Part shown: positions 1-32,000 of the stretch, one piece after another
Layout of the letters: each line of letters starts with the position of its first letter
Position numbering within the stretch: position 1 is the first letter of the stretch
Source of the DNA: Candidatus Portiera aleyrodidarum
GTDB taxonomy: Bacteria > Pseudomonadota > Gammaproteobacteria > Johnevansiales > Johnevansiaceae
Reading direction: 5' to 3'
DNA: 32,000 nt
NCBI RefSeq assembly: GCF_000953295.1
Contig: NZ_LN649255.1
Span: forward strand, 210,001-242,000
Translations under genes and position numbers: made by a program
Notes under the pieces: model-generated
The model's database searches: none
What the model saw: the letters and a program-made list of their open reading frames with translations, nothing else
Told to the model about the DNA's origin: nothing

Positions 1-527
1 GTTTTAATTTAATTATATTATTACGAATCATAAAAAATGAACTATTATTAGCTTTTATTACTTCTAGTTCGGAAACAGTATTATTAAAATTAATGTCTAA
101 AATGGAAAATTATGGAGCTCCAAAAAATATTTGTAATTTTGTAATCCCTACTGGATATTCATTTAATTTAGATGGTTCAACGTTATATCAAAGTATTGCT
201 GCTTTATTTATAGCACAACTTTATGGAATAAATTTAAATTTATTTACACAAGTTACTTTAATCTTTACTCTAATGATTACGTCAAAAGGAATAGCAGGAA
301 TTCCAGGAGTATCTTTTGTTGTGTTATTAGCTACATTAGGTAGTATAGGAATTCCTATTGAAGGTTTAGCTTTTATTGCAGGAGTAGATCGAATATTAGA
401 TATGGCTAGAACAGGATTAAATGTTATAGGTAATGCATTAGCTGTATTAATAATTTCAAAATGGGAAAATCAATATGATAAAAATAAAGGGTTAAGTTAT
501 TTTGAAAGTAAAAAATATAAGGGATAA
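1..527 (+). CDS. dctA: C4-dicarboxylate transporter, DctA/GltP (dicarboxylate/amino acid:cation symporter) family. C-terminal part only; the 5' end lies outside the window.
   Basis: The frame of the 93..527 ORF stays open back to the window edge (codons from position 3, no stop). The translation ...LAFITSSSETVLLKLMSKMENYGAPKN..VIPTGYSFNLDGSTLYQ..SKGIAGIPG..GVDRILDMARTGLNVIGNA..KWENQYD matches the conserved C-terminal half of DctA. VIPTGYSFNLDG is identical to my recollection of E. coli DctA. Confidence 0.85.
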   Translation, partial: FNLIILLRIIKNELLLAFITSSSETVLLKLMSKMENYGAPKNICNFVIPTGYSFNLDGSTLYQSIAALFIAQLYGINLNLFTQVTLIFTLMITSKGIAGIPGVSFVVLLATLGSIGIPIEGLAFIAGVDRILDMARTGLNVIGNALAVLIISKWENQYDKNKGLSYFESKKYKG

Positions 528-536
528 GAAAATATA

Positions 537-965
537 ATGAAAATATTTTTAATTAATGGACCAAATTTAAATTATTTAGGAAATAGACAAAATAATATAT
601 ATGGATTTAATACGTTAAATGATATAGAAAATTTATTAATAAAAAAAGCAATAAAATTTAAAATTGAAATAGAATGTTATCATTCTAATCATGAGGGTTA
701 TATAATAGATACTATACAACGGGCATATAATAAATGTAATGCTATTATTATAAATGCAGGGGGGTATAGTCATACATCAATATCTATATTAGATGCATTA
801 AATATTTTTAAAGGGAAAATAATAGAAGTACATATATCTAATATAAATAAGCGGGAAAAGTTTAGAAAAAAATCTTATATTTCTACTAGAGCTAATGCAG
901 TGATATCTGGATTGGGAATATATGGCTATATATCAGCATTAGATTATTTAATAAAAGAATATTAA
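537..965 (+). CDS. aroQ: 3-dehydroquinate dehydratase, type II
   Basis: ATG start, 142 aa. Motifs INGPNLNYLG, HSNHEGYIID, IIINAGGYSHTS and EVHISNI..RE.FR are typical of AroQ. Confidence 0.92.
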   Translation: MKIFLINGPNLNYLGNRQNNIYGFNTLNDIENLLIKKAIKFKIEIECYHSNHEGYIIDTIQRAYNKCNAIIINAGGYSHTSISILDALNIFKGKIIEVHISNINKREKFRKKSYISTRANAVISGLGIYGYISALDYLIKEY

Positions 966-1840
966 TTCTTTTTTATAACATACATTGTGGCGCTTCGTGA
1001 ACTTTTATTAAAAATAAGTTCTTCTTTATTTGGATATATTTTTTTTAAATTATATTTTTTTTTATTTATAGTATTAGTTTTAATTAAAGATTTTATTAAA
1101 GTTGATTCTAAAGAATTAAAAGTAATAATAATTAATTTTTTATTTATATCTAAAAGGTCTAAAGATGAAATTATTACTTTCTCTAGATTAGTTAATTCAT
1201 TATTTATATAAATACGTATAGATTGAAAAACTTTTGTTGCAGGATGGGTTTTATTTTTTTTAAATTTTATTTTTTTTATTAAATTAGATAATTCTAAAGT
1301 CATTTTAAATGGATATTTAATCCTACGTTTACATATTTCGTTTGTAATTTTATTTGACTTTTTATCTTCTCCATATTTTTTTAATATATTTAAAATTTCT
1401 TTTTTTTTATAATTATTTAACATTTCAGAAGCTTTTATTCCTAAGTTATTATTTATTCTCATATCTAATGGACCATTTTTATAAAAACTAAAACCTCTTT
1501 TAAAATCTTTAATTTGATTTTTAGAAATTCCTAAATCTAATAAAATTCCAGATACTTTTCCTAATTTTTTTTTAAAAGCAAAATTTTCTAATTTATTAAA
1601 ATTTATATTAATCAATTTAAATCTTTTATCACGAATTATTTTTTTTGCATAAATCTTTGTATTAAAATCATTATCTATTGCTATTAATTTACCTTTTTTA
1701 GATAATCTTTTTAAGATCTTTTTGCTATGTCCTCCACTTCCATAAGTACAATCTATATATATCCCATCTTGATTATTTATTAATAAATCAATAGCTTTAT
1801 TTATAAATAAACTTTTCTGATTAGTTTCTTGATTTTTCAT
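962..1840 (-). CDS. rsmH: 16S rRNA (cytosine1402-N4)-methyltransferase RsmH (MraW)
   Basis: ATG start, 292 aa. Motifs DGIYIDCTYGSGGHS (SAM-binding), AIDND, GILLDLGISKNQ and RGFSF..NGPLDMR are characteristic of RsmH. Confidence 0.9.
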   Translation of the reverse strand: MKNQETNQKSLFINKAIDLLINNQDGIYIDCTYGSGGHSKKILKRLSKKGKLIAIDNDFNTKIYAKKIIRDKRFKLININFNKLENFAFKKKLGKVSGILLDLGISKNQIKDFKRGFSFYKNGPLDMRINNNLGIKASEMLNNYKKKEILNILKKYGEDKKSNKITNEICKRRIKYPFKMTLELSNLIKKIKFKKNKTHPATKVFQSIRIYINNELTNLEKVIISSLDLLDINKKLIIITFNSLESTLIKSLIKTNTINKKKYNLKKIYPNKEELIFNKSSRSATMYVIKKN

Positions 1841-2163
1841 ATACCATAAGCCGGATTCTGTTATAAATTTACAGTCATTTATCTAATATATATATTACTA
1901 TATATATATATGCAACTTACCAGAATTTTTTTTATAGAGCTTAAATTCTTTTTTAGTTTTACTCAAAGTGGGGTTTACATAACGAATTTGTTTCCAAACA
2001 CGCGGGATGCTTTTACCAAACCATTTCACCTTTATCTAAAAAATAGATAGTATTTTTTCTTTTGTACTTTTCCGTCAAATTTTGCCCAGCGCTTAACTGG
2101 CACTTTTCTCTTCGAGTCCGGACTTTCCTCTTATAAATCTTTTATAAGTGACTGTATAGTATA
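1841..2163 (-). ncRNA. rnpB: RNase P RNA (bacterial type A), reduced, about 323 nt; ends approximate
   Basis: The minus strand reads ..AUACUAUACAGUCAC..AGAGGAAAGUCCGGACUC..GUGCCAGUUAAGCGCUGGGC..AGGUGAAAUGGUUUGGUAAAAGC..AUGACUGU..ACAGAAUCCGGCUUAUGGUAU. It contains the universal elements GAGGAAAGUCCGG and ACAGAAUCCGGCUUA. P1 can pair (AUACUAUA with UAUGGUAU) and P2 can pair (CAGUCA with UGACUG). The element fills an otherwise unexplained GC-richer 350-bp gap. Confidence 0.9.
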
Positions 2164-2190
2164 TTACTTATTTATAAAAAAAATTATAAT

Positions 2191-2571
2191 TTAACGTTTT
2201 GAAAATTGAGGTGATTTTCTTGATTTTCTTAATCCAATTTTTTTTCTTTCAACTTTTCTTGAATCTCTCATTAAATAACCATTTTTTCTTAAATTATAAC
2301 GAAATTTAACATTAAAAGCTAATAATGCACGAGCTAAACCATGTCTTATTGCTTCAGCTTGTGCTTTATAGCCACCGCCCCTTACAGTAATTTTAATATT
2401 AAAAGTATTAACATTATTTGTTATTTCTAACGGTTCGAGAACAATAAAATGCATATATTTATTAAAATAATCATTTAATTTATTTTTATTTATTAAAATT
2501 TTTCCTTTGCCTAATTTTATAAAAACTCTCGCTACTGCAGTTTTTCTACGTCCAGTACCATAATAATACAT
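2191..2571 (-). CDS. rpsI: 30S ribosomal protein S9
   Basis: ATG start preceded by AAGAGGA. 126 aa with YYGTGRRKTAVARV, GGGYKAQAEAIRHGLARAL and a C-terminal ..RKSPQFSKR. Confidence 0.97.
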   Translation of the reverse strand: MYYYGTGRRKTAVARVFIKLGKGKILINKNKLNDYFNKYMHFIVLEPLEITNNVNTFNIKITVRGGGYKAQAEAIRHGLARALLAFNVKFRYNLRKNGYLMRDSRKVERKKIGLRKSRKSPQFSKR

Positions 2572-2593
2572 TTTCTATCCTCTTAAATTAATA

Positions 2594-3022
2594 TTAAATT
2601 AATATTTCTAAAGGTTTTTGAGCAATATGTGGGTGTTTTTTTCCTTTATATATTTTAAGTTTTTTTCCAATTAATCTACCTAATGTAGTTTTTGGTAACA
2701 TTCCTTTTACTGCTAATTTTATTATTTTTTCTGGATTTTTTTTTATCATATCAACTAATTTGATTTTACGTAACCCTCCTGGAAAACCAGTGTGATAATA
2801 ATAATTTTTTTTTATTAATTTTTTTCCTGTTAATTTTATTTTATCTGCATTTATAATTATAATATAATCTCCTACATTTGAATAATGATTGTAAATAACT
2901 TTATTTTTTCCTAATAAATAATAAACTATTTTTGTAGCTAACCTACCTAGCGGTTTTTTATAAGCATTTATTATATACCATTCTTTTTTAATAAAATTAA
3001 TATTTACATTAAACGTTTTCAT
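2594..3022 (-). CDS. rplM: 50S ribosomal protein L13
   Basis: 142 aa with WYIINA..KPLGRLAT, YYYHTGFPGG and AVKGMLPK. It lies in the conserved rplM-rpsI order. Confidence 0.96.
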   Translation of the reverse strand: MKTFNVNINFIKKEWYIINAYKKPLGRLATKIVYYLLGKNKVIYNHYSNVGDYIIIINADKIKLTGKKLIKKNYYYHTGFPGGLRKIKLVDMIKKNPEKIIKLAVKGMLPKTTLGRLIGKKLKIYKGKKHPHIAQKPLEILI

Positions 3023-3038
3023 CTTCTTTCATACCTTA

Positions 3039-3665
3039 TTATATAATAGAAATTAATAATTCAAGTAATGGATTTATATATTTATATTTTCTAATCATAG
3101 CCGACTTATTTACTATTAATCTAGTACTTATATTTGTTATTAAGTTTTTTGGCTCCATTCCATTTCTTTTTAATGTATTTCCTGTATCAACTATATCTAT
3201 AATTTCATCTGCTATATTCATAAGTGGGGCTAATTCCATAGCTCCATATAATTTGATTATTTCAGCATTTATACCTTTACTTGCATAATAATTTTTTGCT
3301 ATTTTAATAAATTTTGTTGCTACTTTACGTTTTCTTTTTTTTATATTAAAACCAATTAAACCTGCAGTCATTAAACGACATTTAGAAATTTTAAAATCTA
3401 TTGGTTCATAAAAACCTTTAGAACCATTTTCTAATAAAACATCCTTACCAACAATTCCCATATCAGCTGCACCTAATTTAACATAAGTAGGCACATCTAT
3501 CGCTCTTAAAAAAATTAAATTTAAATATTTTTTTTTTGTATTAAATAATAATTTTCTATTATTATTTATAGAATCAATGGGAATTATACCTGCTTTTTTT
3601 ATTAATGATAAACTTTTTAAAAGTATACGTCCTTTGGATAAAGCAATTACTAAAGGTTCTATCAT
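3039..3665 (-). CDS. hisG: ATP phosphoribosyltransferase, short form (HisG-S)
   Basis: 208 aa with IALSKGRIL, RAIDVPTYVKLGAADMGIVGKDVL, LYGAMELAP and DIVDTGNTLK.NG. There is no C-terminal regulatory domain, so this is the short form. Confidence 0.9.
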   Translation of the reverse strand: MIEPLVIALSKGRILLKSLSLIKKAGIIPIDSINNNRKLLFNTKKKYLNLIFLRAIDVPTYVKLGAADMGIVGKDVLLENGSKGFYEPIDFKISKCRLMTAGLIGFNIKKRKRKVATKFIKIAKNYYASKGINAEIIKLYGAMELAPLMNIADEIIDIVDTGNTLKRNGMEPKNLITNISTRLIVNKSAMIRKYKYINPLLELLISII

Positions 3666-3745
3666 AAGATTTTTATTATTCTAGTTATATTTTTATTTTA
3701 TTTATATTATTATATATTATTTATAGACTTTAAGGAAAAGTTTTA

Positions 3746-3997
3746 ATGAAAATTAATATAAATAATTTAACTAAATTATCTAAATTAAATAAAAATAAAT
3801 TTCTTTTAAAAGATTTTAAAAAACAAATAAATTTATTATTAAAAAATTTATTTGTTATTAATATAAATTATATAAAACCTATTACAAATCCATTAAATAA
3901 TAAATATAATTTAAAAATAAGAAAAGATAGAGTTAAAAAACCTAAAAATTTAAAAGCACATATTAATAATTTTTATATTATTCCTAATATTTTATAA
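3746..3997 (+). CDS. gatC: Asp/Glu-tRNA amidotransferase subunit C (divergent)
   Basis: 83 aa, directly upstream of gatA. It keeps the GatC-like pattern I..L.KLSKL...., ..IRKDRV.. and the C-terminal FYIIPNIL (compare LR.D.V and Y.VP.V in GatC). The sequence is strongly Lys/Asn/Ile-biased, so the call rests on position plus weak motifs. Confidence 0.7.
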   Translation: MKININNLTKLSKLNKNKFLLKDFKKQINLLLKNLFVININYIKPITNPLNNKYNLKIRKDRVKKPKNLKAHINNFYIIPNIL

Positions 3998-4001
3998 AAA
4001 A

Positions 4002-5426
4002 ATGACAATAATTGATATTATTAATGGTTTAAAAAATAAACAATTTTCTTGTTACGAACTAATAAAATTTATATTAAAAAAAATAAAAAAAAATAATAAA
4101 GATTTAAATTGTTTTATAACAATTGAATATAAAACAGCTTTAAAAGAAGCAAAAAAATATGATTTTTTACGGAAATTTAATCAAAATAATTTATTAAATG
4201 GTATACCAATCGCTTATAAAGATATCTTTTGTACCAAAGGTATAAAAACAACTTGTGGATCTAATTTTTTAAAAAATTTTATTCCTACTTATAATTCTAC
4301 TCTTATTGAAAAACTTAAATATTATGGTTTTATAAATTTAGGGAAAACAAATATGGATGAATTTGCTATGGGATCGTTTAATGAAAGTAGTTATTTTGGA
4401 CAAGTTAAAAATCCTTGGAATTTAAATTTAGTATCTGGTGGGTCATCTGGGGGATCTGCATCAGCTATATCTGCTGGATTAATTCCAGCTTCTTTAGGTA
4501 CAGATACTGGAGGTTCTATAAGATTACCTTCTTCTTATTGTGGAATTACTGGTTTAAAACCTACTTATGGTTATTTGTCCAGATATGGAATTATTTCTTA
4601 TTCATCTAGTTTAGATCAAGCTGGGCCAATGGCTCATACTGTAGAAGATTGTGCAATATTATTAAATCTCCTTTCTGGTTATGATAAGCTTGATTCTACT
4701 AATATAAAATTAAATAAATATAATTTTTTAAATTATATAAATAATTCTATATCTGGAATAAAAATTGGATTACCAATAGAATATTTAAAAAATATTAATT
4801 CAAAGTTTTCTTGTCTAATACAAGACGCAATAAATATTTATAAAAAATTAGGAATAAATTTTGTTGATATTAGTTTGCCTTATATTGAATCAGCAATTTC
4901 TGCTTATTATATTATAGTTTCAGCTGAAGCTGCTTCTAATTTAGCAAAATATGATGGTATAAAATATGGATATTATAAAATAAATCCTAAATCGTTAAAG
5001 GATTTATATATAAATCCTCGTACAATTGGGTTTGGTAAACAAGTAAAAAATCGTATTTTAACAGGAACATATATATTAAATAATATAAAATATTTTATTA
5101 AAGCAAAAAAAATTAGAAATTATATTTCTAATAACTTTATAAAAATTTTTAAAAAAGTTAATGCTATAATAATACCTACAACAAAATATAGAGCTAATAA
5201 ATTTAATAAAAAAAATCAAAAGTTAAACCTGCAACAAGACATTTATACAATATCTATAAATTTAGCTGGTTTGCCTGTTATAAATATACCAATCGGATTT
5301 ATTAATAAATGTCCTATCGGTTTTCAAATTATAACACCTCCTTTTACTGAAAACTTATTATTAAATATCGCTCATTCTTATCAAAAAAATACTAATTGGC
5401 ATTTAAATTATCCAAATATTTTATAA
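4002..5426 (+). CDS. gatA: Asp/Glu-tRNA amidotransferase subunit A
   Basis: 474 aa with the amidase signature GGSSGGSASAISAG..PASLGTDTGGSIRLPSSYCGITGLKPTYG..SRYG...SSSLDQAGP. Confidence 0.95.
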   Translation: MTIIDIINGLKNKQFSCYELIKFILKKIKKNNKDLNCFITIEYKTALKEAKKYDFLRKFNQNNLLNGIPIAYKDIFCTKGIKTTCGSNFLKNFIPTYNSTLIEKLKYYGFINLGKTNMDEFAMGSFNESSYFGQVKNPWNLNLVSGGSSGGSASAISAGLIPASLGTDTGGSIRLPSSYCGITGLKPTYGYLSRYGIISYSSSLDQAGPMAHTVEDCAILLNLLSGYDKLDSTNIKLNKYNFLNYINNSISGIKIGLPIEYLKNINSKFSCLIQDAINIYKKLGINFVDISLPYIESAISAYYIIVSAEAASNLAKYDGIKYGYYKINPKSLKDLYINPRTIGFGKQVKNRILTGTYILNNIKYFIKAKKIRNYISNNFIKIFKKVNAIIIPTTKYRANKFNKKNQKLNLQQDIYTISINLAGLPVINIPIGFINKCPIGFQIITPPFTENLLLNIAHSYQKNTNWHLNYPNIL

Positions 5427-5438
5427 TGGGGTTATATA

Positions 5439-6881
5439 ATGTTAAATAAATGGGAAACTATTATTGGGATTGAAACTCATATACAATTATCAACAAAATC
5501 TAAATTATTTTCTAATTCTTCTACAAAATTTTGTATTTACCCTAATAAACAAATTTGTAATTTAGATATAGGTATGCCAGGAGTATTACCAAAATTAAAT
5601 AAAAAAGCTCTGGCTCTGGCTATTCGTTTTGGTTTAATTATAAATACTAAAATTTATAATAAATCAATTTTTGAAAGGAAAAATTATTTTTATCCAGATT
5701 TGCCTAAAGGATATCAAATAAGTCAAAAAAAAAAACCAATTTTAGGATATGGAAAAATTTCCATAGATTTAGAGAAATATCAAACTATATATATAGATCA
5801 TGTAAATTTAGAAGAAGATGCAGGTAAATTATTACATTATAAAAATAAAAGTGCAATTGATTTTAATAGATCAGGTATACCGTTATTGGAAATCATTACT
5901 AAACCTAGTTTATTAACTTATAAAGAAGTTATAAGTTATTTAAAATATCTAAATAAAATTGTAAAATATATAAATATATCTGATGCTAATTTAGCTAAAG
6001 GTGAAATGCGGTGTGATATAAATATATCAATAAGAAAAAAAGGAAATAAAAAAAATAACAATTATATTGAAATTAAAAATTTAAATTCTTATAAAAATAT
6101 TAAAAATGCAATTTTATATGAAACTAAAAGACAAATTAATATTTTAACTAAAGGTGGAAAAATAATTAAAGAAACTCGATTATATAATTTTAAAAAAAAC
6201 AAAACTTATATTTTACGTAAAAAAGAAAATAAAAATGATTATTTATATTTAAATTGTCCTGATTTATTAGAATTAAAATTAAATAAAAACTTTTTTTTTA
6301 AACAAAAAAAATCTATACCTGATTTTCCTCAAAATAAATTAAAATATTTTATAAAAATAGGATTATCTTTTAAAGAAGCTGATCTTATAACAAAGACTTT
6401 AGAAATCTCAAATTTTTTTGAAAAAACCTTTAAATTTTGTAATGATGTTAAATTAACATATACATGGATAACTTGTTATCTTTTTGAAAAATTAAAATTT
6501 TATTATTTAAAAATTAAACAAAGTCCAATTAAATATGAGTTATTAGGTAACTTATTAAGTTATATAAAAAAAAATATTATAAATATTAATTTAGCTAAAT
6601 TTATATTTAATAAATTATGGAATAAAAAAATAAATAATATAGAAAAAGAAATAAATAAAATAAAAACAGAACAAATAAATGATAAGAAATTGTTAAAGTT
6701 AATAACTTTAACATTTAATGAAAATTTATTACAACTTGAATTATATAAAAATTCAAATTTTAAAAAGAAAAAAAATATATTAAATTTTTTTATAGGGAAA
6801 GTAATAAAAAAATCAAAAAATAAAGCTAATCCAAAAAAAATTAATTTTTTTATAAATAAAAAATTAAATAAGTTAATATGA
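5439..6881 (+). CDS. gatB: Asp/Glu-tRNA amidotransferase subunit B
   Basis: 480 aa with WETIIGIETHIQL, GMPGVLP.LN, FERKNYFYPDLPKGYQISQ, LEEDAGK and MRCDINIS. The C-terminal tail domain is degenerate but retains GKV.KKSK.KANPK. Confidence 0.93.
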   Translation: MLNKWETIIGIETHIQLSTKSKLFSNSSTKFCIYPNKQICNLDIGMPGVLPKLNKKALALAIRFGLIINTKIYNKSIFERKNYFYPDLPKGYQISQKKKPILGYGKISIDLEKYQTIYIDHVNLEEDAGKLLHYKNKSAIDFNRSGIPLLEIITKPSLLTYKEVISYLKYLNKIVKYINISDANLAKGEMRCDINISIRKKGNKKNNNYIEIKNLNSYKNIKNAILYETKRQINILTKGGKIIKETRLYNFKKNKTYILRKKENKNDYLYLNCPDLLELKLNKNFFFKQKKSIPDFPQNKLKYFIKIGLSFKEADLITKTLEISNFFEKTFKFCNDVKLTYTWITCYLFEKLKFYYLKIKQSPIKYELLGNLLSYIKKNIININLAKFIFNKLWNKKINNIEKEINKIKTEQINDKKLLKLITLTFNENLLQLELYKNSNFKKKKNILNFFIGKVIKKSKNKANPKKINFFINKKLNKLI

Positions 6882-8338
6882 AAAATATAATAGTAATAAT
6901 TGGATCTGGTTTTGGAGGAATAGCTGCAGGGTTGAGAGCTAAAAAAAAAGGTTTTGATGTAATAATAATAGAACGTAATAAAAATATTGGTGGGAAAGCA
7001 CAAATATATAAAGATAATAATTATATATTTGATGCAGGTCCTACCGTTATTACAGCACCTTATTTATTTTCAGAATTATATAAACTTTTTGGAAAAAAAA
7101 TTAATAATTATATAAAATTTCTAGAATTAAAAAACTGGTATAATTTTTATTTTTTTGATAAAACTAAATTTAATTATTATAAAAATTTAAAAAAAACTGA
7201 AAAAAATATAAAAAAGTTTTCAAAAAAAGATATATATGGATATAAAAAATTATTATTAATTACAAAAATTTTTTTTGATAATTGTTTTAAATATTTTTCA
7301 ATTAAACCATTTAATAACTTTTATCAAATGATAAAATGTATACCTTTTTTTATAAAATTAAAATGTTATAAATCATATTTTAATTTAATTAAAATTTTTA
7401 TAAAAAATAATAACTTAAAGCAAATGTTTTTTATTTATCCGTTATTAATAGGTGGAAATCCATATAAGTTATCTTGTTTATACTCATTAATTATATATTT
7501 AGAAAGAAAATGGGGAATTCATTTTCCCAAAGGGGGAATAGGTTTTTTAATAAATAAATTAGAAATTTTAATGAGAGAAGAAGGTATAAAAATATATACA
7601 GGAGTAACAGTTAAGAAAATTATTACATATAAAAAAAAAGCAATAGCAATAAAATTAAATAATAATCATTATATTAAAACTAATTATATTGTTTCTAATA
7701 TTGAACCTAAATATTTATATAATAAGTTAATTAATATAAAAAATAATTTTTTAATAAAAAAGAAATTATCAAATAAAGAATATTCTTTTGGATTATTTAT
7801 ATTATATTTTGGTACTAATTATTTTTATTCAAATATTTATCATCATACAATATTATTTAATAATAATTATTATTTTTCAATAAAAAATATTTTTTATAAA
7901 AAGCATTTTAATAAAAAAAATATTAGCATTTATTTACATCATCCTACTAGAACTGATAAGTTATTAAAAAAATCTACTTTTTATGCCTTAATACCTGTAC
8001 CTAATTTAAAATATTATAAAAATTGGTCTAGATATGAAAATGAACTTTTTGTTCAAGATATAATCTCAATATTAGATTCAAAATTATTACCAAAATTAAA
8101 AAAAAATATAAAAACCTGTTTTTATATTACTCCAAAATTTTTTAAAAAAAGATATTTTAATACATTTGGTAGTGGTTTTTCAATTTCTCCTAATTTAAAT
8201 CAAATAGCATGGTTTAGATTTCATAATAAATCAGAATTAATAAAAAATCTTTATTTAGTAGGAGCCGGTACACATCCTGGGGCAGGAATCCCTGGCGTTT
8301 TATTAAGTGCAAAATTAATAGATAAATTCATTATATGA
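6878..8338 (+). CDS. crtI: Phytoene desaturase (CrtI type)
   Basis: 486 aa. The N-terminal dinucleotide fold is IIGSGFGGIAAGLRAKKKGFDV.IIERN...GGKA. It also has FDAGPTVIT and the C-terminal signature LYLVGAGTHPGAGIPGVLLSAK. The start ATG overlaps the gatB TGA stop (ATGA). Confidence 0.9.
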   Translation: MKNIIVIIGSGFGGIAAGLRAKKKGFDVIIIERNKNIGGKAQIYKDNNYIFDAGPTVITAPYLFSELYKLFGKKINNYIKFLELKNWYNFYFFDKTKFNYYKNLKKTEKNIKKFSKKDIYGYKKLLLITKIFFDNCFKYFSIKPFNNFYQMIKCIPFFIKLKCYKSYFNLIKIFIKNNNLKQMFFIYPLLIGGNPYKLSCLYSLIIYLERKWGIHFPKGGIGFLINKLEILMREEGIKIYTGVTVKKIITYKKKAIAIKLNNNHYIKTNYIVSNIEPKYLYNKLINIKNNFLIKKKLSNKEYSFGLFILYFGTNYFYSNIYHHTILFNNNYYFSIKNIFYKKHFNKKNISIYLHHPTRTDKLLKKSTFYALIPVPNLKYYKNWSRYENELFVQDIISILDSKLLPKLKKNIKTCFYITPKFFKKRYFNTFGSGFSISPNLNQIAWFRFHNKSELIKNLYLVGAGTHPGAGIPGVLLSAKLIDKFII

Positions 8339-9195
8339 ATAAGAAAATTTTAAAAAGTTCAAATAAAATAATAAAAAAATATAGTAAAAATTTTTATTTT
8401 ACAAGTTTTTTTATAATAAAAAAATATTCAAAATATTTAAAAATAATTTATTTTATATGTAGAAAACTTGATGAAATTGCTGATAAAAATTATTTAAATT
8501 CTAAAAAAAAATCTTTGAAAAGATTAACAGTAATATTAAAACAAATAAAAAATAATTCTAAACAAAAATTAGATAAACTTTCTAAATTAATAAAAAATTT
8601 AAAAAAAAATAAATCAATAAATTTAAATTCATTTATTGATTTAATCAATTGTTTAATAAAGGATATAAAATATCCAGCAAATATAAAAAATGAAAAAGAA
8701 TTAATATATTATTGTTATGGAGTAGCTGGTACTATAGGGAATATAGTTTTACCTTTTATAAAATGTTCAATAACTAATACTATTAAGGCTATCAATTTAG
8801 GTATTTTTTTGCAAATGATTAATATTGCTAGAGATGTGTTAGAAGATGCTTTTAAAGGAAGACGTTATTTGCCAGCATGTTGGGTTAATAATATAAATGC
8901 AAAAGAAATTATTTATTTATCAAATATTCCTATTAACAAAAAACATAAACTAATTTCATCTGCTATTATTCGTTTACTTTTTTTATCAGAATATTATTAT
9001 ATTAAAGGTATAAAAAATATTTATAAAGTAAATTATATAAATCGTATAATTATAACAATAATTAGTTCAATATATTATAAAATAAATATAAATATAAGTA
9101 ATACTAAATATTATTGGATTTATAAACGTATTTATATATCTTTATATTATAAAATATTTATAACGCTAAAAACTATTATTAAATCTATATGTTAA
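8335..9195 (+). CDS. crtB: Phytoene synthase (CrtB)
   Basis: 286 aa with SKNFYFTS, two Asp-rich motifs (CRKLDEIAD and ARDVLEDA), YCYGVAGTIG and LGIFLQMINIARDV.ED...GRRYLPACW. The start overlaps the crtI stop (ATGA). Confidence 0.88.
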   Translation: MNKKILKSSNKIIKKYSKNFYFTSFFIIKKYSKYLKIIYFICRKLDEIADKNYLNSKKKSLKRLTVILKQIKNNSKQKLDKLSKLIKNLKKNKSINLNSFIDLINCLIKDIKYPANIKNEKELIYYCYGVAGTIGNIVLPFIKCSITNTIKAINLGIFLQMINIARDVLEDAFKGRRYLPACWVNNINAKEIIYLSNIPINKKHKLISSAIIRLLFLSEYYYIKGIKNIYKVNYINRIIITIISSIYYKININISNTKYYWIYKRIYISLYYKIFITLKTIIKSIC

Positions 9196-10322
9196 AAAAA
9201 AAAATCTATGATATAGATATCTTAATTTTAGGAGGTGGATGCTCTGGTTTATCTTTAGCTTATTATTTAAGTTTTTTACCAAATAATTTAAACATTTTGA
9301 TAATTGAAAATAAAAAATTATATTATAATGATAAAACATGGTGTGGTTGGAGAATAAAAAATCATGCTTTTATAAATTGTTGTAAAAAAACTTGGTATAA
9401 TATAAAAATAAAAAAAGAAAAAAATTCTTATTCAATAATAAATTTTTCTATTCCGTATGAATATATATTATCAATATTATTTTATAAAAAAATTATAAAT
9501 AGAATAAAAATTCTTCAGAATATTAAAATATATAATAATAAAATTTTAAATATAAAAGAATACAATGAATATGTATCAATAAAATTAAATAATGGAGAAT
9601 ATAAAATTGCACATTGGGTAATAGATACTTTACCTAAAAAAATAAAAATAAATTTACCTTGGAAATGGCAAAATTTTTTTGGGATTGAATTATATTCTAA
9701 TAAAAAATATTCAAAACCAAGTTTAATGAATTTTTATATAAATAAATATTTAAAATCTAATAAATTAAATTTTATCTATATTTTACCAATAAATAAAAAT
9801 CAAATATTATTTGAATGGACTAATTTTTATAAAAAAAAAAATCTTTATATAAAAAAATTATTAATTTATTATATAAATATTGTTTTAGGAATTTATAATT
9901 ATAAAATTTTAAGAAAAGAAACAGGCCATATACCAATGGCTTATATTATAAATAAAAAAAAATTAAAAAACTTAGCTAAAATATATGGTTGTTATATACG
10001 TCCCTCTACTGGATATTCATTTAATGAAATACAAAACTGGGCTATTAAATGTGCTTATAATTTATCAATAAATAAAAAAATTATAATACCAAAAGTTCCA
10101 TATTTTTTAATATTTTTAGATTATATTTATATGAAAACAAATGAATTTTTTCCTAAAAATTCGTTATTATTATATAATAATATTTTTTATAAAATAAAAT
10201 CTAATACTTTCATTAAATTTTTTACAAATAATCCAAATATAATAGATATCTTTAATATATTATTTTTTCTTAAACCAAAATCGATTTTATTATATACATT
10301 TATAATGATTTTATTTAAATAA
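9189..10322 (+). CDS. crtY: Lycopene beta-cyclase (CrtY type)
   Basis: 377 aa with an N-terminal [17 protein letters not shown] fold. DKTWCGW, FFGIEL, FIYILP....[15 protein letters not shown] and RPSTGYSF align position by position with my recollection of Pantoea CrtY (NHTWSFH, FIGQEW, FVYSLP..LLIEDTHY, QGALPIT, HPTTGYSL). Confidence 0.85.
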
Positions 10323-11405
10323 ATTCCCTTTATATTGTGATTTAAATTCATTTCTTAATGAATTTATTATTTCATCTAAATTCCCAGAAATAATATTATT
10401 TAAATCATATATAGTTAAATTAATTCTATGATCTGTTACACGTCCTTGAGGATAATTATAAGTCCTAATGCGCTCTGATCTATCACCTGAACCTATTAAT
10501 GATTTTCTAATTTTTGATTGTGTTTTTTGAAGTTCATCTTTATATTTTTGTTTTAATTTTGCTTTTAATAATAAAATAGCTTTATATTTATTTTTATGTT
10601 GGGAGCGCTCTGTTTGACATGAAACTACTATATTTGTTGGAATATGTGTAATTCTAACAGCAGAATCAGTTGTATTAACATGCTGACCTCCTGCCCCACT
10701 AGATCTATAAGTATCTATTCTTAAATCTTCTATATTTATATTTATTTTTATATTTAAATCTTTTTTTATTTCAGCCATAACAGCTACAGTACAAGCTGAA
10801 GTATGTATTCTACCTATTGATTCAGTATTAGGTATTCTTTGTACTCTATGAGTCCCAGACTCAAATTTTAATTTCCCATATATTCCAGAACCTTTCATTC
10901 TTAAGATTATTTCTTTAAAACCACCATATTCTCCTGGATTAAAACTTATTAATTCATTTTTCCATCCATTTTTTTCTGCATATTTATAATACATACGAAA
11001 TAAATCCCCAGCAAAAATAGCAGCTTCAGAACCTCCGGTTCCTGCGCGGATTTCTAAAAAAATACCATTTTTATCTTCTTTATTAGAATTTTTTATTAAT
11101 ATATTTTTTATATTTAATTTTATATTAAATAATTTTCTTTTTATATTTTTAATTTCTTCAATAACTAAATTACGAATTTCTAAATCATTTTCATAATACA
11201 TTTTTTTATTATAATTTATTTCTAATTCTAATTTTTTATATTTTTTCCATAATTTTACTAATTTTTCTAATTTTGAATATTCACGTGAATATTTTATATA
11301 TTTATTTTTGTTATTAAGAATTTCAATTTTAGAAAGTAAAATAGATAAATTATAAAATTTTTTTTCAATTTTATTTAAATAATTACGTAATTTATATTTA
11401 ATCAA
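10311..11405 (-). CDS. prfA: Peptide chain release factor 1
   Basis: 364 aa with the GGQ motif ([22 protein letters not shown]), [22 protein letters not shown], and an RF1-type tripeptide region [14 protein letters not shown] (PxT, not SPF). The start as listed is TTG; there is no in-frame ATG near the N-terminus. Confidence 0.93.
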
Positions 11406-11482
11406 ATTAATTTACCTATTTATATTTAAAATAATATATAATTATAATAATATAATATAATGATTTTTAGGTAAGTGTAAAT

Positions 11483-12430
11483 ATGATTTTATCTAAATTA
11501 ATGCTATTTACTGGTAATTCAAATATAGAACTAGCAAAAAAAATTGCTAGTTGTTTAAAGACAAAATTAGGTAATTCTACAGTTAATAAATTTAGTGACG
11601 GTGAAATTTCTGTTGAAATTAAAGAAAATGTAAGAGGTAAAGATATTTTTATTTTACAATCAACTTGTGTACCTACTAATGATAATTTAATAGAATTAAT
11701 TTTAATTGTTGATGCTTTACGTAGAGCCTCAGCTACAAGAATTACAGCTGTAATTCCTTATTTAGGATATGCTAGACAAGATCGTAGAATAAGATCTACC
11801 CGTGTTCCTATTTCTGCCAAAGTTATTGCTGATATGATTGTTAAAGTAGGTGTCGATCGTGTGATGACGATGGATTTACATTCAGATCAAATACAAGGTT
11901 TTTTTGATGTGCCTGTAGATAATATTTATGGTTATCCTGTACTTATAAAAGATATAGAAAGTCAAAAATATAACAATCTGGTGATAGTATCGCCAGATAT
12001 TGGTGGGGTTATACGTGCTCGTTCAATAGCTAAAGAATTAAATGTAGAATTATCTATTATTGATAAACGTCGCCCCAAAAAAAATCAAACACAAGTAATG
12101 CATATAATTGGAGATATAAAAAATCGGACATGTATATTAATTGATGATATTGCAGATACAGCTAGTACTTTATGCAAAGCAGCTGAATCACTAAAAAAAC
12201 AAGGAGCAAAATATGTCTTTGCTTATATTACTCATGCTATATTATCAGGTAATGCAATAGATATAATAAATAATTCATTTTTAGATAAATTAATAATTAC
12301 AGATACTATTCCTTTATCAAAAAAAGCTATTATTAGTAACAAAATAAGACAAGTATCTGTTGCTAGTCTAATTGCAGAAGCAATTCGTAGAGTTAATAAT
12401 GAAGAATCAATAAGTGCAATGTTTAATTAA
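11483..12430 (+). CDS. prs: Ribose-phosphate pyrophosphokinase (PRPP synthetase)
   Basis: 315 aa, collinear with E. coli PrsA as I recall it: [65 protein letters not shown] and NEESISAMF. Confidence 0.97.
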
Positions 12431-12445
12431 GTTGGAAAATTAATA

Positions 12446-13033
12446 ATGCCAAACAATAAAATAAATGCTTTTATGAGATATAATCTAGGTAAAAGAGCAA
12501 ATAAAAGATTACGTAATAATTCTATTATTCCTGCAATAATATATGGAGGAAATAAAAAAAATTTACTTATTGCAATAGAAAAAGAAAATTTATTAAATTT
12601 TATGAAAAGAGAAAATTTTTTTTCTTCTATTTTAAATATAAATATAAATAAAATTAATGAAAAAGTTTTTATACGTAAGATCCAACATCATCCATTTAAA
12701 AATTTAATTAATCATATAGATTTTATACGTATAAATAAAAATCAAAAAATAAATGTATTAGTTAAAATAAAAATTATAGGAAAAGAAAATTGTAAAGGTA
12801 TAAAAAAAGAAGGAGGTTTACTATATTTACATAAAAATTATGTCAAAATAAATTGTTTACCTAAAGATATACCTAATTTCATTGAAATAAATGTAAGTAA
12901 TTTATCTTTAGGAGAAACTTTCTATTTAAATAATATTTCTGACACTTTATATTTTAATACAAAAAAAATTTTATTTGTAGAAAAAAATAAAGAAATTATT
13001 ACTATAAAACGTATAAGAAAAAATCTAGAATAA
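12446..13033 (+). CDS. rplY: 50S ribosomal protein L25 (long, Ctc-type), divergent
   Basis: 195 aa. The N-terminal R..LGKRANKRLRNNSIIPAIIYGG matches the L25/Ctc N-terminus. The rest is strongly compositionally biased. Confidence 0.75.
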   Translation: MPNNKINAFMRYNLGKRANKRLRNNSIIPAIIYGGNKKNLLIAIEKENLLNFMKRENFFSSILNININKINEKVFIRKIQHHPFKNLINHIDFIRINKNQKINVLVKIKIIGKENCKGIKKEGGLLYLHKNYVKINCLPKDIPNFIEINVSNLSLGETFYLNNISDTLYFNTKKILFVEKNKEIITIKRIRKNLE

Positions 13034-13045
13034 TAAATATTTGAC

Positions 13046-13119
13046 GGCTGCGTAGCTCAGCTGGTTAGAGCACATCACTCATAATGATGAGGTCCCCTGT
13101 TCAAGTCAGGGCGTAGCTA
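13046..13119 (+). tRNA. tRNA-Met (anticodon CAT), elongator type; CCA not encoded
   Basis: Cloverleaf folded by hand: GGCTGCG/CGTAGCT acceptor stem, CATCA-CTCATAA-TGATG anticodon arm, CCCTG-TTCAAGT-CAGGG T arm. The 5' half is nearly identical to E. coli elongator tRNA-Met. It lacks initiator features (no 1:72 mismatch, no GGG/CCC anticodon stem). A lysidine-modified Ile2 identity cannot be formally excluded. Confidence 0.85.
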
Positions 13120-13132
13120 ACTTTCTAAATTA

Positions 13133-13205
13133 CTCCCCGAACAGGATTCGAACCTGTGACCTAATGATTAACAGTCATTTGCTCTACCAACTGAGCTATC
13201 GAGGA
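13133..13205 (-). tRNA. tRNA-Asn (anticodon GTT)
   Basis: The minus strand reads TCCTCGA TA GCTC AGTTGGTA GAGC A AATGA CTGTTAA TCATT AGGTC ACAGG TTCGAAT CCTGT TCGGGGA G. This is a complete cloverleaf resembling E. coli tRNA-Asn. Confidence 0.93.
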
Positions 13206-13239
13206 TTTATTATTTATGTTAACAATTTTATTAATCAAG

Positions 13240-14049
13240 TCAAGTAGTTTGATTTATTAATTTTTTTAAGTAATTTCCATTATTTTTTAATAAAAATTCT
13301 CCAATTAAAAAAACATTAACACCAAAAAGTTTTAATGTTTTTAAATCATTTTTATTTAAAATTCCTGATTCAGTAACAAAAATAACATTAGAAGGTATAT
13401 ATTTTATTAAAGACAATGTTATTTTTATAGAAGTATTAAATGTATATAAATTACGATTATTTATACCTATAAATTTTGCATTTAATGAAAATAAAGCAAT
13501 TTCTAATTCTAAGATAGAATGTATTTCTAATAATACATCCAGACCTATAGATCTAGCTATCTTATATAATTTTTTTAACAATTCATATTCTAAAATTGAA
13601 ACTATTAATAAAATACAATCCGCACCTAATAAACGAGCTTCAAAAATTTGATATTCATCAATAATAAAATCTTTAAATAAAACTGGTAAATCACAATTTT
13701 TTTTTATTTTTAATATATCTTTTTTACTACCTTTAAAAAAATTATTTTCTGTTAATATAGAAATACAAACAGCACCATTCAAATAATAATTATACGCTAT
13801 TTTTTCAATATTCTTAGAATTAGTAATAACACCTTTAGAAGGTGAATATCTTTTAATTTCAGCAATAACTGAAATTTTATTTTCATATTGTTTATTTTTT
13901 ATTGATTTTTTAAAACAATTATTAGTAAAATTATTTTTATATAAATAATATTTATTACGTATTTTATCTAATGAAAAATTTTTTATACAATTAGTTATTG
14001 TTTTATTTTTATAATATAAAATATTTTTTAATATATTTTTTTTATCCAT
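13240..14049 (-). CDS. trpC: Indole-3-glycerol phosphate synthase
   Basis: 269 aa with VIAEIKRYSPSKG, ISILTE..FF.GS, PVLFKDFIIDEYQI.EAR..GAD, IGINNRNL.TF and ESGI. Confidence 0.92.
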   Translation of the reverse strand: MDKKNILKNILYYKNKTITNCIKNFSLDKIRNKYYLYKNNFTNNCFKKSIKNKQYENKISVIAEIKRYSPSKGVITNSKNIEKIAYNYYLNGAVCISILTENNFFKGSKKDILKIKKNCDLPVLFKDFIIDEYQIFEARLLGADCILLIVSILEYELLKKLYKIARSIGLDVLLEIHSILELEIALFSLNAKFIGINNRNLYTFNTSIKITLSLIKYIPSNVIFVTESGILNKNDLKTLKLFGVNVFLIGEFLLKNNGNYLKKLINQTT

Positions 14050-15070
14050 TATATCCCTTTCTTAAATTTTTAGTAAAAAAAACAAGTTCTTTTAATTTTT
14101 TAAAAACTTTTCCTGAAAATAATATATATTTAGCTAAATCAATTCCATTATTAATATTATTTACTATTCCTGAAACATATAAAGCCGTTCCTGAATTTAA
14201 TAAAATAATTTCAAAAGCTAGACAAAAATTCCCGTTTATAGAATTAATTATTATATCTAAACTTTGTAAAACATTTTTTATTTTTATGAAATTTAATAAT
14301 TTTGTTTTCATAAAAAAATTTTTAGGATGAATTAAATAGTTTTTTATTTTTCCTTTATTTAATTCAGAAATATAAGTTGAATTTTTTAAAGAAATTTCAT
14401 CTAAACCCTCTTTAGAATGAATTACTAATGTTTTTATACTACCTAATTTCATAAACGCTTTAGCAATTAGATTTAATAATCGTTTATCATATACCCCTAC
14501 TAATTGTTTTAATGGTTGAATCGGATTATTTAAAGGACCTAATATATTAAAGATTGTAGGGATATGTATATCAATTCGTATTTGTTTTATTTTTTTTTTA
14601 TATTTAGAATTTAATATAAAAAATATTATTCCTATATTTTTTATACATTTTATAAATTCTTTTTTTTTAAAATTTAAATTTATTCCTAAGACATTAAGTA
14701 AATCTAAACTGCCTGAATAAGATGATATACTTTTACTACCGTGTTTAACAACCTTTATTGCTCTAGAAGCAGCTACTACAAAACTTGAAGCTGTTGAAAT
14801 ATTAAAATAATTAAAATTATCACTACCTGTCCCTACTAAATCTATAAGATTTATATTTTTAATAAGATTTAATTTCTTAAAATCATTTATTACTTTTGCT
14901 GTTGCTGCTATTTCAGCACTATTTTCTTTTTTTATAGATAATGCTGTTAAGATAGATGCAATTTGTGTTGATTCTATTTTACCTAAAACTATTAATTCCA
15001 TTAATTTATAAAAAAATTTAAATTTTATATTTTTTTTCTTTATTAAAGTTTTTAAAATTTTATAAATCAT
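14042..15070 (-). CDS. trpD: Anthranilate phosphoribosyltransferase
   Basis: 342 aa with DLVGTGSD..N.FNISTAS.FVVAA....V.KHGS.S.SS.SGS.DLL..LG and IFNILGPL.NP. It overlaps the trpC start by 8 nt. Confidence 0.9.
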   Translation of the reverse strand: MIYKILKTLIKKKNIKFKFFYKLMELIVLGKIESTQIASILTALSIKKENSAEIAATAKVINDFKKLNLIKNINLIDLVGTGSDNFNYFNISTASSFVVAASRAIKVVKHGSKSISSYSGSLDLLNVLGINLNFKKKEFIKCIKNIGIIFFILNSKYKKKIKQIRIDIHIPTIFNILGPLNNPIQPLKQLVGVYDKRLLNLIAKAFMKLGSIKTLVIHSKEGLDEISLKNSTYISELNKGKIKNYLIHPKNFFMKTKLLNFIKIKNVLQSLDIIINSINGNFCLAFEIILLNSGTALYVSGIVNNINNGIDLAKYILFSGKVFKKLKELVFFTKNLRKGYNG

Positions 15071-15071
15071 T

Positions 15072-15650
15072 TTATTTTTTTATAAAGTTTTTTAATAACT
15101 CATGACCTTTATAAGTTAAAATAGATTCTGGATGAAATTGGAAACCTTCAATCTTATATTGTTTATGTTTTATGCCCATAATTACATTTGGTGTTAAATC
15201 ATAAAATTCTGTTGTCGCTGTAATTTCTAAACAATCAGGCAAAGATTTTTTATCAATTATTAAAGAATGATATCTATTTACTAGTATAGGATTTATTAAT
15301 CCTTTAAATAAACCTTTACTGTTATGTTTAATTCTTGATGTTTTACCATGAATAATTTTTTTTGATTTAATTATTTTCCCTCCAAATACTTGTCCAATTA
15401 TTTGATGACCAAGACATATTCCTAGTATCGGAATTTTATTTGCAAAATGTTTAATTATTTCAAGTGAATTCCCAGCTTTTTTAGGAGTACATGGTCCTGG
15501 AGAAAGAACTAAATGAGTAAAATTTTTTTTTTCTATATTTTTTATTGTAATATTATTGCGAACAATCTTAACATAAACACCTAATTCCATAAAATAATGT
15601 ACAATATTAAAAGTAAAACTATCATAATTATCAATTATTAAAATTTTCAA
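15072..15650 (-). CDS. trpG: Anthranilate synthase component II (glutamine amidotransferase)
   Basis: 192 aa with ILIIDNYDSFTFN, LSPGPC.P, the triad context GICLGHQ, RYHSL and FQFHPES. The start as listed is TTG, preceded by AAGGA. No ATG is available. Confidence 0.92.
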   Translation of the reverse strand: MKILIIDNYDSFTFNIVHYFMELGVYVKIVRNNITIKNIEKKNFTHLVLSPGPCTPKKAGNSLEIIKHFANKIPILGICLGHQIIGQVFGGKIIKSKKIIHGKTSRIKHNSKGLFKGLINPILVNRYHSLIIDKKSLPDCLEITATTEFYDLTPNVIMGIKHKQYKIEGFQFHPESILTYKGHELLKNFIKK

Positions 15651-15665
15651 TATTTTTCCTTATTC

Positions 15666-17144
15666 TTATACAATATTTTCTTCTACTAGAGCAGCTGCTT
15701 TAAATAATACACTACTTTTATTTAATATTTCATTCCATTCATTTTGATAATCTGATTGTTCTACTATTCCTCCACCAGATTGAATATGTAATTCATTATT
15801 TTTAATAATTGCTGTCCGTATTGCGATAGCCATATCCAGATTTCCATTCCAAGATAAATAACCAACAGCTCCTGAATATATACCTCTTTTTACAGGTTCA
15901 CTTTCATTTATAATTTCTAATGCTCTTATTTTAGGCGCACCAGAAATAGTACCAGCAGGAAAAGTAGCACGAAAAACATCAATTAAATCTAATTTAGGTT
16001 TTAATATACCTCTTATATTAGTAACGATATGCATAACATGTGAATATCTTTCTATTGACATTTTTTTAGTAACTATTACAGTACCTTTAATACTAACTTT
16101 TCCTACATCATTACGGCCTAAATCAATTAACATAATATGTTCAGAACATTCTTTAGGATCATGTAATAATTCTTTTTCTAAATATATATCCTCTTTTTCA
16201 TTTTTGCCTCTCTGTCTTGTTCCTGCTATAGGTCTTAAAGTAATTTTTTTCTTATCTAATCTAACCATAATTTCAGGAGAAGAACCAACTACATAATGAT
16301 CTTTTAAATTTAAATAAAACAGATATGGGGAAGGATTTAAAACTCTTAAAGAACGATAAAGATTTATTGGTTTAGATTTAAAAGGTATAATAATTCTTTG
16401 AGAGGGCACACATTGCATTACATCTCCTGATGAAATAAATTTTTTAATTTTATTAATATATTTTTTATATGTAAATTTAGTAAAACTATAAAATATAGGT
16501 TTTTTTTTATATTTTTTAAATCTCTTATTGTTATTATACAAATATGATTCATAAATTTTTGATTTCTTAATCAAATTATAACTTAATTTCTTTTCTATTA
16601 TTTTTATACGTGAATAAGCTTTTTTTAAATATTGTTTTTCATATATATTAACATTTATTAAGATAGTTAATCTTCCAGAATATTTATCAAAAATAATAAG
16701 ATCATTAGCTATTAATAATAAAATATCAGGTGTATTTATTGGATCATATTGCTTGTAGGATTTGATTGTTGGTTCAATAAATTTTATAGTATCATATCCA
16801 AAATATCCAACTAAACCTCCATCAAATATTATTTTACTTTTATTAAAAATATTATTTTTTATTTTTTTTATATATTTTGATATCCATAATAAAGGATCTA
16901 TAATTTTTATTTTTTCAATTTTAAATTTGTTTTTAAATAAAATTATTTTTTTTTCACGTACTTCTATTCTTTTCTTGCAACGTAAACCAATTATAGAATA
17001 TCTCCCCCATTTTTTTTTTCCTTCTATTGATTCTAATAAAAAAGTCCATGGATAATTTGCTAGTTTCATATAAATCGAAAGGGGAGTATCAATATCTGCT
17101 ATAATTTCTTTATAAATAAGAATTCTATTTTTTAATAAGTTCAT
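15666..17144 (-). CDS. trpE: Anthranilate synthase component I
   Basis: 492 aa with LLES..(10 aa)..S, GGLVGYFGYD, GDVMQCVPSQR, NPSPYLF, GSSPE, RPIAGTR.RG, EH.MLIDL.RND.GK, FPAGTISGAPK.RA.EII and RG.YSGAVGY. Confidence 0.95.
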   Translation of the reverse strand: MNLLKNRILIYKEIIADIDTPLSIYMKLANYPWTFLLESIEGKKKWGRYSIIGLRCKKRIEVREKKIILFKNKFKIEKIKIIDPLLWISKYIKKIKNNIFNKSKIIFDGGLVGYFGYDTIKFIEPTIKSYKQYDPINTPDILLLIANDLIIFDKYSGRLTILINVNIYEKQYLKKAYSRIKIIEKKLSYNLIKKSKIYESYLYNNNKRFKKYKKKPIFYSFTKFTYKKYINKIKKFISSGDVMQCVPSQRIIIPFKSKPINLYRSLRVLNPSPYLFYLNLKDHYVVGSSPEIMVRLDKKKITLRPIAGTRQRGKNEKEDIYLEKELLHDPKECSEHIMLIDLGRNDVGKVSIKGTVIVTKKMSIERYSHVMHIVTNIRGILKPKLDLIDVFRATFPAGTISGAPKIRALEIINESEPVKRGIYSGAVGYLSWNGNLDMAIAIRTAIIKNNELHIQSGGGIVEQSDYQNEWNEILNKSSVLFKAAALVEENIV

Positions 17145-17165
17145 TTAAAAATTAATAATTTTTAT

Positions 17166-17237
17166 TGGGTCGTGTAGGATTCGAACCTACGACCAATTGG
17201 TTAAAAGCCAATTGCTCTCCCACTGAGCTAACGACCC
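17166..17237 (-). tRNA. tRNA-Lys (anticodon TTT)
   Basis: The minus strand reads GGGTCGT TA GCTC AGTGGGA GAGC A ATTGG CTTTTAA CCAAT TGGTC GTAGG TTCGAAT CCTAC ACGACCC A. It is nearly identical to E. coli tRNA-Lys. Confidence 0.95.
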
Positions 17238-17258
17238 ATAAATATATTATAACATATT

Positions 17259-17888
17259 TTATTTAGTACCAAAAATTTTATCACCTGCATCTCCTAATCC
17301 TGGTACTATATATCCAGATTTATTTAAGTTAGTTTCTATTGAAGCTGTATAAATTTGAACATCAAAATGTGATTCTAGAACTCTTTCTAGACCTTCTGGT
17401 GCAGCTACTAATACAAGAACTTTTATTTTATTACATTTTTTTTCTTTAAGCATATTTATTACAGAAATTATTGAACCCCCTGTAGCTAACATAGGATCTA
17501 TTATTAAAGCTAAACGTTCATCTAAAGCATTGACAATTTTTTCAAAATAAGGTATAGCTTCAAATGTTTTCTTATTCCGATAGACACCAACCACACTAAT
17601 ATGTGCACTAGGAATTAAGTTTGTAATACCATTCATCATACTTAGACCAGCTCGCAAAACCGGCACGATAGTAATTTTTTTTCCATTAATTCTTTCAACC
17701 GTTAATGGTTTACCATCCCATCCTCTTATATTATGGAATTCAATTTTTAATTCTCTTGTTGCTTCATAAGCTAGTAGTTCCGTTATTTCACTTGCTAATT
17801 CACGAAAATGTTTAGGACTAATTTTTGAAGATCTCATTAAACCTAATTTATGTTTAATTAAAGGATGCTCAATTACATTCACACTCAT
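17259..17888 (-). CDS. upp: Uracil phosphoribosyltransferase
   Basis: 209 aa, collinear with E. coli Upp as I recall it ([57 protein letters not shown]). Much less compositionally eroded than its neighbours. Confidence 0.97.
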
Positions 17889-17922
17889 TGAATATCTCTT
17901 TTACTATCTATTTATAAATAAA

Positions 17923-17996
17923 TAGGACTAAGCGGGGTTGAACCACTAACCTCCACGATGTTAACGTGGTGCTCTAACCAATTGAGCTACAGTCCT
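17923..17996 (-). tRNA. tRNA-Val, anticodon read as AAC (A at position 34)
   Basis: The minus strand reads AGGACTG TA GCTC AATTGGTTA GAGC A CCACG TTAACAT CGTGG AGGTT AGTGG TTCAACC CCGCT TAGTCCT A. The body resembles E. coli tRNA-Val(GAC) (GAGCACCACC-UUGACAU-GGUGG) but has A in place of G34. Discriminator is A73. The 5' 36 nt overlap the 3' end of apbC. Confidence 0.8.
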
Positions 17997-18725
17997 TTCG
18001 AGAATAGTTGTTATATAATTAAATAATTTACTAATTTTTGAGTTTGGTTTTGATATTAATATAGGAGATTTATCACAAATATATTTATGTAAAGGTAAAC
18101 ACCCTAGTTTTTTAATTTTATATTTTTTTAAAATTTTAATATATTTATTATAAAATATTGATTTAGAATATCCACAAAATGTACATGTAAAAGAACTCAT
18201 ATTTTCTATTAAACCAATTATAGGTATTTTTATTTTCTTAAACATATTTATTGCTTTAAATGCACCTAATAATGATATTTCTTGAGGGGTTGTTATAATT
18301 ATTACTCCAGATAATTTAATATTATTTAATAATGTTAATGAAAGATCTGCAGTTCCAGGCGGCATATCTATAAATAAATAATCTAAAGTTCCCCAATTAG
18401 TATTTTTAAATAAATTTAATAAAAATTTAGATATAATTGGTCCACGCCAAATAATAGCTTTTGTTTGTTTTTTTACTATAAAACCCATTGACATTACTTT
18501 AAGTCCATAATAAGGAATAGGTTGTATTAAAAGGTTATTATTAATAAATATATTTTTTTTTATGCCCAAAATTTTAGCTTGACTAGATCCAGAAATATCT
18601 GCATCTAATAAACCTACTTTATATCCTTTTATATTCATAGCTAAAGCCAAATTAGTAGTTAGAGTTGATTTACCTACCCCACCTTTAACAGAAGATAGAG
18701 CAATAATATATTTTATATTAAACAT
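17961..18725 (-). CDS. apbC: Fe-S cluster carrier ATPase, Mrp/ApbC/NBP35 family
   Basis: 254 aa with the deviant Walker A SVKGGVGKSTLTTNLA, LLDADI.G.S, DYLFIDMPPGT and a CTFCG (CxxC) motif. It is divergent from metG, as in E. coli. The last 12 codons (..RTVAQLVRAPR) are read from tRNA-Val sequence. Confidence 0.88.
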   Translation of the reverse strand: MFNIKYIIALSSVKGGVGKSTLTTNLALAMNIKGYKVGLLDADISGSSQAKILGIKKNIFINNNLLIQPIPYYGLKVMSMGFIVKKQTKAIIWRGPIISKFLLNLFKNTNWGTLDYLFIDMPPGTADLSLTLLNNIKLSGVIIITTPQEISLLGAFKAINMFKKIKIPIIGLIENMSSFTCTFCGYSKSIFYNKYIKILKKYKIKKLGCLPLHKYICDKSPILISKPNSKISKLFNYITTILERTVAQLVRAPR

Positions 18726-18793
18726 TAATTAAATCCTTAATTTTCTTATTTATTTGATTTAATTAATAATATCATGTTATAAATAAGAATATT

Positions 18794-20482
18794 ATGTCAC
18801 GTAAAATTTTAGTAACTTGTGCTATGCCTTATGCTAATGGTGATCTTCATTTAGGTCATATGTTAGAATATATACAAACAGATATATGGGTTCGTTTTCA
18901 AAAAACTTTAGGAAATAAATGTTATTTTATATGTTCTGATGATTCACATGGGACTGCTATTATGTTACATGCAAAAAAAAAAAATATAAAACCAAAAGAA
19001 TTAATTTACCATATAAAAAAAAAACATATATATGATTTAAAAAAATTTAAAATTGATTTTGATATTTATTCTTGCACCCATACTAAAATTAATAAAATTA
19101 ATGTAGAAAAAATTTATAAAATATTAACTTATAAAGGATTTATTTATTGTAAAAAAATAAAACAATTATTTGATCCTATAAAAAAAATATTTTTATCTGA
19201 TAGATTAATATTAGGTAATTGTCCTAAATGTAATGCAAATAAACAATATGGAGATATGTGTGAATTTTGTGGAATAACATATAAACCTTTTGATTTAATT
19301 AATCCTATTTCAGTTTTAACAGGAATAAAACCTATAAAAAAATATTCAAATCATTATTTTTTTAAATTACCTTATTTTACAAAGTTTTTAAATAAATGGA
19401 TTAATAATTCAGGTGTGGTAAAAAATATGATTTATAACCAATTAAAAAGTTGGTTTAAAGTAGGACTTATAGAATGGGATATTTCACGGGATTCACCCTA
19501 TTTCGGTTTTAAAATTCCTAATCTTAAGAAACTTAAATTTTTTTATGTATGGATAGATGCTACAATCGGTTATTTATCAACGGTTCAAGAATTATGTTAT
19601 AAAAAAAGATTAGATTTTAATGAAATTTGGAATATAAAATCAAAATATGAAATTTATCATTTTATAGGTAAAGATATAATTTATTTTCATACATTATTTT
19701 GGCCAACTATTCTAAAAACAATGAATTTAAAACTACCTACTAAAATTAATTGTCATGGTTTTGTCACAATTAATGATAAAAAAATGTCTAAATCTAAAGG
19801 AACTTTTATTAAAGCTAAATTTTATGAAAAATTTATTGAACCTGAATATTTACGTTATTATTTTTCATCAAAAATTAATTCAAATATAGAAGATATAGAT
19901 ATTAATTTTAAAGATTTTTTTTATAAAATAAATTCTGATTTAATTGGTAAAATAATTAATATTGCAAGTCGATGTTATAAATTAATAAATAAATATAATA
20001 AAAATTATTTATCTAAAAATATTGAAAATAAAATCTTAATAAAATCTTTTATTAATATTGGTGATAAAATCTATTTTAATTATGAAAAACTTGACTTTTA
20101 TAAAGTTGTAAAAAAAATTTTAAATTTAGCAAATCAAACTAATTCTTATATTACAAAAAAATCACCCTGGTCCTTAAACGAAAAAAAAAAACAATATATA
20201 ATTGAGGTATGTTCTATGGGTTTAAATTTATTTCGTCAACTAATAATTTATTTATCTCCAATATTACCTAAATTAGCTATAAAAGTAAAAAATTTTCTTA
20301 ATTTAAAAACTTTAAATTGGAAAAGTCGTAAAAAACTTTTAATAAATCATAAAATAAAAAAATTTAACCCGCTCTTAAATCGAATTGAAAAAATACCCGA
20401 AGCCGGATTTGAACCAGCACGCCAAAAAAAGGCGGGGGATTTTAAGTCCCCTGCGTCTACCAATTCCGCCATTCGGGCTTGA
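18794..20482 (+). CDS. metG: Methionyl-tRNA synthetase (core enzyme, no C-terminal dimerisation/tRNA-binding domain)
   Basis: 562 aa with a HIGH-type motif (PYANGDLHLGHMLEYIQTD), a zinc knuckle (CPKC....YGDMCEFCG), WDISRD.PYFGF and KMSKSKGTF. The final ~29 aa (PEAGFEPARQKKAGDFKSPASTNSAIRA) are the antisense reading of tRNA-Leu. Confidence 0.93.
   Translation: MSRKILVTCAMPYANGDLHLGHMLEYIQTDIWVRFQKTLGNKCYFICSDDSHGTAIMLHAKKKNIKPKELIYHIKKKHIYDLKKFKIDFDIYSCTHTKINKINVEKIYKILTYKGFIYCKKIKQLFDPIKKIFLSDRLILGNCPKCNANKQYGDMCEFCGITYKPFDLINPISVLTGIKPIKKYSNHYFFKLPYFTKFLNKWINNSGVVKNMIYNQLKSWFKVGLIEWDISRDSPYFGFKIPNLKKLKFFYVWIDATIGYLSTVQELCYKKRLDFNEIWNIKSKYEIYHFIGKDIIYFHTLFWPTILKTMNLKLPTKINCHGFVTINDKKMSKSKGTFIKAKFYEKFIEPEYLRYYFSSKINSNIEDIDINFKDFFYKINSDLIGKIINIASRCYKLINKYNKNYLSKNIENKILIKSFINIGDKIYFNYEKLDFYKVVKKILNLANQTNSYITKKSPWSLNEKKKQYIIEVCSMGLNLFRQLIIYLSPILPKLAIKVKNFLNLKTLNWKSRKKLLINHKIKKFNPLLNRIEKIPEAGFEPARQKKAGDFKSPASTNSAIRA
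20394..20478 (-). tRNA. tRNA-Leu (anticodon TAA), class II with long variable arm
   Basis: The minus strand reads GCCCGAA TG GCGGAATTGGTAGACGC A GGGGA CTTAAAA TCCCC CGCC-TTTTTTT-GGCG T GCTGG TTCAAAT CCGGC TTCGGGT A. It lies entirely inside the metG ORF on the opposite strand. Confidence 0.92.
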
Positions 20483-20552
20483 GGCTGGAAACGGAATTGA
20501 ACCGTTTTACGCGGATTTGCAATCCGATGCATAGCCAATCTGCCATCCAGCC
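20482..20552 (-). tRNA. tRNA-Cys (anticodon GCA)
   Basis: The minus strand reads GGCTGGA TG GCAGATTGGCTATGC A TCGGA TTGCAAA TCCGC GTAA AACGG TTCAATT CCGTT TCCAGCC T. It has the U73 discriminator typical of tRNA-Cys. Only 3 nt separate it from tRNA-Leu. Confidence 0.88.
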
Positions 20553-20603
20553 AAACTCAAAGAATAAGAGTATAAATAAATAATATAATATTATATTATA
20601 AAA

Positions 20604-20675
20604 GGGGCTTTAGCTCAATGGTAGAGCGCAACGCTGGCAGTGTTAAGGTTATCGGTTCGAGCCCGATAAGCTCCA
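20604..20675 (+). tRNA. tRNA-Ala (anticodon GGC)
   Basis: GGGGCTT TA GCTC AATGGTA GAGC G CAACG CTGGCAG TGTTA AGGTT ATCGG TTCGAGC CCGAT AAGCTCC A. The G3:U70 alanine identity pair is present. The anticodon stem is weak (C27/A43 mismatch). Confidence 0.88.
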
Positions 20676-20703
20676 GATATAAAAATCTAAATTAAAAGTA
20701 AAT

Positions 20704-21021
20704 ATGAAGAATAAAACTATAGAAATAATAAAAAAACAAATAAAAAATAATAAAATCATATTATATATGAAAGGAACACCAAGTTTTCCAAAATGTGGTT
20801 TTTCAGCACAAGCTGTTAAATTTTTAGTAAAATACTTAAAAAACTTTACGTTCGTAAATGTTTTAGAAAATTTTAATATTAGATATGAATTACCAAAATT
20901 TTCTAATTGGCCTACATTTCCACAACTTTGGGTTAATTCTAAATTTATAGGAGGTAGTGATATTATGGCTGAAATGTATAAAAATGGTGAATTAAAAAAA
21001 TTAATTAAAAATTTTAAATAG
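20704..21021 (+). CDS. grxD: Monothiol glutaredoxin (Grx4 type)
   Basis: 105 aa with the CGFS active site ([13 protein letters not shown]), [10 protein letters not shown] and IGGSDI. Confidence 0.93.
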
Positions 21022-21038
21022 CTAAGGAAATTTTAATA

Positions 21039-22256
21039 ATGTCTAAAAAAGTTATTCTTGCTTTTTCGGGTGGATTAGATACTTCTGCTATTGTTAAATG
21101 GTTACAAGATACATATGGTTATGAAGTAATTACTTATACTGCTGATTTAGGACAAGAAAAAAAAGATATTAAATCTGCTTATAATAAAGCAAAATTCTTA
21201 GGAATAAAAAAAATTTATATAGAAGATTTACGAGAAATTTTTGTAAAAAATTATATTTTTCCTATGTTTAGAGCTAATACGATTTATGAAGTGGGATATC
21301 TTTTAGGCACTTCAATAGCACGCCCTTTAATTATTAAAAGGTTATTAGAAATAGCTAAAATAAATAATTCAAATATTATATCACATGGATCTACAGGAAA
21401 AGGTAATGACCAACTCAGATTTGAATTAGGTGCTTATTCATTAAATCCATATATAAAGATAATTGCCCCTTGGCGTGAATGGAATTTAGATTCCCGTAAA
21501 AAAATTATAAAATATTGTAAAAAAAATAATATAATGATTGATTATTTTAAAAAAAATAAATCTTTATATTCTATGGATAATAATTTATTACATATTTCTT
21601 ATGAAGGAGGTTTATTAGAAGATACTTGGGGTGAACCAGAAACTAATATGTGGAGATGGAGTAAGAATTTAAATATTACTCCAGATAAAGAAACTGTTAT
21701 TGATATAACTTTCCAAAACGGGGATCCAATAGCAATTAATAATGAATATTTTAAACCACATGAATTAATAATAAAATTAAACAAATTAGGAAGTAAACAT
21801 GGGATTGGTAGAATTGATATGGTGGAAAATAGATATCTAGGCATAAAATCGAGAGGGTGTTATGAAACACCTGGTGGTACCATATTATATAATGCACATA
21901 AAGCAATAGAATCTATAACTTTAGATCATGAATCTATTAAATTAAAAGATATTTTAATGCCGATCTATGCTGAAATAATTTATAATGGATATTGGTGGAC
22001 CCTAGAAAGAAAAATGTTACAATCTTTAATTGATACTTCTCAAAAATATGTTAATGGAATAGTTAGATTAAAATTATATAAAGGTAATGTAATTATAATA
22101 GGTAGAAAATCTGATCAATCTTTATTTAATTCATCTTATGCTACATTTGAAGAAGATAAAGGTATATATAATCAAAAAGATGCAGAAAGTTTTATAAAAT
22201 TAAAATCTATACGGTTAAAAATAGCATCAATTAAACAAAAAATTAAATGGAGTTAA
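21039..22256 (+). CDS. argG: Argininosuccinate synthase
   Basis: 405 aa with [12 protein letters not shown] (PP-loop), [21 protein letters not shown] and MVENR..GIKSRG.YETPGGT. AAGGA lies upstream of the ATG. Confidence 0.95.
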
Positions 22257-22266
22257 TTTTTTTATA

Positions 22267-22295
22267 CTTGAAATTAAATTATTTATCCACAATAA
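22267..22295 (+). promoter_or_regulatory. Candidate sigma32-type heat-shock promoter for groES-groEL
   Basis: CTTGAAA (22267-22273), a 13-nt spacer, then CCACAATAA (22287-22295). The E. coli consensus is CTTGAAA-N13/14-CCCCATNT. It lies 52 nt upstream of the groES ATG. A perfect TATAAT (22307-22312) follows and could be a housekeeping -10 box. This is a motif-level call only. Confidence 0.45.
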
Positions 22296-22346
22296 CTAAA
22301 AAAAAGTATAATTTTTAATTTATTTTGTAATTCAGGAGAACGGAAA

Positions 22347-24334
<1,988 letters not shown>

Positions 24335-24344
24335 AGAAAAATAT

Positions 24345-24376
24345 ACCCGTTATTTAATTTTTCTTAAATAACGGGT
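24345..24376. terminator. Hairpin terminator between convergent groEL and rpsA (potentially bidirectional)
   Basis: A perfect 13-bp inverted repeat: ACCCGTTATTTAA (24345-24357), loop TTTTTC, TTAAATAACGGGT (24364-24376). On the minus strand it is followed by ATATTTTTCT. On the plus strand the T-run is weaker (TAGTTTATAATTT). Confidence 0.6.
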
Positions 24377-24380
24377 TAGT

Positions 24381-25895
24381 TTATAATTTATCAGATAATG
24401 TTATTTTTCTATTTTTTCTATCAATATTAATAATATATGCAGAAATCTTATCACCAATTAGATAGCCGTTATTATTAATATTAGCAATAACATTATTATT
24501 TAATTTTACTAGTGTTTCATTTTCATTAATTTCTATAATTTCTCCATTTACTAAAGATCCTTTATAAAAAACTGTCAGAGGATCTTGTTTTAGATGTTTA
24601 ATACTTAAAGAAATACGTTCCCTCTCAGGATCAATAGATAAAATTAAGGTTGAAATTATATCACCTTTCCTATATTTACTACGGATTACTTTATCATCTA
24701 TTTCATTCCACGAAATATCTGATACATGAACTAAACCATCAATTCCTCCCTTCAAACCTACAAAAATCCCAAAATCTGTAATGGATTTTACTAGCCCTTC
24801 AACCCGATCATTTTTTTTGTATTTTAAACTAAACGTTTCCCATGGATTTAATTTACATTGTTTTAGACCTAATGATATTCTTCTTCTTAATTCATCTATT
24901 TCTAGAATCATAACTTCTACTATTTCACCGATATTTACTAATTTAGATGGATTAATATTTTTATTAGTCCAATCTAACTCAGAAACATGAACTAAACCTT
25001 CTATTCCATCTTCTATTTCTGCAAAACATCCATAATCAGTAATATTAGTAATACGTGCTTTTACTTTTTTGCCTACTGGATAACGTTCTTTTATATTTTT
25101 CCAAGGATCTTCACTTAGTTGTTTAAGGCCTAAAGAAACACGATTGCGTGCCCGATCAAATTTTAAGATTTTTACTTCAATTTCATCACCTAAAGAAACT
25201 ATTTCAGAAGGATGTTTAACACGTTTCCAAGCCATGTCTGTAATATGAAGTAAGCCATCAATCCCACCTAAATCTATAAATGCACCATAATCTGTTAAAT
25301 TTTTTACTATACCTTTAATAGATTTATCTTCATGAATTTTTTTATTTAATATTTCTTTTTCATTACCTATTTCTAATACAGCTCTTCTCGATACAACAAC
25401 ATTATTTCTTTTTTTATCTAATTTTATTAATTTAAAATCAATATATTTTTTTTCTAAATGTAATATATCTCTGACAGTCCGAATATCAACTAATGAACCT
25501 GGTAAAAAAGCACGTATTGAATTAATTTCTACAGTAAAACCACCTTTTACTTTACCAATAATTATTCCTTTAACTCTTTCATTATTATTAAAAGCTTTTT
25601 CTAAATTTTTCCAATTTTCTAATCTTTTTGCTTTTTCACGAGATAACCTTGTCTCTCCAAAACCATCTTCTATTGCTTCTATTACTACATTAATCTTATC
25701 ACCTATTTTAACGCACACTTCATCTTTATCATTTTTAAATTGATCAATATTTATTTTTCCTTCTGATTTTAAACCTGCATTAACTTTTATCCAATCTTTA
25801 TCTATATTAATTATAGTTGCTTTAATTATAGATCCTGGTTTAAGATTTATATTATTTAGTGATTTTTCATATAACTCAGCAAAGCTTTCGCTCAT
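24381..25895 (-). CDS. rpsA: 30S ribosomal protein S1
   Basis: 504 aa. The N-terminus is [13 protein letters not shown]. Repeated S1 (OB-fold) domains show recurring G.V......GAF.D.GG.DGL.H.S motifs. AGGA lies upstream of the ATG. Confidence 0.96.
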
Positions 25896-26004
25896 AATAA
25901 TCCTACATAATTAACTTTTTAATAATTCCGTACTATAATATAAAAGCACGACCCATATATTAATATTAATTTATTTTATTTATTTAAGCTACTATATATT
26001 ACTA

Positions 26005-27324
26005 CTAAATTTTTACTTCTTTTATTTTTATACCTATATTATTTGATAGTTCTTTAAAATTAGGAAAGGAAGTAGATACATTTATACAATCATCAATAAC
26101 TATTTCATCACTAGCTTTTAATGCTGCTATTGTGAAAGACATAGCTACACGATGATCCCCGAAACTATTAATATAACCTCCTTTATAATTTTTTGTTCCA
26201 ATTATATCTATTCCATCTTCATATACTTTATTTTTTACCCCAATACAAGTAAAACCTTTAGCCATTGAAATAATTCTATCAGATTCTTTTACTCTTAATT
26301 CTGAAGCCCCACGTAATCTAGTTATTCCTTCTGCATTAGCAGCAGCAACTAACAAAATTGGTAATTCATCAATAGCTAATGGTACTTGATCTTTAGGAAT
26401 ATCAATTCCTTTTAGATTTGTATATTTTACACGAATATCTGCTACTGGTTCATTACACCAATTAGTTTCATTTAATAATTTAATATCTGCTCCCATATAC
26501 CGTAAAATATTAATTACTCCAATCCGTGTAGGATTTATTCCAACTTTTTCTAATAATAATTCTGAATTAGGTATAATTGAAGCTGCTACTAAAAAAAAAG
26601 CAGCGGAAGAAATATCAGATGGTATCTTAATATTAGTAGCTTGTAAATTATACCCGCCAATTAAAGATATAGTACTATTTTTAGTTTTGATTTTATAACC
26701 AAAATTTTTTAACATCCGTTCTGTATGATCTCTTGTACAACCTTTTTCAATTATTTTAGTTTCACCTTTTGCATAAATTCCAGCTAACAATAAACATGAT
26801 TTTACTTGAGCACTAGCTATTGGCATAATATATTTTATTCCTTGGAGCCTTTTACCAATTATTTTAAGTGGAGGTCTACCATTTTTATAAGTTTTTATTT
26901 TTGCTCCCATTAATCTTAATGGGATTGCAACTCTATTCATAGGCCTACTCGAAAGAGATTTATCTCCTGTAATTTGAGTCTTAAACTTTTGTCCTGATAA
27001 TAATCCTGCTAACAATCTCATACTAGTTCCGGAGTTACCTAACTTTAATTTGTTTTTTGGATTTTTTAATCCATATATTCCAACCCCTTTAATACATAAT
27101 TTTTTATTTTTAGGCCCAAAAATCGAAACTCCCATATCTTTAAATGCTTTTAAAGTAGCTAAACTATCATATCCTTCTAAAAAACCTTTAATATTAGTAA
27201 TTCCATTTGACAAAGATCCAAACATAACTGCCCGATGTGATATCGATTTATCACCTGGTACTTTAATTCTACCTTTAATTGGTTTAATAACTTTTTTTAC
27301 TATATATTTAACATTATTCTTCAT
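26005..27324 (-). CDS. aroA: 3-phosphoshikimate 1-carboxyvinyltransferase (EPSP synthase), monofunctional
   Basis: 439 aa with PGDKSISHRA.MFGSL, LGNSGTSMRLL.G, LRVKESDRI and FGDHRVAMSF. There is no fused prephenate dehydrogenase domain. Confidence 0.95.
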   Translation of the reverse strand: MKNNVKYIVKKVIKPIKGRIKVPGDKSISHRAVMFGSLSNGITNIKGFLEGYDSLATLKAFKDMGVSIFGPKNKKLCIKGVGIYGLKNPKNKLKLGNSGTSMRLLAGLLSGQKFKTQITGDKSLSSRPMNRVAIPLRLMGAKIKTYKNGRPPLKIIGKRLQGIKYIMPIASAQVKSCLLLAGIYAKGETKIIEKGCTRDHTERMLKNFGYKIKTKNSTISLIGGYNLQATNIKIPSDISSAAFFLVAASIIPNSELLLEKVGINPTRIGVINILRYMGADIKLLNETNWCNEPVADIRVKYTNLKGIDIPKDQVPLAIDELPILLVAAANAEGITRLRGASELRVKESDRIISMAKGFTCIGVKNKVYEDGIDIIGTKNYKGGYINSFGDHRVAMSFTIAALKASDEIVIDDCINVSTSFPNFKELSNNIGIKIKEVKI

Positions 27325-28429
27325 AAGACTTATCTTCTCTTATTAATTGTTCTGGGTAAGAACCTAATATTTTTATTTCTGCCCCTCGCATATCTACTTC
27401 TTTTAATATTTTTTCTAACAACTTAGATTTCCGATGTCCTTTAATTTCAATAAAAAATATATAATTCCAAACTCCATTAGTTTCTGGAGCTGGCCTATTT
27501 ATTAAACGTAAAATCTCAATCTTATAACGATAAAACGGTTCTATTAATAAATAAAAAGAACCTATTTTATTTTTAATTGATAACATTAATAATGTTTTAT
27601 CATCTCCTGTTGCAGCAACATCTTTATCTGATAAAATTAAAAATCTTGTAAAATTATTAATACGATCTTCTATATTTTTAGCAATTATTTTTAAAGAATA
27701 ATAACTAGCAGCAATATCTCCCGCAATTGCTGCACTCTTACTTTCAGTTTCAACTATTTTTGAAGCTTCTGCATTAGAAGATACTAAAATTCTTTTAGCA
27801 CTAGGATAATTATTATTTAACCAATTTCTACATTGAGCAAATGATTGTTGATGTGAATAAATTTTTTCTATATTTTTATTTATATTTTTTTTTCCAACCA
27901 TTAAATTCTGATGTATTGGTAATATTACTTCTCCACATATTTTTAATTTTGAATAAATAAAAGAATCTAAAGTATTATTTACTATACCTTCTGTAGAATT
28001 TTCTAAAGGTACAACTCCATAATTATATTTTTTATTTTCTATTGTATTAAATACATCTTTTACAGGGATACTTATTACAGATTTACCAAAATGTTTAATT
28101 ACTGCTTTTTGAGTAAATGTACCCTCAGGCCCCAGATAAGCAACTTTTATTGGGAATTCTAAAGCTAAACAAGTAGACATGATTTCTCTAAATAATCTTG
28201 ATATTTCTTCATTAGATAATGGCCCTTTATTATTTCTTATTATATTTCTTAATACCTGAGCTTCACGTTCTGGACTATAAAATTTTGTTTTTGGATCTTT
28301 AGATATTTTTATCTTTGCAACTTTTTTAGCACACCTAGCTCGTTGACTAATTAAATTTAATAATTGAATATCAATCTTATCTATATATTTTCTAATTTTT
28401 TTTAAATCTTTTTTTATTTTTAAAGACAT
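27314..28429 (-). CDS. pheA: Bifunctional chorismate mutase / prephenate dehydratase (P-protein)
   Basis: 371 aa. The N-terminal chorismate mutase region is LKKIRKYIDKIDIQLLNLISQRA...KVAKIK......Y.PEREAQVL. The prephenate dehydratase region is VAYLGPEGTFT..A, PLENSTEG.V and TRFLIL. An ACT-like C-terminus is present. It overlaps the aroA start by 11 nt. Confidence 0.92.
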   Translation of the reverse strand: MSLKIKKDLKKIRKYIDKIDIQLLNLISQRARCAKKVAKIKISKDPKTKFYSPEREAQVLRNIIRNNKGPLSNEEISRLFREIMSTCLALEFPIKVAYLGPEGTFTQKAVIKHFGKSVISIPVKDVFNTIENKKYNYGVVPLENSTEGIVNNTLDSFIYSKLKICGEVILPIHQNLMVGKKNINKNIEKIYSHQQSFAQCRNWLNNNYPSAKRILVSSNAEASKIVETESKSAAIAGDIAASYYSLKIIAKNIEDRINNFTRFLILSDKDVAATGDDKTLLMLSIKNKIGSFYLLIEPFYRYKIEILRLINRPAPETNGVWNYIFFIEIKGHRKSKLLEKILKEVDMRGAEIKILGSYPEQLIREDKSYEE

Positions 28430-28459
28430 TTTAGTAATCCTATCATATTTATTATTATA

Positions 28460-30979
28460 TTACTTTAAATCAATCTTTTCACCTAATCTTACAACCGATA
28501 CTAATTTTTCTTCTTTATTAACACGTATTAATTTAACCCCTTGGGTATCTCGGGAAATACAAGATATTTCTTTAACTCTAGTACGTACTAACTTCCCCCT
28601 ATTTGTTATTAAAATAATTTCATCACTTTCTTTAACTTTTATCGCTGATACTAATTTACCATTTCGTTTTGAAGATCGCATTGCGATTACTCCTAGTCCA
28701 CCACGCTTTCTTAAATTAAAATCTTCCAAAAGAGTACGTTTTCCATATCCTTTTTCTGAAGCTGTTAAAATATAATATTTTTGTAATTTTTTTTGATTTT
28801 TTATAATTATTAAACTAATAATTTTATTTTTAGGAAATAAACGCATACCCATTACACCTGTAGCATTCCTGCCCATTACACGGACTTCACTTTCTTTAAA
28901 ATAAATAGATTTTCCATTCGAAGCAAGTAACATTACATTATCTTTGCCATAAGTAATAGCTGCACCTATCAACCTATCTCCTTCTTCTAAATTAAGTGCA
29001 ATAATCCCACAATTACGTTGTCTGGCAAATTGTTTCATATACGTTCTTTTTACTTTACCCAAAGCGGTTGCAAAAAATATATAATTATTTTTATTACTAT
29101 TTTCATCATTTATTGCAAGGATTGCTGTAATTTTTTCATTTTCATCTAAATAAAGTAAATTAACTAAAGGTCTCCCTCTATAACTTCTACTCTTTTGTGG
29201 TATTTCATAAACTTTAAGCCAATATACTTTGCCTTTATCAGAAAATAATAAAATTGTATCATGATTTGATGCTACTAATAAATGTTCAATTACATCTTCA
29301 TCAGTTATTATTGTTGCTAATTTACCTCTCCCACCTCGTTTTTGTGCTTGATAAACTGAAATCGGTTGTATTTTAGCATATCCTGATCTAGAAACTGTAA
29401 CTACCATTTTTTCTTCATTAATAAGATCAACTGTATTTATCTCATTACGAATAGCATTAATTTTAGTTTTTCTATTATCTCCATATTTAGAACTTATTTC
29501 AAATAACTCATTACGAATTATTTCCATTAAATAATCAAAGGAAGATAATATTTTTTTTAAATTAGTTATTTTATTCAAAGTATTTTTATATTCATAAATA
29601 TAATTTTTACTTTCTAAACTTGTTAAACGATGTAATTTTAAATCCAGAATTGCTTTAATTTGATATTCAGTAAATATATATTCATCAATAATAATTTCTT
29701 TATATAATTTATTTTTTTTCCATTTTATATTAATTAATTTATTTTTAGCTTGTTCTAAAGAAGAAGCTGATTTTATTAATTCTATAACAACATCAATATT
29801 AGATATTGCAATTATTAAACCTTCTAGAATATGTTTACGTTTTTTTAATTTTTTTAATTCATATAAAGTACGTCGTGTTATTACTGAAATACGTTGATTA
29901 ATAAAAGCTTCGATAATTTGTTTAATATTAAATTTTTTAGGTTTACCTTTATCTACAGCTACCATATTAATACTGTAAACTACTTCAAGTTGAGTATGTG
30001 CAAAAAGATTATTTAATATTACCTCACCTGATTCATAACGTTTTGTTTCAATAACTATCCTTAAACCATCTTTATCTGATTCATCTCTAAGCTCATTTAT
30101 ACCAAATAACCGTTTCTTTTTTACTAAATAAGCTATTTTTTCAATTAATCTAGCTTTATTAACTTGATATGGTAATTCTGTTATAATAATTTTTTCATTA
30201 CCTGTTATCTTATTTTTTTCTATTATATATTTTGCACGTATATAAATCCTACCTTTTCCTGTTTTGTAAGCATCTAAAATTCCTGATTTTCCATGTATAA
30301 TGCCTGATGTTGGAAAATCAGGCCCCTTTATATATTTCATTAAATCTTCTATTGAAATTTTGTTATTATCAATAAAAGCTAAACATGCATTAATAACTTC
30401 TTTTATATTGTGAGGAGGTATATTAGTTGCCATTCCTACAGCTATACCACTAGTTCCATTTATTAACAAATTAGGTATACGACTAGGTAAGAATTCTGGG
30501 ATTTTTTCAGACCCATCATAATTATCTACCCAATCTACTGTAGATTTTTCAATATCATATAAAAATTCATTAGTTATCCGAGACATTCTTACTTCTGTAT
30601 ATCTCATAGCTGCCGCGTTATCACCATCTATTGATCCAAAATTTCCTTGCCCATCAATTAATACATATCTCATAGAAAACACTTGTGCCATTCTTACAAT
30701 TGCATCATAAACAGCACAATCACCATGTGGGTGATATTTACCAATTACATCACCCACGACCCGTGCTGATTTTAAATACTTTTTATTCCATATATTATTT
30801 AATTCGTGCATAGCAAAGATCACGCGACGATGCACTGGTTTCAAGCCGTCCCGTATATCTGGAATAGCTCTGCCAATAATTACGCTCATTGCATAATCTA
30901 AATAAGATTGTTTTATTTCATCTTCAATTGTTTCATATTCATATGTAATTGGTAAACTTTCTTTATTTTTTTCAAACAT
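28460..30979 (-). CDS. gyrA: DNA gyrase subunit A
   Basis: [59 protein letters not shown] (active-site Tyr) and C-terminal beta-pinwheel repeats. I place the start at the ATG at 30979, which is preceded by AGGA at 5-nt spacing. The longer ORF to 31012 begins with GTG and would overlap secA by 26 nt. Confidence 0.93.
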
Positions 30980-30986
30980 ATAATTC

Positions 30987-32000
30987 CTAAATTTTATACT
31001 TACTAAGTACACTTATTACATCAAATTTAATATTAATAATTAAATCTTTAAATAATTTAAATGCTTCTTTTTTATATTCTTCTATAGGATTTTTTTGTAC
31101 ATAGCCTCTTAAAGGTATACTACTCATTATATAATCCAACATATGTAAATGTTCTTTCCATCTTATATCAAAGACTTGTAATATAGTTTGTTTTTTTAAA
31201 ATTTTTATTTTTTCTTTATCAACTTTTTTCCAATAAGATTTATATATTTTATTATATTTATCTTTTATTTTATTAATTATAATTATATATCCATTTTTAT
31301 ATGAGAAAATATATTTATTTTTTTTTATCCATTTATATATATTTATATTTAATATTTTTTTTATATTTATTACTAAATTAGTTATATTATATTTTTTATT
31401 TTTTTTGTAGTTATACACTATCTTATAAATTACTTCATTTCTAATATATTCTATATATTCAGAAATCTTATAACTAAATAAAATTTCATCTCTTAGTTTA
31501 TATACAATTTTTCTTTGATAATTTGAAATTTTATCATATTCTAATATTTGTTTTCGTATATCAAAATTACGAAGTTCTATTTTTTTTTGAGCTTTTTCTA
31601 CTGCTTTATTAATTAATTTATGTTCAATAGCTTCACCATAAGATAAACCTAAAATTTTTATCATCTTTTTTATGTTATTAGAACCAAATAACCTCATTAA
31701 ATTATCTTCTAAAGAAATAAAAAACCTAGTTGATCCTGGATCACCTTGCCGTCCTGCCCTTCCCTTTAATTGGTTATCAATTCTTCTAGATTCATGTCTT
31801 TCTGTACCAATAACATGTAAACCTCCAGCGTTTTTTACAATTTTTTTATATATTTTATTTTTAAAATTTCCACCTAATAAAATATCTGTCCCTCTCCCTG
31901 CCATTTTAGTAGCGATCGTAATTGTACGTGAACGGCCAGCTTGAGCAATTATTTTAGCTTCATTCTCATGATTTTTTGCATTAAGTATTTTATGTGAAAT
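30987..32000 (-). CDS. secA: Preprotein translocase ATPase SecA, C-terminal part (5' end outside window)
   Basis: The frame is open from the window edge: 31905-32000 reads [32 protein letters not shown] ahead of MAGRGTDI. Motifs [13 protein letters not shown]-like and [33 protein letters not shown] are present, followed by a divergent C-terminal scaffold region. Confidence 0.93.

Follow-up and report, generated by a model that had tools for sequence, protein, structure and literature searches.

The three carotenoid genes in the DNA analysed here, a window of 32 kb, can be identified with high confidence as the chromosomal crtI-crtB-crtY genes of Ca. Portiera aleyrodidarum AD-CAI, an obligate symbiont in the bacteriocytes of the whitefly Aleurodicus dispersus, and they probably encode a pathway leading from geranylgeranyl diphosphate (GGPP), supplied by the host, to beta-carotene. 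CrtI, CrtB and CrtY are each 100% identical to a GenBank protein of Ca. Portiera aleyrodidarum (CEI58801.1, CEI58802.1 and CEI58803.1, respectively), so that the sequence-only reading, which had suspected a whitefly Portiera, guessed correctly. An origin of the DNA in Profftella or in a novel lineage is rejected because the proteins match those of Portiera exactly. When CrtI was used as a query against genome contigs, only a single and irrelevant match was obtained, to a Rossmann fold of Flectobacillus.

The first descriptions of crtI-crtB-crtY in Portiera, from B. tabaci strains, are reported to be those of Sloan and Moran and of Santos-Garcia and coworkers, both in 2012. The genome of AD-CAI, with A. 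dispersus as host and a GC content of 24%, was described by Santos-Garcia et al. 2015 (PMC5322561). Between them, earlier papers (PMC5322561, PMC4607527, PMC4438442) already cover this genome, its three crt genes, how these are conserved across Portiera, and the need for GGPP from the host. As had been presumed from the sequence, the pathway is therefore not new; the locus is an ordinary and known one, and its value as a discovery is small. It does serve as a positive control, in that a reading of raw sequence named the symbiont genus correctly and recognised the three enzymes in spite of their strong erosion. Its general interest lies in an animal that gets carotenoids from an intracellular bacterium, which in turn needs a precursor made by the host.

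The genes occupy positions 6878-10322 of the forward strand as three consecutive, overlapping reading frames, just as originally described: crtI at 6878..8338 (486 aa, phytoene desaturase family), crtB at 8335..9195 (286 aa, squalene/phytoene synthase family) and crtY at 9189..10322 (377 aa, lycopene cyclase family). From the ORF coordinates, crtI and crtB overlap by 4 nt and crtB and crtY by 7 nt. Immediately 5' of crtI and on the same strand lie gatC-gatA-gatB (3746..6881; GatA, TIGR00132, 508 bits; GatB, NF004014, 511 bits; gatC was named from its position alone), an arrangement that is also found in four other Portiera genomes. The stop codon of gatB overlaps the start of crtI, again by 4 nt, and therefore co-transcription of gatCAB and crtIBY is likely. 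This operon structure is read from the overlapping stop and start codons, since a promoter scan of positions 3500-11600 (79 promoter-like sites versus 96 expected from shuffles) is uninformative at such an AT content. On the other side, the convergent gene prfA (10311..11405, reverse strand; TIGR00019, 473.7 bits) overlaps the 3' end of crtY by 12 nt, so that a fourth carotenoid gene would not fit after crtY. In agreement with the earlier statement that no GGPP synthase, crtZ or crtX is adjacent, the 32-kb window, with 29 complete protein genes and 2 more that are cut off at its ends, contains no polyprenyl synthase, crtZ or crtX.

The assignment of the three proteins to the CrtI, CrtB and CrtY families holds at the level of profiles, alignments and invariant columns, and all the motifs that had been quoted for them (GSGFGG, VGAGTHPGAGIPGV, DEIAD, DVLED, GGGCSG and RPSTGYSF) are present in the translations and fall in conserved alignment columns. 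For CrtI, a profile search gave 399.1 bits with TIGR02734 (cut-off 238.1), covering residues 5-485; with a score above the curated cut-off, CrtI is, as judged from its sequence, a member of the CrtI phytoene desaturase family. Residues 6-480 align with the CrtI of Pantoea (4DGK; E=5e-96), and in this alignment the FAD-binding GSGFGG (residues 9-14) and LVGAGTHPGAGIPGV are in register with the equivalent motifs of 4DGK; VGAGTHPGAGIPGV is located near the C-terminus.

CrtB matches PF00494 (SQS_PSY) with 95.7 bits, the gathering threshold being 26, over residues 13-269 and positions 1-260 of the 263 in the profile. It carries the two Asp-rich DxxxD motifs that bind Mg2+ and diphosphate, D46-E-I-A-D50 and D167-V-L-E-D171, both of which are in register in an alignment with CrtM (2ZCO/3AE0; E=1e-19). 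Furthermore, D46, D50, D167, E170, D171, R176 and Y178 are invariant in Portiera and marine homologues, so that the active-site residues, which were expected to be retained, are indeed in place. None of the NCBIfam equivalog cut-offs is reached (NF045686, 77.7 versus 550; NF042419, 63.1 versus 480; NF045921, 62.7 versus 500), and for this reason the C40 specificity is assigned from the context only; the HpnD profile even scores slightly above the CrtB profiles (87.3, cut-off 278.6). The profile scores by themselves leave it unfixed whether the predicted specificity of CrtB is for phytoene (C40) or dehydrosqualene (C30), and the protein is named by NCBI as a ‘squalene/phytoene synthase family protein’.

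Similarly, CrtY scores 119.2 bits with PF05834 (Lycopene_cycl; gathering 23.4) and stays below the subfamily and equivalog cut-offs of NCBIfam (TIGR01790, 68.9 bits versus 209.5; TIGR01789, 35.7 versus 215.2), which fits a sequence that appears strongly diverged and AT-biased. Its NCBI name is ‘lycopene cyclase family protein’, and here too the scores alone do not fix the predicted product as bicyclic or monocyclic. The protein has an FAD-binding N-terminus, a conserved E209 and the motif RPSTGYSF of the RxSTGY type, which reads RTSNGFSF in the Portiera of Aleyrodinae. In an alignment with free-living homologues it keeps 39 invariant columns, including D10, G15-G17, G20-A24, D48, W51, Q161, E209, T211, E244, G246, P249, G275, F278 and Q282; the catalytic residues are conserved here as well. 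No structure of a CrtY was found in the PDB by sequence search. An AF2 model (pLDDT 81.5, pTM 0.82) has a flavoprotein fold, and a Foldseek search with this model retrieves FAD enzymes, with the geranylgeranyl reductase 3ATQ as the best PDB match (E=1.6e-14).

On the basis of homology and the literature, a sequence of reactions can be proposed. CrtB would condense two molecules of GGPP into phytoene; CrtI, as an FAD enzyme, would introduce four double bonds to give lycopene; and CrtY, also an FAD enzyme, would cyclise the ends of lycopene, leading to beta-carotene or to partly cyclised products. The divergence of CrtB and CrtY, both under the equivalog cut-offs, leaves some space for an end product other than beta-carotene, either a partly desaturated or monocyclic one (beta-zeacarotene, gamma-carotene) or one made from a different prenyl substrate. 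It is, however, improbable that the pathway ends in this way: the alignment of CrtI with the four-step enzyme of Pantoea runs from one end to the other, every invariant column of CrtY is kept, and the genes stand in the same crtI-crtB-crtY context as in the beta-carotene/retinal clusters that carry the closest homologues. Beta-carotene is thus the preferred end product.

The GGPP itself would be made in the host bacteriocyte and imported by the symbiont, as in published metabolic reconstructions; for the genome beyond the 32-kb window, the absence of a GGPP synthase is taken from the literature. Transcripts for GGPP synthesis are elevated in bacteriocytes (PMC4607527), GGPP is listed as an input from B. 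tabaci in Table 4 of PMC4438442, and the metabolic model of Portiera imports it (bioRxiv 10.1101/043349). The supplement of PMC5322561 makes no mention of ispA, crtE or crtB.

The same stoichiometric model, iJC86, is the source of the proposal that the intact crt genes have an energetic role that outweighs the supply of pigment: the four desaturations by CrtI would reduce quinone, and reoxidation of the quinol by ubiquinol oxidase would generate a proton-motive force (bioRxiv 10.1101/043349). Carotenoids have also been considered as a source of reducing power in PMC5322561. As the main function this seems unlikely, although a little less so than a different end product; the energetic role is a model prediction only and does not account for why crtY, which contributes no redox reaction, has been kept. 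It is compatible with provisioning and does not exclude it, and provisioning of the host with beta-carotene is the reading that we follow.

The composition had been thought to be more extreme than that of published Portiera. This is not the case, as the window has a GC content of 23.0% compared to 24% for AD-CAI; only the crt genes are lower (15-18% individually, 16.3% for the crt segment), with K, N, I, Y and F making up 56-60% of the residues of the segment. The low GC of the crt genes is local and not genome-wide, as they are among the fastest-evolving genes in the window. One could imagine that they are a decaying relic, open only by chance, in which the low GC and the many K, N and I residues reflect lost constraint. 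Their position among the most AT-rich genes of the window would be in line with this, as would their place among the less conserved genes, with identities of 62-70% to the Portiera of B. tabaci versus 87% for prs and hisG. However, gatB, rplY and trpC, genes that are either indispensable or have been kept, resemble the crt genes in composition and divergence, and the catalytic residues are invariant.

Moreover, the three reading frames are intact in five Portiera lineages from both whitefly subfamilies, with conserved lengths (crtI 486-487 aa, crtB 284-287 aa, crtY 377-380 aa). Over 18.3 kb, the window shares 98.05% identity with LN734649.1 of AF-CAI, the sister strain from A. floccissimus. 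The crt proteins of the Portiera of Aleyrodinae differ by 19-38% from those of the present locus. The order hisG-gatCAB-crtI-crtB-crtY-prfA-prs-rplY is common to AF-CAI, LR744089.1 (from a further host), CP004358.1 and LN649236.1 (both from T. vaporariorum) and CP016343.1 (B. tabaci). Because this synteny is conserved, a recent horizontal insertion is rejected. The NG86 dN/dS ratios between AD and AF are 0.11 for crtI, 0.47 for crtB and 0.32 for crtY. The ratio of crtB derives from some 12 amino-acid replacements and very few synonymous changes, and would taken alone be compatible with relaxed constraint and hence with a relic; nevertheless, dN/dS is below 1 for the crt genes in every Portiera comparison. 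Across the subfamilies the apparent dS is just 0.3-0.8 at a GC3 of about 8%. Base composition has saturated these synonymous sites, so that confidence is placed only in the AD-AF ratios and in how the genes rank against one another. A relic is therefore very improbable. Synteny, lengths and dN/dS agree instead with the purifying selection and long residence that had been claimed for the cluster.

The well-known carotenoid cluster of Pantoea/Erwinia has the order Y-I-B and includes crtE, crtX and crtZ. This cluster, crtE-X-Y-I-B-Z, encodes the same three enzyme families as that of Portiera, and the P. ananatis CrtI (4DGK) aligns over its full length, but the CrtI proteins are just about 35% identical. 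The order I-B-Y thus differs from that of Pantoea, as was noted at the outset; it is not unusual, though, being common to all Portiera examined and to the nearest free-living homologues. The latter are marine retinal/beta-carotene clusters, crtI-crtB-crtY-blh(-ispH), on contigs labelled Pelagibacterales or Pelagibacteraceae, which share with Portiera the gene order, the overlapping frames and the lack of an adjacent crtE. CrtI is 44-50% identical to these marine homologues, whereas its identity to Pantoea is 33-36%, and this holds in three Portiera lineages whether or not composition is corrected for. For CrtY, identity to the marine homologues is about 30-35%. Their rank as closest non-Portiera homologues comes from a word-based prefilter list that possibly favours AT-rich sequences, and does not establish a taxonomic affinity. 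Unlike the marine clusters, that of Portiera lacks both blh (the gene for beta-carotene dioxygenase, PF15461) and ispH after crtY, which is adjoined by prfA.

It is tempting, if rather speculative, to derive the crtIBY genes of Portiera from a marine crtI-crtB-crtY-blh cluster of the retinal type, an accessory pathway of proteorhodopsin bacteria, and not from a pigment cluster of the Pantoea type. An ancestral blh might then have been lost, with the beta-carotene being used by the host. Gene order, the layout of overlapping frames and CrtI identity, within a possibly AT-biased list of candidates, point in this direction. Profftella armatura, from psyllids, is likewise a reduced insect symbiont with crtB, crtI and crtY and without crtE (PMC7643613). 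Unlike the chromosomal genes of Portiera, its set is plasmid-borne and of the Pantoea/Pseudescherichia type, and its origin was judged to be independent of that in Portiera (PMC7643613).

The carotenoid genes form tightly packed frames on the plus strand: crtI at 6878-8338 (486 aa), crtB at 8335-9195 (286 aa) and crtY at 9189-10322 (377 aa). Overlaps amount to 4 nt between the gatB stop and the crtI start, 4 nt between crtI and crtB and 7 nt between crtB and crtY, and the 3' end of crtY is overlapped over 12 nt by the convergent prfA. The motifs first quoted for these frames are all found in the translations, namely GSGFGG and the conserved C-terminal VGAGTHPGAGIPGV of CrtI, DEIAD and DVLED of CrtB, and GGGCSG and RPSTGYSF of CrtY. 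The region 3500-11600 also contains 8 terminator-like hairpins (0.8 +/- 0.9 in shuffles), several within crtI, for example at 7521-7539 and 8277-8295 (+), the latter at the place where GC-rich codons encode the conserved HPGAGIPGV motif. The hairpins are probably by-products of conserved Gly and Pro codons against a T-rich background, not terminators.

CrtI scores 399 bits against the CrtI family model TIGR02734 (cut-off 238). An alignment with the solved Pantoea CrtI 4DGK covers residues 6-480 (E=5e-96) and matches the two FAD-related motifs position for position. CrtB matches Pfam SQS_PSY (95.7 bits, cut-off 26) and aligns to the dehydrosqualene synthase CrtM, both Asp-rich motifs being matched; D46, D50, D167, E170, D171, R176 and Y178 do not vary when other Portiera and marine homologues are aligned with the protein. 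CrtY matches Pfam Lycopene_cycl (119 bits, cut-off 23.4) and retains 39 of the 39 columns that are invariant across 15 aligned sequences, free-living lycopene cyclases among them. A sequence search found no CrtY structure in the PDB. The confident structure model (pLDDT 81.5, pTM 0.82) predicts the FAD-enzyme fold expected for CrtY, with geranylgeranyl reductases, UbiI and similar enzymes as best PDB matches (E about 1e-14). CrtB and CrtY score far below the NCBIfam equivalog cut-offs, so that their exact substrate and product follow from context rather than from profiles.

Two side observations concern these proteins. At CrtY residues 271-278 the Portiera of Aleurodicus (strain AD-CAI and its sister AF-CAI) keep the free-living consensus RPSTGYSF, while all Aleyrodinae Portiera examined have RTSNGFSF (alignment A1), a lineage-specific change within an otherwise conserved motif. 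Furthermore, a partial 139-aa "squalene/phytoene synthase" annotated as Streptomyces narbonensis (WP_189514100.1, on a 518-bp contig) shares 97% identity with the C-terminal half of the window CrtB and carries the AF-CAI residue at 4 of the 4 differing positions; contamination of that assembly by a whitefly symbiont is almost certainly its source.

The locus is already known. A search of 5.8 billion proteins returned a 100% identical Candidatus Portiera aleyrodidarum protein for CrtI, and an exact look-up identified the three products as GenBank CEI58801.1, CEI58802.1 and CEI58803.1. Together with the genome data for Portiera AD-CAI from Aleurodicus dispersus (290,195 bp, 24% GC; Santos-Garcia et al. 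2015, Table 1, PMC5322561), these matches place the window in a published genome, which removes the novelty of the locus. AF-CAI (290,376 bp, LN734649.1) shares 18.3 kb with the window, at 98.05% identity. The sequence-only reading observed the locus correctly and interpreted it essentially correctly; the composition that it found more extreme than expected for published Portiera does not point to an unknown lineage. The window has 23.0% GC, close to the published value, and is extreme only locally: the crt segment has 16.3% (crtI 17.8%, crtB 15.3%, crtY 15.1%), and the share of K, N, I, Y and F among crt residues is 56-60%, compared with 26% for GroEL. The extreme composition is a local property of fast-evolving genes.

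The proposed purifying selection and long residence are borne out by gene order, ORF lengths and dN/dS. The order hisG-gatCAB-crtI-crtB-crtY-prfA-prs-rplY is the same in all Portiera records compared (A. floccissimus, LR744089.1 of 277,700 bp, two T. vaporariorum assemblies and B. tabaci), with ORFs of 486-487, 284-287 and 377-380 aa; Portiera gene-order stability has been dated to >125 Myr (PMC5322561). Between AD-CAI and AF-CAI, NG86 dN/dS is 0.11 for crtI, 0.47 for crtB (from few substitutions) and 0.32 for crtY, and 0 to 0.38 for other genes. Across subfamilies, where synonymous distances are compositionally saturated and were not relied on, crt protein identity is 62-81%, similar to gatB, rplY and trpC and below prs or hisG. 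These comparisons support a long residence of the crt genes under real, though not especially strong, purifying selection.

The Pantoea carotenoid cluster has the order Y-I-B. The I-B-Y order indeed differs from it, but is not unusual. Outside Portiera, the closest homologues come from marine contigs, named Pelagibacterales by their sources, which carry crtI-crtB-crtY-blh-ispH and, like Portiera, combine overlapping frames with the lack of a neighbouring crtE. For three Portiera lineages, CrtI identity reaches 44-50% with the marine homologues but no more than 33-36% with Pantoea CrtI, whether or not composition is corrected for. This hints at a Portiera cluster of the retinal/beta-carotene type that has lost blh; as the marine candidates are the output of a word-based prefilter and the comparison is of identities rather than a phylogeny, such an origin is offered as a hypothesis. 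The Profftella and Portiera carotenoid gene sets have been judged to be of independent bacterial origin (Nakabachi et al. 2020, PMC7643613).

As first read, the cluster has no neighbouring GGPP synthase: the annotated genes of the 32-kb window include neither a polyprenyl synthase nor crtZ or crtX. Carotenoids in all Portiera strains are described as made from host-produced GGPP (PMC5322561), GGPP-synthesis transcripts are raised in bacteriocytes (Luan et al. 2015, PMC4607527), and GGPP is regarded as an input from B. tabaci, with a DitE-like permease suggested as a possible isoprenoid/carotenoid transporter (Rao et al. 2015, PMC4438442). The metabolic model iJC86 likewise imports GGPP, and in it the four CrtI desaturations could supply quinol to the respiratory chain (bioRxiv 10.1101/043349).

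Annotation of all ORFs from 80 aa upwards, except antisense shadow ORFs, gives the following map (prime, cut by the window end; (-), minus strand): gltP', aroQ, rsmH(-), RNase P RNA(-), rpsI(-), rplM(-), hisG(-), gatC, gatA, gatB, crtI, crtB, crtY, prfA(-), prs, rplY, tRNA-Met, tRNA-Asn(-), trpC(-), trpD(-), trpG(-), trpE(-), tRNA-Lys(-), upp(-), tRNA-Val(-), apbC(-), metG, tRNA-Leu(-), tRNA-Cys(-), tRNA-Ala, grxD, argG, groES, groEL, rpsA(-), aroA(-), pheA(-), gyrA(-) and secA'(-). The presumed gatC (3746-3997, +, 83 aa) is named only from where it lies, ahead of gatA-gatB, an arrangement shared by all Portiera loci; no NCBIfam model matched it at E<=1e-5, and it has 9.1% GC, a GC3 of 1.2% and 63% K/N/I/Y/F. 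RNase P RNA (1832-2167, -; Rfam RF00010, 176 bits) occupies the rsmH-rpsI gap, its 3' end running 9 nt into the region of the rsmH start codon. In LR744089.1 no rsmH is called at 116-1348, where the window and other strains carry it, and a 201-aa stretch alone aligns (74% identity), which suggests that rsmH is truncated or pseudogenised in that lineage.

The tRNA-Val gene (17923-17996, -) has the anticodon AAC in the loop TTAACAT, while its AF-CAI orthologue (21042-21115 of the AF-CAI stretch compared) has GAC; the two genes are 90.5% identical, with 7 mismatches in 74 positions, in genomes 98% identical overall. To our knowledge, A34 is unusual in a bacterial tRNA-Val. It would match GTT, which is dominant among the Val codons of the window genes (GTT 177, GTC 11, GTA 184, GTG 22). 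At 17961-17996 this tRNA gene shares 36 nt with the end of the same-strand apbC ORF, and tRNA-Leu(UAA) (20394-20478, -) lies antisense within the final ~89 nt of the ORF of metG, where the MetG profile match stops at residue 533 of 562. Both ORF tails probably reflect read-through into the tRNA genes, caused by scarce stop codons, rather than genuine coding sequence.
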